From the NCBI GenBank assembly GCA_963599585.1, contig CAVBXG010000003.1, forward strand, positions 11,346 through 75,345: a stretch of DNA of 64,000 nucleotides. The letters are read 5' to 3'. The position numbers and the translations under genes are program-made. Shown piece by piece: positions 1-64,000 of the stretch. Below the pieces are notes generated by a model. It saw nothing but the letters and a program-made list of their open reading frames with translations. It was not told the DNA's origin and did no database searches. The DNA comes from a bacterium. Lineage in GTDB: Bacteria > Spirochaetota > Spirochaetia > Treponematales > Treponemataceae. Position 1 is the first letter of the stretch. Every line of letters begins with the position of its first letter.

Positions 1-397
1 CGGACTTTCCGTCTATCACAACCGCCTGAAGCATATTCCGCTCAACAATATTCGCCTTTCCTTCCAAAAATGAATCAAGTTCGCATTTCCATTCATCTTT
101 TTGAATGCTGGCTATAAATCCAAATTCTCCAAAATTTATCGGAAAGACAGGAATTCCTCGTTCAACGCAGCCACGCGCCGCAAAAAGAACAGTTCCATCG
201 CCACCAAGAGTTATTACAAAATCCGCGGACAAAAAAGGATTAGTTTTTGAATTATCAAATTTTTCCGCCTCAGAAAATCCGTCAAATGAAAAAATAGTTG
301 AATCAATTTTTTTCCTTTTTAGATATTCAGAAATAAACTGACCCATTTCCTGAGACTCTTTTTTGTGAGTGTTTACAATTATAAGGCAATTTTTCAT
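1..397 (-). CDS. nadK: NAD kinase, N-terminal part (C-terminus lies outside the window)
   Basis: Reverse-strand translation from ATG at 397 reads MKNCLIIVNTHKKESQEMGQFISEYL...ADFVITLGGDGTVLFAARG...FPINFGEFGF. The GGDGT motif and overall pattern match the NAD kinase family. The frame stays open to the window edge. Confidence 0.75.
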   Translation of the reverse strand, partial: MKNCLIIVNTHKKESQEMGQFISEYLKRKKIDSTIFSFDGFSEAEKFDNSKTNPFLSADFVITLGGDGTVLFAARGCVERGIPVFPINFGEFGFIASIQKDEWKCELDSFLEGKANIVERNMLQAVVIDGKS

Positions 398-400
398 TCT

Positions 401-1540
401 TTACGGCAAAGTTCCCAAAACTTTCACTATTTTAGCGACTTGTGAATGAGTAAGCCGCGGATAAAGAGGAAATAAAGCGCACCGCAAGTACAAAGATTTT
501 GCCTTTATGCAGTCCGAAGAAATCTCCTCCTGTTTTAAAGCCATTACAGAATCCTCGTAAGCCTGACAGATTTCAATATCTTTTTTTGCGGCATACTGTT
601 TTATGTCTTTGAATGAAGTTGTAAGAATCAGCGGAAAACAGCACATTGTCGAAGTGTAATCATAAGTTTCCTCTGAGGAATTCTCACCTTCTGTTTTTGG
701 AGCCGCGACCGCAGAAACACCTTTTGCCGCCGGAACAACAGCTCCAGAACCGCGGATAAACATCTTGTGTCTGCCACTCATGCAAGCACGCTGATACAAG
801 GCAAAAATCTTCTTACGCTGAAGCTCATTGTGCTTAAATTCTTTCAGTTGAACCCATCCCAACGCGCAATTCAAATCCGGAAGCAATTCAGTTCTTGGCA
901 TTGACTCAACAAATTTCTTCAGCACAATCCATTCGCGGCGGTTCGGAGCCATAAGAACTGCACCTCCACCAGCTGTAACAACATCACGCTCCTCAAGCCC
1001 AAGAATTGTAAAAACGCCCAAAGAACCGGCTTTCCGACCTTCAATAGGATTATTATTCTCATCAAATGCAGGGAAAAAAGAACCTGCACTTTTTGAAACA
1101 TCCTCAATAACTGGAATTCCAAGCGCATTTATCTCATCGATTTCAGGAAGAATTCCCATTGACTCATGAAGCAAAAGAAGCCGACCGCCCTTTTCTATTC
1201 CTTTTTTTACAAGTTCTGCATTTACAAGCCCGGAATTTTCATCAACGTCAAGTATAATCGGTCTGTAGCCTAAATCAACAATCGCCTGATAATGCCATGC
1301 CGGAGCAAGAGCTGAAATCATTATAGCTTCACCGGATTTAAAATCCATCGAACGCAGCGCATATTTCAACGCAGACGCAGGATTTCTTAACGCAACCGCA
1401 CCGTCACATCCAAAAAAATCCTTTACCGTCTGAATAAATCTGCCGTTAAGCTCGCCAGGCCCAATACGCTCATCAACCATGCAGGTAAGCACGGCATCCA
1501 TTTCTTTACGTCGAATTGTTGTACTAAAAGTCTGAATCAT
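401..1540 (-). CDS. DegT/DnrJ/EryC1/StrS-family PLP-dependent aminotransferase-like protein
   Basis: 379-aa ORF with family-typical layout (GPGELNGRF..., ALRNPASALKYAL, VIEDVSKSAG, TAGGGAVLMAPN). The expected Schiff-base lysine position looks substituted (see findings). Confidence 0.7.
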   Translation of the reverse strand: MIQTFSTTIRRKEMDAVLTCMVDERIGPGELNGRFIQTVKDFFGCDGAVALRNPASALKYALRSMDFKSGEAIMISALAPAWHYQAIVDLGYRPIILDVDENSGLVNAELVKKGIEKGGRLLLLHESMGILPEIDEINALGIPVIEDVSKSAGSFFPAFDENNNPIEGRKAGSLGVFTILGLEERDVVTAGGGAVLMAPNRREWIVLKKFVESMPRTELLPDLNCALGWVQLKEFKHNELQRKKIFALYQRACMSGRHKMFIRGSGAVVPAAKGVSAVAAPKTEGENSSEETYDYTSTMCCFPLILTTSFKDIKQYAAKKDIEICQAYEDSVMALKQEEISSDCIKAKSLYLRCALFPLYPRLTHSQVAKIVKVLGTLP

Positions 1541-1551
1541 TTTTCAAGTAT

Positions 1552-2031
1552 TTAAAAATTTCCTACAATTTTTTGAAGTTCCTTCGGATTAAACAGTCTG
1601 ACAATATCCAGAATTATCAGATAGCCGTTATCATTTCTGACAACACCTCTTATATATTCGCTGCCTATTCCTCCAGACATTCTTGGAGCTGCCTGAATTT
1701 CAGAAGAATTCACCGTTGCAACCCTTGAAACCCGGTCAATTATTATACCAAGCTGATTTCCATCAATATTTAAAATTATAAATCCGCTTTCAAGCTCATC
1801 AAGTTCATCTTCGCCACTTGCAAAAGCAATATTAAAACGCCGGTGAAGATCAATTATCGGAATAATTTCACCACGAAGGTTCAAAATTCCGACCATATAA
1901 TTTGGAGCATTTGGAATCGGACGAATTGGCTGGATTCTTACAATCTCTTTTACAGACATAATATCCACACCATATAACTCGTTTCCCAGACGGAACGTAA
2001 CTAACTGTATCTGCGAATCTTCAGTATCCAT
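1552..2031 (-). CDS. cheW: Chemotaxis coupling protein CheW
   Basis: QLVTFRLGNELYGVDIMSVKEIVRI...VGILNLRGEIIPIIDL is a classic CheW domain. ATG 2031 is preceded by AGAGGA. Longer starts at 2052 and 2076 (TTG) are possible. Confidence 0.85.
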   Translation of the reverse strand: MDTEDSQIQLVTFRLGNELYGVDIMSVKEIVRIQPIRPIPNAPNYMVGILNLRGEIIPIIDLHRRFNIAFASGEDELDELESGFIILNIDGNQLGIIIDRVSRVATVNSSEIQAAPRMSGGIGSEYIRGVVRNDNGYLIILDIVRLFNPKELQKIVGNF

Positions 2032-2098
2032 AAAATCCTCTACAATAAGCATACTATGAAAAATCCCTTTTTGCAATTAATTAGCTCCATCTGCCGCA

Positions 2099-2866
2099 TT
2101 AGCGGTCTACAGAAAACAAAGCTACAGCGAACACTTTTTTGCATCCAGCCTCTTTCAATTTTTCAGCGCAAGACTCAATTGTACTTCCTGTGGTAAGAAC
2201 ATCATCCACAAGGCAGACAACTTCCGGCACAATTTTCACATCTGCGTTCAAAGAATATGCTTTCCCGATCATTTCCATTCTTTGATTGCGTTCAAGAGTC
2301 TTCTGCTCAACATTTGTATGCCGACACAAAATTCTTCTGACATTCCAATTGTACCTGAATTCAAGAATCTGGCTTATTTCATCTACTTGATCCCAGCCTT
2401 TGGATTTTATTTTCCCCGGTCTAGGCGGAACAGGAACCACAACAAATTCCCCATTCATCTTCCAAATCTGACTTAACCTTTCATTCATCAGTTCTGCAAG
2501 AAAATCAGAAAAAATCCGTTCGTCCTCAAGTTTCCACCTGCACAACAAACTTGTATTCCACAAACGATACGAAAACAGCGGAAAAGCACCGTCCAAATGT
2601 TTCATAAGGACATCTTTTCTACATTCCATACAGACATCGTTTTCAGAAATAAGTTCCTTGCCGCAGAATTTACAAACTCCAACGCCGACAGGTTTTACCG
2701 CAAAAAATTTCTTCCGGCAATCCGTGCACACAGGCAGAAGTCCTGAGTCATTTCCGCAGACAATACATTCGCTTCCACCCGCAAAAAATGAAAAAACAGA
2801 ACGCCCGAACCTTAGCGCGACAGACTGAATACCGAAAATAATTTTGTTCACATTTATATATAGCAA
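2099..2866 (-). CDS. comF: ComF-family protein (zinc-ribbon plus phosphoribosyltransferase domain)
   Basis: N-terminal CxxC pairs (CIVCGN...CTDCRKKF, CKFCGK...CMECR) and a C-terminal PRT motif VCLVDDVLTTGSTIESCAEKLKEAG. Confidence 0.8.
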   Translation of the reverse strand: MLYINVNKIIFGIQSVALRFGRSVFSFFAGGSECIVCGNDSGLLPVCTDCRKKFFAVKPVGVGVCKFCGKELISENDVCMECRKDVLMKHLDGAFPLFSYRLWNTSLLCRWKLEDERIFSDFLAELMNERLSQIWKMNGEFVVVPVPPRPGKIKSKGWDQVDEISQILEFRYNWNVRRILCRHTNVEQKTLERNQRMEMIGKAYSLNADVKIVPEVVCLVDDVLTTGSTIESCAEKLKEAGCKKVFAVALFSVDR

Positions 2867-2899
2867 ATAAAAATCAAAAACTGAAACAAATCACAAAAA

Positions 2900-5503
2900 T
2901 TATCTTCCAGAAAGCGCTTTTTTCCACCTTGAAATAGCTTGAAGGGCGGCCAACGGCGTCATATTATCCGGATCTGCAGAAAGAATTTCGTCCAGAACAA
3001 TTTCCTCATCGCTAAAAAGTCCCGGCGCAACGGGATTTTGCCTTGCAAGCTCAGTTTCCTTGTACTCAGGAATTTCATCAAGAACAGGCTTGTTTTCCGC
3101 AACATTCTGGATATGACAAAGAATTTCATTCGCGCGTTTTATTACAATTTCTGGAACACCGGCAAGTTTTGCAACATGAATTCCATAAGAATTTTCACTT
3201 GCGCCGACTTTTATCTTCCGCAAAAAAGTAACAGATTCACCCTGCTCAGAGACTTCCATGCACAAAAGCTCAAGATTTTTATGCTCAATTCTAGTCAATT
3301 CGTGGTAATGCGTCGCAAACAAAGTTCGGCATTTTATATTGTTCAAAAGATATTCGCTCACAGCCCAGGCAATAGAAAGTCCGTCTTCCGTGCTTGTTCC
3401 TCGCCCGACCTCATCCATTATGACCAGAGATTTTTCAGTCGCAGAGCGCAGAATATTTGCGGTTTCCGTCATTTCAACAAGAAAAGTCGATTCACCGCGC
3501 GCAAGATTATCGCTTGCCCCAACACGGCAAAAAATCCGGTCAACAACGCCGATTTCAGCAGATTCAGCAGGAACAAAAGAACCTGTCTGTGCAAGAAGCG
3601 CAATCAATGCATTCTGCCGCAAAAAAGTGCTTTTTCCAGCCATATTCGGTCCCGTAATAAGGCAAAAAGTTTTTGCGTCAGATTTTTCCGCCGAAATATC
3701 CAAGTCGTTTGGAACAAATTCCCCGGAAGGCAGATGTTTTTCAACAACAGGATGACGACCTTTTTTCACATTGAAAATTCCAGAGTCAACAACATCCGGG
3801 CGAACCCAATTGTTCAGAACCGCAGCCTTTGCAAAAGAGGAAGCCGCATCCGTATAAGCAATTTCAGAAGCCGTCTGCATAAGGTACGGCACATAATCGT
3901 GGAGTTTTGTGCGGATTTCAACAAACAAGTCGCGCTCAAGCTCAAGAATCTGCGTTCCAGCCTCGTTCAGCTCATGCTCAAGTTCCTGAAGCTTCGCTGT
4001 TGTGTATCGGTCGCCGTTCACAAGGGCTCGGCGCATAATAAAATCTGCAGGAACAGAAGAAAGTTTTCCCTTGCTGATTTCAATGAAATATCCGAACGCA
4101 TTTGTGTTTTTTATCTTCAAATTCGTAATTCCAGTACGCTCACGTTCCTCTTTCTCATAACCAGAAAGAATCTGACCAAAATTATCGTGAACATTTCGCC
4201 AGTGGTCAAGTTCCTCCGACCAGCCTGATTTTATAATTCTTCCTTCCGTCAAAGAAGTCGCCGGATCTTCACAAATCGCATTTTGAATCAAATCAATTAT
4301 TTCAACTGCCGGCGTATCATCAATTGAAGCAAAATCGTATTCAGAAAGCTCATTTCTTGCCTTCAGCCATGCGACAAGACTCGCCTTTAAAGCCTGCAAA
4401 TCTTTTGCATGAGCCCTGTCCATCGCGATTCGCCCGGCCAGACGCTCAACATCCAGAATCGGACTAATTTCTTCCCGCACAGAATCCATCAAATTCCGGT
4501 TTTCGTAAAAAAGCTGAACATGAGATTGGCGCGCATTGATTTTCTGCACATCAGTAAGCGGATACAAAAGCCACTGGCGAATCATGCGGCTTCCCATCGC
4601 GGTTTCAGCGTAATTCAGACATTCAAGAAGGCTGAACTGGGCAGAACCGTCGCGCAAATTTGCAACAACCTCAAGATTACGGCGGCTTGAATCATCAATA
4701 ATAAGATAATTTGTGTCTTTATAAACTTTGATTGATTTTACGTGCGGAACAACTGTATTTGTGGTTTTCGCAAGATAATCAAGAAGAAATCCGGCTGGCG
4801 ACACTTCCGCGGAAGTTTTTTCCAGCCCGAAAGACAAAAGGCTTGCCGTTCCGAACTGTTCCGTCAGTCTTTTGTAAGAAAGCTCTGAATTAAAATCCCA
4901 GTCAGGATAATAAGAAATCGACATGGAAGGATATTGCGCAAGAGAATCCTGAATTACACGGTTCTGCCTAAGCGATTGCGGCAAAAGAATTTCCCGCGGC
5001 GAGCAACGTCCCAATTCTTTTGGAAACTGCTCCGCCATTTCGTTTGAATGCCAGCTGGTCGCAGAAAAAGAGGCTGTTGTAACATCAATAAAAGCAAACC
5101 CAACGCCTCCGTGCGTTACAGCCAATGCCGCAAGAAAATTGTTTGAATTTCCTTCAAGATATTCAGACTCAAGCGCAGTTCCCGGAGTGATTATCTCGAC
5201 AACCTTGCGTTCTGTAAGCCCTTTTGCTTTTGGATCGCCAACCTGCTCGCAGATTACAACTTTTCTTCCAGCCCTAAGAAGCCGCGCAATATAAATTTTT
5301 GCGGCATGGTACGGAATTCCGCACATCGGAGCCGCACCTTTATGAGTCAAAGTTAAATTCAAAAGCCTGGAAACTTCTCCGGCATCGTCAAAGAACATCT
5401 CATAAAAATCGCCAACCCTAAAAAAAAGAATCTCGTTTTTATGTTCACTTTTTATTTTTACGTATTGCTCTAAAACCGGAGTGAGTGCTACATCTGTTTC
5501 CAC
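2900..5503 (-). CDS. mutS: DNA mismatch repair protein MutS
   Basis: 867-aa ORF with TPVLEQYVKIKSEHKNEILFFRVGDFYEMF, Walker A ITGPNMAGKSTFLRQ and DEVGRGTST motifs. Confidence 0.97.
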   Translation of the reverse strand: METDVALTPVLEQYVKIKSEHKNEILFFRVGDFYEMFFDDAGEVSRLLNLTLTHKGAAPMCGIPYHAAKIYIARLLRAGRKVVICEQVGDPKAKGLTERKVVEIITPGTALESEYLEGNSNNFLAALAVTHGGVGFAFIDVTTASFSATSWHSNEMAEQFPKELGRCSPREILLPQSLRQNRVIQDSLAQYPSMSISYYPDWDFNSELSYKRLTEQFGTASLLSFGLEKTSAEVSPAGFLLDYLAKTTNTVVPHVKSIKVYKDTNYLIIDDSSRRNLEVVANLRDGSAQFSLLECLNYAETAMGSRMIRQWLLYPLTDVQKINARQSHVQLFYENRNLMDSVREEISPILDVERLAGRIAMDRAHAKDLQALKASLVAWLKARNELSEYDFASIDDTPAVEIIDLIQNAICEDPATSLTEGRIIKSGWSEELDHWRNVHDNFGQILSGYEKEERERTGITNLKIKNTNAFGYFIEISKGKLSSVPADFIMRRALVNGDRYTTAKLQELEHELNEAGTQILELERDLFVEIRTKLHDYVPYLMQTASEIAYTDAASSFAKAAVLNNWVRPDVVDSGIFNVKKGRHPVVEKHLPSGEFVPNDLDISAEKSDAKTFCLITGPNMAGKSTFLRQNALIALLAQTGSFVPAESAEIGVVDRIFCRVGASDNLARGESTFLVEMTETANILRSATEKSLVIMDEVGRGTSTEDGLSIAWAVSEYLLNNIKCRTLFATHYHELTRIEHKNLELLCMEVSEQGESVTFLRKIKVGASENSYGIHVAKLAGVPEIVIKRANEILCHIQNVAENKPVLDEIPEYKETELARQNPVAPGLFSDEEIVLDEILSADPDNMTPLAALQAISRWKKALSGR

Positions 5504-5507
5504 AAAA

Positions 5508-6029
5508 TTATCTTCCTAACTCGGCGATTACTTGTTCTGTAATATCAACTGAATTTGAATACCACAAAATCGCATTTGACTGCTGAAGGCTTAAAATCAT
5601 ACTGTAACCGCCTGATTCTGCAATTTTTGAAAGAGTATCGTACAAATTGTTGTAAAAAGTATCCGAACCTTGAAGAGTTTTCTGCATAGACTCAAGCTCA
5701 ACATTTTTTGCATTCGTGTACTCAACAACAAAATCAGTCTTTTTTGTGATTTCAGCCTGAGTTCTTTGAACCATCGCATCGTTTCCGGCTTTTTCATAAT
5801 CCATCTTTTTAGCCTGAAGTTTCTGAAGCTCTTCTGTGTATTTGTTTATTTCCTGCTGAAAATCAGCCTTTTTCTTTTCATAATTTCTTACAGAAGTTGA
5901 ATTTCTGAAATAAGCGTTGTAAACCTTTGCTGTATCAACAACACCGAATTTTGTTATCTGCTGAGCCGAAAGCGCCGAGCCTGCAACAAAAATCAAAGCA
6001 AAAAAAACTGATTTTACACTAAATTTCAT
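5508..6029 (-). CDS. skp: Periplasmic chaperone Skp/OmpH family
   Basis: About 170 aa with a signal peptide (MKFSVKSVFFALIFVAGSALSAQ) and a coiled-coil K/E/Q-rich body. It lies immediately downstream of bamA. ATG 6029 is preceded by AGGTGGA, and the GTG at 6038 is part of that RBS. Confidence 0.8.
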   Translation of the reverse strand: MKFSVKSVFFALIFVAGSALSAQQITKFGVVDTAKVYNAYFRNSTSVRNYEKKKADFQQEINKYTEELQKLQAKKMDYEKAGNDAMVQRTQAEITKKTDFVVEYTNAKNVELESMQKTLQGSDTFYNNLYDTLSKIAESGGYSMILSLQQSNAILWYSNSVDITEQVIAELGR

Positions 6030-6043
6030 ATATTCCACCTTTT

Positions 6044-8464
6044 TTATTTATTTGTCATGTTGAATGAAAGAACGAACTGCCATTTGCTGTCCCACTTTAC
6101 TTCTCCGTCTATTACACGGAATTTATTAGCAAAAAGCAAGTGCAGCGGGAACTGCGGAACAAGGAATCTTAAGCCAGGTCCGAAACTGAAATAAAAATCA
6201 TCAAGCTTAAGGTTGTTCAGCAAATCTTCCGGCTCCTGTTTTACGGCAACGGCATCAAAGAATCCGTCAACTCCAAGAATTCCCTGGAACAACGGAAGTC
6301 TAAGTTCAACGCGGTTAGAAAGCATTGCCTTTCCGCGGGTTTCGTTGTAAACATCAGTCCATCCGCGTCCATTGAACATACCATCAATATAAACCTTGCT
6401 GGAATCACCGAACAAAGTTCCCGGAACTGGATAGACAAGCGAGATTCCTGTGTATGCGGCAAGAACCATCTTGAAATTCCAGAATCCATTGAACAACGGA
6501 ACGTCAAAAAGCTTTAAATATGACTCAAGTTTTGTATCAGAGCGAAGATAGAATTCCTTTTCAACTCCAGGAATAAGTCCGTACCAGGCAAGACGCTCGC
6601 TAAAGAACCAGCCTTTTGTCGGGTCATAATTTATGTCGCGGTTATCAAGCGAAGCGTTCATAAAAAGAGAATTCTTTATACCTAAACGGTTCGCAAATTT
6701 GTTTACGCCGGAATCAATCGGAACAAGCAAAGACTCATCATAAATATTGTCTGTAAGAGAATTTGTCATACCGCCGGAAAGCGTAAAAATCGCAAAACTA
6801 GGAAGCCAGCGGCGGCCAAAACTTGTTGCAAGCGAACCGCCGAAAGATTCATAGTTCATATAATAATAGTCATCATCAAAAACACCGTTAGAAAGCTGGC
6901 GCAAAGCAAGCGCATAGGAATTTGAATGATAAAGAGAAAGTGATTCCGAGAACGAAATCGGCTGATTAAAAAGCCAGTTTTCCCTGAAGCCAAAATCAAC
7001 TGACTGCTCGTTTGAGGCAATTGTCACGCCGGAAGAAATTGATTTTCCTGTTCCGCGGAAATTTGAATTCTCGATTTTTGCATAAAGCGAAATCGGCAAA
7101 TCATCAGAATCTTCAATTCCAGAGAAAGTCATACCAAACTGGAGCGATGTAGTGCTCTGCTCTTCCACGGTAATCACAAGGTCAACAAGATTTTCCTCTG
7201 AACCGGAAACAGGTTCTGGAACAATGCTTGAAAAATACTGCGTGTTGTAAAGGTTTCTGAGCCCGGACATAATCTTGTCGCGGCTAAAAACATCACCCGG
7301 CTCAATAGGAAGTTCCCTAAGAATTACGCTTTCCTTGGTTTTTGTATTTCCTTTGATGATGATATTTTCAACGTGCGCGCGCGAGCGTTCTTTTATAGAA
7401 AGCGCATAGCTTACCGTGCGTTTTTCGGAATCTTTGTTTACAGTCGGATAGAATTCATTCGACATATAGCCGTTTTCGTAATACAGATTTGTTATTCCAG
7501 AAAGACCTTCCTGAAATTTCGTCTGATTAAAGACTTCACCATTCTTTAGCTTTATATAAGAAAGAAGTTTTTCTGTTGTAAATATTTCATTTCCAGAAAT
7601 TGTAAGTCCGCTGTAAGTGTACTGCGCTCCTTCAGAAATCACAAAAGTGAGCTCGATTTCCTCGCGCTCCTTCTTTTCGTTATAGGAAGTATTTTCCAGA
7701 ACGTCAATTACACGCGCATCAATATAACCTTTTGTCATGTAATGCGCCACAAGAGACTGCTTGTCTGCTTCAACAGAAGAACGCTGGAACGCGCCATCCT
7801 TTAAAAATCCTTTTTCCTTTAAAGAAATTTTGCTTTTCAGAGTCCGCGCGGAAAAAACTGTGTTTCCAGAAAAATTTATTTGGCTTACAATTGTTGAATT
7901 TCCTTCGTTTACAATAAAAGTCACATCAATTCCTTCTTCGGAATCGCTTGTTGAGACAGAAACTTTCGCATCAATGTAGCCTTTTTTTATATAAAGATCA
8001 CGCAAGGCACGTTCATCAACAAGAGCATTTGACTCAATGTAGACATCGCCGGTTTTCATTGAAACTGTGTCGCGGAGCTCATTGTTCCGGATTTTTCGGT
8101 TTCCCTTGAACTGAATGGATGCGACAACCGCATGTTCCTTTACCGTAAACACAAGATTTACTTTCTCCGGATTTTTCGAATCATGTTTTGCATAAGGCTC
8201 GATGTCCTCAAAATATCCAAGCGAATAAAGGCGGTCAAGAATGTCGTTATAGAATTTTTCATCGAAAACTTTGCCGATAAAACTATTTGTCACGCCAGAA
8301 ACTTCTGATTTTTTTACGCTTCTAAGACCTTCAAAAGAAATTTCAGAAACAGTTTTTCCCCAGAACCAGTCTGAATTATCAGAATTCTGCGCAAAAACTG
8401 AAGCAAAAGAGAAAAATAAAACGACTGAAAGCAAAATCTTAATTTTTTTCAACATCAAGGACAT
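6044..8464 (-). CDS. bamA: Outer membrane protein assembly factor BamA (Omp85 family)
   Basis: About 800 aa with a signal peptide, repeated POTRA-like modules (ISFEGLRSVKKSEV..., IQFKGNRKIRNNELR..., INFSGNTVFSARTLK..., LTISGNEIFTTEKLL..., IIIKGNTKTKESVILREL) and a C-terminal beta-barrel ending in aromatic residues. ATG 8464 is preceded by GGTGGTGGGA. Confidence 0.9.
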   Translation of the reverse strand: MSLMLKKIKILLSVVLFFSFASVFAQNSDNSDWFWGKTVSEISFEGLRSVKKSEVSGVTNSFIGKVFDEKFYNDILDRLYSLGYFEDIEPYAKHDSKNPEKVNLVFTVKEHAVVASIQFKGNRKIRNNELRDTVSMKTGDVYIESNALVDERALRDLYIKKGYIDAKVSVSTSDSEEGIDVTFIVNEGNSTIVSQINFSGNTVFSARTLKSKISLKEKGFLKDGAFQRSSVEADKQSLVAHYMTKGYIDARVIDVLENTSYNEKKEREEIELTFVISEGAQYTYSGLTISGNEIFTTEKLLSYIKLKNGEVFNQTKFQEGLSGITNLYYENGYMSNEFYPTVNKDSEKRTVSYALSIKERSRAHVENIIIKGNTKTKESVILRELPIEPGDVFSRDKIMSGLRNLYNTQYFSSIVPEPVSGSEENLVDLVITVEEQSTTSLQFGMTFSGIEDSDDLPISLYAKIENSNFRGTGKSISSGVTIASNEQSVDFGFRENWLFNQPISFSESLSLYHSNSYALALRQLSNGVFDDDYYYMNYESFGGSLATSFGRRWLPSFAIFTLSGGMTNSLTDNIYDESLLVPIDSGVNKFANRLGIKNSLFMNASLDNRDINYDPTKGWFFSERLAWYGLIPGVEKEFYLRSDTKLESYLKLFDVPLFNGFWNFKMVLAAYTGISLVYPVPGTLFGDSSKVYIDGMFNGRGWTDVYNETRGKAMLSNRVELRLPLFQGILGVDGFFDAVAVKQEPEDLLNNLKLDDFYFSFGPGLRFLVPQFPLHLLFANKFRVIDGEVKWDSKWQFVLSFNMTNK

Positions 8465-8486
8465 GAGAGTTCCCACCACCTTTTAT

Positions 8487-11400
8487 CTAAAATGAAATTT
8501 TCCATGAAAGTGTCACAGAAGTCGAAGATACAAATCTATCATTTCTAATTCCGTTTATATCAGGAGCCATATTCCATCTGAGATTTCCGAAAGGTGCTTC
8601 TATTTCCAGACCGAACTCCGGACGGAAAACAAGACCACCTGCCGTAAATTTATCATCTACCTTAGTCTTATCGTAAGACCAATGCATAAGGGCATCCACA
8701 TATAAAGAACTTCCAAAGTACTTACCTATATAAACAGTTGAGTTATCAAAAAAGTTACCAAATCCGAAACTAGAATTTTCTGAATTCTCTGTTCTGTCTA
8801 GCAAACCATAGTTAAGCGCATTCTGAAGAACATTTGTTCTAACGCTCAATATATCAAAATTAAGGAAATCACGCAACTTGTTCTCTATTGAACGCCCGAT
8901 TGTTGACTGGATTGCATAATCACCTGTAGCAAAAAGAAGGGAACTTACGCGTTCTGAATCGCCGACCGCAATCTGGCCAAGCAGGGAACGGATTTCTGTC
9001 TCTGATTTTGCCGGAATCGACGAGAACTGCGCGTTGAAATTCAGAAGATACTGGTTGTTCGCGGTAAGGATAATCCGCACATCATTTCCGTAGTCGTCCC
9101 GCTCGCGGGTTTCCGCCTGAACGCTTATAAGAGGATTGAACGTAGGATCATTGCTGTTGAAGCGCATAGAACCGTTTTTAAGATAAAAATTCCGGCTAAG
9201 GTACGAAATATCACCCGAACGGAACGCAAGTTCACCGTCAAGCTCCATATCTCCATTTGACATATCATATTTAAAGCCAAAAACTGTGTTCGGCACAAGA
9301 ACCGCTCGCAAAAGCGGATCAAAAATGAATGTGACATGCTGACCAAAATGAAGTTTCAGCTGGGAGCGCGGAAACCAGTTTCTTTTTGGCGGAGAAAGCG
9401 CAAGTTCCTTTGTTTTTACGCTTCCTGTAACTTTTTTCAGGAAAACATCACCGCTCACATCAAGATAATGGTCCTCAAAAGCAATATTCACATCAAGATT
9501 AACATCTCCGACAAAATGGGCAAGGCGAATCTCAAAATCTCCCGGCATATAAGCGTTGTTCGGATTCCAGATGTGGCTTTCAAGACGGCTGAACGACCAG
9601 CGGTCAAAATAAACCTTCAAATCTGCGCAGACAACGTTGTCCGGCTTTCTTACATAACCGCGTGCAATCGGAATCTGGATTTTATTGTGGTCAAAAATAA
9701 TCTGCGTTTTAGGAACAAAAACGTGCTGGGAAACGATTTTCGGGAGCGTAAAATCAGCCTGAGTCAAAGAGAAATTGCCCAGAAATTCAGGGTCGGCTCT
9801 TAGCCCCGAAATCGCAAGAGAACCGTTCAGTTTTCCGTTGTAGACTTTTAAACGCGAAATATCAAGATATTCAAAAAGTTTTCCGACATCAGCTTTTACA
9901 TTTTTTACAGAAATATCCAGCTGCTCGCTTTTTAGATTTCCGGAAAGCGCAAACTGAAGCGGTTTTCCTTCTGCAACAGAAAAATTGATTTTTCCTTCAT
10001 TGCTGATTGTGCCGGAAATTCCCTGAAGCTCGGAAGAATAGATTGTTGTAACTCCGCCAGAATGGAGAACTGTAAGATTGAACGGAAATTCCTTTTTAAA
10101 AAGCGTTCCAGAAATTTTTTCACATGAAAGCCGTGCGGCAAATTCCGAAGGCAAAAATTTTCCATCTTCAAGAACTGTGTCAGAAACTGAAAATTCAAGC
10201 GGCGCATGAACCGTCTGTTTTGCAAGAACAGTGTCAAATTCAGCCTTTGCAATTCCTGTAAAAGTATTCAAGTCAAACTGGGCGGAAATATTGCCCAGGG
10301 AAATATTGTTGTACGCAAACTTAAAATTATCCACAGTAAGATTTTTTTCTTCAACAAACGCAGAACCGTTCACATCGATTTCTTTTCCTGCCGACATAAC
10401 CGAAAGTTTTTCAACATTTAAACCCGCATACAAATTTGAAGGAATTCCTGAAAGAATCAACGTTGCAGAAAGCCTGTTGTTCTCGCTTTCTTCCGCGGTA
10501 AAGCGGCTTAAGCCAAAATTATTCAAGACAAACTGCGAATTCAGATAAAAAGAATTCTTTAAATTTTCAACAGAAAAAACATCGCCGTTCGGATTTGAAA
10601 GTTCCATCGAGACATTTATTCCTTCCGTTGAGACAGGATTTTTCAACGCCGCGGAAAATCTTGCCGAATCAAACATTGCGCCGTTCATGTTCCACAAAAG
10701 CTCAGAAGTTCCTTCAATCACCGAAAATTTGTCTGAATAAGAAATCGCATCCAGAAAAACTCCGTATTTTGTGACATTTCCGGTAACGTTCAGAACCGGA
10801 TTAAACGAATATTTTCCGCTTGCCTCAAGTGCCTCCAGCCGGGAAATCCGCACGTTGATTCCATCGTCGTCCGAATAAGTGAAATTTGTGTCCGTTGAAA
10901 GCGTAAAAATCGAGCCGTTCACGCTGAAAGGAAATCCTTCCGCGGCAAGATTCCCGGAAATTTTTCCATTCCCAGATTTTTTCAAGTCAAAAACCGCGCC
11001 GTAATCACCGTTTACAGAAACAATTCCCGGCATAAAATTTCCCGAAAAATGATACGGAATTGAGTCAGCATTCAAATCTGCGGAAAAAAAAGCATCGTCG
11101 CCGTCAGGAGATTTTTCATAAATTCCAGAAAGATGAACAAGTTTTCCGTTGTTAACAAAATCAACCCGGTTCAAATTCAAGGAAGAGCCGTTTCCGTCCA
11201 GAGAAATGTAGAAAAATTGACCGTCTTTTTTTGTGTTTGCCACAAAAGCGTAAGGAACATTGAAAGAAACCTGGCTAAAATCCGTTGAAACAAAAAATTC
11301 ACCGTTAAAAATGTAGCTTGAAAGAAAACCAAACGCCGATTTTCCAGGATTTTTCCCGAAATAAGAAAAAGTCTGCGCCGCGCTGTCAAGATAAATTCCG

Positions 11401-12902
11401 TTTGAAGAAACATTCGCCTGCAGATATTTTGTTCCGCCGATGTAACTTCCGTCAATTTTTATTGTTCCCGCGTTTTCCGCCTCTGAATGAAAATAATCCG
11501 AAACTTCAAAAGAAAAATCCAAGGAATCCTGAACCGGCACAACAGAAAGCTGGAGCGCGGTCAAAGCCTTCTGGTCCAGCATAAGCTGCGGCGCAAAAGC
11601 CATAAATCCTTTTTCAAGGGAATCAATGTAAAGCTCCGTTGAGACATTCGCTCCGTTCGGAAGTTTCAGCGCGTTCACGTTAAGCTCGCCAGAAAGCTTG
11701 AATCCGTCAAAAACATACGAGCCAAAATAGTCGACATCGATATTCGGGCCGGAAATTTCCATTTTTTTTACAGAAATATTTTTTTCGTTTCCGCTGAAAG
11801 AATAATTTCCTTTAAAGCCGCCGGAATAAATTTCATCCGGCACGTAAACATTTCCCCATGATGAATAGGAAAAATCTTTTGAGAAAAAATTATATTTCGT
11901 GTCAGCATTTACAGAAAACGAAAGATTTCTTAATTTTTTTGCGTAATTTGAATTTTGCCGAGAAAAAACGATTCCAGCCGGCTTAAAATCTTTTGTCCGC
12001 AAAGAAACAGCCGCTTCCGCCGTGTCCAAGGCAAAAGTTCCCTGCAGATAAAGCGGATAGCCATTCTGGATTGTGCGCAAATCAAAGACGCGTTTTCTGT
12101 ATCCAAGCAAAAGATTAAGCCGACCAAGAGAATATTTTCCGTTTGTAAAATCTGTAATCCTGAATGTTACGGAGCTTTCCTCAAAATCATTCGGAATTGA
12201 GCCAGAAGCCGAAAAGCCCAAGGAAAAGCGGCTGCCCTTTTTTGTGTATGAAGCCCCGCCGGAAGTTTTTATCTGAAGAACCTTGCTATGCGTTAAATAA
12301 GCAACAGTTATCTTGCGGAAGTTTATTGCGGCGGAATTATCCTTATCTGAATAGACGACCTGAACATTGCGCACATAAACGTTAAAAGGCAATTCCGAAG
12401 CCACATTCTTTAGATTCAGGAATACATTCTTTTTTTCATCATCTGAAGAAAGTCCGCTCTGCCTTTTATGCTTTTCAGAATCTTTTCCGTCTTTTTTTGA
12501 ATATTCCGAAAGTTTTTTCAGGAACAAATTGTCTTTGTTCACATCAAGCACAACCCCATCTACAGAAACATCTTTTATTGAAGAAATTCCCCGTCCACGA
12601 AAGAAATCCAAAACGCTGTAGCGCACGACAATTTTTTTTATCTGCGCAATCCGCTTGCCGTCATTCACATCTGACAGTATTATATTTTTTATCCGTAAAC
12701 CCGTGACAATTGAAGGAGAAAATTTCTCGTAGGAAAAATTCATTCCAGTTTTTTCCGAGACAATATTTTCAAGCAAATGCGATTCCTGCTCAAGTTCGGC
12801 TGAAACAAAAGAATACAGCGGTCGCACTATAAAAGCTGAGAAAATAACAACGAGAAAAAAAATTGTTAATGCGAGAGTTTCTTTTAAAGACAACCTTTTC
12901 AT
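8487..12902 (-). CDS. tamB: TamB-like translocation and assembly module protein (very large, N-terminal anchor, DUF490-like C-terminus)
   Basis: 1471-aa ORF with a single N-terminal TM helix (TLALTIFFLVVIFSAFIV) and a long beta-rich body. It lies immediately upstream of bamA-skp, as reported for Borrelia TamB. Confidence 0.8.
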   Translation of the reverse strand: MKRLSLKETLALTIFFLVVIFSAFIVRPLYSFVSAELEQESHLLENIVSEKTGMNFSYEKFSPSIVTGLRIKNIILSDVNDGKRIAQIKKIVVRYSVLDFFRGRGISSIKDVSVDGVVLDVNKDNLFLKKLSEYSKKDGKDSEKHKRQSGLSSDDEKKNVFLNLKNVASELPFNVYVRNVQVVYSDKDNSAAINFRKITVAYLTHSKVLQIKTSGGASYTKKGSRFSLGFSASGSIPNDFEESSVTFRITDFTNGKYSLGRLNLLLGYRKRVFDLRTIQNGYPLYLQGTFALDTAEAAVSLRTKDFKPAGIVFSRQNSNYAKKLRNLSFSVNADTKYNFFSKDFSYSSWGNVYVPDEIYSGGFKGNYSFSGNEKNISVKKMEISGPNIDVDYFGSYVFDGFKLSGELNVNALKLPNGANVSTELYIDSLEKGFMAFAPQLMLDQKALTALQLSVVPVQDSLDFSFEVSDYFHSEAENAGTIKIDGSYIGGTKYLQANVSSNGIYLDSAAQTFSYFGKNPGKSAFGFLSSYIFNGEFFVSTDFSQVSFNVPYAFVANTKKDGQFFYISLDGNGSSLNLNRVDFVNNGKLVHLSGIYEKSPDGDDAFFSADLNADSIPYHFSGNFMPGIVSVNGDYGAVFDLKKSGNGKISGNLAAEGFPFSVNGSIFTLSTDTNFTYSDDDGINVRISRLEALEASGKYSFNPVLNVTGNVTKYGVFLDAISYSDKFSVIEGTSELLWNMNGAMFDSARFSAALKNPVSTEGINVSMELSNPNGDVFSVENLKNSFYLNSQFVLNNFGLSRFTAEESENNRLSATLILSGIPSNLYAGLNVEKLSVMSAGKEIDVNGSAFVEEKNLTVDNFKFAYNNISLGNISAQFDLNTFTGIAKAEFDTVLAKQTVHAPLEFSVSDTVLEDGKFLPSEFAARLSCEKISGTLFKKEFPFNLTVLHSGGVTTIYSSELQGISGTISNEGKINFSVAEGKPLQFALSGNLKSEQLDISVKNVKADVGKLFEYLDISRLKVYNGKLNGSLAISGLRADPEFLGNFSLTQADFTLPKIVSQHVFVPKTQIIFDHNKIQIPIARGYVRKPDNVVCADLKVYFDRWSFSRLESHIWNPNNAYMPGDFEIRLAHFVGDVNLDVNIAFEDHYLDVSGDVFLKKVTGSVKTKELALSPPKRNWFPRSQLKLHFGQHVTFIFDPLLRAVLVPNTVFGFKYDMSNGDMELDGELAFRSGDISYLSRNFYLKNGSMRFNSNDPTFNPLISVQAETRERDDYGNDVRIILTANNQYLLNFNAQFSSIPAKSETEIRSLLGQIAVGDSERVSSLLFATGDYAIQSTIGRSIENKLRDFLNFDILSVRTNVLQNALNYGLLDRTENSENSSFGFGNFFDNSTVYIGKYFGSSLYVDALMHWSYDKTKVDDKFTAGGLVFRPEFGLEIEAPFGNLRWNMAPDINGIRNDRFVSSTSVTLSWKISF

Positions 12903-13040
12903 TTTACGGATATATTATTGTAACTAATTTTCAGGAATTTTTATATAGCCTGAAATTCGAGTTTTTAAGAAAAAAGACAAAAGCGTAAGCGGATTTACAA
13001 TTTGCTATAAAAAAACACTTTGCGATTAAGGAAGGAAACA

Positions 13041-13646
13041 ATGATTTTAAAGAATTTCATCGTTTTTGAAGGAATAGATGGCGCCGGCACTTCAACTCAG
13101 ATAAAAAGACTTGCGGAACATTTTGACAAGGAAAAAATTTTTGTGACCGCAGAACCGACTTCCGGGGAAACCGGCAAATTCCTAAGAAAAATGCTGAAAG
13201 GCGACTTTAAAGTTGACGAAAAAACGGCGGCTTTTCTGTTTGCGGCAGATCGTTCTGAGCATATTTTTGGAAAAGACGGAATAATTGAGCAGACTGAAAA
13301 AGGAAAAACCGCCATAAGCGACCGTTATTTTTTTTCAAGCCTTGCGTATCAGTCGGTTACGTGCGGAAAAAAGCTTCCTGAGCTTTTGAACAGCGTTTTT
13401 CCGCTTCCAGAATATCTTTTTTATTTTAAGATTGACCCGAAGATTTCCCTTGCGCGCGTTGACAGCCGCGGAGAGACAAAAGAAATTTACGAAAAACTTT
13501 CGTTCCAGGAAAAAACCGCCGCGCTCTACGATTCTGTGATAAACGAGTACCGCGGAAAAAAAGGCGAAGGAATGAAAATAATTGATGTTGACGCGACAAA
13601 ATCAATTGAAGAGATAAGCGATTTTATCTGGAAGAACATAAGATAA
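13041..13646 (+). CDS. tmk: Thymidylate (dTMP) kinase
   Basis: MILKNFIVFEGIDGAGTSTQ P-loop and DRYFFSSLAYQ motif. ATG 13041 is preceded by AAGGAAGG. Confidence 0.9.
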   Translation: MILKNFIVFEGIDGAGTSTQIKRLAEHFDKEKIFVTAEPTSGETGKFLRKMLKGDFKVDEKTAAFLFAADRSEHIFGKDGIIEQTEKGKTAISDRYFFSSLAYQSVTCGKKLPELLNSVFPLPEYLFYFKIDPKISLARVDSRGETKEIYEKLSFQEKTAALYDSVINEYRGKKGEGMKIIDVDATKSIEEISDFIWKNIR

Positions 13647-13679
13647 GGGAATGCAACAGGGATTGGAAGGGCGGCGGAG

Positions 13680-13706
13680 CCGTTGCGGAAAAACGGAGTT
13701 TTTTTT
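13680..13706 (+). terminator. Possible terminator after tmk
   Basis: CCGTT gcggaaa AACGG (5-bp stem) then ag and T8. The stem is short, so the call is tentative. Confidence 0.35.
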
Positions 13707-13830
13707 GCAATGAAACCCTGAAAAGCCCGACGGCGGTTTTCCGCCGGGTTGCCCGGAAAATAAAGACGACTTTTATTCAAAAGCAAAGATTTCCGGTTAA
13801 TTTTAAAGTTTTTTTTCCGATAAAATTAGT

Positions 13831-14460
13831 GTGAAAAAGCCACTTTTTAAGATGATAAAATTTCTCGCTTCGGTCCTGTTTTTTGCCTTTGTGTGCGTTT
13901 CTTCGGCAAGCGCATATATGGTAAAATATAAGGAGGACTGGTACAGGCTTTATCACGTTCATTACCAGCAGTACCCGGATGACTGCATTGAGAATATCTA
14001 TTGGCTTGAAAAAGCGGCTCAGGCTGACTTTGCAAATCCGCTTTACGCAAACGCAAAAATCGATACCGAGAAACAATGGGAAAAATACCGCTACCTTTTT
14101 CAGATGCATATAAATTTAAAGCTGATTGAACAGCATCTTAGGCTTGGACGCACTTTTGACAAGAAAGTCGCGAAATTTTACGATGCGCCGTGGAAAGATG
14201 AATACATAAGAAACCTTGAAAAGGCGTTGAGTTTTTACAACGCGGGACTTTACTACTGGCAGGAAGCCCAGCTTTGGGCTGAAAAGGCGAACACGAAAGA
14301 CTTTAATTTTCTTTTTCTTACTGACTTGCAGAACTGGGAAGATGAGCGCGAACGGATTAAGACCGGCGAGCTTGACTACGGAAAAATGCTGAAACGGGAA
14401 ATTGCGCGCGTTGAAAAAGTAAAGGCTGACTTTGTTGCAATGGATTCCAAAAACTATTAA
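13831..14460 (+). CDS. Hypothetical secreted helical protein
   Basis: 209-aa ORF with a signal-peptide-like N-terminus (KFLASVLFFAFVCVSSASA) and a W/Y/E/K-rich helical body. I recognise no family. The start (GTG 13831 or ATG 13852) is uncertain. Confidence 0.5.
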   Translation: MKKPLFKMIKFLASVLFFAFVCVSSASAYMVKYKEDWYRLYHVHYQQYPDDCIENIYWLEKAAQADFANPLYANAKIDTEKQWEKYRYLFQMHINLKLIEQHLRLGRTFDKKVAKFYDAPWKDEYIRNLEKALSFYNAGLYYWQEAQLWAEKANTKDFNFLFLTDLQNWEDERERIKTGELDYGKMLKREIARVEKVKADFVAMDSKNY

Positions 14461-14469
14461 AATGGACGT

Positions 14470-15591
14470 ATGTCTTGTATAACAGAAAAATTAGATATTA
14501 AGTATTCGGCGATAAATCCGGGAACGGCAGTTACAAAAATAACATTCACTTCTGGAGTTCCAGATTTGGTTTCGCTTTATGAACCGGGGAACGGAAATGG
14601 CAAAAGACGTTGTTTTGTTACGGATGCGACTGTTGCGACCCTTCCTGTGATGGAATCATTTGTTTCAAAATTTGAAGATGGAAGTTGCGGCGGCGATATT
14701 CTTATCATTCTTGGTTCCGGCGAGCCGTACAAGACAATGGACAGCGTTCTTGAAATTGTTTCAAACGCAATTGATTCCGGTTTTTCACGGAAAGACCTTT
14801 TTGTAGGAATCGGCGGTGGCGTTATATGCGACATGACAGGTTTTGCGGCTTCACTTTTTAAGCGTGGAATTGCCTGCCAGTTCGTGCCTACAACGCTTCT
14901 TTCAATGGTTGACGCTTCTATCGGCGGAAAAACTGGATGCGACTTTAAGAACTACAAGAATATGGTCGGGGCATTCTGGCCGGCGGAAGAAATCCATATC
15001 TTCCCGGAATTTGTAAAATATCTTCCAGAAAGCCAGTTCCGTTCCGGGCTTGGCGAGGCTTTAAAGACCGGGCTTCTTTTTGACACTGAGCTTTATGACA
15101 TTTTTAGGAATGACTCGGAAAAACTTTTGGATGGCGATTCAGATACAATTTTCAATGTGATAAAAAAATGCGCGGGCGACAAGGCAAAAGTCGTTGAGCA
15201 GGATCTTACTGAAAAAAATATCCGTATGTTCTTGAACCTTGGACACACTTTCGGGCATGCGCTGGAAACTGTTGCGGGGCTTGGAAACATAACCCACGGC
15301 GATGCTGTTGCCTGGGGAATCGGAAGAGCCGTTTGCCTTTGCGCGAAACTTGAATACTGCCGGGAATCGTTCAAGGAAGAAGTTCTTTCTGTTCTTGAAA
15401 AATTCGGCTGGTGCACGGAAGCTGTTCCATCATTTGTTGCAGGCGGCGGATTCAACGAGCGGATTCTGGAAGCGATGCGCAAGGACAAGAAAAACACTTC
15501 GGCAAAAATCCGATGCACGCTTTTAAAAGGTTTGTGCGAGCCGTTTACGGAAGAAATAGAAGATTCTGCAATACTTTCGGTTTTAAGATAA
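14470..15591 (+). CDS. aroB: 3-dehydroquinate synthase family (sugar-phosphate cyclase)
   Basis: GIGGGVICDMTGFAASLFKRGIACQFVPTTLLSMVDASIGGKTG and LNLGHTFGHALE match AroB-family signatures. Confidence 0.8.
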   Translation: MSCITEKLDIKYSAINPGTAVTKITFTSGVPDLVSLYEPGNGNGKRRCFVTDATVATLPVMESFVSKFEDGSCGGDILIILGSGEPYKTMDSVLEIVSNAIDSGFSRKDLFVGIGGGVICDMTGFAASLFKRGIACQFVPTTLLSMVDASIGGKTGCDFKNYKNMVGAFWPAEEIHIFPEFVKYLPESQFRSGLGEALKTGLLFDTELYDIFRNDSEKLLDGDSDTIFNVIKKCAGDKAKVVEQDLTEKNIRMFLNLGHTFGHALETVAGLGNITHGDAVAWGIGRAVCLCAKLEYCRESFKEEVLSVLEKFGWCTEAVPSFVAGGGFNERILEAMRKDKKNTSAKIRCTLLKGLCEPFTEEIEDSAILSVLR

Positions 15592-15592
15592 A

Positions 15593-16771
15593 ATGACAGA
15601 TACTCAAAAAGAACATTATTTTGACTGGGCCGCGACAAGTCCATCTGACAAAGAGATTTTAACTTCAGCGCTGAACGAAACCCTTGAAAAATGGGGAAAT
15701 CCGTCCAGCATCCATTCCGCAGGAAAAGAGGCGCGCGAACTTCTTGAAAACGCGAGAAAAACCTGTGCGGACGCGCTTGGAGTTCCGGCAGAAACTTTGT
15801 ATTTCACTTCCGGCGGAACAGAAAGCGACCACATTGCCCTGCTTTCAGTTTTAAACCGGCAGAACAAAGGTCATGTGCTTTTTAGCTCAATTGAACATCC
15901 TGCAATCCGGGAAATGGCAAACGAGATGAAAAAATGCGGCGTTGAGGCAGAAGAGATTCCTTCAGATGCCGACGGAATTATCCGCCCGGAAACTGTTGTG
16001 TCAATGCTGAGACCTGACACCGTTCTTGTGTGCATAATGGCTGTAAACAATGAGACAGGTGCAATCCAGCCGGTATACGAAATTGCAGACGCAATCGCAA
16101 AATCCACAGAAGGAAAAAGAAAACCTAAGCTTCACGTAGACTGCGTTCAGGCTGCCGGGAAAATTCCTTTCAACTTGAACTACAAAGGAATTGACAGCGC
16201 GGCGTTCAGCGCACACAAGATTTGCGGACCGCGCGGAATCGGGCTTTTGTATTTAAAAAATGCGGTTGAGCCTTTTTTGCGTGGCGGCGGACAGGAAAAA
16301 GGAATCCGATCCGGCACTGAAAATGTTTACGGCGCGCTCGCATTCAGCAAATGCCTTGAAAAATATTTTATTTCTGAAAAAAACAGAAAGATGGAAGAAC
16401 GTTTTTCCGCACAGCAAAAATATTGCGCGGATTTTATAAATGGACTTACGCAACTTGGCTGCTGCAAAATAATTCCAGAAGTGCGCACAGAAAAACCGGA
16501 ACTTTATTCACCGTGGATTGTTCAGACCGCGTTCAAAAATATTCCGGGTCAGGTTATGCTCCGTGCGCTTGACGCTGAAGGATTTTACATTTCAACGGGA
16601 AGCGCCTGCTCCAGCAGAAAAAACAATCGCCCGGTTCTTGAGGCGATGCACATAACCCGCGATGAATCTGAAACTGCGGTGCGGTTCAGCTTCGGTTCAG
16701 AAACCACCGAAAAAGCGATGAAGGAACTTTTGGAAAAAGTCAGCGAGATTGCAAGAAAATTCAATTCGTAA
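15593..16771 (+). CDS. Cysteine desulfurase (class V aminotransferase, NifS/IscS-like)
   Basis: FTSGGTESDH, PLP lysine in SAHKICGPRGIG and catalytic cysteine loop STGSACSS. Confidence 0.85.
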   Translation: MTDTQKEHYFDWAATSPSDKEILTSALNETLEKWGNPSSIHSAGKEARELLENARKTCADALGVPAETLYFTSGGTESDHIALLSVLNRQNKGHVLFSSIEHPAIREMANEMKKCGVEAEEIPSDADGIIRPETVVSMLRPDTVLVCIMAVNNETGAIQPVYEIADAIAKSTEGKRKPKLHVDCVQAAGKIPFNLNYKGIDSAAFSAHKICGPRGIGLLYLKNAVEPFLRGGGQEKGIRSGTENVYGALAFSKCLEKYFISEKNRKMEERFSAQQKYCADFINGLTQLGCCKIIPEVRTEKPELYSPWIVQTAFKNIPGQVMLRALDAEGFYISTGSACSSRKNNRPVLEAMHITRDESETAVRFSFGSETTEKAMKELLEKVSEIARKFNS

Positions 16772-16859
16772 AAATTAAAACTATAAAAGATATGTTGATT
16801 ATTTTTTGTTTCTAAGATATTTTATATGAATATATCACATTTCTAAGGAAGGCAAAAAT

Positions 16860-17264
16860 ATGGGTGCACGCGGAGAACTTTACACAACAGAAGTTTATCT
16901 TGACAACCGTTCTTATTTTTTTAACGTAAAGGAAAATCGAACTGGAGACGTATTTCTTCAGATTGTAGAAAGCAAAAGCCGGGACGGTTCTGATGGAGAG
17001 CGACATCAGATTGCAATTTTTGCCGATGATATGCAGAAAGTTCTTCAAGGTCTTGACCGCTCATTGAATTACATTGAAAAAGACAGAAAAAACAGGGCAA
17101 AAATCAAGGCTGAAAAGAAAGCCGCAAAAATTGAAAAGACAAAGAAAATCTACAGAATGAAAATCGAAAATGAACGAAATCCAAATGACGGAATAAAACG
17201 CACTGGAAGAATTCATGTTGTTTCAAAACGACCAAAGCCGGAAGAAACAAAAACTGAAGAATAA
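16860..17264 (+). CDS. PUR-alpha-like nucleic-acid-binding protein (DUF3276-type) with lysine-rich tail
   Basis: ELYTTEVYLDNRSYFFNVKENRTGDVFLQIVESKSRDGSDGERHQIAIFADDMQKVLQGL matches the bacterial PUR-repeat pattern. The C-terminus is K/E-rich. ATG is preceded by AAGGAAGG. Confidence 0.7.
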   Translation: MGARGELYTTEVYLDNRSYFFNVKENRTGDVFLQIVESKSRDGSDGERHQIAIFADDMQKVLQGLDRSLNYIEKDRKNRAKIKAEKKAAKIEKTKKIYRMKIENERNPNDGIKRTGRIHVVSKRPKPEETKTEE

Positions 17265-17277
17265 TTTTTATTGATTT

Positions 17278-17868
17278 TTAATATCTGAACGAAAGCCGCT
17301 GTATTGGCGAAGGACCTATTTTATGGCAGATTTCCCGGTGCGCTTTCGTTGGATAGCCTTTGTGCTTTGCGTAACCATATTCAGGATAAAGTTTATCCAT
17401 CTCATACATTATCCTGTCTCTTCCGACTTTTGCGATTATGCTGGCAGCCATTACGCAAGGATAATTCGCATCGGCTTTTGGCTCGCATTTTATCTGATTG
17501 CACTTTATTTTTGGGACAGAAGTCCCATCTGTTATGCAGCTGATTTCATAGTCAGAAATATTGTTTGATTTTGCCCATTCAGGAAGTTTCAACGTCATCA
17601 TTTCAAAAGCAAGTTTCATTGCGTACATGCTTGCATTCAAAATATTTATTTTATCGATTATTTCGTGGCTTACAATCCCGATTCCCCAGCAGGCTTTTTC
17701 TTTTATTACAATTTCTGCCAGATTCCGTTTTTTTTCTGAAAGTTTTTTTGAGTCGTTCAATATCTCAACAGGAAAATCTTGCGGCAAAACAACCGCACCG
17801 GCGGTCACAGGACCTGCCAAAGGACCTCTTCCGGCTTCATCCAGCCCGCACAAAAAATTTATTTTCAT
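17278..17868 (-). CDS. rnhB: Ribonuclease HII
   Basis: LCGLDEAGRGPLAGPV catalytic motif; 196 aa. Confidence 0.9.
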   Translation of the reverse strand: MKINFLCGLDEAGRGPLAGPVTAGAVVLPQDFPVEILNDSKKLSEKKRNLAEIVIKEKACWGIGIVSHEIIDKINILNASMYAMKLAFEMMTLKLPEWAKSNNISDYEISCITDGTSVPKIKCNQIKCEPKADANYPCVMAASIIAKVGRDRIMYEMDKLYPEYGYAKHKGYPTKAHREICHKIGPSPIQRLSFRY

Positions 17869-19971
17869 CTAAAAGCCTGCTTCCGAATTGTTTGAATATT
17901 CAACAGAATGATTTTTTTTGTCCATATAAATTGCAACACCGTTTCCAGAACGATTTTTTAAATCTCCAGAAAAATTATTGCCTGAAATTGTTGAATACGT
18001 ATCAAAAAGTTCCGCGATGCGCCCCAAAGAAGCCGTAACTTTACATTCAGAATCTTTTAACTCAAAAAGTCCGCCTTGAGAAGAAAAATTAACCGCCGTG
18101 TCCGCGACTGCTGCAATCCGGGATTTTTTTACATTCAATTTTGACTGAACAGCAGAAATTACGCAAGAATATACAGAAGCCGACGTTGTTATTCCAGAAT
18201 TTTCGATGTTTACAACAGAATTGTCAGAATTTATCGCAGTTCCATTTTTTCCGAACAGGCAGTTCAACTCAACATTGCTGAAAAAAAGGACTCCACGCTC
18301 AACATTGAAAATATTTGCGCTTTCCCTTGAAAAATCCTGCTCAGAAAATGAAATCAAAACATCAGAAAAAGAAAAACTTGAATTCCGTATGTCAAAATTG
18401 GTTTTCGGTCCAAGGATAAGCCGGGCATCATCTGAACCTTGAATTGAGCAGTTTGAATTTACAACAATCCGCTCGTTAGGCACAGAGACAGTTCCTTTTA
18501 AATTTATGCGTAAAAAACGGCTGTTTTTCAAGAACGGAACAATCTCTGCAAATGACGAATATGGAAAGTCCTTTGAGCCGTTCGCATTGTTTTTTGCCTC
18601 GGCAGAAGTAATTGAGCCATCCACGTAATAATTGCACGTGTCAATAATGACTGAATATTCAGTTGTCTTGCTTTTGTTACCTTCCGCGTCAACACAATAA
18701 GCTAAAATCCGGTATGCAATTGCGCCATCCGCAGATGAAGAAAGCTTAAACGATTTTTTTGAGAGCGGCTCGAATTTCTGGTCAGAAAGCTCGAAAAGCG
18801 CGGAATTTGATTCAACTGAGTAATCATCGTTTAAAATAACCGGACCTGCAAAATTTACAAAAATCTTATTGTTTTCAGGTGATTCTATCGTTAGCAAAGT
18901 TTCCTGGCGTATAAAATTTCCGGGAACAGATGAGGAAATAACTGGCTGAGCCGGATTTTTTTTGTTTATTGCAAAAGGAATTTCAAATTCTCCCTGAAAA
19001 ACCGAGTCAAAATAAATTCCGGCTTCCAAAGTTCCTTTAAAATTATCGCCTTTAAAAGTGTCAATTGTAATCTGGTCAAAAAGTTCAGAAGAATTTCCGT
19101 CTGAATCAAGGATTCCGAATTTGTAGCCGTCCTGACCTTCAAAAGAAACAGAGACCGCCCCGCCCTCCAGTTTTTCTGTGCGCAGCAACGGTTTTGGCGG
19201 AAGAACGTAAAATTTCACGATATTTTCATCAGAATAGGCAACATCCTGCCACGAAATCATGTGGTTCTGGCTTCTGTCAAGCTGGAGATTTTCTTTTGGA
19301 AGATACCACCAGCTGTCATCAATTTTATAGATTTTTTTCCGGTCCTTGAAATTTATGCTCGACCAGTCAGAGATTTCAAAAGGAACGTCTTTTCTTGTGT
19401 AAAGCCCGGTCGCAACAGGATGAACATTTATCACAAAACGCCATTTTGATTTTCCGTCTGTAACGGTGCAAGGCAACAAACGCGGAACAACAGAATTTTT
19501 GCTTACGGAAAGCTCTGTTCCCGGCTCGAATTCGTAATCTTCTGTGCCGAACGAAAATTCCAATGAAGGAGGAATGGAAAAAACATCTCCGCAGTTGTAG
19601 TCAATCGTGCCGCTAAGATTTATGGATTCAACAAATTTACAGGCATCCTGCTCTTCTGGAAGCGAAGCCGGAGAAACTTTGTAGTCAATTTTTTCCAGCC
19701 GCTTGCTGCCGTTCTTGTCAATTACCGCAACAGAGACAGAAACATTTCCGTCCAAATCAATAAGAACCGGACCGTCATAAGCTATGCCCGAAGTTTCCGG
19801 GTCTTCCCCGCTGAACGAATAATAAACGCTGCTGGAAGACGGCGAATCGACGACAAGAACCTGCTTGTTCGCCCAAGTTCCCTGCACAGGATTTAAAACC
19901 TGCGCGTTCGCGTAAAAAAGAGATTCCAAAAAGAAACAGACGATTGTAAAAAGCCGAAATGTTTTTTTCAT
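17869..19971 (-). CDS. Hypothetical secreted protein (Fn3-associated/chitobiase-C-like N-terminal module, beta-helix-like C-terminus)
   Basis: 700 aa with a signal peptide (FTIVCFFLESLFYANAQ). VYYSFSGEDPETSGIAYDGPVLIDL resembles the CHB_HEX_C/Fn3-associated motif. The C-terminal third has repetitive N/S/G-rich segments suggesting a parallel beta-helix. Confidence 0.55.
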   Translation of the reverse strand: MKKTFRLFTIVCFFLESLFYANAQVLNPVQGTWANKQVLVVDSPSSSSVYYSFSGEDPETSGIAYDGPVLIDLDGNVSVSVAVIDKNGSKRLEKIDYKVSPASLPEEQDACKFVESINLSGTIDYNCGDVFSIPPSLEFSFGTEDYEFEPGTELSVSKNSVVPRLLPCTVTDGKSKWRFVINVHPVATGLYTRKDVPFEISDWSSINFKDRKKIYKIDDSWWYLPKENLQLDRSQNHMISWQDVAYSDENIVKFYVLPPKPLLRTEKLEGGAVSVSFEGQDGYKFGILDSDGNSSELFDQITIDTFKGDNFKGTLEAGIYFDSVFQGEFEIPFAINKKNPAQPVISSSVPGNFIRQETLLTIESPENNKIFVNFAGPVILNDDYSVESNSALFELSDQKFEPLSKKSFKLSSSADGAIAYRILAYCVDAEGNKSKTTEYSVIIDTCNYYVDGSITSAEAKNNANGSKDFPYSSFAEIVPFLKNSRFLRINLKGTVSVPNERIVVNSNCSIQGSDDARLILGPKTNFDIRNSSFSFSDVLISFSEQDFSRESANIFNVERGVLFFSNVELNCLFGKNGTAINSDNSVVNIENSGITTSASVYSCVISAVQSKLNVKKSRIAAVADTAVNFSSQGGLFELKDSECKVTASLGRIAELFDTYSTISGNNFSGDLKNRSGNGVAIYMDKKNHSVEYSNNSEAGF

Positions 19972-19977
19972 TTTTTA

Positions 19978-20592
19978 TTATTTTTCACCGAATAAAGGAT
20001 CTAGAACTTTTTTAAGCTCTGAATCCTGCTTGTAATAATTTTCCTCAAGCTCTTTTGTTGAAAGCCCGACCAGCTCATGGCTCATATAGTGAATCCAGCG
20101 GTCGTCTTCCGGCGTATTTATAACAAATTTTCTGCACCAGTAGTCAGGTTTTACAGGCGGCTGTTCCTTATATTTGAATTCCTTGTAGTCGTGCACAACA
20201 ACCTTGATATTTTCACGCGGAACGCCGTAGTCGTACAAAATATTCACAAGCGCATCGATTGTATTTCCTGAATCATAAATATCGTCAATCAGCATAATCT
20301 GGTCGCCGGGACGAAGATTTTTCGGCGGATAAGTCCATCCGTCAACATAAACGCGTGGAGTGCTTTTTCTTACGTCTGAATATGAGCGAGCCACAACTGC
20401 CGCATATAAAACAGGATGCTTGTCCTTCCGCACAATTTTATAATATTCGCTTATTACATTTGACATATAAGCGCCGCCGCGGAGAGAACAATAAATTACA
20501 TCTGGAACAAAATGATCCTCGTTGTAAATTTTGTATGCAAGTTTCAATGCATCGTTTCTAACTGTATCATAATTTAAAAATTCTTTTATCAT
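19978..20592 (-). CDS. Phosphoribosyltransferase (purine PRT-like)
   Basis: PRPP-binding motif QIMLIDDIYDSGNTIDAL; 204 aa. Confidence 0.7.
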   Translation of the reverse strand: MIKEFLNYDTVRNDALKLAYKIYNEDHFVPDVIYCSLRGGAYMSNVISEYYKIVRKDKHPVLYAAVVARSYSDVRKSTPRVYVDGWTYPPKNLRPGDQIMLIDDIYDSGNTIDALVNILYDYGVPRENIKVVVHDYKEFKYKEQPPVKPDYWCRKFVINTPEDDRWIHYMSHELVGLSTKELEENYYKQDSELKKVLDPLFGEK

Positions 20593-20599
20593 AGATTCA

Positions 20600-20628
20600 A
20601 TTATAAATCAAAATGCCGCAATTGACAA
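20600..20628 (-). promoter_or_regulatory. Sigma70-type promoter TTGTCA-N17-TATAAT placed 7 nt from the PRT start codon (leaderless-type arrangement)
   Basis: The -35 is at 20628..20623 and the -10 at 20605..20600. Only tgaatct separates the -10 from ATG 20592, and there is no SD sequence. Confidence 0.45.
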
Positions 20629-20659
20629 TTGAATGAAATTCACTTGCGAAGAATAAAGA

Positions 20660-21631
20660 CTAGTACAGCTCAAAGTTGCCTTTTACCGGGAAAAAATTGA
20701 ATTTTGTTCCGCAGATTGCCTGGGCGCAAATCCGCCTGTTCACGCCAAAATTATTTTCTTCAACGATTCTTGCGGCTCCCCGGGGCTTTTTTGCCGCGCG
20801 CTGAACAGAATATTCCAGTTCTGACAAAAAAGTCTGGAATGCGGCCGGAGAATCTTCCATCAAATCTGAACGGGCAACAAGAACTGAACGGGGAAAAGTC
20901 TTTCCGTAACCAAAAACCCTTTCGCACTGTTCCTGAAAATCTATCGCTACTTTTGCATTTTTTGAACGGTTAAAAAGGTCTGAAACGGCAGGCTCTGCAA
21001 CAAGAACATAATCAGCTTTTTTCTGCACAAATTCAGAGACAAGTTCCGCCTGCGATTTTTTTACGACAATCTCAACGCCGGCAGAACCTTCCTCAACAGG
21101 AATTGAATTTTTTTCCAGAAGATTCAGCAAAAGTTTTTCCGCAAAACCTTCTCCGGCAACATAAATTTTGTTTCCAATCAAATCTGAAAACTGAATTTTT
21201 CCTTTTCTTCTTGTGATGATTTTAAAATCAATGTCGGTTACAACCGCGGAAACGCTGAGCTGTCCACTTGAGTCAGCGGCGAGCGTCTTTGCGGAATCAG
21301 AAGAAATAATTGTGGCGTCAACAAAACCTTGCTTCATTTTTGAAAAAAGCTCAAAAGGCGTTTCAAAAAGCTGAAAAGAATATTTTTGCCCGGAAGTCTG
21401 ATTTTCCTGGGCGGCTGGAATTTCAGCGGAAATTTGCTCCGCGGAAGAATTTTTTTGCTCTTCAAGATTTTCTGGCGCAGATTCGGGCTGAATTTTCTGG
21501 TTGTCGGAATACATAAACGCGAACGGAATTGAATCCATGCCTTTTAAGATTCCGATTCGGATTTCCGCAAAAAGATTTTCCGCGAAAAAAGCTGAAAAAA
21601 CAATCAGAATGTAAAAAAATTTATTTTTCAT
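20660..21631 (-). CDS. Secreted periplasmic-binding-protein-like protein (type 2 PBP fold suspected) with a low-complexity insert
   Basis: Signal peptide (FFYILIVFSAFFAENLFA) and alternating beta/alpha pattern (IRIGILKG...DATIISSD...KIYVAGEG...DYVLVAEPA) reminiscent of NMT1/TauA-like binding proteins. No cognate permease is adjacent. Weak call. Confidence 0.4.
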   Translation of the reverse strand: MKNKFFYILIVFSAFFAENLFAEIRIGILKGMDSIPFAFMYSDNQKIQPESAPENLEEQKNSSAEQISAEIPAAQENQTSGQKYSFQLFETPFELFSKMKQGFVDATIISSDSAKTLAADSSGQLSVSAVVTDIDFKIITRRKGKIQFSDLIGNKIYVAGEGFAEKLLLNLLEKNSIPVEEGSAGVEIVVKKSQAELVSEFVQKKADYVLVAEPAVSDLFNRSKNAKVAIDFQEQCERVFGYGKTFPRSVLVARSDLMEDSPAAFQTFLSELEYSVQRAAKKPRGAARIVEENNFGVNRRICAQAICGTKFNFFPVKGNFELY

Positions 21632-24267
21632 TTGCGGATTTTTTCCTTTTCTGTCTGAAGCACAGGAATTCTCTGGATAATTTCAGTTTTCTCTTTTTCA
21701 AGCCGGACTGAAATCTTATTTTTCTGAAGCTCAACAACGATTTTGTTCAAAGTTTTGTCTTTTTGCGCAAGAAGTTCCAAGGAAAGCGGCTCCTCAATTT
21801 CTTTTTGAATAAGACGACGCATCGGACGCGCGCCCATTGAAGGTTCATAGCCGTTTTCAACAAGATAATTTTTTGCATTTTTGCTTAAATATATTGAAAA
21901 AGATTTTTCCGAGAGCCGTTCCGCAAGTTCATTTATCTGGATTTCAAGAATTCTTGCAATTTCTGGTTTTTCAAGCGCCTTGAAAACTACAACATCATCA
22001 ACGCGGTTTAAAAGTTCCGGGCTAAGAAGTTTTTTCAGTTCAGAAAGCGCATTCGTCTTTATCTGCTCATAAGGAAGAATTCCATTTTCTGACTTTGAAA
22101 AACCAATCGTTCCTTCGCTTGTAATCTGCCTTGCGCCGGCATTGCTTGTCATAATGACAATCGTGTTGCGGAAATTAACTGTATGCCCAAGATTGTCGCT
22201 CAACTCACCTTCCTCCAAAATCTGAAGAAGAAGATTGAATACATCTGGATGCGCTTTTTCAATCTCGTCAAGAAGAACAACCGAATACGGATGGCGGCGG
22301 ACTTTTTCTGTAAGAACTCCACCTTCCTCGTAACCGATATATCCCGGAGGCGCACCGATAAGGCGGCTTACATTGTGTTTTTCCATAAAATCAGACATAT
22401 CAATGCGGATAACCTGTTCTTCTGACCCGAAAATGAATTTTGAGAGAGCTTTTGCAAGCTGAGTTTTTCCAACGCCGGTCGGACCTAGAAAAATAAATGA
22501 ACCAATCGGATGCTTTGGGGAAGAAATTCCCGTCCGGCTTCTGCGGATTGCGCTGCTTATTGAACGGACAGCTTCCTCCTGACCAATTACAGTTCTGTGA
22601 AGCTCTTTTTCCATGCTCAAAAGGCGTTCGGTTTCAGAAGAGTCCAAATGCTCAACTGGAATTCCTGTCATTTCTGCGATAATGTGGCAAACATCATGCG
22701 TTGTGACAATTTTTTTGTGCTCAGATTTTTTTTGCCGCCAGAGTTCAAGACGAGTGCGAAGTTCATTCTGGAGCTCATGGATTTTGTTCCGGGCTTTTGC
22801 CGCATTCTCAAAATCCTGAAATTTTACAAAAGCCAGTTTTTCCTGAGTAAGATTTTTTATCTGCTGGTTTATCTGTTCAAATTCGGCAGGTCGCTTTTCC
22901 TTTTCAATTTTTTTCTGCGCGCCGGCCTCATCAAGAATGTCAATCGCTTTGTCCGGAAGCCAACGTTCATTTATGTAGCGGCGGCTTAATTTTACGATAA
23001 GCGGAACAACATCTTTTTCGTATAGAACGCCATGGAATTTTTCAAACTGACTTTTTATTCCTTCAAGGATTTTTTCCGTGTCTTTGTCGGAAGGTTCTTC
23101 CACATTGATTTTCTGGAAACGTCTTTCAAGCGCAGGATTTTTTTCAATATATTTCGTGTATTCTTTTGAAGTTGTCGCGCCAATAATCTGAATTTCCCCG
23201 CGCCCCAAAGCTGGTTTCAGCATATTCGCGGCATCCATCGCTCCGTCCTGACCGCCGGCTCCAATCAGCGTGTGAATCTCATCGATAAAAAGAATAATAT
23301 TTTTCGATTTTTTCAGGATTTCTATCATGCGCTTCATCCGCTCTTCAAATTCACCGCGATATTTCGTTCCGGCAACAACAGATGCAAGATCAAGGGCAAG
23401 AATATGTTTTTTCAAAAGCCCATCTGGAACATCACCTTGGGCAATATGCTGGGCAAGCCCTTCCACAATTGCGGTTTTTCCAACGCCCGGCTCGCCGACA
23501 AGACAAGGATTATTTTTTGAGCGGCGGCTTAGGATTTGAACCATGCGATTTATCTCTTTTTCGCGGCCGATAACAGGATCAATTTTCTGTTTTTCTGAAA
23601 GAACTGTAAGGTCGCGGGTGCAGTTTTTTAAAAATGAATCAACTTTATCGACTTCAAATTCTTTTTCTGCTGATTCATAGTCGCGGTTCTGCGCTGAAAT
23701 ATCTTCAGTATGATTTTCCATATCGTCAAAATCATCCTCAACAAGCGCATTGTGAAAATATTTATCCTTAAGATAATCAATTGAATGTTCAATATATTCC
23801 GGTTCGGGCTGAATAAATTTTTTCTGCTGATTTTTTATATCCGCTGTTTTTTGGCGGACGGTTTTCAGCTCAATTCCTGCCATAAAAAAGAATTTTGCCG
23901 CAAGGCTTCCTGTTTCGCGGACAACTGCAATAAGAAGATGCTCTGTTCCGATAAAATTATCACCAAAAGCCATTGATTCCATCAGCGCAAGGTCAAGAAT
24001 CGTCTGGATTCTACGGCTGAAAATAATTTTTTCAGGATTTTCAACTTCTTCACTGGAATATTGCCGCAAAAATTTATAAATTTCGTTCTTAAGATTTTTT
24101 AATTCTTCTGAAAAACAGCCAAGCACAGAATTTCCGGTACATTCCTGAAAATTCATGATTGCAAGAATTATATGTTCCGGAAGAATTTCCATGCAACTGC
24201 TCAAAAAAGCTTCTTTTCTGGCAAGTTCTTCCAAAATTTTTGCCGCATTTTCTGTAAATTTGTTCAT
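21628..24267 (-). CDS. clpC: ATP-dependent Clp protease ATP-binding subunit ClpC
   Basis: 879 aa with Clp-N repeats, two AAA+ modules ([15 protein letters not shown]; [16 protein letters not shown]) and a UVR-like middle domain ([18 protein letters not shown]). Confidence 0.9.
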
Positions 24268-25388
24268 AAATTCCCCAAAGAAATATTCTGGACTGCCTCG
24301 TGCAAAATCAAAGCCCTAAGCCGGTCAATTTTTCCTTTTTTATCGTTTAAAATGTCTTTTTCAAAAGAAAAATTTCCTTCTTTTAACAAAAAAATAATAT
24401 GATAAGGCTGAATTTTAAAAAGCAGCTCGCACAATTTTTCCTGTTCAATTCCAGAAATAAAACCGCATTTCAAGCCAACCATCAAATCGGAAATAATTTC
24501 AACAGTTTCGGGAAGGCTTTCCAGCAGGCTGAATTTTGCAAGCGAATACGACCTTATGACTGAATTAAAAACAACTGTCCTTTTTGTATCGGCATAATCG
24601 GCAAAAATCTTGCGTTCGATTTCGGCAATGTACATGCAGGCCACCTCGAATTCTGCAATCTGGTCAAATTCCGAGCCGCGCATCGAGTTTTTTGTGCTGA
24701 GCAGATAAAAACTTCCGGCCGCGCTTCCGTTTGAAACCTGCGGAAAAGCAGGCGAAATATCCAGATTCTTGTCTTTTATAAATTCTGCAACAAGCGAAAA
24801 GTTTCCAGTCCGCACAATTCCCGGAATATGAATCCGCGCGGAAATTTTCATTCCAGACCCGGCATCTTTTAACGCGCACGTTAAATATCCAAAATCATAA
24901 GTCGCCGCAAACTGAAGATTTTTCTGAAGTTTTCCGTCAATTTCCGAACATTCTGAAAAGCAAGCCTGAAAATCAAGTCCTGCGCGAAAAGAAGAAATTC
25001 TTACGTGGTCGCCGGAATTCACAAGCGCACTTAACGAAAGAGATTTTTTCTTCTGAAAAACAAGTCCTGTTTCAGCCGGGAATTTTTGCCGCTGGTTTTT
25101 AGAAAAACCAGAAGATTTCAGGACGCCCCACTCTTCAAAAAGTTTTCGGCCGTCGCCGTTTATTGATTTTGAGTCAACAACGCTGAAGGAAAAATTCTCT
25201 TCCTCAGACTGAATCCTTGAAAAAGCGTCAAAAACAAGACTCTGAACGCGCTCGGAATCATCGCCCCGGAAATTCATTGCAAACGGAAAATTCGCAAGAT
25301 TTCTTGCAAGCCGGACTCTTGAGGAAATCACAACATCCTGAAACGGACCTTTTTCTGTATACCAAGGAACTTCAACTTCGCTAGACAT
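24264..25388 (-). CDS. mcsB: McsB-like protein (ATP:guanido phosphotransferase fold; catalytic motifs look degenerate)
   Basis: DVVISSRVRLARNLANFPF and GDHVRISSF match the McsB N-terminal region. ATG 25388 overlaps the mcsA stop by 8 nt, and the stop overlaps the clpC start. Confidence 0.75.
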   Translation of the reverse strand: MSSEVEVPWYTEKGPFQDVVISSRVRLARNLANFPFAMNFRGDDSERVQSLVFDAFSRIQSEEENFSFSVVDSKSINGDGRKLFEEWGVLKSSGFSKNQRQKFPAETGLVFQKKKSLSLSALVNSGDHVRISSFRAGLDFQACFSECSEIDGKLQKNLQFAATYDFGYLTCALKDAGSGMKISARIHIPGIVRTGNFSLVAEFIKDKNLDISPAFPQVSNGSAAGSFYLLSTKNSMRGSEFDQIAEFEVACMYIAEIERKIFADYADTKRTVVFNSVIRSYSLAKFSLLESLPETVEIISDLMVGLKCGFISGIEQEKLCELLFKIQPYHIIFLLKEGNFSFEKDILNDKKGKIDRLRALILHEAVQNISLGNL

Positions 25389-25935
25389 TGGAATCTCCTT
25401 TTGACGCGGCAGAAAAATCTTCATCAGAGCCGCGGGCAACGCTTCCGTGTTCAAGGGCGCGCAAAAAATCGCGGTAGACAGCGGCTTTCTCGTAGTTTTC
25501 TGATTCAACGGCCTCCTCAAGTTTTGCCTGAAGATCCGCACGGTCGGTAAGAGAATTCCTGAAATGAGAAAGTCGCTTTGGCATTGAGCCTGAATATTTT
25601 TCAGAAACGCCGAGACTTTTCAGCTCTGCGGTGATTTCATTTCTGAAAGTTTCGTAACATTCCGGGCAACCGGCGATTTTATTTTTTCTGATTTCTCCAA
25701 GGCTTCTTCCGCAGACAGGGCAAAGCCGCGAGAAATCTTCGTTGTTTTTTTTGTCGCGTTCTTTTATTTCCTCAAAAATCGACTCAATATTTTTTACGTC
25801 CGGCGCAGTTATTCTTGTCGAGATTCCACGTGAGGCGGCACAGTTCATGCAAAGATTCAATTTTCTTTTTCCGCCGTTTCCTATTGCCTCAAGAAAAATT
25901 ACGGCTTCATTTTTTTTACAAAGGTCACAAATCAT
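25381..25935 (-). CDS. mcsA: McsA-like zinc-finger / UVR-domain protein
   Basis: MICDLCKKNEA...CMNCA and CPVCGRSL...CPECYETF CxxC pairs, plus a UVR motif LEEAVESENYEKAAVYRDFLRAL. It sits immediately upstream of mcsB-clpC. Confidence 0.7.
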   Translation of the reverse strand: MICDLCKKNEAVIFLEAIGNGGKRKLNLCMNCAASRGISTRITAPDVKNIESIFEEIKERDKKNNEDFSRLCPVCGRSLGEIRKNKIAGCPECYETFRNEITAELKSLGVSEKYSGSMPKRLSHFRNSLTDRADLQAKLEEAVESENYEKAAVYRDFLRALEHGSVARGSDEDFSAASKGDSNV

Positions 25936-27266
25936 TAGGATTTCCTGAAAATATCAAGAGGTTTTTCTTTTCCGGCTTTTACAGCTGGAACAACTGAAAC
26001 GCAAAAAGAAAGAAGCAGAACTGAAACACAGACCGCAAAAAGTTCGGCAAACGGGATTGAAATCGGAATCGTGGTCAGATAATAAGCTGGATCCAGAAGA
26101 TGAACCTGCGAAAAACCTTCCGCGCTTCCGCCTGAAAAAATGTACGCAGTCCTTGAAAAAAAGTTCACGATTTTTTCCGTAAAGGAAATCAGCTCATTTG
26201 CGTTTACAGAAAGCAGAAGCCCGACAGGAAGTCCAAGCAGAATTCCACAGAAGCCGCAGGCAAGTCCCGTAATCAAAAAAGAAACCGTAATTCCGCGGCT
26301 TGTTCCTCCAAGGCTCTTTAAAATCGCGATTTCGCGGCGGCGTTCCATCACAAGCATAACAATCGCTGAACTTATATTCACCGCGGCGACAAGCACAATC
26401 AGAAACATTATAAAAATCAGCAGAACTTTTGTTGAGGAGAAATTTTCAAACTGGCTTGAATTCAACTCTTTCCACGAATACAAAAGTCCAGTTCCATTGG
26501 TGATTTCCTCGCAGTCCTTTTGAATCTGGACAAGTTTTTTTGAAAAAGTTTCCGAGGTTTTTAACATCACGGAAAAACTTGCAGATTCGCGCGGAATCAC
26601 AGAAAATCCGGTTTCAAGCGGAATAAAAATCCAGAGCGAATCCATCTCCTGATAGCCGGAAGAAACAATTGCCGCAACCTTGAAAGTCGAGACTTTCGGC
26701 GAAATCGCCCCGCTTGAGCTTATATTTGTTGTAATCAGCCGGAATGTGCTTCCAGCCTTTAAATTCAAAAGCTCAGCCATCTTTGTTCCTATCACAGCAG
26801 ATTTTTTGTCGGAAACAAAAGAATTCAAGTCGCCGTCAAAAATCTCAAAAAGAGCTGAAAAATCTTTGTTCCTAAAAAAAATATCTGGCTCAACTGCGCG
26901 GATTCTTGCGCCAGTGCGGTAGGATTTTCCAGCCGCAAGAGCATCGGTTTCTATCTGCGGAAAAACTCCTGTAACGCCGGAAACTTTTGAAAAAAGATTT
27001 GCGTACGCGGTGAAATTTTCCCTGGATTCGGCAAAAGAGCTTCTGCGCGAAATAAAACTTTCCAGATCACTTGTGCTTAGCCCGATTATGCGCCTCGTCA
27101 TTCCGCCAATCATTCCATCTGAAACGGAAAGAACGACAACCAGCGGAACAAGACTGATTCCAATGCAGACCATTGCGCCAAGAACACTTCGCCGTGCGGA
27201 AGATTTTCGCGCGCTTTTCGGGAAAATCAGCCTAAAAGCAAAAAGCAATGAAGATTTCAACGTCAT
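25935..27266 (-). CDS. lolE: Lipoprotein-releasing ABC transporter permease (LolC/LolE, FtsX-like)
   Basis: 443 aa with a MacB/FtsX topology: N-terminal TM, large periplasmic domain and a C-terminal three-TM bundle with MERRREIAILKSLGGT. Confidence 0.8.
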   Translation of the reverse strand: MTLKSSLLFAFRLIFPKSARKSSARRSVLGAMVCIGISLVPLVVVLSVSDGMIGGMTRRIIGLSTSDLESFISRRSSFAESRENFTAYANLFSKVSGVTGVFPQIETDALAAGKSYRTGARIRAVEPDIFFRNKDFSALFEIFDGDLNSFVSDKKSAVIGTKMAELLNLKAGSTFRLITTNISSSGAISPKVSTFKVAAIVSSGYQEMDSLWIFIPLETGFSVIPRESASFSVMLKTSETFSKKLVQIQKDCEEITNGTGLLYSWKELNSSQFENFSSTKVLLIFIMFLIVLVAAVNISSAIVMLVMERRREIAILKSLGGTSRGITVSFLITGLACGFCGILLGLPVGLLLSVNANELISFTEKIVNFFSRTAYIFSGGSAEGFSQVHLLDPAYYLTTIPISIPFAELFAVCVSVLLLSFCVSVVPAVKAGKEKPLDIFRKS

Positions 27267-27967
27267 TTTTTTGCCCCGGATTTTTCCAAATCAATTTTTT
27301 CAAGATTTCCACAGTTTATCGAATAGCAAATATCACCTTTTTTCGCAAGTTCACGGTCGTGGGTAACAAGAACCAGAGTTTTTTTGTATTTATCAACCAT
27401 TGAAAAAAGCAAATCCCCGATAAGAAGCGCATTTTCCGGGTCAAGATTTCCTGTCGGCTCATCCGCAAGAATCAGCTCAGGATTATTTATAAGCGCGCGG
27501 GCAACCGCAACACGCTGCCGTTCTCCACCAGAAAGTTCACCGGGAAGATGCTCCAGCCGTTTTTCAAGCCCCACATCGCAAAGAAGAATTTTCGCCTTTT
27601 CAATCGCCTGCTTTTTTGACATTCCAGCCATAAAAGCCGCCATGTAGACATTTTCCAGCGCGGAAAAATCCTTTAAAAGGTAATGGAACTGAAAAATAAG
27701 CCCAAGAAATTCCGAGCGGTACAGAGCCTGTTCCTTTTCAGAAAGAGAAGTTACATTCCACGGTCCGGCAATTACAGTTCCAGAAGTAGCCGAGTCAATG
27801 CTTCCGATTATATTCAAAAGAGTGCTTTTTCCGCTTCCGCTCTGCCCGATGATTACAGTTTTGCTTCCTTTCTGGACATCCAGATTCAAATCTTTAAAAA
27901 TTGTTAGCGTCTCATTGCCGTTTGAATAAGTTTTTTCCAGATTGCTGATTTTTACCAAATTATTCAT
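27263..27967 (-). CDS. lolD: Lipoprotein-releasing ABC transporter ATP-binding protein LolD
   Basis: Walker A GQSGSGKSTLLN, signature LSGGERQRVAVARAL and Walker B LILADEPTGNLD. Confidence 0.85.
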   Translation of the reverse strand: MNNLVKISNLEKTYSNGNETLTIFKDLNLDVQKGSKTVIIGQSGSGKSTLLNIIGSIDSATSGTVIAGPWNVTSLSEKEQALYRSEFLGLIFQFHYLLKDFSALENVYMAAFMAGMSKKQAIEKAKILLCDVGLEKRLEHLPGELSGGERQRVAVARALINNPELILADEPTGNLDPENALLIGDLLFSMVDKYKKTLVLVTHDRELAKKGDICYSINCGNLEKIDLEKSGAKK

Positions 27968-29231
27968 CGTGAAGAACCTCCGCCACTTTCATATCAAGAA
28001 CATTTTTGCTTGCCTGCCAAGCCGCCAGCAAAGGTGAGGCAATTCCAAAAAGCGTGATAAAAAATATCTCGTGAAAAATCATTTTCGCCGGAATCTGCGC
28101 AAAAACCGTGAACATATAATTCTGCGTCAAAAATCCCGCGAAATCAAAAATCGGCTTTATATTCACGCAAATCAAAAGTCCAAGGACAAGTCCGCAGAAA
28201 GAACCGGCAGCACCGCTTGTAAAGCCGCGCATTATAAAAATCGACTTTATCTCATTTTTAGTTCCGCCCAAAGCAGACAAAATTGAAATTTCCTGACGTT
28301 TTTCAAAGACAAGACGGCGCATTCCGTTGTAAATATTTATTCCCACAACAACAAAAATAATGCACACAAGAAGCATAAGAATATTTTTTTCAATCCGAAG
28401 CGCACCAAAGAACGATTTGTTAAATTCGCGCCAGGACTGAATTTTTACTTCCGGGAATTTCTGCTTTATTTCAGAAAGAACCGCAACATCATTTTCAAAA
28501 TTTTTAAGTTTTATGCTGTAAACCGGAACAGAATCCTGCCCAAAATATTTTTTTGCGGAATCCAGATTTACAAAACCGTAGCTTTGCTCAATATCGATAT
28601 AATTGCAGTCAAAAATTCCTGTAACAGTAAACTGACGGTTCTGGGAAATCAGCGCGACATCTTTTCCTCCAGCCAACGCCAAAAGGTTCACCACCGAACC
28701 GACAGTAACTCCAAGCTGATTTGCGAGAGCCTTTCCAAGAACAATTCCATCAGAAGTCTCAAGGTTAAATTTTCCAAGCACAATTTTTACCTGCTCCGCA
28801 AAACCTTTGTCAATCTCGCGGATATTCGGTTCAACTGCCCGGATTACAGCCGCCGCCTGCTTGTTTCTGCCGCCTACAACAAGTCCCTGCGACTCAACAA
28901 ACGGAGAAACGCAGGAAATTTTCGGATTTTCCGCGCAAAAATCAAAAAAATCAGTAAAATTTTCGTCAGGAATTTCTGTAACACGAAGATGTGCCGAGGA
29001 AATTTCCATAATCGGATTTATTGAAAAAAACTGGAATCCATTCATAACGCTAACAACTGTAATCAGCGTCATAACGCCAAAACAAATTCCAAGGGTAGAC
29101 AAAAAATTTGTCGCGGAAGTCCGGCCTTTTCTGTCAATGCGAGCAAAACGCCGGGAAACTTCAAAAATCCACTTTAACGACGCAGAAAATCTTTTACTTT
29201 TCATAATCTTGAACGCTCCTGACAATTCCAT
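27960..29231 (-). CDS. lolC: Lipoprotein-releasing ABC transporter permease (LolC/LolE, FtsX-like)
   Basis: 423 aa with the same architecture as 25935..27266 (FEKRQEISILSALGGT). An alternative start at ATG 29204 is preceded by AGGAG. Confidence 0.8.
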   Translation of the reverse strand: MELSGAFKIMKSKRFSASLKWIFEVSRRFARIDRKGRTSATNFLSTLGICFGVMTLITVVSVMNGFQFFSINPIMEISSAHLRVTEIPDENFTDFFDFCAENPKISCVSPFVESQGLVVGGRNKQAAAVIRAVEPNIREIDKGFAEQVKIVLGKFNLETSDGIVLGKALANQLGVTVGSVVNLLALAGGKDVALISQNRQFTVTGIFDCNYIDIEQSYGFVNLDSAKKYFGQDSVPVYSIKLKNFENDVAVLSEIKQKFPEVKIQSWREFNKSFFGALRIEKNILMLLVCIIFVVVGINIYNGMRRLVFEKRQEISILSALGGTKNEIKSIFIMRGFTSGAAGSFCGLVLGLLICVNIKPIFDFAGFLTQNYMFTVFAQIPAKMIFHEIFFITLFGIASPLLAAWQASKNVLDMKVAEVLHDE

Positions 29232-30285
29232 TCAGATAAAGCAAGTCTTTTTTGCGCCGTCCGTTCTCGTAATAAGACTCAACAACAAAACCGCCGTCAA
29301 AAGTCATTGTGGTTATGTATGAATCTGCGGAACTGTAAACTGTTGAAACGCGGAGTTTTCCGTTCTCATAGAAAAAATAATCCGGCGAGCCATCCTGAAT
29401 TTTGTATTCGTAGACGTCTTTTTTTGAAGAAGTTCCAAGAACGCGCGATTTATTTTTGTCATAAGAATATTCCTCAAAATATTTTTCAAGAATTTTTCCG
29501 CTTTCAGAATATTTCCATTCAGTTTTGCTTTCAAGAACGAATTTTCCGGCTTTTTTTTCGTCTTTTTTGAAAAACGCATAATTTTTTGAGCTTACAGCAC
29601 GTCCTTTCTGGTCGTAAAGAATCTCGTGCTTTTCGTTTTCAGAAACAATTGTGCTTGCAAAAGGTTTCGCACCGTCTGAATATTTAAATTCCTGGGTTTC
29701 CACAATTTTTGAAGAAGAAATTCCGCTAGAAATGTCCCAGTTTTCTTTTTTCACAAGGCGCATTTCTTCATCATAATAGCTTCTGACCGTTTTTTTTCCA
29801 TCTGATTTTACGATTGTGCTTCCAGAATCAGTCTTTTGAACAGAAAGTTCCTCGTCGTCATAGGAATAAAGGGAAAGCGCCTTTTCCTCATTCAGATATT
29901 TTTTTTCAACGGCTGGTTTTGTTTCTGCTGAATTTCTCAATACCGCGCCAGCAATTTCGCTGATTTCTTTTTCCTCTGAATTTTTAAGCTTTTCTGAAAG
30001 CGCAGAATATTCTTCCGGCGCACGGACTGAAAAAACTTTGCCATTTGCAAAAAGTTCCTTAATCCAGTTTCCGTCATCCGCGGAAGAATCGTAATCCTGA
30101 TATGAAAATGAAATTTCCGGAACCTGAAAACCAAGAAATTCGCCGAACGGAACCGGTCCCTGCTCAAAAGTCCAGACCGGAAAGCTCAAGAAATCCGTCC
30201 ACGCCTTGATTTTTAAGTTTTGGGCATTCACTAAAGCGGTTGAAAAAAATAAAAATACGGCAAAAATCCTGGCAATTTTTTTCAA
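29194..30285 (-). CDS. Hypothetical secreted protein with YD/MORN-like short repeats
   Basis: 363 aa with a signal peptide (ARIFAVFLFFSTALVNAQ). Repeated Y-x-x-x-G-K/R segments occur (ILYDQKGRAVSSKNY, FFYENGKLRVSTVY, SYYENGRRKKDLLYLNG). Its 3' end overlaps the lolC start. Confidence 0.5.
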   Translation of the reverse strand: MKKIARIFAVFLFFSTALVNAQNLKIKAWTDFLSFPVWTFEQGPVPFGEFLGFQVPEISFSYQDYDSSADDGNWIKELFANGKVFSVRAPEEYSALSEKLKNSEEKEISEIAGAVLRNSAETKPAVEKKYLNEEKALSLYSYDDEELSVQKTDSGSTIVKSDGKKTVRSYYDEEMRLVKKENWDISSGISSSKIVETQEFKYSDGAKPFASTIVSENEKHEILYDQKGRAVSSKNYAFFKKDEKKAGKFVLESKTEWKYSESGKILEKYFEEYSYDKNKSRVLGTSSKKDVYEYKIQDGSPDYFFYENGKLRVSTVYSSADSYITTMTFDGGFVVESYYENGRRKKDLLYLNGIVRSVQDYEK

Positions 30286-30289
30286 AGCG

Positions 30290-31162
30290 TTAGAGTCCTA
30301 AAAAATCGTCGATGTATTTAGCTGCGGAAAAACGCGAAATATCTTCATATTTTTCGCCATTGCAGACAAAAGCAACAGGAATTCCAAGCTCTTTTCCAAT
30401 TCCGACTGCAACTCCGCCTTTTGCGGTTGAATCATATTTTGTCAAGAGAACCGCATCAAGTTTTACCGCATCGTTAAAAACTTCAGCCTGGCGCAAAGCG
30501 TTCTGTCCGGTTGTCGCGTCAATCACAAGAATTTTTTTGTAGCAGCCGGCACTAGCTTTCTGGGAACAAATCTTGTCGATTTTCTGGAGTTCCTTCACAA
30601 GATTTTCCTTGTTGTGAAGCCGTCCCGCAGTATCCGCCAGCACAAGTCCATTTCCTTTTGCCGCGCTCGCTTCCGCAGCGTCAAAAACAACCGCCGCCGG
30701 ATCTGAACCATGCTGATGGCTTACAACACGGATTCCAAGCCGTTCCCCATGAAGATTCAGCTGCTCAATTGCGGCAGCCCTAAAAGTATCCGCGGAAGCC
30801 ATAACAACATTTTCAATTCCGTTTTTCTTGTAGAAATTCGCAAGTTTTGCAACGCTTGTTGTTTTTCCAACGCCATTAACTCCAAGAATCATCCATATAT
30901 TTGTTCCTTCCGGATCCGGATTCAGCTCAATTTCCTTTACAAATTCCAGAAGCATTTTCTTCAATTCAAGTTTTACGCCCTGCTCATCAGAAATGTGTTC
31001 CTTTTTGCAGATTTCCTCAAGCCGGGTTGAAAGCTCAAATGCTGTTTTCGCGCCCACATCGCCTTCAATAAGATTATCCGCAAGCTCGTCAAAAAAATCC
31101 GAAGAAAGCTGATTTCCTTTAAAAAGTTTTTTTATCTTATCCTTGAACGATTCTTTTTCCAT
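30290..31162 (-). CDS. ftsY: Signal recognition particle receptor FtsY
   Basis: NG domain motifs ILGVNGVGKTTSVAKLA, LADTAGRLHNK and LTKYDSTAKGG. ATG 31162 is preceded by AGGAAA at suitable spacing, and it starts 2 nt after the upstream stop. Confidence 0.9.
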   Translation of the reverse strand: MEKESFKDKIKKLFKGNQLSSDFFDELADNLIEGDVGAKTAFELSTRLEEICKKEHISDEQGVKLELKKMLLEFVKEIELNPDPEGTNIWMILGVNGVGKTTSVAKLANFYKKNGIENVVMASADTFRAAAIEQLNLHGERLGIRVVSHQHGSDPAAVVFDAAEASAAKGNGLVLADTAGRLHNKENLVKELQKIDKICSQKASAGCYKKILVIDATTGQNALRQAEVFNDAVKLDAVLLTKYDSTAKGGVAVGIGKELGIPVAFVCNGEKYEDISRFSAAKYIDDFLGL

Positions 31163-31163
31163 T

Positions 31164-33008
31164 TTATGCTCCATTTTCCTGTTCAAAAATTTGTATTTCA
31201 TCTGCATTTTCCAAAGAATTTTGCAAGTTTTCCTCTTCAGAATCAATTTTTTGCTGTTTTTCGTTTTCAATCTGCTGCAGGATAGCCTGTTTTTCTTTTT
31301 TGCTCAAAGTTTTTGCAGATTTCGGAAGAACATTTTCCGCGGCAACAAGATACCGAATCAACTCATACACAAAAAATGCACCAGCCGTAGCGGAAACGCC
31401 AATCATCACATTCGAGGCGGTCTGCCAGCTTTTTGCGTCATCATAGGAAATATCAACATTGTTGTTGTAAGCCTGGCTTTTTGCGTAGGAATTTCCGTAC
31501 ACATAAAAAGTCGGAATCAAAGAAACTATGAGCGCGCTGTAGCTTGCGTACATCCAGCGGCGACGTTTTTCAATATAATCACTGCGGTCAAAAGGTTTTG
31601 CGTCCACAGAAAGAAATTCTCCATCCTTTAAAAGTTTTGCCGGAATCAAAAAATCCACTGAACTTCCATCTGAATCAAAAAAATGCCCAAGAACATTCCT
31701 GTTGTTGACTTTTATGGTTCCAAAAGGATTTTCAGGAGTTACCGCACCGCCAAAAATTCCATTTCCAAAAATATCGCCGGAATAAGGTTTTGCAAGCCGG
31801 ATTTTTATCTCGCCAACCTGAGTTTCTTTCATCTCAACATCGATTTTAAATTTCCTGCTGCCAGAAAATCCATAGCTTGAAGAAACAGTGTCAAATCCAT
31901 CAGAAGAAAATGTGACTGTATGAACGCCACTCTGCACAATGATAGGACGAGAAATATTCCTATACACAACCCCGTCAATCGTGACCACAAGTTTTTCCAA
32001 TGCAGTTTCGGGTTCAACAGAAATATTCAGCTCAACAGGCATGCTGTCCGCAATTCTTGGCGTAATCTGCAGCGCAAGCGAAATCGCAAGAACCCTCAAA
32101 TTGCCAATCGAGCCGACATCCATCGCGCTACCGATAAGCCGCCCGCCCGGATACTGATACAACGAGACCGCGCACGAGATATAAGAGCCGTAGACTGTCA
32201 CAGTTCCCGTAAGCAGACCGTTTATTTTTGCGTCAACACACGCTTTTTCAAACGCATAGGACGAATATCCCTGGGCGCGCTTTTCCTCTCCGGCGTCAAA
32301 AAATTTGCTGAAATCATTCTGGTAAAGAACAACATTCTCAATAACCGGCTCATCGCTGGAATTTTTTGCCATTTCCCTAAAAAGCTCGGCAAATTTATTT
32401 TTTCCTTTCTGTTCGTCTACAATCTGCCCTTCATCAATCCGCTTTTTCCGCCTTTCATCCGCCTCAATCTGGAAAGCGTATTTTTCGTTTTCTTTTTTTA
32501 CTTCCAGAAGATTCTCGTCTATTTTCTTTTGAATCGCGTCAATTTTCTTTTCCGATTCATTAAGCTTCATTTTCAGTTTTTTAGAAGAATAATCGTTCAA
32601 AAGAATTGAATCCCGCGTCTTCACCTCTTTTGAAAGCTGAAGGAACAAATCAATCCGCGCCTTCTGAAGCTCGTACAGCGAACGGTCAAGTTTTTCCTGC
32701 CCGCGTGGACTGCGCTCAAGATTTTCCGCAAGCTGCTCAAGAATCAAAGCCGGAAGAGTTGAATTTATTGAATCAAACGACGCCGAATCATTCTTTTGGC
32801 TCAAAGTAAATTTTTCCGCCGCCAAAGTCCATTTTTTTTCAGAATCAGCCGCCAGCGCAGGAAAAACCGAAAAAATAAAAACGGACAAGGCAAACAAAGA
32901 GAAAATCAATTTTTTGCAGAAAAGATTAAACGTCGTCGTCGGTCGCCCCTGAGTCCATCGGAAGCCCCTTCCACTGCGCAAGAAGATAAGCGTCCATAAA
33001 TTGATCAA
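31164..33008 (-). CDS. Hypothetical envelope protein: signal peptide, long coiled coil, PEGA-like beta domain, C-terminal TM helices
   Basis: The FSLFALSVFIFSVFPALA signal is followed by a K/E-rich coiled coil. VVTIDGVVYRNISRPIIVQSGVHTVTFSSDGFDTV resembles a PEGA domain. Two hydrophobic helices lie near the C-terminus. The ATG at 33008 overlaps prfB by 83 nt, so the true start may be the TTG near 32909. Confidence 0.5.
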   Translation of the reverse strand: MINLWTLIFLRSGRGFRWTQGRPTTTFNLFCKKLIFSLFALSVFIFSVFPALAADSEKKWTLAAEKFTLSQKNDSASFDSINSTLPALILEQLAENLERSPRGQEKLDRSLYELQKARIDLFLQLSKEVKTRDSILLNDYSSKKLKMKLNESEKKIDAIQKKIDENLLEVKKENEKYAFQIEADERRKKRIDEGQIVDEQKGKNKFAELFREMAKNSSDEPVIENVVLYQNDFSKFFDAGEEKRAQGYSSYAFEKACVDAKINGLLTGTVTVYGSYISCAVSLYQYPGGRLIGSAMDVGSIGNLRVLAISLALQITPRIADSMPVELNISVEPETALEKLVVTIDGVVYRNISRPIIVQSGVHTVTFSSDGFDTVSSSYGFSGSRKFKIDVEMKETQVGEIKIRLAKPYSGDIFGNGIFGGAVTPENPFGTIKVNNRNVLGHFFDSDGSSVDFLIPAKLLKDGEFLSVDAKPFDRSDYIEKRRRWMYASYSALIVSLIPTFYVYGNSYAKSQAYNNNVDISYDDAKSWQTASNVMIGVSATAGAFFVYELIRYLVAAENVLPKSAKTLSKKEKQAILQQIENEKQQKIDSEEENLQNSLENADEIQIFEQENGA

Positions 33009-34059
33009 TATCGCCGTCCATTACAGCCTGAATATTTCCAGTCTCGCATTTTGTGCGGTGGTCTTTTACCATTGTGTACGGCTGGAAAACGTAGGAACGA
33101 ATCTGGTTTCCCCAGGAAATATCCTTTTTTTCCGCGCCGAATTTCGCGTTTTCCTTTTCTTTCTGCTCGCGGTAATATTCGTAAAGCCGTGCCCGGAGCA
33201 TGCTCATACAAGCCTGACGGTTAAAAATCTGGCTGCGCTCGCTCTGGCATGCAACAACAATTCCCGTAGGAATATGCGTAAAACGCACCGCGGAATCCGT
33301 CTTGTTCACATGCTGACCGCCCTTTCCGCCCGCGCGGTAAGTGTCAACCCGCAAATCTTCCGGACGGATTTCAACCTCAATGGAATCATCCAGAACCGGA
33401 AAAACATAAACGCTCGCAAAAGACGTGTGCCGGCGCGCATTCGCGTCAAAAGGAGAAATACGCACAAGCCGGTGGATTCCAGCCTCGCCCTTCAGATGAC
33501 CATAAACATAATCACCGTCAATCTGCAAAGTTACAGATTTTATTCCGCCTTCCGCCTCAAGCATATCAACAACTTCAATCTTAAAACCGTGCCGTTCAGC
33601 CCAGCGCGTGTACATACGGCAAAGCATTCTGGCCCAGTCCTCAGCCTCAGTTCCGCCAGCCCCGGCATGAATCGTAATAAACGCCGCAGAATCGTCAACC
33701 TCGCCGGAAAGAAGATTCAAAATATTCAGTTCCTCAAATTTTTTCTGGGCTTTCTCAAGCATTAAGCGGACTTCTTCCTCATCGCTAGCCTCACCGCTTT
33801 CCTCAGCAAGCTCATACATCGCCTGAATATCCTCGTAATCGCCCAAAAGCTGCTTCCACGGTTCAACACGATTTTTTAGCTTTCTGATTTCCGCCATCAC
33901 TTTCTCAGCCTTCTCGTGGTCGTCCCAAAAACCATTAGCTTCCGTAAGTTTATTCTTCTCATCAATTTTTTTCTGAATCGCATCCGGATCAAGACGGCTC
34001 CAAACACCATCAATATCTTCCTTCAACTGCGCAATCGGCATCTTAAGTTCTTCGAGCAT
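32926..34059 (-). CDS. prfB: Peptide chain release factor 2, encoded in a single uninterrupted frame
   Basis: SPF tripeptide (RISPFDANARRHTSFASV) and GGQ motif (RAGGKGGQHVNKTDSAVR). The N-terminal region SRLDPDAIQKK is in frame, so no +1 frameshift is needed. Confidence 0.95.
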   Translation of the reverse strand: MLEELKMPIAQLKEDIDGVWSRLDPDAIQKKIDEKNKLTEANGFWDDHEKAEKVMAEIRKLKNRVEPWKQLLGDYEDIQAMYELAEESGEASDEEEVRLMLEKAQKKFEELNILNLLSGEVDDSAAFITIHAGAGGTEAEDWARMLCRMYTRWAERHGFKIEVVDMLEAEGGIKSVTLQIDGDYVYGHLKGEAGIHRLVRISPFDANARRHTSFASVYVFPVLDDSIEVEIRPEDLRVDTYRAGGKGGQHVNKTDSAVRFTHIPTGIVVACQSERSQIFNRQACMSMLRARLYEYYREQKEKENAKFGAEKKDISWGNQIRSYVFQPYTMVKDHRTKCETGNIQAVMDGDIDQFMDAYLLAQWKGLPMDSGATDDDV

Positions 34060-34129
34060 ACATTTCTCTTTTCGTGTAAATATCCCTTAATTTTATAGAG
34101 AATTCAGCCTTTAGTAAATAATAGAATTT

Positions 34130-34149
34130 AAAAGGGCGAAGCCTCGCCC
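34130..34149 (-). terminator. Second GC-rich hairpin plus T4 (weak terminator) upstream of prfB
   Basis: Minus strand reads GGGCGA ggct TCGCCC TTTT, a 6-bp GC-rich stem with a tetraloop and a short T run. Confidence 0.4.
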
Positions 34150-34230
34150 TGCGCCTCAAACCTGCGGTTTTCGTCTACCCACTCTCCTAAGGGGACACCC
34201 CTTAAAAACCCCGGAAAAGTATTCTAAAAT

Positions 34231-34269
34231 AAAAAAAAACGCAGCCGGCTCAAAATAGTTCCGCCTGCG
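34231..34269 (-). terminator. Rho-independent terminator of the lipoprotein gene
   Basis: Minus strand reads cgcaggcgg - 12-nt loop - ccggctgcg (9-bp stem, one mismatch) followed by T9, about 40 nt after the stop at 34308. Confidence 0.7.
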
Positions 34270-34307
34270 GACAGTTTGTCAATACAATAAACAGACTGTT
34301 TTATTTA

Positions 34308-36143
34308 TTATTCGCTTACTTTTGCAAATACAGAAGAATCAGAAACAAGAGCCTTTACAACATAGTAAAGAGTTGAAACATTAGATTCTGTAGAACGTTT
34401 ATCTTCAATATCTTTTTTGCAGAATTCTGTTTCTCCTGCTGGATATGCAAGTTCCACATTTCCAAGGTTTGCTGTAGTAACACTAACAGAATCAAAATAG
34501 TCTTTGCTTGTTGTTGTTACAACTTTGTAAAGAGTGTATCTGTAGTTTGAAACCGAATCAACTTTTGAATCTTTTGCTATATATTCTGTTACAGTAACTT
34601 TTGTTCCGTCTGAAGTAACATCAAGCGTATAACCAAGTGCTTCTGCCGGACTTACAATTATAACTTCATATACAGAAGCATCTTTTTTATCTTTTTCAGA
34701 TGCTGTAAGTTTTACAAGATATGTTCCAGCCTTGGCTTTTTCAATGTAATTGATGTAAGAATCCGCATATCCGTCATTGTTTGCAAGCTCAAGAACAGTA
34801 AACTCAGAAGGAATATATTCCACTGCATCACCATCTGCATTTTCTGCAAGTTTTACATAAGAAAGTGTAAGCGTCTGATTTTCGTTTGCTTTTTCAGAAG
34901 TAATCTTTATTGTGTTTTCAACACCATCTGTACTTCCAACAAATGTACTTACATAAAGTGTCGGACTGTCAGTTTCTTGAACTGTAACAGCTGCCAGCCT
35001 TTTAGAGTTATTATATACATCATAACTTCCAAAATATGTTCCATCTGTATGAACTACATAATATGTATATCCAATAGAATCATCTTCTACAGTGTCTGTA
35101 ATGTAGTAACCTTCGGAAACAACTGTTGCTCCGCCAGTAACATCGTCTGCTTTCTGTCCTTCTTTTACTTCCGCATCAAGTGCTGTCCAAGTAGAATCTG
35201 CATCTGAACTTCTGTAAACCTTAAAGTTTTCAACTGGAGAATTTTTTCCTGTAGCCATAAGTTTCGCAGGAGCCCAACTTACAACAACAGATTTTGAAGC
35301 AATGTATCTTGCATCAACATTTGTAACTGGCATTGATTCCCCAATGTCTTTTGCTGTTAAAGAGCCAAGTTTCACAACAACAGGCTTATAAAGGTCTGAA
35401 ACAGAAGTTACTGTAAGAAGAATTTCAACTTCAGAAGAACTTACAACTGGTGTAGAAAATTCGGCCTTGTAGTCTTCTTTATAGTTTTCAGTATATACAT
35501 TAGCGGCAACTGAATCACCCAAAGCCTCATATTTTCCTTTTGGAACACAAGCAATTCCGTACTTAAAACCTGCCGTCGCCGGATATTCTGCATAGTAGTA
35601 TTCTTGATTTACTGAAAGTTTTACATTTTCTGAAGCTTTTGTAACAAGTTTTTCGTAGTATTTTTTGATATAGTCTTTAGCGGAATCGGAAACTGGCTCT
35701 GCAGAAATTGCAGGTGAACCGGCAGTAGGAACAACAGCCTTTACAGAAGCAGTACCTTTTGAATTTTTTACATACACTTCACGGCTTGCAGGATCAGTAT
35801 CGCTTACAGCTTCTACAATGTATTTATATTCCTTTCCATCTGCAAGAATATGGTCAGAAGAAGCAATATCCGCATAACACGTAACATCAGAAGCGACATT
35901 TCTTAACACAGAATAGCCACCATCCTGAACTCTGTAGATTTTATAGCCCTGGGCACTTGTTACAGGCTCCCATGAAATATAGTTTACGCCTGGATAAGCC
36001 TTTGCCGTTACCCTAGGAGCATCCAGAGAATAAATGGTGTCTGTTTTCGCATCATATTCAGTAGAATCTCCACAAGACTCAAAACCAAATACTGAAACGG
36101 CAATCAAGCCAGTTCCCAAAAGTTTAAAGATTGTTTTTTTCAC
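34308..36143 (-). CDS. Surface/periplasmic lipoprotein with three Fn3-like modules
   Basis: 611 aa. GTG start is preceded by GGAGG. Lipoprotein-type signal MKKTIFKLLGTGLIAVSVFGFESC. Recurrent module signatures: YKIYRVQDGG...YKYIVEAVS, FKVYRSSDADSTWTAL...YTYYVVHTD, YRYTLYKVV...LYYVVKAL. It has its own promoter and terminator. Confidence 0.7.
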   Translation of the reverse strand: MKKTIFKLLGTGLIAVSVFGFESCGDSTEYDAKTDTIYSLDAPRVTAKAYPGVNYISWEPVTSAQGYKIYRVQDGGYSVLRNVASDVTCYADIASSDHILADGKEYKYIVEAVSDTDPASREVYVKNSKGTASVKAVVPTAGSPAISAEPVSDSAKDYIKKYYEKLVTKASENVKLSVNQEYYYAEYPATAGFKYGIACVPKGKYEALGDSVAANVYTENYKEDYKAEFSTPVVSSSEVEILLTVTSVSDLYKPVVVKLGSLTAKDIGESMPVTNVDARYIASKSVVVSWAPAKLMATGKNSPVENFKVYRSSDADSTWTALDAEVKEGQKADDVTGGATVVSEGYYITDTVEDDSIGYTYYVVHTDGTYFGSYDVYNNSKRLAAVTVQETDSPTLYVSTFVGSTDGVENTIKITSEKANENQTLTLSYVKLAENADGDAVEYIPSEFTVLELANNDGYADSYINYIEKAKAGTYLVKLTASEKDKKDASVYEVIIVSPAEALGYTLDVTSDGTKVTVTEYIAKDSKVDSVSNYRYTLYKVVTTTSKDYFDSVSVTTANLGNVELAYPAGETEFCKKDIEDKRSTESNVSTLYYVVKALVSDSSVFAKVSE

Positions 36144-36161
36144 AAAAACCTCCGTAAATAT

Positions 36162-36240
36162 TCAGAGAGTTCTTGCAAATGATAAGATTTATGCTTTAAA
36201 AGCAAAAAAAACTTGTATTAAGCCAAATGCTTAACTCTCT
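36162..36240 (-). other. 9-bp perfect inverted repeat bracketing most of the predicted lipoprotein 5' UTR (potential 5'-terminal stem)
   Basis: Plus-strand cagagagtt (36162..36170) and aactctctg (36232..36240) are exact reverse complements, 61 nt apart. The distal arm starts about 3 nt after the predicted TSS and the proximal arm ends about 12 nt before the GGAGG RBS. Confidence 0.4.
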
Positions 36241-36249
36241 GATGACTGA

Positions 36250-36277
36250 ATCCTACCCCCCCCCGTCGTTTTGTCAA
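36250..36277 (-). promoter_or_regulatory. Sigma70-type promoter TTGACA-N16-TAGGAT whose spacer contains a G9 tract; upstream of the 611-aa lipoprotein gene
   Basis: Minus strand reads TTGACA aaacgac GGGGGGGGG TAGGAT. The -35 is at 36277..36272, the spacer at 36271..36256 and the -10 at 36255..36250, about 107 nt upstream of the GTG start. Confidence 0.55.
36256..36264. repeat. Homopolymeric C9 (plus strand) / G9 (minus strand) tract
   Basis: Nine consecutive C read directly at 36256..36264. It is the only G/C homopolymer of this length I saw in the window. Confidence 0.95.
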
Positions 36278-36341
36278 GTATCTGTGGAAAAATGTTTAAA
36301 GAAACATGATTTTTTTTACTCTCCAGATAAAACTATTTTTT

Positions 36342-36369
36342 TTGACTTAAAAAAAATCTGCTGTAAAAT
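36342..36369 (+). promoter_or_regulatory. Sigma70-type promoter TTGACT-N16-TAAAAT for the TGS-kinase gene
   Basis: TTGACT at 36342..36347 and TAAAAT at 36364..36369, about 30 nt upstream of ATG 36400. Confidence 0.5.
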
Positions 36370-36399
36370 TGATTGTATCACAACTAAAGGCGGTGCTTT

Positions 36400-38058
36400 A
36401 TGAAAGACGAAAAACTAAAAATCACATATCCGGACGGAAAAACCATTGAAGTTGAAAAAGGAACTTCGGCTTCTGAGCTTGCAAAAAATTTCCAGAACAA
36501 CGGACAGGTTCTTGCGCTCCGCATGAACAACAAAATCTACTCGCTGGAAAAAATGATAAAATATTCGGCAAAAATCGAGCCGGTTTTCATAAACACAAAG
36601 GATGGCGCAAACATTTACCGCCGCTCGCTTTGCCTTCTGCTTGCAGCCGCGGCGCACAAACTCTACCCGGAATCCAAGCTTCTTGTCGGGCACAGCCTTG
36701 GTTACGGCTACTACTACACTTTTGGAAACGGAAACAAAATCTGCGATGAAAACATCTCTCTTATCGAAAAAGAAATGCAGAAAATGGTTCAGCAGGACAT
36801 TCCGATTGAAACAGAAACAATCTCCTACAACGAGGCGGTTTCCCTTTTTGAAAAGCTCGGTCTTGAAAAAACGCGCAAACAGCTGAATTTCATCGCTCCG
36901 CCACGAGTAAAAATCAATTCAATAGAAGATTTCAGCGACCTTTATTTTGGACCGCTTGTGCTTTCAACCGGCGTTTTAAAGACTTTCGCGCTAAAACCTT
37001 ATGGCGAAGGCTTCCTACTAAGGTTCCCGAACTCTTCTGACCACAGCAAACTCACAGAATTTGTTAACGAGCCTAAACTTTTTGAAATCTACAGCAAATA
37101 CAAAAAATGGGGACAAAGACTTGGAATCACTTCCGCCGCAGATTTGAACGAGCTTATCACAAAGCGGAAAATCAACGATTTTATCGATATAACCGAAACA
37201 TTCCAGGAAAAAAACATTGCGGAAATCGCAGACCAGATTGTGCAGAAAAAAACGGTGCGCGTCGTTCTTATTGCCGGTCCTTCTTCCTCCGGGAAAACAA
37301 CCACCTCAAAAAAACTCTCGCTTGAACTTCTTGCAATGGGCTACACGCCAAAAGTAATCAGCCTTGACAGCTATTATGTTGACCATTCGCGCACACCAAA
37401 AGATGAAAATGGAAATTTTGACTTTGAATGTCTGGAGGCACTTGACATTGAGCTTTTGAACCAGAATCTTGTTGACCTTTTTGCGGGAAAAGAAGTTATA
37501 GTTCCCACATACGATTTTCACAGCGGAACACAGACTTTTGATGAAAAAAACAAGATGAAGCTTGCAGAAAACGAGATTCTGATTATGGAAGGAATCCACG
37601 GACTGAATCCAAAACTTACGCCAAAAATTCCTGCTGAATATAAGTTCAAGATTTATCTTTCGGCATTGACACAACTGAACCTTGACGACCACAACCGCAT
37701 TCCTACAAGCAACAACCGCCTTATCCGCCGCATTGTCCGCGACTACCAGTTCCGCGGCAAATCCGCAGCCGGTACAATCGCGATGTGGCCAAGCGTTCAA
37801 AATGGCGAGCAGCTTCACATTTTTCCGTTCCAGAACAATGCGGATGCAGTTCTGAACACAGCACTGGACTACGAGCTTAGCGTGCTTAAGGTTTATGCAG
37901 AACCGCTTTTGCGCTGCGTAACTCCAAACGAGCCGGAATATTCTGAAGCGTGCATGCTGCTTTCTTTCCTGGATAATTTTGCAACAATCGCGCCGACTCA
38001 AGTTCCTGTCCGCTCAATAATCCGGGAATTTATAGGCGGCTCGGCGTTCCATTACTAA
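36400..38058 (+). CDS. Uridine/nucleoside kinase-family protein fused to N-terminal TGS and ThrRS-SAD-like domains
   Basis: N-terminal TGS-like KITYPDGKTIEVEKGTSASELA, then a ThrRS second-additional-domain-like segment (YRRSLCLLLAAAAHKLYP), then a P-loop kinase (VVLIAGPSSSGKTTTSKKL...EGIHGLNP). Confidence 0.75.
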   Translation: MKDEKLKITYPDGKTIEVEKGTSASELAKNFQNNGQVLALRMNNKIYSLEKMIKYSAKIEPVFINTKDGANIYRRSLCLLLAAAAHKLYPESKLLVGHSLGYGYYYTFGNGNKICDENISLIEKEMQKMVQQDIPIETETISYNEAVSLFEKLGLEKTRKQLNFIAPPRVKINSIEDFSDLYFGPLVLSTGVLKTFALKPYGEGFLLRFPNSSDHSKLTEFVNEPKLFEIYSKYKKWGQRLGITSAADLNELITKRKINDFIDITETFQEKNIAEIADQIVQKKTVRVVLIAGPSSSGKTTTSKKLSLELLAMGYTPKVISLDSYYVDHSRTPKDENGNFDFECLEALDIELLNQNLVDLFAGKEVIVPTYDFHSGTQTFDEKNKMKLAENEILIMEGIHGLNPKLTPKIPAEYKFKIYLSALTQLNLDDHNRIPTSNNRLIRRIVRDYQFRGKSAAGTIAMWPSVQNGEQLHIFPFQNNADAVLNTALDYELSVLKVYAEPLLRCVTPNEPEYSEACMLLSFLDNFATIAPTQVPVRSIIREFIGGSAFHY

Positions 38059-38504
38059 TCATCGTTGTCTTTTGAATGTTCACGGGCATATTTTGCGGAG
38101 ACAATTCCACCGATAACTTTTGCCTGTTTTCGTTTTTGGGCGGCTTTGAAATCTTCTTTTTGAAAATCCCGGAGCCGCTCAAGCGAATCAACGCTCTGCA
38201 TTATTTTTTTCAGGATTTCGCGTTTCTGCCCGGAAACAATTTTTGCCTTTGCCATTTCCTTAAAAAGAAATTCGCTCTGGTTACGCACAAAAACCGAAAA
38301 ATTGTTCGCCGCAACAATCTGATTAAAATCTTTTGTGTTTTTTACAGACTGCTGCATTGAGTTTTTTTGTTCCGCAAGCAAATCAAGCTTGTCCTGAATC
38401 TCTTTTTCAGCCGCAAGGGCTTTTCCAAGTTCATTTTCAGCCTGAGTCTGCTCAAATTTCTTGGCTTCAAGAATATCCTGAAGCTCAAACTTAAATTTCG
38501 TCAT
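38055..38504 (-). CDS. fliJ: Flagellar export chaperone FliJ
   Basis: 149-aa coiled-coil protein immediately downstream of fliI. Position and composition are typical of FliJ. Confidence 0.65.
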   Translation of the reverse strand: MTKFKFELQDILEAKKFEQTQAENELGKALAAEKEIQDKLDLLAEQKNSMQQSVKNTKDFNQIVAANNFSVFVRNQSEFLFKEMAKAKIVSGQKREILKKIMQSVDSLERLRDFQKEDFKAAQKRKQAKVIGGIVSAKYAREHSKDNDD

Positions 38505-38516
38505 TTTCTACAGATT

Positions 38517-39887
38517 TCAGGAAGTTTCTTTTTCAAGATTCGGGGCTTCAACGTACTCTTCTTTTGGAATTTCAATGCCGGAAACAACGCTGAGTTTATT
38601 CAAAGTGTCTTCCATCGTGCATTTTTCGTATTCATCCTGCTTCAGGAATTCCTCAATCTCATCGTATTTGTCAATCGCCTCATCAATCGCAGGAGAATCG
38701 CCCTTTGTGTACATTCCAGAATTTATCATCAGCGCATTGTTCTGGTACAAAGCCATAAGTCCTCGGATTCTTGCATACGCTTTTTTTGTGGCAGGACCTG
38801 TAACGCGGCGCTGCAATCGGCTTATGGAAGGCAAAACATCCACTGCAGGATAATGATACGCCGACGCAAGTTTTCTGCTAAGAACTATATGTCCGTCCAG
38901 AACACCACGAACGCAGTCAGCAATCGGGTCATCCATATCATCGCCATCAACAAGAACGGCATAAAACGCCGTTATAGTTCCTTTTTCGCTTGTTCCAGTC
39001 CGTTCCATCAAAGCCGGAATCATACTGTAGACACTTGCCGGGTATCCGCTTGCTGTCGGAGGCTCTCCGTTTGCAATTCCAATCTCAAGCTGGGCTTTTG
39101 CAAAGCGGGTAACGTTATCAACCATCATAAAGACATCTTTTCCCTGATCGCGGAAATATTCAGCAATCGCGGTACAGACATAAGCCGCCCTAAGACGGCA
39201 AATCGCAGGCTGATCGCCGGTTGCAACAACAACAACAGAACGTTTCATTCCCTCTTTTCCAAGGTCATTGTTTATAAAATCAAGGACCTCTCGGTTTCGT
39301 TCGCCAATAAGACCTACAACATTTATCTCCGCATCAGTATTCCGAGCAATCATTCCAAGCAAAGTTGATTTTCCTACGCCAGAACCGGCAAAAATTCCGA
39401 TTCGCTGCCCTTTTCCGCAGGTAAGCATCGCATCAATTGAACGAACGCCAGTTGTAATCCGCCTGTTTATCGGCTTTTTCTTCATCGGATCGGTCGGAAC
39501 ATTCAGAGCAGGATAATACGTTTCTGGAACAAGTTCCCCCAGCCCGTCGCAAGGTTTTCCAGTCGCATCAATCGTTCTGCCAAGAAGAGACATTCCAACC
39601 GGCACCTGAAGCGTTTTTCCAGAGCCTACAACTTCAGCTCCAATCTCAATTCCTTCTGTGTCGCCATAAGGAGTCAAAAAAACCTCTTTTTTGTTAAGTC
39701 CTACAACTTCGGCAAAAATTTCTTTTCCATTCTTGAATTTTATTGTGCAGATTTCACCGATTTGCGCTACAGGTCCGTTGCTGACAATCTGCTTTCCGCT
39801 TACCGCAGAAACATAACCTATGTACGCAATCGGGTCAAAAGAAGAGACTGTTTCTATATATTTTGAAAAGTTGAATTCCATAATCAC
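38517..39887 (-). CDS. fliI: Flagellum-specific ATPase FliI
   Basis: Walker A GIFAGSGVGKSTLLGMI and Walker B FMMVDNVTRFA; F1/T3SS ATPase pattern. Confidence 0.95.
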   Translation of the reverse strand: MIMEFNFSKYIETVSSFDPIAYIGYVSAVSGKQIVSNGPVAQIGEICTIKFKNGKEIFAEVVGLNKKEVFLTPYGDTEGIEIGAEVVGSGKTLQVPVGMSLLGRTIDATGKPCDGLGELVPETYYPALNVPTDPMKKKPINRRITTGVRSIDAMLTCGKGQRIGIFAGSGVGKSTLLGMIARNTDAEINVVGLIGERNREVLDFINNDLGKEGMKRSVVVVATGDQPAICRLRAAYVCTAIAEYFRDQGKDVFMMVDNVTRFAKAQLEIGIANGEPPTASGYPASVYSMIPALMERTGTSEKGTITAFYAVLVDGDDMDDPIADCVRGVLDGHIVLSRKLASAYHYPAVDVLPSISRLQRRVTGPATKKAYARIRGLMALYQNNALMINSGMYTKGDSPAIDEAIDKYDEIEEFLKQDEYEKCTMEDTLNKLSVVSGIEIPKEEYVEAPNLEKETS

Positions 39888-40822
39888 TCCGCGGAAGGAA
39901 TGCCTGTATTCTTTTTGATTGATTTTACAGGGGAGATTTCCATAATTTTGTCTTCAAGCTCGTTAAGCTGGCTTGAAATCCGCGCATCAATCGCGCCAAA
40001 ATCTGTCTCAACAATACATCCGCCTTTTTCAACTGTAGAATCCTCAACAACAGTGATTCCCTGGATATTTTCAACGCGCTTTATAAATTCATCAACATTC
40101 GCTGTTGCAAGCCGCAAATCCTCAAGGTTCACATGAAGAGTAACAACTCCGCGGGTTTTTACTTTTTTAAGTGCGGCAAGAACATTGCTCATAATCGTTG
40201 TCTTCTGGGTTTCAGAGATGATTTTCACAACTTTTCGGGTCATAAGAATCACAAGCTCAACAATCTGCTGCTCGGTTTCCTTTAGAATTTCTTCACGGCG
40301 GAGCATAACTGCCTCTACCATTTTGTGGAGACGCTCAACAAGCCTGCTGATTTCCGCCTCGCCGGTTGAATAGCCTTCATCATGCCCCTGCTTGAAGCCT
40401 TCATCTTTTGCGCCAGATTTTATTTTCTGCTCTTCAGAGTGCGCATCCTGAATTATTTTTTCAGCATCAGCTTTTGCCTTTGCAATTATTTCTTCCGCTT
40501 CCTTCTGGGCATCAGCCTTTAAAACCGCGGCTTCATCAGTCTGACGTTTTACCTCCGCAAAAGCCGCATCCTTAGCGTTTTTTACAATCTCATCAGCCTG
40601 GGCGTTCGCCTCTTCCAGAAGATGCTGCTTTTCAATTTCCCAGCCTTGACGGAACGCCTCCGCCTCTTTTCTTAAATCTTCCGCGCTAGGTCCTTGATAG
40701 ACTTCCTCAACAACTTCCGGTTTTTCCTCGTGCGGTCTGTAGTCGTGAAGCAGCGGAAGCGTGAACTTTTTTTCATTGTCTTTTACTTTTATTTCATTCG
40801 GTCTGAAAACTTGCTTAGCCAT
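39884..40822 (-). CDS. fliH: Flagellar assembly protein FliH
   Basis: 312 aa with an E/K/A-rich helical N-terminal half and a C-terminal FliH domain (GGCIVETDFGAIDARISSQL). It lies between fliG and fliI. Confidence 0.75.
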   Translation of the reverse strand: MAKQVFRPNEIKVKDNEKKFTLPLLHDYRPHEEKPEVVEEVYQGPSAEDLRKEAEAFRQGWEIEKQHLLEEANAQADEIVKNAKDAAFAEVKRQTDEAAVLKADAQKEAEEIIAKAKADAEKIIQDAHSEEQKIKSGAKDEGFKQGHDEGYSTGEAEISRLVERLHKMVEAVMLRREEILKETEQQIVELVILMTRKVVKIISETQKTTIMSNVLAALKKVKTRGVVTLHVNLEDLRLATANVDEFIKRVENIQGITVVEDSTVEKGGCIVETDFGAIDARISSQLNELEDKIMEISPVKSIKKNTGIPSAE

Positions 40823-40851
40823 CTTACATTCCTACAATTTTTATAATTCTG

Positions 40852-41946
40852 CTACTGAACCAATTCGTCCTCGCCGGAGCGGGCAATAACGATTTCACCG
40901 GAATCTTCAAGACGTCGGATTGTGGAAACAATTTTCTGCTGGGCTTCCTCAACATCCTTCAATCGTACAGGTCCCATAAATTCCATATCTTCCTTTAACA
41001 TGCTTGCGGCACGTTTTGACATATTGCGGAATATCTTGTCCTGAACTTCTGTATCAACAGACTTGAGCGCCTTTGAAAGTTCCTGCGTATCGACCTCGCG
41101 GAGAACCTTCTGAATCGCACGGTCGTCGAGCATAACAATATCCTCGAAAACGAACATTCGTTTCTTGATTTCTTCCGCCAAATCCGGATCTTCTTCTTCC
41201 AAAGACTCGATAATCGCCTTTTCAGAAGAGCGGTCAACAAGGTTCAAGATTTCTACGATAGATTCAACACCACCGGCAGCTGTGTAGTCTTCGCTAGAAA
41301 GAGTTGAAAGTTTCTTTTCAAGGACGCGTTCAACCTCGCGCAATACATCCGGGGAAGTCCGGTCCATTGTGGCAAGTCGCTTTGAGACTTCCGGCTGCAT
41401 TTCTTCCGGAAGATTCTGCAGAATAATGGCAGCTTTTCCCGGCTCAAGATACGCAAGAATCAACGCGATTGTCTGCGGATATTCCTGCTGGATAAAGTTC
41501 AGCAAATGCGCAGGGTCTGTACGGCGGATAAAGTCGAACGGACGCACCTGCAAACTTGAAGTAAGCCGGTTTATAATATCAATCGCTTTCTGCGAACCCA
41601 ATGATTTTTCAAGGAGCTCACGCGCATAGTCAATACCACCTGTCGTGATAAAGTTCTGCGCATTCATCATTTCCTGAAATTCTTCAAGAACCGCGTCTTT
41701 ATATTCAGCGTCTACAGTTTCAAGCCGGGCAATTTCAAAAGTAAGAGTTTCAACTTCATCCTCGCGCAGATGCTTCATTACCTCAGCAGAAACATCTGAA
41801 CCCAAAGAAACAAGGAAAATCGCGGCTTTTTGGCGGCCGGTAAGGCTTTTGTAATCTTTTTTATCTTTCTTTGAAGAACCGGCAGGTTTCAAGCTGCCTG
41901 CCTTAGGAATCGGTTTTGGATTCGCCTTTGGTACATCGTCAGCCAT
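40852..41946 (-). CDS. fliG: Flagellar motor switch protein FliG
   Basis: LTGRQKAAIFLVSLG, EVSKRLATM and MFVFEDIVMLDDRAIQKVLREV motifs. Confidence 0.95.
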   Translation of the reverse strand: MADDVPKANPKPIPKAGSLKPAGSSKKDKKDYKSLTGRQKAAIFLVSLGSDVSAEVMKHLREDEVETLTFEIARLETVDAEYKDAVLEEFQEMMNAQNFITTGGIDYARELLEKSLGSQKAIDIINRLTSSLQVRPFDFIRRTDPAHLLNFIQQEYPQTIALILAYLEPGKAAIILQNLPEEMQPEVSKRLATMDRTSPDVLREVERVLEKKLSTLSSEDYTAAGGVESIVEILNLVDRSSEKAIIESLEEEDPDLAEEIKKRMFVFEDIVMLDDRAIQKVLREVDTQELSKALKSVDTEVQDKIFRNMSKRAASMLKEDMEFMGPVRLKDVEEAQQKIVSTIRRLEDSGEIVIARSGEDELVQ

Positions 41947-41949
41947 TTT

Positions 41950-43662
41950 CTACTCCTCCATAAGCCATGTTCTGATAAGCATAGCAACATCTTCTGGGTG
42001 TTCTTTTGCCATATTGATTGCATTTTCCTGAAGTTCAGCGCGGCGGCTTTCCTCAACAGACATTGTAACGGTCTGTGCCTCGTCTTTTGCTTCCCACAAA
42101 GCCTGTTCGCGGGCAAGCTGCTGCTGACGCAAAAGTTCTTCCTCGCGCGCGCGGCGGCGGCGTTCGATTTCCTTGCTGATAATACGGAAAAGAATAAATC
42201 CAATAAGAACAACTGCAACTGCGGCAAGCACAAGCAGAACTGTCCGCCTTGTCTGAAGTTTCTTGAAATAAGCCTCGTCAAATTCCCGGAATTCCTGGGT
42301 GTGGTCAATCGGAATATTTGTGATTGTAACCATATCGTTGCGGTTTTTGCTGTAGCCAACAGCCGCCTCAACGTATTTCTGGATTTTATCAAGGTCATCG
42401 GATGAAATCGGCGTGTATTCCCGCACAAGACTTCCATCCTCATCATTTATAAGATACTCATGCGTTTTCGGGTCTTTCTTAAGCCGCCATACGCCATCAA
42501 TATTCGCAGAGATTGTGATACGACCAAGCTGAGGGGCAACTTTTTCCGTCGTATGAGTTGTATTTATCACATTGTTCTGGGTAACGCCCGTCTCGGTTGA
42601 TTTTCCAATCACATTTGAGACATCAGAATAAACCGGCGGCGTCTGGCCTTCAACACCAGCAGGACCTTCCGGATTATAACCAGTTCCCTGCCATTCTTTT
42701 GTAACAGTCTGCTGGCTTATCGGCAAAGTGTCGCGGTATTCAGAATCATCGTAAGGCGTGTCCGGGTTGTCAGGCTTAATCTGAATAGGCGAATAAATTG
42801 TGGAGTCGCTGTTTTTTTCAGACATATCCATTTCGTAATGAACGATAACATCTGTGATTCTGTCCGAAGTATAATTATGCTGAAGGGCTGTCAGAACCTT
42901 CGCCTCCAGCTGCGCTTCCATTTTGCGGATAAGTTTCTGCTGCTTTTCAATTATTGAAACGCGGTCGCTTTCCGCCATTCCCTCAAAATCGTTTAAAATA
43001 TTTCCATCTTGATCAATAATTGTAAGGTTTTCCGCGGAAAGTCCTTCCACAGCCTTTAGAATATAGTCCTGGATTCCCTTTACTTTTCTTCTGTTTGTAA
43101 GAAGGTCGCTTGTTCTTGAAAGCCTGAGAGCAATACTTGCGGAAACAGGATTCTGCTCAGAAGCAAAAAGAGCCTTGTCCGGCAAAACCAAAGTAACAAA
43201 TGCAACGTCAATGTCAGAAAGAGACTCAAGATGCTGCTTCAACGCTGCAGAAAGCGCATTTTTATGCCTTACATTCTGCTCCGCATCAGTTGTGGACCAC
43301 GAACGGTTATAAAAATCTGCAAACGGATCATAATTTGAAGGAGCAAGACCTTCTACTGTCAAAAGAGTTCTAAGACGGCGCGCAGTTTTCTCATCATTTA
43401 CAGAAATAACGCCTTCATCATTTACGTAAACCTGGACATTTTCCTGCGCAACACGGTCAAGAATCTGGTTTCTTACAGATTCATCGGTTACAGCCTGCGG
43501 AAAAAGCCTTACAGTAGAGTCAGAACCGCTTACGTTGACGGCAAAAATAATAGCGCCAATCACTGCAAGCGCAATACCGACAACAACAACTTTTACAATG
43601 ACTGAACTTGACTTCCAGAAATTCCGGATTTTTTCAATCACATTCTTAAACCATTCGTTCAT
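41950..43662 (-). CDS. fliF: Flagellar M-ring protein FliF
   Basis: N- and C-terminal TM helices flank a large periplasmic region. ATG 43662 is preceded by GGGAGGGG. Confidence 0.9.
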   Translation of the reverse strand: MNEWFKNVIEKIRNFWKSSSVIVKVVVVGIALAVIGAIIFAVNVSGSDSTVRLFPQAVTDESVRNQILDRVAQENVQVYVNDEGVISVNDEKTARRLRTLLTVEGLAPSNYDPFADFYNRSWSTTDAEQNVRHKNALSAALKQHLESLSDIDVAFVTLVLPDKALFASEQNPVSASIALRLSRTSDLLTNRRKVKGIQDYILKAVEGLSAENLTIIDQDGNILNDFEGMAESDRVSIIEKQQKLIRKMEAQLEAKVLTALQHNYTSDRITDVIVHYEMDMSEKNSDSTIYSPIQIKPDNPDTPYDDSEYRDTLPISQQTVTKEWQGTGYNPEGPAGVEGQTPPVYSDVSNVIGKSTETGVTQNNVINTTHTTEKVAPQLGRITISANIDGVWRLKKDPKTHEYLINDEDGSLVREYTPISSDDLDKIQKYVEAAVGYSKNRNDMVTITNIPIDHTQEFREFDEAYFKKLQTRRTVLLVLAAVAVVLIGFILFRIISKEIERRRRAREEELLRQQQLAREQALWEAKDEAQTVTMSVEESRRAELQENAINMAKEHPEDVAMLIRTWLMEE

Positions 43663-43744
43663 CAGTCCCCTCCCGTGAACGAGCAAAAACAATTATTTTA
43701 GTGAGTTATTTTAACATATAATACAAATTCTGAAAAGCAAGATT

Positions 43745-44083
43745 TTAGCGTGTCGTTGTAATTTCTGACCATCCGCTTACAATTCTGTCAATAACCGAAT
43801 TTGCAAGGTTCAGGGACATACGCGCTTTTGCCATTGCGATTGTAACATCGTGAAGGTCAACTGACTCCGGGTCTGTCACAACTTTCTGCTGAAGCTCGCT
43901 CACCTCAATCTGCTGGTTGTTCATGCTCTGAAAAGCCTGAAGCAAATAATCGCCGAACGAAGCCGATGCCTTTGAGATGCTGTTCTTTGCGGAATTTTCC
44001 TGAGTTAATCCTAAAGTTGTCTTTCCTGTGTGCGCAGTTTCTGTTCTAGTCAGCTGCAATGAATTGAATTCTGGTATTTTCAT
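43745..44083 (-). CDS. fliE: Flagellar hook-basal body complex protein FliE
   Basis: 112 aa with a C-terminal DLHDVTIAMAKARMSLNLANSVIDRIVSGWSEI typical of FliE. Confidence 0.8.
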   Translation of the reverse strand: MKIPEFNSLQLTRTETAHTGKTTLGLTQENSAKNSISKASASFGDYLLQAFQSMNNQQIEVSELQQKVVTDPESVDLHDVTIAMAKARMSLNLANSVIDRIVSGWSEITTTR

Positions 44084-44102
44084 TTTTCCTCACCCAGCTA
44101 AA

Positions 44103-44131
44103 ATTTTACATCGCCTTGGGAATACTGTCAA
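44103..44131 (-). promoter_or_regulatory. Sigma70-type promoter TTGACA-N17-TAAAAT in the flgC-fliE gap
   Basis: The -35 is at 44131..44126 and the -10 at 44108..44103, about 20 nt upstream of the fliE ATG (RBS GGTGAGGA). Confidence 0.45.
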
Positions 44132-44171
44132 TTAACTAACTGTAAACTTTGTAAAACATTAGCTAAAACAG

Positions 44172-44633
44172 CTAGCGGGAACCTATTTCCAGCGCGGCGG
44201 AGAACATACTTTTCGAGCCTTCTACAACTGTGGAATTCGCCTCGTATGCGCGGCTTGCGGAAATAAGATCGACCATTTCATTCACGATATTAACGTTCGG
44301 GTATTCAACATAGCCTGCGTTCGGACCTGATTTTATGGCATCCGGATGCTCCGGGTCGTAAACAAGACGACCTTCTGAAGTGTCTTTTACAATCTCAAGG
44401 ACTTTTACGCCTTTTCCAGGACCGTTATCCAAATCTGATGGAGTGAACGGAGAGCGGAACTGCGGATGGCTTGCGCTTACCGGCTCAAAAACCACGCGGG
44501 AACGTTTAAAAGCTCCGCCTTCCTGGGTTCTTGTTGTTGAAGCGTTTGCTATATTGTTTGAAATAACATCTGTTCTAAGGCGTTCTGCAGACATTCCTGT
44601 TGCAGCAATATTTATTGAAGTAAAAAGACCCAT
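44172..44633 (-). CDS. flgC: Flagellar basal-body rod protein FlgC
   Basis: INIAATGMSAERLRTDVISNNIANASTT N-terminal rod motif and C-terminal MVDLISASRAYEAN. Confidence 0.9.
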   Translation of the reverse strand: MGLFTSINIAATGMSAERLRTDVISNNIANASTTRTQEGGAFKRSRVVFEPVSASHPQFRSPFTPSDLDNGPGKGVKVLEIVKDTSEGRLVYDPEHPDAIKSGPNAGYVEYPNVNIVNEMVDLISASRAYEANSTVVEGSKSMFSAALEIGSR

Positions 44634-44659
44634 ATCAAGCTCCTATAAAAATCACGCAA

Positions 44660-45076
44660 TTATTTTTTCATTACAGAATTAATCTGAGAAAATTCAAAGC
44701 CTGTAAGCTGGCTAAGAAGTCTGTACTGCATCTGAATCTGAAGGATATTGTTCGCCTCTGTCTCGGCATCAACATTGTTTCCGTTTGCTTTTGCAGTTGT
44801 TGTATAATCAAGGACGCGACGAGGCTCTACATCTCTGTAGTCGTATGGTTCATTCAAAGGAATATGACGGGAATCTGTGCGAGTAAGCTGAAAACCGTTT
44901 TTCGCCTTTTCTTCTGATGCAAAGGCGCGTTTCAGCTCGCTTTCAAAATTTACTGTGGAACGTTTGAAATTTGGAACTTCGCTGTTCGCAAGATTGTTCG
45001 CCGTAACCTGATAGCGCAGGGAAAGCACATCCATTGAACGTTGAAGCATATCGACAGATCTTGTAAATGTATTCAT
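44660..45076 (-). CDS. flgB: Flagellar basal-body rod protein FlgB
   Basis: LRYQVTANNLANSEVPNFKR rod motif. ATG 45076 is preceded by AAGAAGGA. Confidence 0.9.
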   Translation of the reverse strand: MNTFTRSVDMLQRSMDVLSLRYQVTANNLANSEVPNFKRSTVNFESELKRAFASEEKAKNGFQLTRTDSRHIPLNEPYDYRDVEPRRVLDYTTTAKANGNNVDAETEANNILQIQMQYRLLSQLTGFEFSQINSVMKK

Positions 45077-45142
45077 ATTCTTGTCCTTCTTACTAGATTT
45101 TCGGAAAGACAAAAAATATGTTTAGCAAAATCTGCCTGAAAC

Positions 45143-46504
45143 CTACAGAATATATCGGGACAAATCCTGGCTTTGGGCAATGTCCTTAAGCTTGCTGCTC
45201 ACATAATCCGCATCAATCTTGAATGTTTCGCCGGAATGTTCATCTGCCGAAAAGTTGATTTCATCAAGGACTTTCTCCATAACCGTATGAAGGCGGCGCG
45301 CCCCAATATTTTCAGCCTTGTTATTTACATCTTCCGCGATAACGCTCATGCAGTCAATCGCATCCTCTGTAATCTCAAGATTTACGTTTTCTGTTGCAAG
45401 CAGAGACTTGTACTGCATAATCAGGCTGTTTTTCGGCTCTTTTAGGATTTTCTTGAAATCATTCTTTGTAAGACTTTCAAGCTCTACGCGGAGCGGAAAA
45501 CGTCCCTGGAGCTCTGGAATCAAGTCGCTTGGAGAAGCAACACTGAACGCGCCTGCCGCGATAAAAAGAATATGTGTTGTATTGATTACGCCGAATTTTG
45601 TGCTTACATTGCTTCCCTCAACAATCGGAAGAATATCGCGCTGAACACCTTCGCGGCTGACATCCTGACCGTGGCTTTCGCCGTGGACTGCAATCTTGTC
45701 AATCTCATCAATAAAAATGATTCCGCTGTTCTCAACGCGTTCCTTTGCCCTGTCGATAACCTTGTCGTTGTCAACCATGCTGTCGAGAGTTTCCTGCGTA
45801 AGAATTTTTCGGGCTTCCTTTACAGAAACAGTGCGTCGTTTCCGGCGTCCGCCCTGAAGCATTCCGGCAAGATTCTGCATGCTGCTCTGAAGGTCATCCA
45901 GCGAGCCGCCCGCAATAATTTCCATTCCTGACATTCCGCTCTGGCGGCTTACAGTAACCTCAACCTCGCGGTCCTCAAGTTTTCCTTCGCGGAGCATCTG
46001 GCGGAATTTTTCGCGCGTTGAATTTGCGTCTTCAGCGGCAACTTCTGTTGAATTCTCAGTTTTAGGCTGATTTTTTCCTGTTCCCGGCAAAAGAAGATCG
46101 AGCAATTTTTCCTCAACAACTGAAACAGATTTTTCCTTCAGTTCCTCTTCCATTTCAGCCTTGACATCGTTCACGCCGACTGCCATAAGGTCGCGCACCA
46201 TTGACTCGACATCGCGTCCAACATAGCCGACTTCCGTGTATTTTGTAGCCTCAACCTTTAGGAAAGGCGCATTGCACAATTTTGCAAGACGACGCGCAAT
46301 CTCTGTTTTTCCGCAGCCGGTCGGTCCAATCATCAGAATATTTTTTGGAGCAACCTCGTCGCGGATTGACTCATCCAGCTTAAGTCGCCGTGTTCTGTTT
46401 CTAAGAGCAACTGCAACAGCGCGCTTTGCCTTTTCCTGTCCGATTATATATTGATCAAGTTTTTCTACAATCTGTTTTGGTGTCAGGTCAAGATTTTTTT
46501 CCAT
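45143..46504 (-). CDS. hslU: ATP-dependent protease ATPase subunit HslU
   Basis: LTPKQIVEKLDQYIIGQEKAKRAVAVALRNR, GPTGCGKTEIARRLAK and IIFIDEIDKI. Confidence 0.95.
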   Translation of the reverse strand: MEKNLDLTPKQIVEKLDQYIIGQEKAKRAVAVALRNRTRRLKLDESIRDEVAPKNILMIGPTGCGKTEIARRLAKLCNAPFLKVEATKYTEVGYVGRDVESMVRDLMAVGVNDVKAEMEEELKEKSVSVVEEKLLDLLLPGTGKNQPKTENSTEVAAEDANSTREKFRQMLREGKLEDREVEVTVSRQSGMSGMEIIAGGSLDDLQSSMQNLAGMLQGGRRKRRTVSVKEARKILTQETLDSMVDNDKVIDRAKERVENSGIIFIDEIDKIAVHGESHGQDVSREGVQRDILPIVEGSNVSTKFGVINTTHILFIAAGAFSVASPSDLIPELQGRFPLRVELESLTKNDFKKILKEPKNSLIMQYKSLLATENVNLEITEDAIDCMSVIAEDVNNKAENIGARRLHTVMEKVLDEINFSADEHSGETFKIDADYVSSKLKDIAQSQDLSRYIL

Positions 46505-46508
46505 AAGA

Positions 46509-47045
46509 TTAAAGCTCCTCTACAGTGATATTGTTGTTTGTGTAAATGCAAATATCGCCTGCGATTTTTAAAGATTTTTCAGCAATTTCGCGGGCAGAAT
46601 AACTTGAGCTTTCAAGATAAGCCAGCGCGGCAGAATAAGCGTAGTTTCCGCCTGAGCCGATTGCAAGAACGTCGTTTTCCGGCTCAATAACATTTCCATC
46701 GCCACTAATAAGAAGAATTTTATTTTTATCAGCAACAAGAAGAAGCGCCTCTAGTTTCTGGAGAGATTTTTCAGTTCTCCACATTTTTGCAAGCTCAACA
46801 GCAGCCCGTGTCAAATCACCGTTAAATTCCTTTATTTTTGTCTCAAAAAGGTCGAACAAAGTGAATGCGTCCGCAACGCTTCCTGCGAATCCTGTAAGAA
46901 TTTTTCCGTCATAAATGCGGCGGACTTTGTGCGCATTGCCTTTCATAACAGTGTTTCCGGCGGTAACCTGACCGTCACCGGCCATTGCTACATGACCGTT
47001 TCGTTTTACAGCAATAACTGTTGTACTTCTGATTTTATTTTTCAT
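46509..47045 (-). CDS. hslV: ATP-dependent protease subunit HslV
   Basis: N-terminal [22 protein letters not shown] (Thr nucleophile region). ATG 47045 is preceded by GGAG. Confidence 0.95.
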
Positions 47046-47059
47046 ATAAATCTCCAAAT

Positions 47060-47980
47060 TCAAGAATGTGGATGTGCTTTGTTATAAACATCTATCAATT
47101 TTTCCGTTGTAATATGCGTATACCGCTGTGTTGTTGAAACACTTGAATGTCCTAAAAGTTCCTGAACAATTCTGACATCCGCGCCATGCATAAGCATTGC
47201 CGTTGCGAAAGTATGCCGGAGCGCATGGGGCGAAACATGATGGTTTGTTCCCTCAAGCCCTGTATACCGCGAAAGAATCCAGCGGACGCCATGAGCCGTA
47301 AGCGGATTTCCTTTCTGGTTCACAAAAATCTCTTTCACTTCATCTTTTTTATTAAGATTACGCAAAAGATTTTCCCGGTCTTTAATGTACTTTTCAAGTG
47401 CAATCTGCGCATCACGCTCAAAATAAACTCTTCTGTCCTTCCGGCCTTTACCAGTCACAATCGCGGAACTGAAATCATCTGCCATATCAGAAAATTTCAA
47501 TCCCACAATTTCGCTTACACGGCAACCGGAAGAATACATCATCTCAAAAAGAGCCCTGTCCCTTGTTGACCAGAGCAACTCCTTTTTTTCCGGCTGCTCA
47601 CAAAGCTCGTCAATTTCCGGGCTTGTAAGAAACCGCGGCATATATTTCGGAAGCTTAACAGAAGCCAGATTTACAGACGGATTTATTCTAATATACTCAA
47701 ATTTTCTGCAATAGGCAAAAAAAGTTCGCACAGCGGCGATAAATCTGTTTATGCTGGCAGCCGCCATCTTCTGCTGGGAAAGTTTTGCAACGCAAAGGCG
47801 CAGATCCTCTGTTGTAATATCGTTAACCGGGCAATCTGCGCCAAGAACTTTTTCAAGGTGAGAAAAATCATTTTTATACGCGATAATCGAATTTTCAGAA
47901 AGTTCGCGGACAGAAGAAAGATAGATAAAAAATTCCTCGCCCGCTTCCTTTAATGAAAGAGTCTTATTCATCTTCTTCAC
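47060..47980 (-). CDS. xerC: Tyrosine recombinase XerC/CodV-type
   Basis: C-terminal catalytic region [39 protein letters not shown]. Its position upstream of hslVU matches codV in Bacillus. Confidence 0.85.
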
Positions 47981-50090
47981 CGGCTGAATGCAGATAATCG
48001 CAGTCAGGATTTATGCAGGACTTATATGTGCCGTTTTTCTTGTCAAATTTTTCAACAAGAAACCATCCGCATTTCGGGCAATACTGGTCAATCGGCTTGA
48101 AGTGGCTGATAAAACTGCAAGACGGATAATTTGTGCAGCCATAGAATTCCTTTCCGCGGCCTTTTGTTTTTCTTGCGACAATTTCGCCATTGCAGCCCGG
48201 CATCGGACATTTTGCAAGCGGAATTGATTTTGTGTTGTGACATTCCGGGAATCCTGAGCAGGCAAGAAAATAACCGAAACGGCCGAGTTTTTTTACCATC
48301 GGTTTTCCGCACTTCTCGCAGATTTTGTCAGTCGGCTCATCAAGACTTCCTTTTATGCTCTGAACCGACTTCATCACTTCATCAACACGGTTTTTAAAAG
48401 GACCGAAAAAATCTGAAATCATATTGTTCCAGACAAGTTTATCTTCCTCAACTTTATCAAGATTTGTCTCAACTTCCGCCGTAAAATGCTCGTTGATTAC
48501 ATCCGGGAACGATTCCACAAGAATTCTGCATATAATGCGGCCAAGCTGAGTCGGAACAAGCTGCTTGTTGCTTCTTGTAACGTAATAGCGGTCAAGAAGA
48601 ACTGAAATTATCGGCGCGTACGTTGAAGGGCGACCTATTCCCTTTTCCTCAAGAGTGCGGACAATGGAAGCGTCCGTATAGCGCGCAGGACCTTGAGTAA
48701 AATGCTGCTCCGGATAAAATTTATCGGATTTCAGGATTTCATCAACTTTTAAAGACGGAAGAGTTCCTGTCTTTTCTTCTTTTGAGGAAAGAAGTTTTAT
48801 CACCTTGTAAAAACCTTTTTCTGTGATTTTTGACGCGCTCACGCGGAACAAGGCATCTCCGGCGGTGATTTCCGCAGAAGTTGTGGTTGTCTTCGCATTC
48901 TTCATCTGGCTGGAAACAAAACGTTCCCAGATTATAGTGTAAAGCCTAAGCTGATCGCGCGTAAGATATTCCTTTACGGAATCCGGCGTGTATTCAACAT
49001 AAGTCGGGCGGATACCTTCATGTGCATCCTGGGCACTTTTTCCAACCGCATAATGGATCGGCTTCTCAGGAAGTTCATCCGCAAAATTCTTTGCAAGCCA
49101 GCCGCGCACATCATCAAGAGCTGTCTGGGAAATACGCACAGAGTCTGTTCGCATATAAGTTATAAGACCGACACGGTTCTGCCCGATATTTATTCCTTCG
49201 TAGAGCTGCTGCGCAATCTGCATTGTCTTTTTAGAAGTAAAACCTAGCCGGTTCGCCGCTTCCTGCTGCATTTTTGAAGTAGTGAAAGGAGCTTTTGGGC
49301 GCACAGTTTTCTCGGACTGCTTTATGTTCGCAACCTTACATTCAGAATTCTGAATTTCCGCGATAATTTCATTTACAGCTTTTTCATTTTTCAGCTCAGG
49401 ATTTTCACCTTTATATTTCACAAGGCGAGCCGTAAATTTTGTTTTTCCTTTTACAAAATCAGCATCCAAAGTCCAGTATTCTTCAGGAATAAAATCCTCA
49501 ACTTCATTTTCGCGCTCGCAGATAAGTCTTAGCGCAACAGACTGAACTCGTCCTGCGGAAAGCCCGTTCTTCACCTTTGCCCACAAGATAGGACTAAGAT
49601 TGTAACCGACAAGACGGTCAAGGACACGGCGCGCTTTCTGGGCATTGACTTTTGACTCAACAATTTCACCAGGATTCTGGACCGCATCTTTTATGGCGAC
49701 TGGAGTAATCTCGTTAAAGACAATTCTGTTGATTTTCGCTTCTGTCTTGTCTTTCAATGCGTTGTTCAAATGCCAGGCAATCGCCTCTCCCTCGCGGTCG
49801 TTATCGGAAGCAAGCAGAACTGCATCTGATTTTTTCGCATCTTTCTGAAGTTCCTTTAAAAGCTTTGCGCGTCCCCGGACAGTAATATATTCCGGCTGAA
49901 AACCATGTTCCACATCAATTGCAAGCCGCGATTTTGGCAAATCAATAAGATGCCCCATAGATGCCTTAACCGTATAGCCAGGTCCAAGATATTTTTCAAT
50001 AGTATGAGCCTTAGCCGGAGACTCCACAATAACAAGAGTCTGCGTTTTTTTTGCTTTAGATTTCTTTGATGTAGATTTTTTTTCAGCCAT
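47964..50090 (-). CDS. topA: DNA topoisomerase I
   Basis: Toprim start LVIVESPAKAHTIEKYLG, catalytic region ITYMRTDS and multiple C-terminal zinc ribbons (CEKCGKPM..., CPMPGCNG..., CPKCGWFL...). Confidence 0.95.
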   Translation of the reverse strand: MAEKKSTSKKSKAKKTQTLVIVESPAKAHTIEKYLGPGYTVKASMGHLIDLPKSRLAIDVEHGFQPEYITVRGRAKLLKELQKDAKKSDAVLLASDNDREGEAIAWHLNNALKDKTEAKINRIVFNEITPVAIKDAVQNPGEIVESKVNAQKARRVLDRLVGYNLSPILWAKVKNGLSAGRVQSVALRLICERENEVEDFIPEEYWTLDADFVKGKTKFTARLVKYKGENPELKNEKAVNEIIAEIQNSECKVANIKQSEKTVRPKAPFTTSKMQQEAANRLGFTSKKTMQIAQQLYEGINIGQNRVGLITYMRTDSVRISQTALDDVRGWLAKNFADELPEKPIHYAVGKSAQDAHEGIRPTYVEYTPDSVKEYLTRDQLRLYTIIWERFVSSQMKNAKTTTTSAEITAGDALFRVSASKITEKGFYKVIKLLSSKEEKTGTLPSLKVDEILKSDKFYPEQHFTQGPARYTDASIVRTLEEKGIGRPSTYAPIISVLLDRYYVTRSNKQLVPTQLGRIICRILVESFPDVINEHFTAEVETNLDKVEEDKLVWNNMISDFFGPFKNRVDEVMKSVQSIKGSLDEPTDKICEKCGKPMVKKLGRFGYFLACSGFPECHNTKSIPLAKCPMPGCNGEIVARKTKGRGKEFYGCTNYPSCSFISHFKPIDQYCPKCGWFLVEKFDKKNGTYKSCINPDCDYLHSAGEEDE

Positions 50091-50123
50091 AAAATCCTCA
50101 CAATGATGTATTTTGCAACGGAA

Positions 50124-51161
50124 CTAAATCAGTTCAAGCTGCATATTTTTTCCGTCTGCATATCTGCGCATACCCGGCATTTCTGCCATGCACTTGCAGA
50201 AATCCTGATAATTTTCTATCACAGGTGCTCCTGCCTCAAGATATTTCTCAGGTGTATTTTCAAGTTTTGTTCTGCTCGCTTTTCCCAAAGCAAAACGGGC
50301 TTGCAGTTCCGACTCTGTGTAGTTCCTGACAACCTCAGCATTTTCTGAAAAAGCCGCTTTATGGAACATAACATCGCGTCCACATTCAAGCGCAAAATCA
50401 GCAGTTATCAATGAACCGCTTCCGCTCGGAGCCTGAACAACCACAGTTGCCGGCGACAAAGCCGCAATTATCCTGTTCCGCTGCACAAAACGCCATCGTT
50501 CCGCAGGAACTCCAGGAACATACTCGCTGACAATAACTCCACCCGACCTTAAAATATTTTCGGCAAGTTTTCTGTTTGCATAAGGCACAATCGTGTCAAT
50601 GCCACAAGGAAGAACCGCACAAGTTTTTCCGAGCAAAGAAGGATTTTCCGCCTCAAGATTCGCCTCAACCGCACCAGTATGAGCGGCAGAATCAACTCCG
50701 CAGGCAAGCCCACTTACAACAGTAACACCGTCTTTTGCGGCATCTTTTGCAAATTGAATGGCAGCTTTTTTAGCTTCCGGCGCAATCCGTCTTGTTCCCA
50801 CAACAGAAACAGTTTTTCCAGAAAGACACGAAATATCTCCAATGCAGAACAAGGCAAACGGAGCATTCACAGTTTCCCTAAGAAGCGCAGGATATTCAGA
50901 AGAAGTGTAAAGCACCGTCCGAATATTTTTCGCGCGAAGAATCGCCTCCTCTTTTTTTGCCGCCCGAAGATTTTCCGCGCCATCCCAAATTGCTTTTTTC
51001 AAAGACCTTCCGCAAATTCCAGATAAGTCTGTTAAAGACAGTAATGCAAGGTCATTAAAACTGTCAAGTTTTTTCAATAAATTTAGTTTTTCTGCCAAAG
51101 AAAGAAAGGTAATTCTTGCCAGAGAAATCATTAAAAGCTGATTTTTCTGATTAAGCTCCAT
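50124..51161 (-). CDS. dprA: DNA-processing protein DprA (Smf)
   Basis: Rossmann-like core VSVVGTRRIAPEAKKAA...VVSGLACGVDSAAH...SGSLITADFALECGRDV. The start is uncertain (51161, 51131 or 51266). Confidence 0.85.
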   Translation of the reverse strand: MELNQKNQLLMISLARITFLSLAEKLNLLKKLDSFNDLALLSLTDLSGICGRSLKKAIWDGAENLRAAKKEEAILRAKNIRTVLYTSSEYPALLRETVNAPFALFCIGDISCLSGKTVSVVGTRRIAPEAKKAAIQFAKDAAKDGVTVVSGLACGVDSAAHTGAVEANLEAENPSLLGKTCAVLPCGIDTIVPYANRKLAENILRSGGVIVSEYVPGVPAERWRFVQRNRIIAALSPATVVVQAPSGSGSLITADFALECGRDVMFHKAAFSENAEVVRNYTESELQARFALGKASRTKLENTPEKYLEAGAPVIENYQDFCKCMAEMPGMRRYADGKNMQLELI

Positions 51162-51894
51162 AAATTGCGTCAAGCACCACCTTTTTTTTAGATTCAGCGT
51201 CTGCCTTCCGTTCAGCAGATTTTGTGATTGAAATGATTTTATCGTACATTTCAGCGGCTTTTTCAAATTCTGAAGTCATATAATACGCGCTGGCAAGAAC
51301 CATCATTCCATCAGTGTCGCGTTTTTCAATGTCAACATAACGTTCAAGATATTTTACAGCCTGCTCGCCGTCATCCAGATCGTAGACATAAAGAACTCCA
51401 AGCGAATAAAGAGCCTTTGAGTAACGTTCGTCAATTTTTATAGCCTGCTTGAATGCGCTTTCTGAAAGCCTAAGATAATTCATTTTTGACTCAGTTTCTC
51501 CGCGGCCATTAAAATCCAGCGCGGAATGGCTTACAAATGCGGCAGAAACTCCGACATAATAATAAAGATTCGGGTTTTCCGGGTAGAATTCCAGTGCCTT
51601 CTGAAAACTTTCCAGCGCTTTTCCGTACATTTTCTTGTCAAGATAACGAGTTCCAAGAATTTTGTACCAGATTCCGATTTTCGCATTTTTTTCAACAAGT
51701 TCTTTTGCCTCGGAATCGTATTTTTCAATGCCTTTTTTTATTTCCTCAATATTTCCGGGATTTCCAGAATATTTTTCCATATTCTGAAGGCGTTTTTGAA
51801 GCAAAGCCTTGTTTGAATAATTACAGCCGCAAAAAACCGCCGAAAAAATCAGTGCTGAACAGACCAGCCGCAAGAAAACAACATTTTTTTTCAT
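51151..51894 (-). CDS. TPR-repeat lipoprotein
   Basis: Lipobox-like SAVFCGC, then tandem TPR-like helices (KYGKALESFQKALEFYPEN, YSKALYSLGVLYVY, FEKAAEMYDKIISI). Confidence 0.6.
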   Translation of the reverse strand: MKKNVVFLRLVCSALIFSAVFCGCNYSNKALLQKRLQNMEKYSGNPGNIEEIKKGIEKYDSEAKELVEKNAKIGIWYKILGTRYLDKKMYGKALESFQKALEFYPENPNLYYYVGVSAAFVSHSALDFNGRGETESKMNYLRLSESAFKQAIKIDERYSKALYSLGVLYVYDLDDGEQAVKYLERYVDIEKRDTDGMMVLASAYYMTSEFEKAAEMYDKIISITKSAERKADAESKKKVVLDAIYGA

Positions 51895-52814
51895 TTTTCC
51901 TCCGTGGATTCTTTATGATGACCGGGAAAGTACTTCTGATGATATGACGAAAGTTCTTTATCGTCAACATGCGTATAAATCTGTGTAGTAGCAAGGTCTG
52001 AATGTCCCAAAAGTTCCTGCACAGAACGCAAGTCCGCGCCGCCGGCAAGAAGATGGGTCGCAAACGAATGTCGCAGTGTGTGAACTTTCGCGTCAACACC
52101 GGCAAGAATATTCAGCTCCTTGAATTTTTTCCAGACGCCTTTTCTGGAAATCGGCTCGCCGCGGTAATTCACAAAAACTTCTGGAACTATTTTGCTTCCA
52201 ACAAGCTCAGGGCGCGCCTCAAAAAGATATTTCTCCAGCTTTTCTTTTGCAGTTTCCCCGAACGGCACAATCCGCTCCTTGTCGCCTTTTCCGTGGACTA
52301 GAATAAGATGTTCATTCAAGTGAAGATTTTCCATAAGAAGTCCGCACGCCTCGCTGATTCTAAGCCCGCACGAATAAATAAGCTCAAAAAGCGCGCTGTC
52401 ACGTTTTCCGACTTTTGTTGAATCATCAATCGCGGAAAGAATTTTTTCAACCTGCTGAACAGAAAGAACACGCGGCAATGTGCGGGAAGCCTTCGGACGT
52501 TCTATTAAAAGCGCAAGGTTTTCAGGCCAAATTCCCATCCGCTCAACATAACTTCCAAAAGCCCGCAACGAGGAAATGTCTTTTGAAAGAGTAAGAGGCG
52601 CATGATCTGTAGTTTTTCGCCACGCAAGAAAATACACAAGATTCTGTACGGTAACGTCTGCAAGTTTTATCTTGTTTGTTTGAAGCCAATGCAAGAAAAT
52701 TTCAGCTTCGTAGCGATATGTTTCCGCAGATTCTTTTGACAAGCGTTCCACAAGAAGCAAATCAGTATGGAATCTTGCCAAAAAATTCTGTAGTTTTTCC
52801 TCAGATGAATCCAA
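51891..52814 (-). CDS. xerD: Tyrosine recombinase XerD-type
   Basis: [39 protein letters not shown]. It starts directly after the ftsZ stop. Confidence 0.85.
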   Translation of the reverse strand: MDSSEEKLQNFLARFHTDLLLVERLSKESAETYRYEAEIFLHWLQTNKIKLADVTVQNLVYFLAWRKTTDHAPLTLSKDISSLRAFGSYVERMGIWPENLALLIERPKASRTLPRVLSVQQVEKILSAIDDSTKVGKRDSALFELIYSCGLRISEACGLLMENLHLNEHLILVHGKGDKERIVPFGETAKEKLEKYLFEARPELVGSKIVPEVFVNYRGEPISRKGVWKKFKELNILAGVDAKVHTLRHSFATHLLAGGADLRSVQELLGHSDLATTQIYTHVDDKELSSYHQKYFPGHHKESTEEK

Positions 52815-54122
52815 TTATTTTCGTTTTAGATTAATTGTTCTGTTTCTTAAATATGCAGGAACAAAAAGATCATCTGATTTTGAAGCCGGATGCTGTTCAA
52901 CATTGCCAGAGCGACCTCCAACTGGCTTAAAAGTTCCCATGGCGCTTGCCGGAACAGAATTTATAGTTTCATCTTTTTTCTCATAAGATTCAAAAAGACT
53001 TGGAGAATCTGTGTATGCAGCAGAAGAAGCATTTCCGCCAAGAAGACTTGTAAATTCATCTGTGGAAATAACATTTGAATCCACCGGGGAATTTTCCACC
53101 TGCGGCTCAGAAATTTCTTCCGCCTCAACTCCAGGAATCGCAGAATTATTAAAACCTGTGGCAATAACTGTAACACTGATTGCGTCGCCCAGCTCATCGT
53201 CTGGAACAATTCCGTCCTTCAAGCTATAGTTCGGGCTTGCAGAAGCGCACACAATGTTTGAAATCTCATCCAGCTCTTTCTGGCTGAAATTGCTCGAAGC
53301 CCTTACCTGGATAACAAAATGCTTTGCGCCGTCAAAACTGAAATCTTCCAGCAACGGATTATTTATCGCCTTTGAAGCGGCTTCTACTGCACGGTTCTCG
53401 CCGCTTGCCTCGCCAATTCCAAAAATCGCGGCTCCCTGACCTTTCATCGCAGATTTTACATCAGCAAAGTCAATGTTAGGATAGCTGTAATCTGTGATTA
53501 TGCGCGACATTCCCTCAATTCCCTGGCGAAGAACGTCATCCGCAAGTCTGTACTGCTCGATATAAGAAATATTTTCGCCAAAAACCTTTACAATTTTTTC
53601 GTTAGGAATAACAATCACTGAATCAACCGCTTCCTGAAGGCGTTTAATTCCTTCCGTGGCAAGCTGCATTCGCTGTTTTCCTTCACGTGCAAAAGGAGTT
53701 GTAACAACACCGATTGTCAGAGCACCCATTTCCTTTGCGATTGAGGCAACAACCGGGGCTGAACCAGTTCCTGTTCCACCACCCATTCCGGCAGTAACAA
53801 AAACCATGTTCGCACCTTTCAAGATATTCGAGATTTTATCTTTGTCTTCCTGGGCAGCTTTTTCGCCGATTTCCGGGTCTCCGCCGGCACCAAGTCCCTG
53901 TGTAAGTTTCTGACCGATTGCAAGTCGTGTGGCCGCTTTTGAACGTCCAAGAGCCTGCTTATCTGTGTTCAAGGCAATAAATTCAACACCTTTTATATTT
54001 GCCTCAATCATGCGGTTTACAGCGTTTGAACCGCCTCCGCCGCAACCAATAACCTTGATTATTGTTGGGGAAACGTCTGACAAATCAGAACCTTCACCAT
54101 TAACAACTTCTACTTCCATCAT
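52815..54122 (-). CDS. ftsZ: Cell division GTPase FtsZ
   Basis: [17 protein letters not shown] and tubulin signature [16 protein letters not shown]. Confidence 0.97.
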
Positions 54123-54143
54123 AAATTCCTCCCAACCCCACTT

Positions 54144-55391
54144 TTAGAATAAAGATTTTAGTATTTTTATAAATTTATTTTCCGATTTATTTTTTTCTTT
54201 GTTAAGTTTCAGCATCTTTTTTGTTTTTCTGTCCGGATGCTGTGAAATCTGCTCGTTGCAGAATTTTACAAGTCCGATTACAGTTGCCCACTCAGGACCG
54301 TCGTAATCTTCCTCAATTCCGCCAAGTTTTTCTGGAAAACCGATTCTTACAGCCGATGTCTCAAAAACTTCCTGCGCAATCTCAATAATTCCATCAAGAT
54401 TTGCGCCGCCACCAGTAAGAATTATGTTTCCGCTAAGCTGAACAACGCTTGTCATATCAATAATCTTGTTCAGGACCATATTGAAAATCTCGCGGATGCG
54501 CGCGGAAATTATGTCGCAGATTTCAGACTGGCTTACCTCGCGCGGAGGCTGCCCGCCGATTCCATTTATAATCACTGTTCTGGAAGGATCAACATTATCC
54601 GCCCAGCAGCAGCCTGCTTCAAGCTTGATTCTTTCCGCCTCGGCAACATTTATTCCTTCAACAATCGCAATGTCATTTGTAACAAGATTTCCGCCAACAG
54701 GAATAGAAGCCGTGCAAACCGGCGCGCCGTTAACAAGAACAAAAAAATCTGTTGTACCTGCGCCCAAATCAACCAGAATTGAGCCAAGCTCCATCTCATC
54801 TTCTGTGGCAACAGACTGCGCAGAAGCCAGTGTTTTCAGGATAACTCCGTCCATCTCGTAGCCTGCGCGGTTAATGCATTTCTGGATATTTTGAATCGTA
54901 GTTTTTGAAGCGGTAACAATATGAACAGAAGATTCAAGGCATACACCAAGCCTGTGCATCGGGTCTTTTATTCCGCTTACGTGGTCAACTGTATAATCCT
55001 GGGTGATTACGTGCAGCATTTCGCGGTCCAAAGAAATCTGAACTGCCTGGGCGCAATCCCGGACGCGCTGAATATCATCCTGCGAAATTTCGCGCGAAGA
55101 TTTTCCTTTTGTTGAAACAGCAACTTTTCCTGTTGAATTTATTCCTTCAATCTGCTCGCCGCCAATCGCGGTAAAACAAGAATGTACATCAACACCGGCA
55201 TTCTGCTCCGCTTCTTCTATGGCTGTACGGATTGCGCTGGAAGCAGCCTCAATGTTTACAATATTTCCATTCCGCAGTCCTGCTGATTTTTCACAGGAAG
55301 TTCCCGCAATTTTGAGTTTTTTAGTTTCTTCGTCTATTTCACCGATTGCAACTCTTATGTTGCTGGTTCCAATATCAAGGCCAACTATCAT
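54144..55391 (-). CDS. ftsA: Cell division protein FtsA
   Basis: Actin-like ATPase motifs MIVGLDIGTSNIRVA, LVDLGAGTTD and ILTGGGANLDGI. Confidence 0.95.
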   Translation of the reverse strand: MIVGLDIGTSNIRVAIGEIDEETKKLKIAGTSCEKSAGLRNGNIVNIEAASSAIRTAIEEAEQNAGVDVHSCFTAIGGEQIEGINSTGKVAVSTKGKSSREISQDDIQRVRDCAQAVQISLDREMLHVITQDYTVDHVSGIKDPMHRLGVCLESSVHIVTASKTTIQNIQKCINRAGYEMDGVILKTLASAQSVATEDEMELGSILVDLGAGTTDFFVLVNGAPVCTASIPVGGNLVTNDIAIVEGINVAEAERIKLEAGCCWADNVDPSRTVIINGIGGQPPREVSQSEICDIISARIREIFNMVLNKIIDMTSVVQLSGNIILTGGGANLDGIIEIAQEVFETSAVRIGFPEKLGGIEEDYDGPEWATVIGLVKFCNEQISQHPDRKTKKMLKLNKEKNKSENKFIKILKSLF

Positions 55392-55412
55392 CTGCTCTAA
55401 TCCACCCGTTTG

Positions 55413-56270
55413 TCAACGTTTTCTATATGAAACAGCACCGTAACGCAAATCGATTTCAGCGACATTTGAATCAATAGAATTGACAACATCCAATGCTACC
55501 ATCATATACTTTAACGCCTCTTCATTCAATGTTCGGTCAGTAAGAACTTTGATTTTAGAGCCTTCAGGAATAAGCATAAGCTCGTAGTTTCCATATTCTT
55601 TCGGAATAACACAGATTTCTGAGATTGCGGCAAAATATTTTTGTCCCATCTGACGAATCGCGGAAATCTGCTCAATAAGAGTTCTGTATTTCTGGGGAAT
55701 TCTCATTCCTTCTGTCAAATGCTCAACAGGAAGCCCGGAGACAATCGGAACTGTTGAAATATCAACAGAATCAAGCGAATGTTCCGGGAAAAGAACTCCA
55801 GTCTTGTCAATCTGCACCGCAAGGCTTCTGCCATTCTGGTTTATAAAAGTCATTGCGACCGGCTGGCGTTCAAATACGTTGATATAAATTTTGTCCGGAA
55901 AAACTTTTCGCACTGTAACAGAATCAATTCCGCTTGCAGAAGAAATTATCGAGGCGGCGGAATCCACGTTAAAGCCAAACCAGTTTCTTGCGTTCATCGG
56001 GCGAAGCATCTCCACAATTTCAGTTGAACTGTAATTCATGTTTCCGTCAACAGAAACTTTCGGATAATTAAGGCATGGGCGGATAAAATTGTAAAATCCA
56101 AACTCCAGAATTCCAAAGACAACAAGAATCGCCATGATTATTTTTATCGCCTTTACAGTCTTATCTTCCGGCTTTTTTGAATTTGCACGGAAAGTCCCTT
56201 CCGAAAACGAGAAATCTTCCTTTTCATCTTCCGAATCGAACAAAATACTAATATCACTCATACACATCAA
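55413..56270 (-). CDS. ftsQ: Cell division protein FtsQ/DivIB (single TM plus POTRA)
   Basis: One TM helix (IKIIMAILVVFGILEFGFY) followed by a POTRA-like segment. It lies between ftsW and ftsA. Confidence 0.7.
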   Translation of the reverse strand: MMCMSDISILFDSEDEKEDFSFSEGTFRANSKKPEDKTVKAIKIIMAILVVFGILEFGFYNFIRPCLNYPKVSVDGNMNYSSTEIVEMLRPMNARNWFGFNVDSAASIISSASGIDSVTVRKVFPDKIYINVFERQPVAMTFINQNGRSLAVQIDKTGVLFPEHSLDSVDISTVPIVSGLPVEHLTEGMRIPQKYRTLIEQISAIRQMGQKYFAAISEICVIPKEYGNYELMLIPEGSKIKVLTDRTLNEEALKYMMVALDVVNSIDSNVAEIDLRYGAVSYRKR

Positions 56271-57459
56271 CTCCGCTTATTGAATCAACTTTTACAAAAC
56301 TTTCATTCATACTTTTTACATATTCATTTTCGGAATTACAGCGCGAAGCATTAACAACAAATCCGCACATGCAAAGCGTAATTATTATGGAAGAACCTCC
56401 CGAAGAAAAAAACGGAAGAGGAATTCCCGTGGAAGGCAATGCGCCGCCAACAACCGCAATATTCATCAAAGACTGAAGAACAATCATCGATATAAATCCG
56501 AATGACGCATAGGAAGCAAAACGGTTCTTGCAGCCAAAAGAGATTTTCAGCCCTCTGAACGCAAAAAACGCAAGCACCAGAAAATAGATTACAACGCCAA
56601 AAAGTCCCATCGCCTCTGCCCAGGAAGCAAAAATGTAGTCAGTCTGAACCTCAGGAATTTTATTGCTCTGAACAAGGCTCGAACCGATTCCCGCGCCCCA
56701 AAATCCGCCCGCGCTGATTGCACGCTTTGAGCTCATCGCCTGATAGTTTGAATTCGCTAAATCTTCATTCGGATTCAAGAAAGCGATAATTCGGTCAATC
56801 CTGTAAGATTCATTTAAAACATAAAAAACAAAAAAAAGCGCGACCAAAAACGAGACAAACCAGAACCAGCGCACCTTCACATGACAGCACCAGAACATTC
56901 CGCACGCAAAAAGATACAAAAAAACTGAAGTTGAAAAATCCTTCTGCGTAAGAACAAATCCGACCAGAAGAAGCATCACTGCAACCGCGCCAAAAACATT
57001 TTTTTCTTCCTCAGATTTCGCAGAATATTTATCAAAGAAATTCGCAAGAAAAATCACAAGCGTAAATTTAACAACTTCCGAAGTTTGAAGCGTAAACCCG
57101 CCAAAAGGAATTTTCAGCCACCGGCGCGCTCCGTTACGTTCAACAGAAAGAGGTTTTATGTAAGTGCAGATGCACAAGATAATCGTGATAAATAAAATCA
57201 GCGGAATCGCCTTTCTGATTTTTTCAATTGGAACCAAGGAAAGAAAAAGAAATCCCACTCCACCAGCAAGAACGCAGATAAGCTGGCGGCGCACAAAATA
57301 AAAAGAATCGTGGAAAAATCTTAGTCCGGCAGACTGAGAGCAAAAATACAGCGTAAAAAGTCCAAGTCCAAGAATGAAAATAAGAGCAACCAGAAAGCTG
57401 TTGTCACTTTTGTTGTAGCTTTCAACAGTTTTATCAATGCTGAATTTATAGTTTCCCAT
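56254..57459 (-). CDS. ftsW: SEDS-family peptidoglycan polymerase FtsW
   Basis: Polytopic membrane protein with LQTSEVVKFTLVIFLA and PEVQTDYIFA/LPSTGIPLPFFSSGGSS SEDS motifs. Confidence 0.9.
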   Translation of the reverse strand: MGNYKFSIDKTVESYNKSDNSFLVALIFILGLGLFTLYFCSQSAGLRFFHDSFYFVRRQLICVLAGGVGFLFLSLVPIEKIRKAIPLILFITIILCICTYIKPLSVERNGARRWLKIPFGGFTLQTSEVVKFTLVIFLANFFDKYSAKSEEEKNVFGAVAVMLLLVGFVLTQKDFSTSVFLYLFACGMFWCCHVKVRWFWFVSFLVALFFVFYVLNESYRIDRIIAFLNPNEDLANSNYQAMSSKRAISAGGFWGAGIGSSLVQSNKIPEVQTDYIFASWAEAMGLFGVVIYFLVLAFFAFRGLKISFGCKNRFASYASFGFISMIVLQSLMNIAVVGGALPSTGIPLPFFSSGGSSIIITLCMCGFVVNASRCNSENEYVKSMNESFVKVDSISGVDVYE

Positions 57460-58910
57460 TATTTTTCCTCTCCACTGATAACAGAAACAATTCTTTCAAG
57501 CGCAATTCCGCGGCTGGCTTTTATAAGAACAACATCGTCATTTTTTACCGCCAGAAGAATTTCTTTTCCAGCCTGCTCAATCGCATTCTCATCGTGCTGC
57601 TCAATATATTTTGCGTTTTTAAATCCACTTTTTTCAAGCGCATCAAAACCGCTTTTCATCTCTTTTCCAACAAGAATAACAAGTTTTGGATTTGAACCGG
57701 CGGCTTTAAGCGCAACCTTTTCGTGTTCAGAAGCAGATTTTTCGCCAAGCTCAAGCATATCGCCAAGAACATAGATTTTTTCATTCACATTTTTAAGAGA
57801 TGAGCAAAAATCAAGAACGCTCAACATTGAATCAGGATTCGCGTTGTAGCAGTCTTTTATCAGCGTAACGTTCGCGCCATTTTTCAGCAAAATGCGGCTG
57901 GTTTCCATTCTTCCGTTCACTGAGTCAACATTTTCAAGACCGTTTTTTATCTGCTCTGCGGAAAGTCCAAGCGTCTTTCCAACCGCACATGCGCCAAGAG
58001 CATTTCTGTAGTTGTATATTCCCGGATTTTTAAGATGAATTTTTATTCCATCCAGCGAAAATTCAGTTCCTTCAAGCCCCAAGTCTTCAACATATTTTGC
58101 GCCGGAAGTTTTTTCAGGAACAGAATTTCCATAATAAACAATTGAGCCGCGCACGTTTTCACCAAGAAATTCTGCAAAATCATCCTCGGCAGGAATAAAA
58201 GCAACTCCATCCTGCGGAATATATTTAAAAATCTTACGTTTTTCGATTGCAATGTTTTTGCGGCTTCCCAAAATTCCAATGTGAGCCGTTCCAATATTTG
58301 TAATCAGTGCATATTTCGGCTTTAAAACAGCGGCAATCTCGCCAATCTCATCTTTCCGGTTCATTCCCATCTCAAAAACACCGACTTCATGTTCCGCGCG
58401 GATATTAAAAACTGAAAGAGGAAGCCCGGTCTCGGAATTAAAATTTCCCTGCGTGTAAACAACATTGAATTTCTGCTTTAAAACTGAAACAACCATTTCT
58501 TTTGTGGTGGTTTTTCCGCTTGAGCCTGTGATTCCAACTTTTATAAGCGAAGGAAATTTCTCAACATAAGCGGCGGCCGCATCCTGCAAAGCCTTTAAAG
58601 TGTTTTTTACAACAATAAAAGAAAGCGAAGGATTTTTTTCCGCAAGTGAATCATATTTTTCAGGCTCGGAATTGTATTCATTTTCCGCAACAAAAATCAC
58701 TGAAGCGCCTTTTTCAACCGCGGAAGGAATATATTTGTGTCCGTCCTGATTCTGCCCGATAAGAGGAACAAAAAGGCTTCCCTTAGAAACATTGCGGCTG
58801 TCTGTTGTTACAGAAGAAAACGCAAACTCAGCCTTGTTTTTTTCGTTTCCAACAAATTTTCCGTTTACAGCGGACAAAATTTCATTCAAATTCAACAAAG
58901 ATATTTTCAA
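57459..58910 (-). CDS. murF: UDP-N-acetylmuramoyl-tripeptide--D-alanyl-D-alanine ligase MurF
   Basis: Mur ligase P-loop GITGSSGKTTTKEM and MurF-type N-terminus (SVTTDSRNVSKGSLFVPL). Confidence 0.9.
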   Translation of the reverse strand: MKISLLNLNEILSAVNGKFVGNEKNKAEFAFSSVTTDSRNVSKGSLFVPLIGQNQDGHKYIPSAVEKGASVIFVAENEYNSEPEKYDSLAEKNPSLSFIVVKNTLKALQDAAAAYVEKFPSLIKVGITGSSGKTTTKEMVVSVLKQKFNVVYTQGNFNSETGLPLSVFNIRAEHEVGVFEMGMNRKDEIGEIAAVLKPKYALITNIGTAHIGILGSRKNIAIEKRKIFKYIPQDGVAFIPAEDDFAEFLGENVRGSIVYYGNSVPEKTSGAKYVEDLGLEGTEFSLDGIKIHLKNPGIYNYRNALGACAVGKTLGLSAEQIKNGLENVDSVNGRMETSRILLKNGANVTLIKDCYNANPDSMLSVLDFCSSLKNVNEKIYVLGDMLELGEKSASEHEKVALKAAGSNPKLVILVGKEMKSGFDALEKSGFKNAKYIEQHDENAIEQAGKEILLAVKNDDVVLIKASRGIALERIVSVISGEEK

Positions 58911-58919
58911 AGCAATCTC

Positions 58920-59222
58920 CTATCTCTTTGAACCGTTCATTTCCACGCGGACAATATCTTCAGTTTCAGCCTTGTGCATTCCCAGTTCTTCGGAAGCAAT
59001 TTTTTCAATTCTATCTGTACTTGAAAGCAGACTTATGTCGCTAACAAGTTTTTTATTCTGTTCAATAAGACGTTCCTGCTTTGACTCAAGGTCAGCAATC
59101 TCGCGCGAAAGCTCCGCATATCTTCTTGTCTGAACCGCATACGCCAGCAAAAGAAGAGGAATAGAAACTGCAAGCAGGCAAACGCCGATTTTGTAAAATA
59201 CATTTTTCACAACGCTGTTCAT
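58920..59222 (-). CDS. ftsL: FtsL-like cell division protein (single TM plus coiled coil)
   Basis: TM helix IGVCLLAVSIPLLLLAY followed by the coiled coil ELSREIADLESKQERLIEQNKKL. It lies between rsmH and murF. ATG 59222 overlaps the rsmH TGA by 1 nt. Confidence 0.55.
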   Translation of the reverse strand: MNSVVKNVFYKIGVCLLAVSIPLLLLAYAVQTRRYAELSREIADLESKQERLIEQNKKLVSDISLLSSTDRIEKIASEELGMHKAETEDIVRVEMNGSKR

Positions 59223-60226
59223 CAGTAACCTTCCACTCCCCAAAGATGATATTTTGTCGCGTCACGAAGTTTTTTCACAACCCTGAGCTTTGCACTGCGC
59301 GACGGAGAATTTTCCCTGATTTCTTCCTCGGTCGGTCCGACTGGTTTTCGCGTAAGAATTTCTGCGCAAGGTTCGCCACCGCAACGGCAGGAAGAAACTT
59401 CCGGCGGACACACACATTTTTTTCCAAGATTCCGGAAATAATTTTTCACAATCCGGTCTTCCAAAGAATGAAACGTTATCACGCCAATTTTTCCGCCCAC
59501 ATTCAGATTGTTGAACGCATTGTGCAAAGCATCAGGAATATGACGAAGCTCGCTGTTCACCGCAATTCTTAACGCCTGAAAAGTTCTTGTTGCCGGATGA
59601 ATCTGCCCATAACGGTAATTTGCCGGCACCGCGTTAAAAATTATCTCAGCAAGCACTTTTGAAGACTCAATCTTCCCGCCATTCCTTGCTTCCACAATCG
59701 CACGAGCAATTCTGCGGCTAAGTTTTTCCTCACCATAAAGATAAATAAGGTTTGCCAGTTCCTCTTCGTTCATGCCGTTTACAATATCCGCCGCCGACTC
59801 ATTTTCAGAATCCGGATCAAGGCGCATATCAAGAGGCTCGTCATACCTAAAAGAAAAACCGCGACCGCTCCGCTCATAATGAAACACGGAAATTCCCAAA
59901 TCAAAAAGAATCAAATCCGGTTTCGGAAATTCGGCTGGATACGACGCATAAAAATCGTTGAACCAGCCATTATAAAAATGCATTCTGTCCCCATAAGGCG
60001 CAAGTCTTTCCTTGGCGCGCGACTGGATAACAGAATCTGCATCAATACCAATAATATTTAAAGAAGGAAAAGTTGAAAGAAAAGCATTTGAATGACCGCC
60101 TTCCCCCAAAGTAGAATCAACCATCCATGCAGAATTTTCGTAAGGCTCGCCCACAGGACTAAGATATTCAAGGCAAGGCTTTAACAAAACTGGAGTATGA
60201 ACGATTTCCACTTTAATTCCCCACAA
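59222..60226 (-). CDS. rsmH: 16S rRNA (cytosine1402-N4)-methyltransferase RsmH (MraW)
   Basis: HTPVLLKPCLEYL, DSTLGEGGHS, DLGISVFHYE and ITFHSLEDRIVK motifs. Confidence 0.95.
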   Translation of the reverse strand: MWGIKVEIVHTPVLLKPCLEYLSPVGEPYENSAWMVDSTLGEGGHSNAFLSTFPSLNIIGIDADSVIQSRAKERLAPYGDRMHFYNGWFNDFYASYPAEFPKPDLILFDLGISVFHYERSGRGFSFRYDEPLDMRLDPDSENESAADIVNGMNEEELANLIYLYGEEKLSRRIARAIVEARNGGKIESSKVLAEIIFNAVPANYRYGQIHPATRTFQALRIAVNSELRHIPDALHNAFNNLNVGGKIGVITFHSLEDRIVKNYFRNLGKKCVCPPEVSSCRCGGEPCAEILTRKPVGPTEEEIRENSPSRSAKLRVVKKLRDATKYHLWGVEGY

Positions 60227-60229
60227 AAA

Positions 60230-60673
60230 CTAGAAGCTTATATCTTTAAACTGCTCACTTGCTTCCAGAAGTTTATCTTCAGTTTCTGCCATATAATTTT
60301 CATAGGACTGCGCATCCCAAAGCTCAATGAATTTCTGCTCACCAAGAAAAACGCAATCTTTTGAAAGAGAGGCATACTCCCTTAAGCTCTGCGGGATTGA
60401 AAGACGACCGGATTTATCAAACTCAATTTCCTGAGCCGGCGCAATAAAACGCCGCATGATAATCCTGTTCTGCTCACTGAAAGGAGAAGCGTTTGCCATA
60501 AGTTTTGCAGACATATTCTCCCATTCTTCCGTAGTAAAAAGCCACAAACACCGCTCGATTGCCTTTGTAACAATCATGACATTTGAAGAAATTCCGGCAC
60601 GCAACTTTGAAGGAAACATAATACGACCTTTTTCATCCAGCGTATTTTTATATTCACCTGTAAGAAGTTTCAT
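60230..60673 (-). CDS. mraZ: Transcriptional regulator MraZ
   Basis: Two SpoVT/AbrB-like repeats with DEKGRIMFPSKLR and DKSGRLSIPQSLR. ATG 60673 gives the canonical MKLLTGEY start. The upstream GTG at 60688 lies in the putative operator. Confidence 0.95.
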   Translation of the reverse strand: MKLLTGEYKNTLDEKGRIMFPSKLRAGISSNVMIVTKAIERCLWLFTTEEWENMSAKLMANASPFSEQNRIIMRRFIAPAQEIEFDKSGRLSIPQSLREYASLSKDCVFLGEQKFIELWDAQSYENYMAETEDKLLEASEQFKDISF

Positions 60674-60683
60674 GCCATTTTCT

Positions 60684-60710
60684 TCCACTTTTTACTACTT
60701 TTTCCCACTT
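60684..60710 (-). promoter_or_regulatory. Putative MraZ operator: three AAGTGGG / AAGTAGT / AAGTGGA boxes with exact 10-nt phasing in the mraZ leader
   Basis: Minus strand reads AAGTGGGaaAAAGTAGTaaAAAGTGGAagaaaATGGC ATG. The plus-strand CAC cores end at 60708, 60698 and 60688. Confidence 0.5.
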
Positions 60711-60717
60711 AATTAAC

Positions 60718-60745
60718 ATTTTAGTCAACAAATTCATAAAGTCAA
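60718..60745 (-). promoter_or_regulatory. Sigma70-type promoter TTGACT-N16-TAAAAT of the mraZ (dcw) operon
   Basis: The -35 is at 60745..60740 and the -10 at 60723..60718. The predicted TSS near 60711 gives a leader of about 38 nt. Confidence 0.5.
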
Positions 60746-60764
60746 TTGCAAAAAATGCCGATAA
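60737..60764 (+). promoter_or_regulatory. Sigma28 (FliA)-type promoter TAAAGTCA-N12-GCCGATAA
   Basis: TAAA at 60737..60740, a 16-nt gap, then an exact GCCGATAA at 60757..60764. It is intergenic, points toward the ORF at 60835, and overlaps the mraZ -35 on the opposite strand. Confidence 0.45.
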
Positions 60765-60773
60765 TTGCAAAAA
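60744..60773. repeat. 11-nt direct repeat AATTGCAAAAA x2 flanking the GCCGATAA element
   Basis: Copies at 60744..60754 and 60763..60773, read directly from the sequence. Confidence 0.8.
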
Positions 60774-60834
60774 GTTACAAGTTTCAGTATATTTTTCCAC
60801 ATATCCGTATAGCAAACAGAAGCAAAGCAGAAAA

Positions 60835-61569
60835 ATGATAAACACGTACAAAGAAAGCAGCCTCCACCGGACACTAAAGGAACTTTACGCGCTAGAAGAA
60901 GACTCAAAAACAGAAGTTGAAGCCGATGGCTACATTTATGACATACTGACAAAAGACGGAAATGTGATTGAAATCCAGACGCAAAACCTTGGAAAACTCC
61001 TAAAAAAAATCCAGAACGCGCTTTCCAAGAACAGAAAATGCAAAATCGTCCATCCAGTTGCCGTTTCAAAAATGATAGAAACGTACTCAGAAGACGGAAT
61101 TCTTCTAAAAAAAAGCCGAAGTCCCAAAAAACAGAACGAATATACAATGCTAAAGGAACTGACCGGCCTTTACCCTATTCTGCTTGAAAAAAATTTCACA
61201 CTTGAAATTCTTTTTGTAAAAACAACAGAAATCCGCACAAAAACAAGAACTCCAGAACAGTCCGAAAACAAAAGAAGAAGATTCAAAAAAGACTGGCAAA
61301 AAACAGACAAAAAATTGAATGAAATAATAGAAACAAAAATTTTTTCAAGCCCGAAAAATTATCTGGAACTTCTCCCGGAAAACCTTCCAGAAGAATTCTG
61401 CGCAAAAGATATTGCAGACGCTTTCAAGAACGACAAGACAAAACCAAAAAACGCATTAAATTTTTCAAATCTGATTGCATGGCTTTTTGTAAGAATGAAC
61501 ATTTTTGAACAGACTTCATCAAAAGGCAGAACAAAGTTCTATAAAATTTCAGAAAAATTTAAATATTAA
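60835..61569 (+). CDS. Hypothetical protein with a CoiA-like PD-(D/E)xK nuclease-type N-terminal motif
   Basis: 244 aa. SLHRTLKELY...EVEADGYIYDILTKDGNVIEIQTQNLGKLLKKI...IVHPV resembles the D...E-x-Q core of CoiA-like restriction-endonuclease-fold proteins. The C-terminal half is basic. The RBS is weak. Confidence 0.5.
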   Translation: MINTYKESSLHRTLKELYALEEDSKTEVEADGYIYDILTKDGNVIEIQTQNLGKLLKKIQNALSKNRKCKIVHPVAVSKMIETYSEDGILLKKSRSPKKQNEYTMLKELTGLYPILLEKNFTLEILFVKTTEIRTKTRTPEQSENKRRRFKKDWQKTDKKLNEIIETKIFSSPKNYLELLPENLPEEFCAKDIADAFKNDKTKPKNALNFSNLIAWLFVRMNIFEQTSSKGRTKFYKISEKFKY

Positions 61570-61576
61570 AAAGACA

Positions 61577-61608
61577 TAAAAAAAGCTGCCTGAAAATTCA
61601 AGCAGCTT
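61577..61608 (-). terminator. Rho-independent terminator after the flaA pair
   Basis: Minus strand reads AAGCTGC - loop - GCAGCTT followed by T7, 20 nt downstream of the flaA stop. It lies between convergent genes. Confidence 0.65.
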
Positions 61609-61627
61609 TCGCAGTAATTATTTTAAA

Positions 61628-62341
61628 TTACCAGGCATCAGACATATCATCAACATCCTGATTTTCCAAATCATAAAGATCTGTTACACAACGAAGGTCA
61701 TCAAGATACATATAATATGTACCGCGGGCAAGCATTGGATTACAGTCTACGCGGAAACCAATAATGCGAAGTCCCGGTTTATTTCCGTAATATGCGCTGT
61801 GCTGAACAATTCCATGCTCACTGTCCGGGCTAGGAGGAATTACACAAGTAAGTTTTTTCCAGCCAGAAAAACCAAGGTTACCCATATAAAGCTCATAGCT
61901 TCGGCCAAAGTAATCTTCAACCAAAAGATACATATCGTGTCCCTGATTGCGTCCGCAAACCCAAACAGAAACTGTTTTTACAATACCTTCTGTTGCAATC
62001 GGACGCTGAGCTGTAATGTAGAAAGAGTTTACACCACGGCGGAAAAATTCAACTTTTACACCAAGAACCTGAGTATCCTCAGCATCCTCATCACCTTTCA
62101 AAGGCTCTTTCATAGCTGGAGAACCTTCAAAATTGCGTGCTGAAATCACACCATAATCAGGCGACATATGAACAAACCACGAACCATCACGCTCAAATCT
62201 GTCCAAAGACTGTTCGCGCAAAGCCTGCATAGCAGAATCATTTCCAACAGTTTCCGGATTAGGATCTTCAACAAGACTATTCTGAGCAAAAACCGCACAA
62301 GCAGCGGCTGCAACTAAAACAGACAAAAGAAACTTTTTCAT
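61628..62341 (-). CDS. flaA: Flagellar filament outer-layer (sheath) protein FlaA family, paralogue 1
   Basis: Signal peptide followed by LGVKVEFFRRGVNSFYITAQRPI...VSVWVCGRNQGHDMYLLVEDYFGRSYELYMGNLGFSGWKKLTCVIP...IIGFRVDC...YYMYLDDLR, the FlaA-domain pattern of spirochaetes. Confidence 0.7.
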   Translation of the reverse strand: MKKFLLSVLVAAAACAVFAQNSLVEDPNPETVGNDSAMQALREQSLDRFERDGSWFVHMSPDYGVISARNFEGSPAMKEPLKGDEDAEDTQVLGVKVEFFRRGVNSFYITAQRPIATEGIVKTVSVWVCGRNQGHDMYLLVEDYFGRSYELYMGNLGFSGWKKLTCVIPPSPDSEHGIVQHSAYYGNKPGLRIIGFRVDCNPMLARGTYYMYLDDLRCVTDLYDLENQDVDDMSDAW

Positions 62342-62343
62342 TA

Positions 62344-63099
62344 TTATTTAGCCTCCGAAGAAGATGTTGATGAAGAAGAACCAGCGTTAGCAGCGTTTGA
62401 ACCAGTTTCCGCATCGCTAAAATCCTGATCTTTCAACTCATAACCATCATAGATGTATGACAAAGAATTAGACATATACTTAATGTTGTCAAAATAAATT
62501 GTAAAATCATCAACATACTCAGCAGCATCTGAACGAACTCTGAATCCAACAAAAGAAAGATTTCTTGGACCAGAGCGAAGTCTTGAATGCTGACTTATCC
62601 AGCCAGGAATTTTTACAATAACGTTTTTCCATCCGTTGAAGCGAGTATTGCATACAGGCAGAACGTGAACACGTCCGTCTGCATCACGAATCATAACTTC
62701 CAGATAATAGAGGTAATTTGCACCCCAAACCCAGAAATCAAGATGATCAACATTGCCAACAAACGGTGGCTCATAAGTCTTTCCATCTTTCATTGGAATA
62801 ATTTCAAGCCAGTTATCACCCTTTCTGTCGAAAGCAGCGTTAATTCCAAGAACTTTTGGTTCAACATCAGCTGGCTGGAACGGCTTCAAAGAATTAGGAA
62901 TTCCATTGAAATAACCAAACTTCGGATACCCTTCAGCAACAAATCGGCTGGCATTTACTGTCCAAGTCCATTCCTTTTCCGTGTCAAAGTTATCAATTGT
63001 GAATGTTTCAACACTTTTTGAGTTTGGCTGACTGAATGCCGGAATGCAAAGCGCAAAAAGCAGTGCAAGATTTACAAAGACCATCAAGCCCTTTTTCAT
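62344..63099 (-). CDS. flaA: Flagellar filament outer-layer (sheath) protein FlaA family, paralogue 2
   Basis: ATG 63099 is preceded by AGGAG. Signal peptide MKKGLMVFVNLALLFALCIPAFSQ. LGINAAFDRKGDNWLEIIP...LDFWVWGANYLYYLEVMIRDADGRVHVLPVCNTRFNGWKNVIVKIP...FVGFRVRS...IYFDNIKY parallels paralogue 1. Confidence 0.7.
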   Translation of the reverse strand: MKKGLMVFVNLALLFALCIPAFSQPNSKSVETFTIDNFDTEKEWTWTVNASRFVAEGYPKFGYFNGIPNSLKPFQPADVEPKVLGINAAFDRKGDNWLEIIPMKDGKTYEPPFVGNVDHLDFWVWGANYLYYLEVMIRDADGRVHVLPVCNTRFNGWKNVIVKIPGWISQHSRLRSGPRNLSFVGFRVRSDAAEYVDDFTIYFDNIKYMSNSLSYIYDGYELKDQDFSDAETGSNAANAGSSSSTSSSEAK

Positions 63100-63233
63100 G
63101 TAAAACTCCTTATACCATATTACATTCCGAAAATGGAATGTCTCATTCAAGATTATCGGAATAAATATATTTAATGTTTACAATTTTTACTTGTTCAAAA
63201 ATTAAGAAATTCAATTCTTGATAAGCCATTACA

Positions 63234-63262
63234 ATTATATTTACAGTATTATCATTTGTCAA
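63234..63262 (-). promoter_or_regulatory. Consensus sigma70 promoter TTGACA-N17-TATAAT for the flaA pair
   Basis: The -35 is at 63262..63257 and the -10 at 63239..63234. Both hexamers match consensus perfectly with a 17-nt spacer. The predicted leader is about 128 nt. Confidence 0.65.
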
Positions 63263-63409
63263 ATTGTTTACCAATAAAAAAACGCTTCTTACGGATTTTC
63301 AATCATCAGAAATTATGATAGGATAATTGATGTCTGGAAATACAATTTTTCAGAAAATCGTGCAAGGTCATGAGTTGTACGATTATCGAAATATTTTGGA
63401 GGTCATAAA

Positions 63410-64000
63410 ATGGCATTGGTTTCAGCAGTAGAAATGGTAAAAAAAGCTCACGCTGGTCACTACGCAATTCCTGCATTCAACACAAATAACCTTGAATGGA
63501 CAAAGTCTATTCTTGCTGGTATTCAGGAAGCAAAATCACCGGCTATCATTCAGGTTTCTGAAGGTGCGGCAAAATACATGGGCGGATACAAGACAGTTGT
63601 AAATCTTGTAAAAGATCTTTATGAATCAATGGGAATCACAGTTCCTGTAGCCCTTCACCTTGACCATGGTACTTACGAAGGTGCAAAAAAAGTTATTGAA
63701 GCTGGATTTACTTCTGTAATGTTCGACGGCTCACACTTTGATTTTGAAGAAAACGTTGCAAAATCAAAAGAAATCATTGAGCTTGCACACGCAAAAGGAA
63801 TGTCTGTAGAATGTGAAGTTGGTGGAATCGGCGGTGTTGAAGACGGTGTTGCTTCTAACGGTGAGCTTGCAGATCCAGAAGAATGCAAAAAAATCGCGGC
63901 TCTTGGCGTTGACTTCCTTGCTGCAGGAATCGGTAACATCCACGGTGTTTATCCAGCTAACTGGGCAGGATTGAACTTTGACCGACTTGGCGAAATCAAC
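63410..64000 (+). CDS. fba: Class II fructose-bisphosphate aldolase, N-terminal part (runs off the window)
   Basis: ATG 63410 is preceded by GGAGG. Translation reads MALVSAVEMVKKAHAGHYAIPAFNTNNLEWTKSILAGIQEAKSPAIIQVSEGAAKYMGG...VALHLDHG...SVMFDGSH, and the frame stays open to the window end. Confidence 0.9.
   Translation, partial: MALVSAVEMVKKAHAGHYAIPAFNTNNLEWTKSILAGIQEAKSPAIIQVSEGAAKYMGGYKTVVNLVKDLYESMGITVPVALHLDHGTYEGAKKVIEAGFTSVMFDGSHFDFEENVAKSKEIIELAHAKGMSVECEVGGIGGVEDGVASNGELADPEECKKIAALGVDFLAAGIGNIHGVYPANWAGLNFDRLGEIN

Follow-up and report, generated by a model that had tools for sequence, protein, structure and literature searches.

A G tract of variable length in the promoter spacer of a Treponema lipoprotein gene, a candidate phase-variation switch

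A G9 tract lies in the spacer that separates the −35 hexamer from the −10 hexamer of a promoter-like site upstream of a lipoprotein gene, on the minus strand of the 64,000-nucleotide stretch of Treponemataceae DNA analysed here (referred to as the window). This gene is probably a slippage contingency locus, in which the G tract in the spacer tunes a promoter, of the sigma-70 type, for a lipoprotein gene that is apparently monocistronic. The anatomy of the site is conserved among related loci, and its tract is hypervariable in length on otherwise identical DNA. According to the proposed mechanism, slipped-strand mispairing in replication would add G's to the tract or remove them from it. The change in tract length would alter the distance and the rotational phasing of the −35 hexamer relative to the −10 hexamer, and hence the efficiency of RNA polymerase at the promoter. 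Within a population, the lipoprotein would then be switched or dimmed at random, in a manner both heritable and reversible. The preliminary description of this DNA had proposed the tract as a candidate phase-variation switch. The comparative evidence supports this proposal, because the site is conserved among orthologues, the tract varies in length on identical flanks, assemblies break at the tract, and distant relatives have tracts of their own.

On the minus strand, positions 36277..36250 read TTGACA-AAACGAC-GGGGGGGGG-TAGGAT, with a T preceding TTGACA. The features of this region are as follows.

36272..36277, minus strand: −35 hexamer TTGACA (direct reading and promoter scan)
36265..36271, minus strand: AAACGAC, the 7 nt of the spacer without the repeat (direct reading)
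36256..36264, minus strand: G9 homopolymer (C9 on the plus strand), the candidate hypermutable element and the sole G/C run of more than 5 in the window
36250..36255, minus strand: −10 hexamer TAGGAT, of the form TAnnnT (direct reading and promoter scan)

The spacer between TTGACA and TAGGAT consists of 16 nt, 9 of which are G, and a consensus promoter scan also identifies this site, matching at 10 of 12 positions. Direct reading and the scan thus confirm the hexamers and the 16-nt spacing given in the preliminary description. Its arithmetic, by which spacers of 15, 16 and 17 nt result from G8, G9 and G10 respectively, is correct, and its statement that the 64 kb contain no other G/C run of this length agrees with the run-length count. 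The tract is uninterrupted and exceeds the length of about 8 nt taken as the threshold for such a homopolymer. An independent Logan assembly (L001, SRR13434657) contains the identical sequence, likewise with G9. Perfect matches to TTGACA-N16-18-TAnnnT occur six times in the window, as compared to 1.8 expected. The intergenic gap that holds the tract is 256 bp long and extends from the GTG start codon of the minus-strand lipoprotein gene (36143) to the ATG start codon of a divergent plus-strand gene (36400).

The gene proposed to be regulated, its leader and the elements that follow it are listed below.

36144..36243, minus strand: predicted 5' untranslated leader, about 100 nt long, its start placed from the position of the −10 hexamer
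36233..36242, minus strand: 5' arm TCAGAGAGTT, at the beginning of the predicted leader (consensus fold)
36162..36171, minus strand: 3' arm AACTCTCTGA, which holds CUCUCU (consensus fold)
36149..36153, minus strand: Shine-Dalgarno sequence GGAGG, 5 nt before GTG (direct reading)
34308..36143, minus strand: gene for a predicted lipoprotein of 611 aa with Fn3-like beta-sandwich domains, GTG start (open reading frame and translation)
34231..34274, minus strand: terminator-like hairpin and T9 run (A9 on the plus strand), just past the stop codon
34133..34150, minus strand: second, stronger terminator-like hairpin of 7 pairs (5 of them G-C), before the promoter-like site of prfB

The hairpin and T9 run after the stop codon suggest that the lipoprotein gene is monocistronic. 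The tract probably controls this gene only, because two terminator-like hairpins follow the gene and prfB has a promoter-like site of its own. The plus-strand neighbour that starts at 36400 encodes a uridine-kinase-like protein (Pfam PRK) of 552 aa with a weak N-terminal thrS-like match, and the promoter scan assigns to it the site TTGACT-16-TAAAAT at 36342..36369. The possibility that the tract serves this divergent gene is rejected, because the gene has its own promoter-like site and is replaced or truncated in relatives. Indeed, the gene upstream of the promoter varies among relatives, and it is the lipoprotein gene that promoter, tract and leader accompany. Further neighbours are prfB in one direction and fliJ and fliI (plus fliH in L001) in the opposite one. 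A tRNA and tmRNA scan of the window finds nothing.

The N-terminus of the protein is MKKTIFKLLGTGLIAVSVFGFESC, in which an MKK start is followed by a hydrophobic stretch. Cys24 is kept in at least 90% of an alignment of 34 sequences (25–91% identity). The residues at this position are FESC in the window and FVSC in close orthologues, and the family consensus is SC. These features fit a lipoprotein signal peptide, so that the lipoprotein assignment of the preliminary description is borne out as a prediction. The protein may be exposed on the outer surface or may face the periplasm. The same description had also assigned Fn3-like modules to the protein. As a fold, these modules are recovered. 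The AlphaFold2 model (mean pLDDT 79) is almost wholly beta and contains about six sandwich domains. In the PDB, the structures that Foldseek ranks highest are tandem FnIII arrays such as fibronectin Fn7-10, titin, contactins and gp130 (E = 1e-11 to 1e-7), with global TM-scores that are low (0.13–0.21) because the inter-domain angles differ. The model therefore indicates a tandem Fn3-like beta-sandwich fold. Membership of the Pfam family fn3 (PF00041) does not hold, as the match is below threshold (18.9 bits, with the cut-off at 25; E = 0.0018). A search of NCBIfam with the lipoprotein yields no family, and a sequence search of the PDB with the family profile yields nothing significant (titin alone, E = 0.29). 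In a library of 1.84 billion representative sequences, 241 are related to the protein at E ≤ 1e-3, and those that bear a name at source are called "hypothetical protein [Treponema sp. / Treponemataceae]". These relatives indicate a small lipoprotein family that is apparently restricted to Treponema. A tblastn search of the 64-kb window with the lipoprotein finds the gene itself and no paralogue.

The leader is highly conserved in sequence among orthologues. The −10 hexamer and the start codon are separated by 102–111 nt in all full orthologous loci except L024, in which a deletion in the leader reduces this distance to 39 nt. The leader contains a 10-bp inverted repeat, UCAGAGAGUU (36242..36233) and AACUCUCUGA (36171..36162). 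Its pairs are nearly invariant over 10 distinct orthologous leaders, which show no covariation; covariation cannot test this repeat because the arms hardly vary. In the minimum-energy fold of the window leader (z = −2.8), the CUCUCU arm pairs instead with CGGAGG of the Shine-Dalgarno region. Because CUCUCU can pair alternatively with the Shine-Dalgarno sequence, an anti-SD/anti-anti-SD arrangement is possible; this alternative pairing is a side observation. Rfam searches of the whole window (gathering thresholds) and of the intergenic region (E ≤ 1) give nothing meaningful, and the leader is therefore no described riboswitch or RNA family.

Loci related to that of the window were collected from GTDB species representatives, from JGI/ENA metagenome contigs, and from contigs in ENA and Logan assemblies whose encoded protein sequences match exactly. 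The organism is a Treponema of the human gut, and the related loci come from MAGs that are named Treponema sp. and derive from human-gut metagenomes (Hadza, Nepal). The comparison set consists of 37 independent loci with both flanks (62–91% protein identity), although the ENA and Logan loci may include re-assemblies of one sample, by which the counts would be inflated. All 37 loci contain TTGACA, a lead of 7–9 nt, an uninterrupted G tract and TAnnAT in this order. The −35 hexamer is invariant, the −10 hexamer is TAGGAT, TAGTAT or TACTAT, and the leads of 7, 8 or 9 nt are AAAAGTC, AAAAAGTC, AATAAGTC and AAAAAGTCT. The only substitution seen in the orthologous G tracts is a single one at the edge (L045–47). 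The tract lengths, all of which are assembly consensus values, are distributed as follows.

G6: 1 locus (L006, from a complete-chromosome MAG; if this is a long-read assembly, the homopolymer is possibly under-called)
G8: 3 loci
G9: 5 loci
G10: 10 loci
G11: 17 loci
G12: 1 locus

A comparison of tract length in related strains or metagenome bins had been proposed in the preliminary description, and its outcome is positive, with lengths from G6 to G12 over the 37 loci. In short-read assemblies of relatives, the lengths are G8 to G12. The tract varies even among contigs that encode an identical protein. It is G11 and G12 for the protein P0090, G10 and G11 both for P0096 and for P0002 (the latter being most closely related to the window, with 91% identity), and G9 and G10 for P0295. 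When the loci are grouped by 128 identical flanking bases, 17 flank haplotypes are obtained, 9 of which are seen more than once, and 5 of these 9 contain more than one tract length. Tract length differs in 20 of the 44 pairs of loci with identical flanks, that is, with zero substitutions in 128 flanking bases, and the largest difference is 3 nt (G8 versus G11). A run of T6–T8 in the leader is constant in each haplotype. The tract is thus polymorphic on fixed flanks among very close relatives, and the differences between assemblies show that tract length evolves fast. If the tract is a switch, switching may be frequent and reversible.

Contigs from metagenomes tend to end at the tract. Among 19 contig ends located up to 400 nt upstream of the gene, a set tabulated before the P0310 contigs were added, 10 are no more than about 30 nt away from the tract (binomial P = 1.7e-4). 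In the tabulated set, four contigs end within the tract, as do two more from the P0310 set (L067 and L068), one of which begins with at least 14 G's. In the scaffold L007, an N gap separates two copies of the tract. These breaks match heterogeneity of tract length within a sample, but loss of coverage at a homopolymer could produce them likewise, and they are taken as supporting evidence only. On the practical side, the tract fragments metagenome assemblies at this locus.

Homologues with 29–46% identity have upstream DNA that cannot be aligned to that of the window, and yet they have their own tract between TTGAC[AT] and TAnnnT. In every distant homologue with a tract, which comprise six lineages, the −35 hexamer is TTGACA or TTGACT. 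The arrangements are as follows.

L032: TTGACA-8-G10-TATTTT
L035: TTGACA-8-G8-TAAATT
L036: TTGACT-4-G11-CA-TATAAT
L037 and L041: as L036, but with G8
L057, L058 and L059: as L036, but with G9, G10 and G10 respectively; these contigs encode an identical protein
L055 and L056: TTGACA-3-G9-TAT-TAACAT
L039 and L040: TTGACA-4-C9-ATTGG-TAAACT or TTGACA-4-C14-ATTGG-TAAACT, with poly-C in place of poly-G

A single 136-kb contig holds L035, L036 and L037, three paralogues that have tracts of their own (G8, G11 and G8 respectively). An unrelated gene that adjoins a family member and encodes a lipoprotein of 300 aa (L043) has the arrangement TTGACA-9-G9-TATACT. The tract is absent in some members of the family (L038/L044 and L060–62). 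In the window, G/C runs are otherwise rare. The pooled counts of G/C runs in the 64 kb are 16820, 4101, 447, 66 and 2 for lengths 1 to 5 respectively, and a single run of length 9. A first-order Markov model (analytic) predicts 0.06 runs of at least 9 per window. It predicts about 7 runs of at least 6, of which only the tract is present, so that G/C homopolymers are otherwise avoided. Because the hexamers and the homopolymer persist amid divergence, as G or as C, while such runs are avoided elsewhere, selection probably acts on a slippery spacer as such, and the same pattern is evidence against base-specific binding and against an accident of neutral origin. The formation of a G-quadruplex or another G-specific structure is rejected, since a lone G run allows no intramolecular quadruplex and one lineage has poly-C.

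The spacers that result from these tracts and their leads are distributed over the 37 orthologous loci as follows.

14 nt: 1 locus
16 nt: 6 loci
17 nt: 2 loci
18 nt: 7 loci
19 nt: 20 loci
20 nt: 1 locus

The 16-nt spacer of the window allele is within the range of 16–18 nt that should be usable. The commonest natural spacer has 19 nt and occurs at 20 of the 37 loci, and the canonical 17 nt is found at no more than 2 of them. Since most relatives have 18 or 19 nt, it is probable by the 17-nt rule that most of the populations sampled express the gene weakly or have it OFF. Contingency genes are commonly OFF or weak. Either this gene would usually be OFF or weak, or its promoter would depart from the 17-nt spacing rule of E. 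coli.

The predominance of spacers of 18–19 nt over 17 nt also fits a different explanation, in which the tract is hypervariable and regulatory, but does not act via spacing. It would instead be a site for the binding or exclusion of a regulator, or would affect promoter melting or DNA stiffness, maybe together with the leader, which is strongly conserved and has alternative pairings that reach the Shine-Dalgarno sequence. The locus would then resemble tprE, tprG, tprJ and tprL of T. pallidum or opc of N. meningitidis. Transcription from the poly-G promoters of tprE/G/J, tprF/I and tprL of T. pallidum is permitted by 8 or fewer G's, and 7–11 are seen in vivo (PMC7864442). The poly-G tract of tprL works without a change in spacing, a porA-like mechanism having been ruled out by the authors, and a homologue of CRP co-regulates the tprE, tprG and tprJ promoters (PMC7864442). 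These systems are similar to that of the window in that poly-G is present in treponemal promoters of candidate surface-protein genes. However, the tpr tracts are located upstream of the −10 hexamer or overlap it and do not set the −35/−10 spacing, unlike the tract of the window. In every lineage, the tract lies strictly between TTGAC[AT] and TAnnnT, and the poly-C of one lineage (L039/40) argues for a role of length alone rather than for a base-specific site. An effect other than spacing is therefore unlikely, but it is retained as the foremost alternative because the modal spacer is 19 nt and 17 nt is so rare.

It is less likely still that the tract is a neutral slippery spacer, a mutational hot spot without significant effect on expression. 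In favour of neutrality, alleles persist in nature over a spacer range of 14 to 20 nt, and a functionless tract has a precedent in M. agalactiae, in which a T-tract beside the vpma promoter has no role in switching (PMC2268961). This precedent means that anatomy alone is no proof of a switch. A neutral tract would, however, be expected to decay by interruptions, and the orthologues have only the one edge substitution mentioned above (L045–47). An uninterrupted tract of at least 8 is found at the same position of the promoter down to about 30% protein identity, it is kept in several paralogues, both as G and as C, and G/C runs are avoided elsewhere in the genome, the window having no other run of at least 6 where about 7 are expected.

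We regard it as improbable that the real promoter is located elsewhere, with TTGACA/TAGGAT being fortuitous and the tract being situated in a longer leader or upstream of the true promoter. The promoter scan by itself yields a mere consensus match, which would be compatible with this explanation. The hexamers, however, are conserved in all orthologues and in distant homologues with otherwise unalignable intergenic DNA. Upstream of the −35 hexamer, conservation ends after about 25 nt, at a synteny break, and the scan finds no other promoter-like site for the minus strand in 35900..36700. The TTGACA/TAGGAT hexamers are probably the promoter in use, and expression of the lipoprotein may then depend on tract length.

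Errors are frequent in homopolymers of at least 9, contigs often stop at the tract, and the G6 call is perhaps derived from long reads, but it is hardly credible that the length differences are sequencing or assembly artefacts, because the same haplotype has the same length in independent samples (G8 in L026, L029 and L030; G10 in L045–47; G11 in L063–66), identical flanks differ by up to 3 nt, and the window and the independent Logan assembly agree on G9. The recurrence of lengths across independent samples indicates that the calls are not noise. A poly-G read artefact of two-colour chemistry is rejected, as the tract is internal, has conserved flanks and is found in many independent assemblies.

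The reading of the locus as a promoter whose spacer length is set by slippage has close counterparts, and the poly-G promoter precedent in T. pallidum that the preliminary description had invoked is real (PMC7864442). According to the part of this source that deals with TP0126 of T. pallidum, an OmpW homologue (Giacani et al. 2015), poly-G lies in the interval from the −35 hexamer to the −10 hexamer of a sigma-70 promoter, its length varies within and between strains, and transcription is best at a 17-nt spacer (PMC7864442). The locus of the window is similar to TP0126 in that it belongs to the same genus and has poly-G of variable length in the spacer of a predicted envelope-protein gene. The products differ, that of TP0126 being an OmpW-type beta-barrel and that of the window an unrelated Fn3-array lipoprotein. 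The hosts differ as well. T. pallidum is a pathogen with 52.8% G+C and about 100 homopolymeric G/C tracts (PMC8049484), whereas the window comes from a free-living commensal of the gut, which has a G+C content of about 41% and hardly any other G/C runs. For porA of N. meningitidis, the portion of the source that treats this gene describes poly-G in the −35/−10 spacer as a graded switch by spacer length (PMC7864442). This tract is likewise a homopolymer of G in the −35/−10 spacer, but porA is a single locus for a porin in another phylum, whereas the Treponema family consists of lipoproteins, with one tract for each tract-bearing paralogue. In vlp of M. hyorhinis, maa2 of M. arthritidis and vmm of M. 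mycoides, spacer indels turn each lipoprotein gene ON or OFF independently (PMC2268961). The control of promoter strength by spacer length has been demonstrated by experiment for TP0126 and porA (PMC7864442) and for vlp, maa2 and vmm (PMC2268961). Of these systems, vlp comes closest to the three paralogues with tracts that share a single Treponema contig (L035–37). It differs in having short repetitive proteins, clustered genes and a poly-A tract, whereas the Treponema family has poly-G/C, Fn3 arrays and one member in the 64-kb window. The poly-A nature of the vlp tract is said to have been reported by Citti and Wise in 1995. As judged from these sequence comparisons, the assignment of the locus to the known treponemal, Neisseria and Mycoplasma type of promoter-spacer homopolymer is supported.

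To our knowledge, promoter-homopolymer phase variation has been studied almost only in pathogens, namely T. pallidum, Neisseria, Haemophilus and Mycoplasma. A comparative study reported that homopolymeric tracts are fewest in a commensal treponeme of the gastrointestinal tract (PMC8049484). Within the collection covered, a full-text literature search finds no paper on such a tract in gut Treponema. Described here is a conserved, length-variable candidate contingency locus in commensal human-gut Treponema (Hadza-type populations), associated with a lineage-specific lipoprotein family. Such a locus suggests that a surface protein is subject to fluctuating selection, be it by IgA, phage or adhesion niches. 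The locus is also a concrete marker, the state of which could be read directly from metagenomic reads. Its interest is increased by the fact that the organism is a commensal gut spirochaete, and that a whole lipoprotein family is marked in this way, with several putative independently switchable paralogues in some genomes.

The lipoprotein family has several paralogues per genome in some Treponema species. It is conceivable, though on balance somewhat doubtful, that these form a family-wide system in gut and host-associated Treponema, in which each Fn3-array lipoprotein has its own poly-G/C switch and a Vlp-like combinatorial surface coat results, in a commensal spirochaete that is typical of the guts of non-industrialised humans. 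If so, the conserved leader with its anti-SD/anti-anti-SD pairing might form a second layer of control. Invertase-based switching is known from Bacteroides. In gut Treponema, phase variation by simple sequence repeats, rather than by invertases, would then be a main route of surface diversification.

The mRNA leader of the lipoprotein gene, whose start is predicted from the position of the -10 element, is strongly conserved among orthologues and contains the following elements.

Window 36144..36243, minus strand: leader, approximately 100 nt.
Window 36233..36242 and 36162..36171, minus strand: arms of a near-invariant 10-bp inverted repeat, UCAGAGAGUU and AACUCUCUGA.
Window 36149..36153, minus strand: Shine-Dalgarno sequence, GGAGG.

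The 3' arm of the inverted repeat (CUCUCU) can alternatively pair with the Shine-Dalgarno sequence GGAGG. As judged from the sequence, these pairings look like an anti-SD/anti-anti-SD arrangement. The 5' arm of the loci of the P0310 set (L063-66) contains UUCAGAG, with which pairing is still possible when the register is shifted by 2 nt. No covariation is detected in the inverted repeat among the orthologues, and a search of Rfam gives nothing that matches this leader. The leader of one metagenome contig, L024, is shorter by approximately 68 nt at about 1160..1200. The missing segment, which includes the 3' arm of the inverted repeat as well as the Shine-Dalgarno sequence, is bounded by two GTTTTTTGT repeats. 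This locus represents either a real deletion allele or an assembly collapse; a real deletion allele would probably be translationally dead.

The predicted signal peptide of the window protein differs from those of its orthologues, which have FVSC at the equivalent position.

Window 36072..36083, minus strand: FESC at the predicted lipidated Cys, residues 21-24, with Glu at -2.

Synteny is lost approximately 25 nt 5' of the -35 element (window 36278..36420), as is seen for the related loci L004, L008, L009, L016, L025, L026, L045, L053 and L063. The upstream neighbour in the window is a full-length kinase-like gene encoding 552 aa. This gene is reduced to an N-terminal remnant of 53 aa or 109 aa, followed by DUF2281/PIN genes, in some relatives, and an HTH gene or unrelated DNA lies upstream of the promoter in others. 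Many Logan contigs with the lipoprotein gene are about 15.8-15.9 kb long, and the two Logan contigs examined, L011 and L012 (14.1 and 15.9 kb), have an identical end point (ATTTTACAGCAG), suggesting that it is a recurrent rearrangement or a strain-variable junction. Three Treponema contigs carrying the locus (L003, L005 and L007) are found in MAGs titled 'uncultured Clostridia bacterium', 'Paratractidigestivibacter sp.' and 'uncultured Prevotella sp.', probably owing to binning contamination or mislabelling of public genomes.

Two assemblies of the run SRR1611980 yield contigs that both begin inside the tract, L067 (Logan, 1..14) and L068 (ENA, 1..8), and one contig start from this run contains at least 14 G's. 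Tract lengths above G12 may therefore exist. The variants 3' of the tract differ between L067 and L068 (TACTAT versus TAGTAT), and therefore two strains are present in one sample.

Similar tracts are located beside other genes.

L043 70..107: TTGACA-9-G9-TATACT, upstream of a gene at 155..1057.
L016 210..218 and L017 209..217: second G9 tract (C9 on the plus strand of the locus).

The L043 gene at 155..1057 encodes a 300-aa predicted lipoprotein (MKKKNILVVTVFSIICALFFVSC...) unrelated to the Fn3-array family. The family member located just 3' of it (1201..3501) is without its own tract, and the two genes might be co-transcribed. The second G9 tract, which is equal in length in L016 and L017, is located approximately 165 nt 5' of an HU-HIG-family gene and close to a DUF2281/PIN toxin-antitoxin pair; no clear -35 or -10 element is detected around it.

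Tracts are also associated with paralogues and with a high-G+C relative.

L039 1121..1129 (C9) and L040 1116..1129 (C14): poly-C in place of poly-G at the equivalent position, on two contigs of a high-G+C relative.
Contig Ga0129306_1000113 (metagenome, 136 kb): three lipoprotein-family paralogues, L035 (near 65 kb), L036 (near 33 kb) and L037 (near 6 kb).

The promoter layout of L039 and L040 is TTGACA-4-Cn-ATTGG-TAAACT. Each of L035, L036 and L037 has a separate homopolymer-spacer promoter (G8, G11 and G8, respectively), and this arrangement of paralogues with their own homopolymer-spacer promoters on one contig resembles the Vlp system of Mycoplasma.
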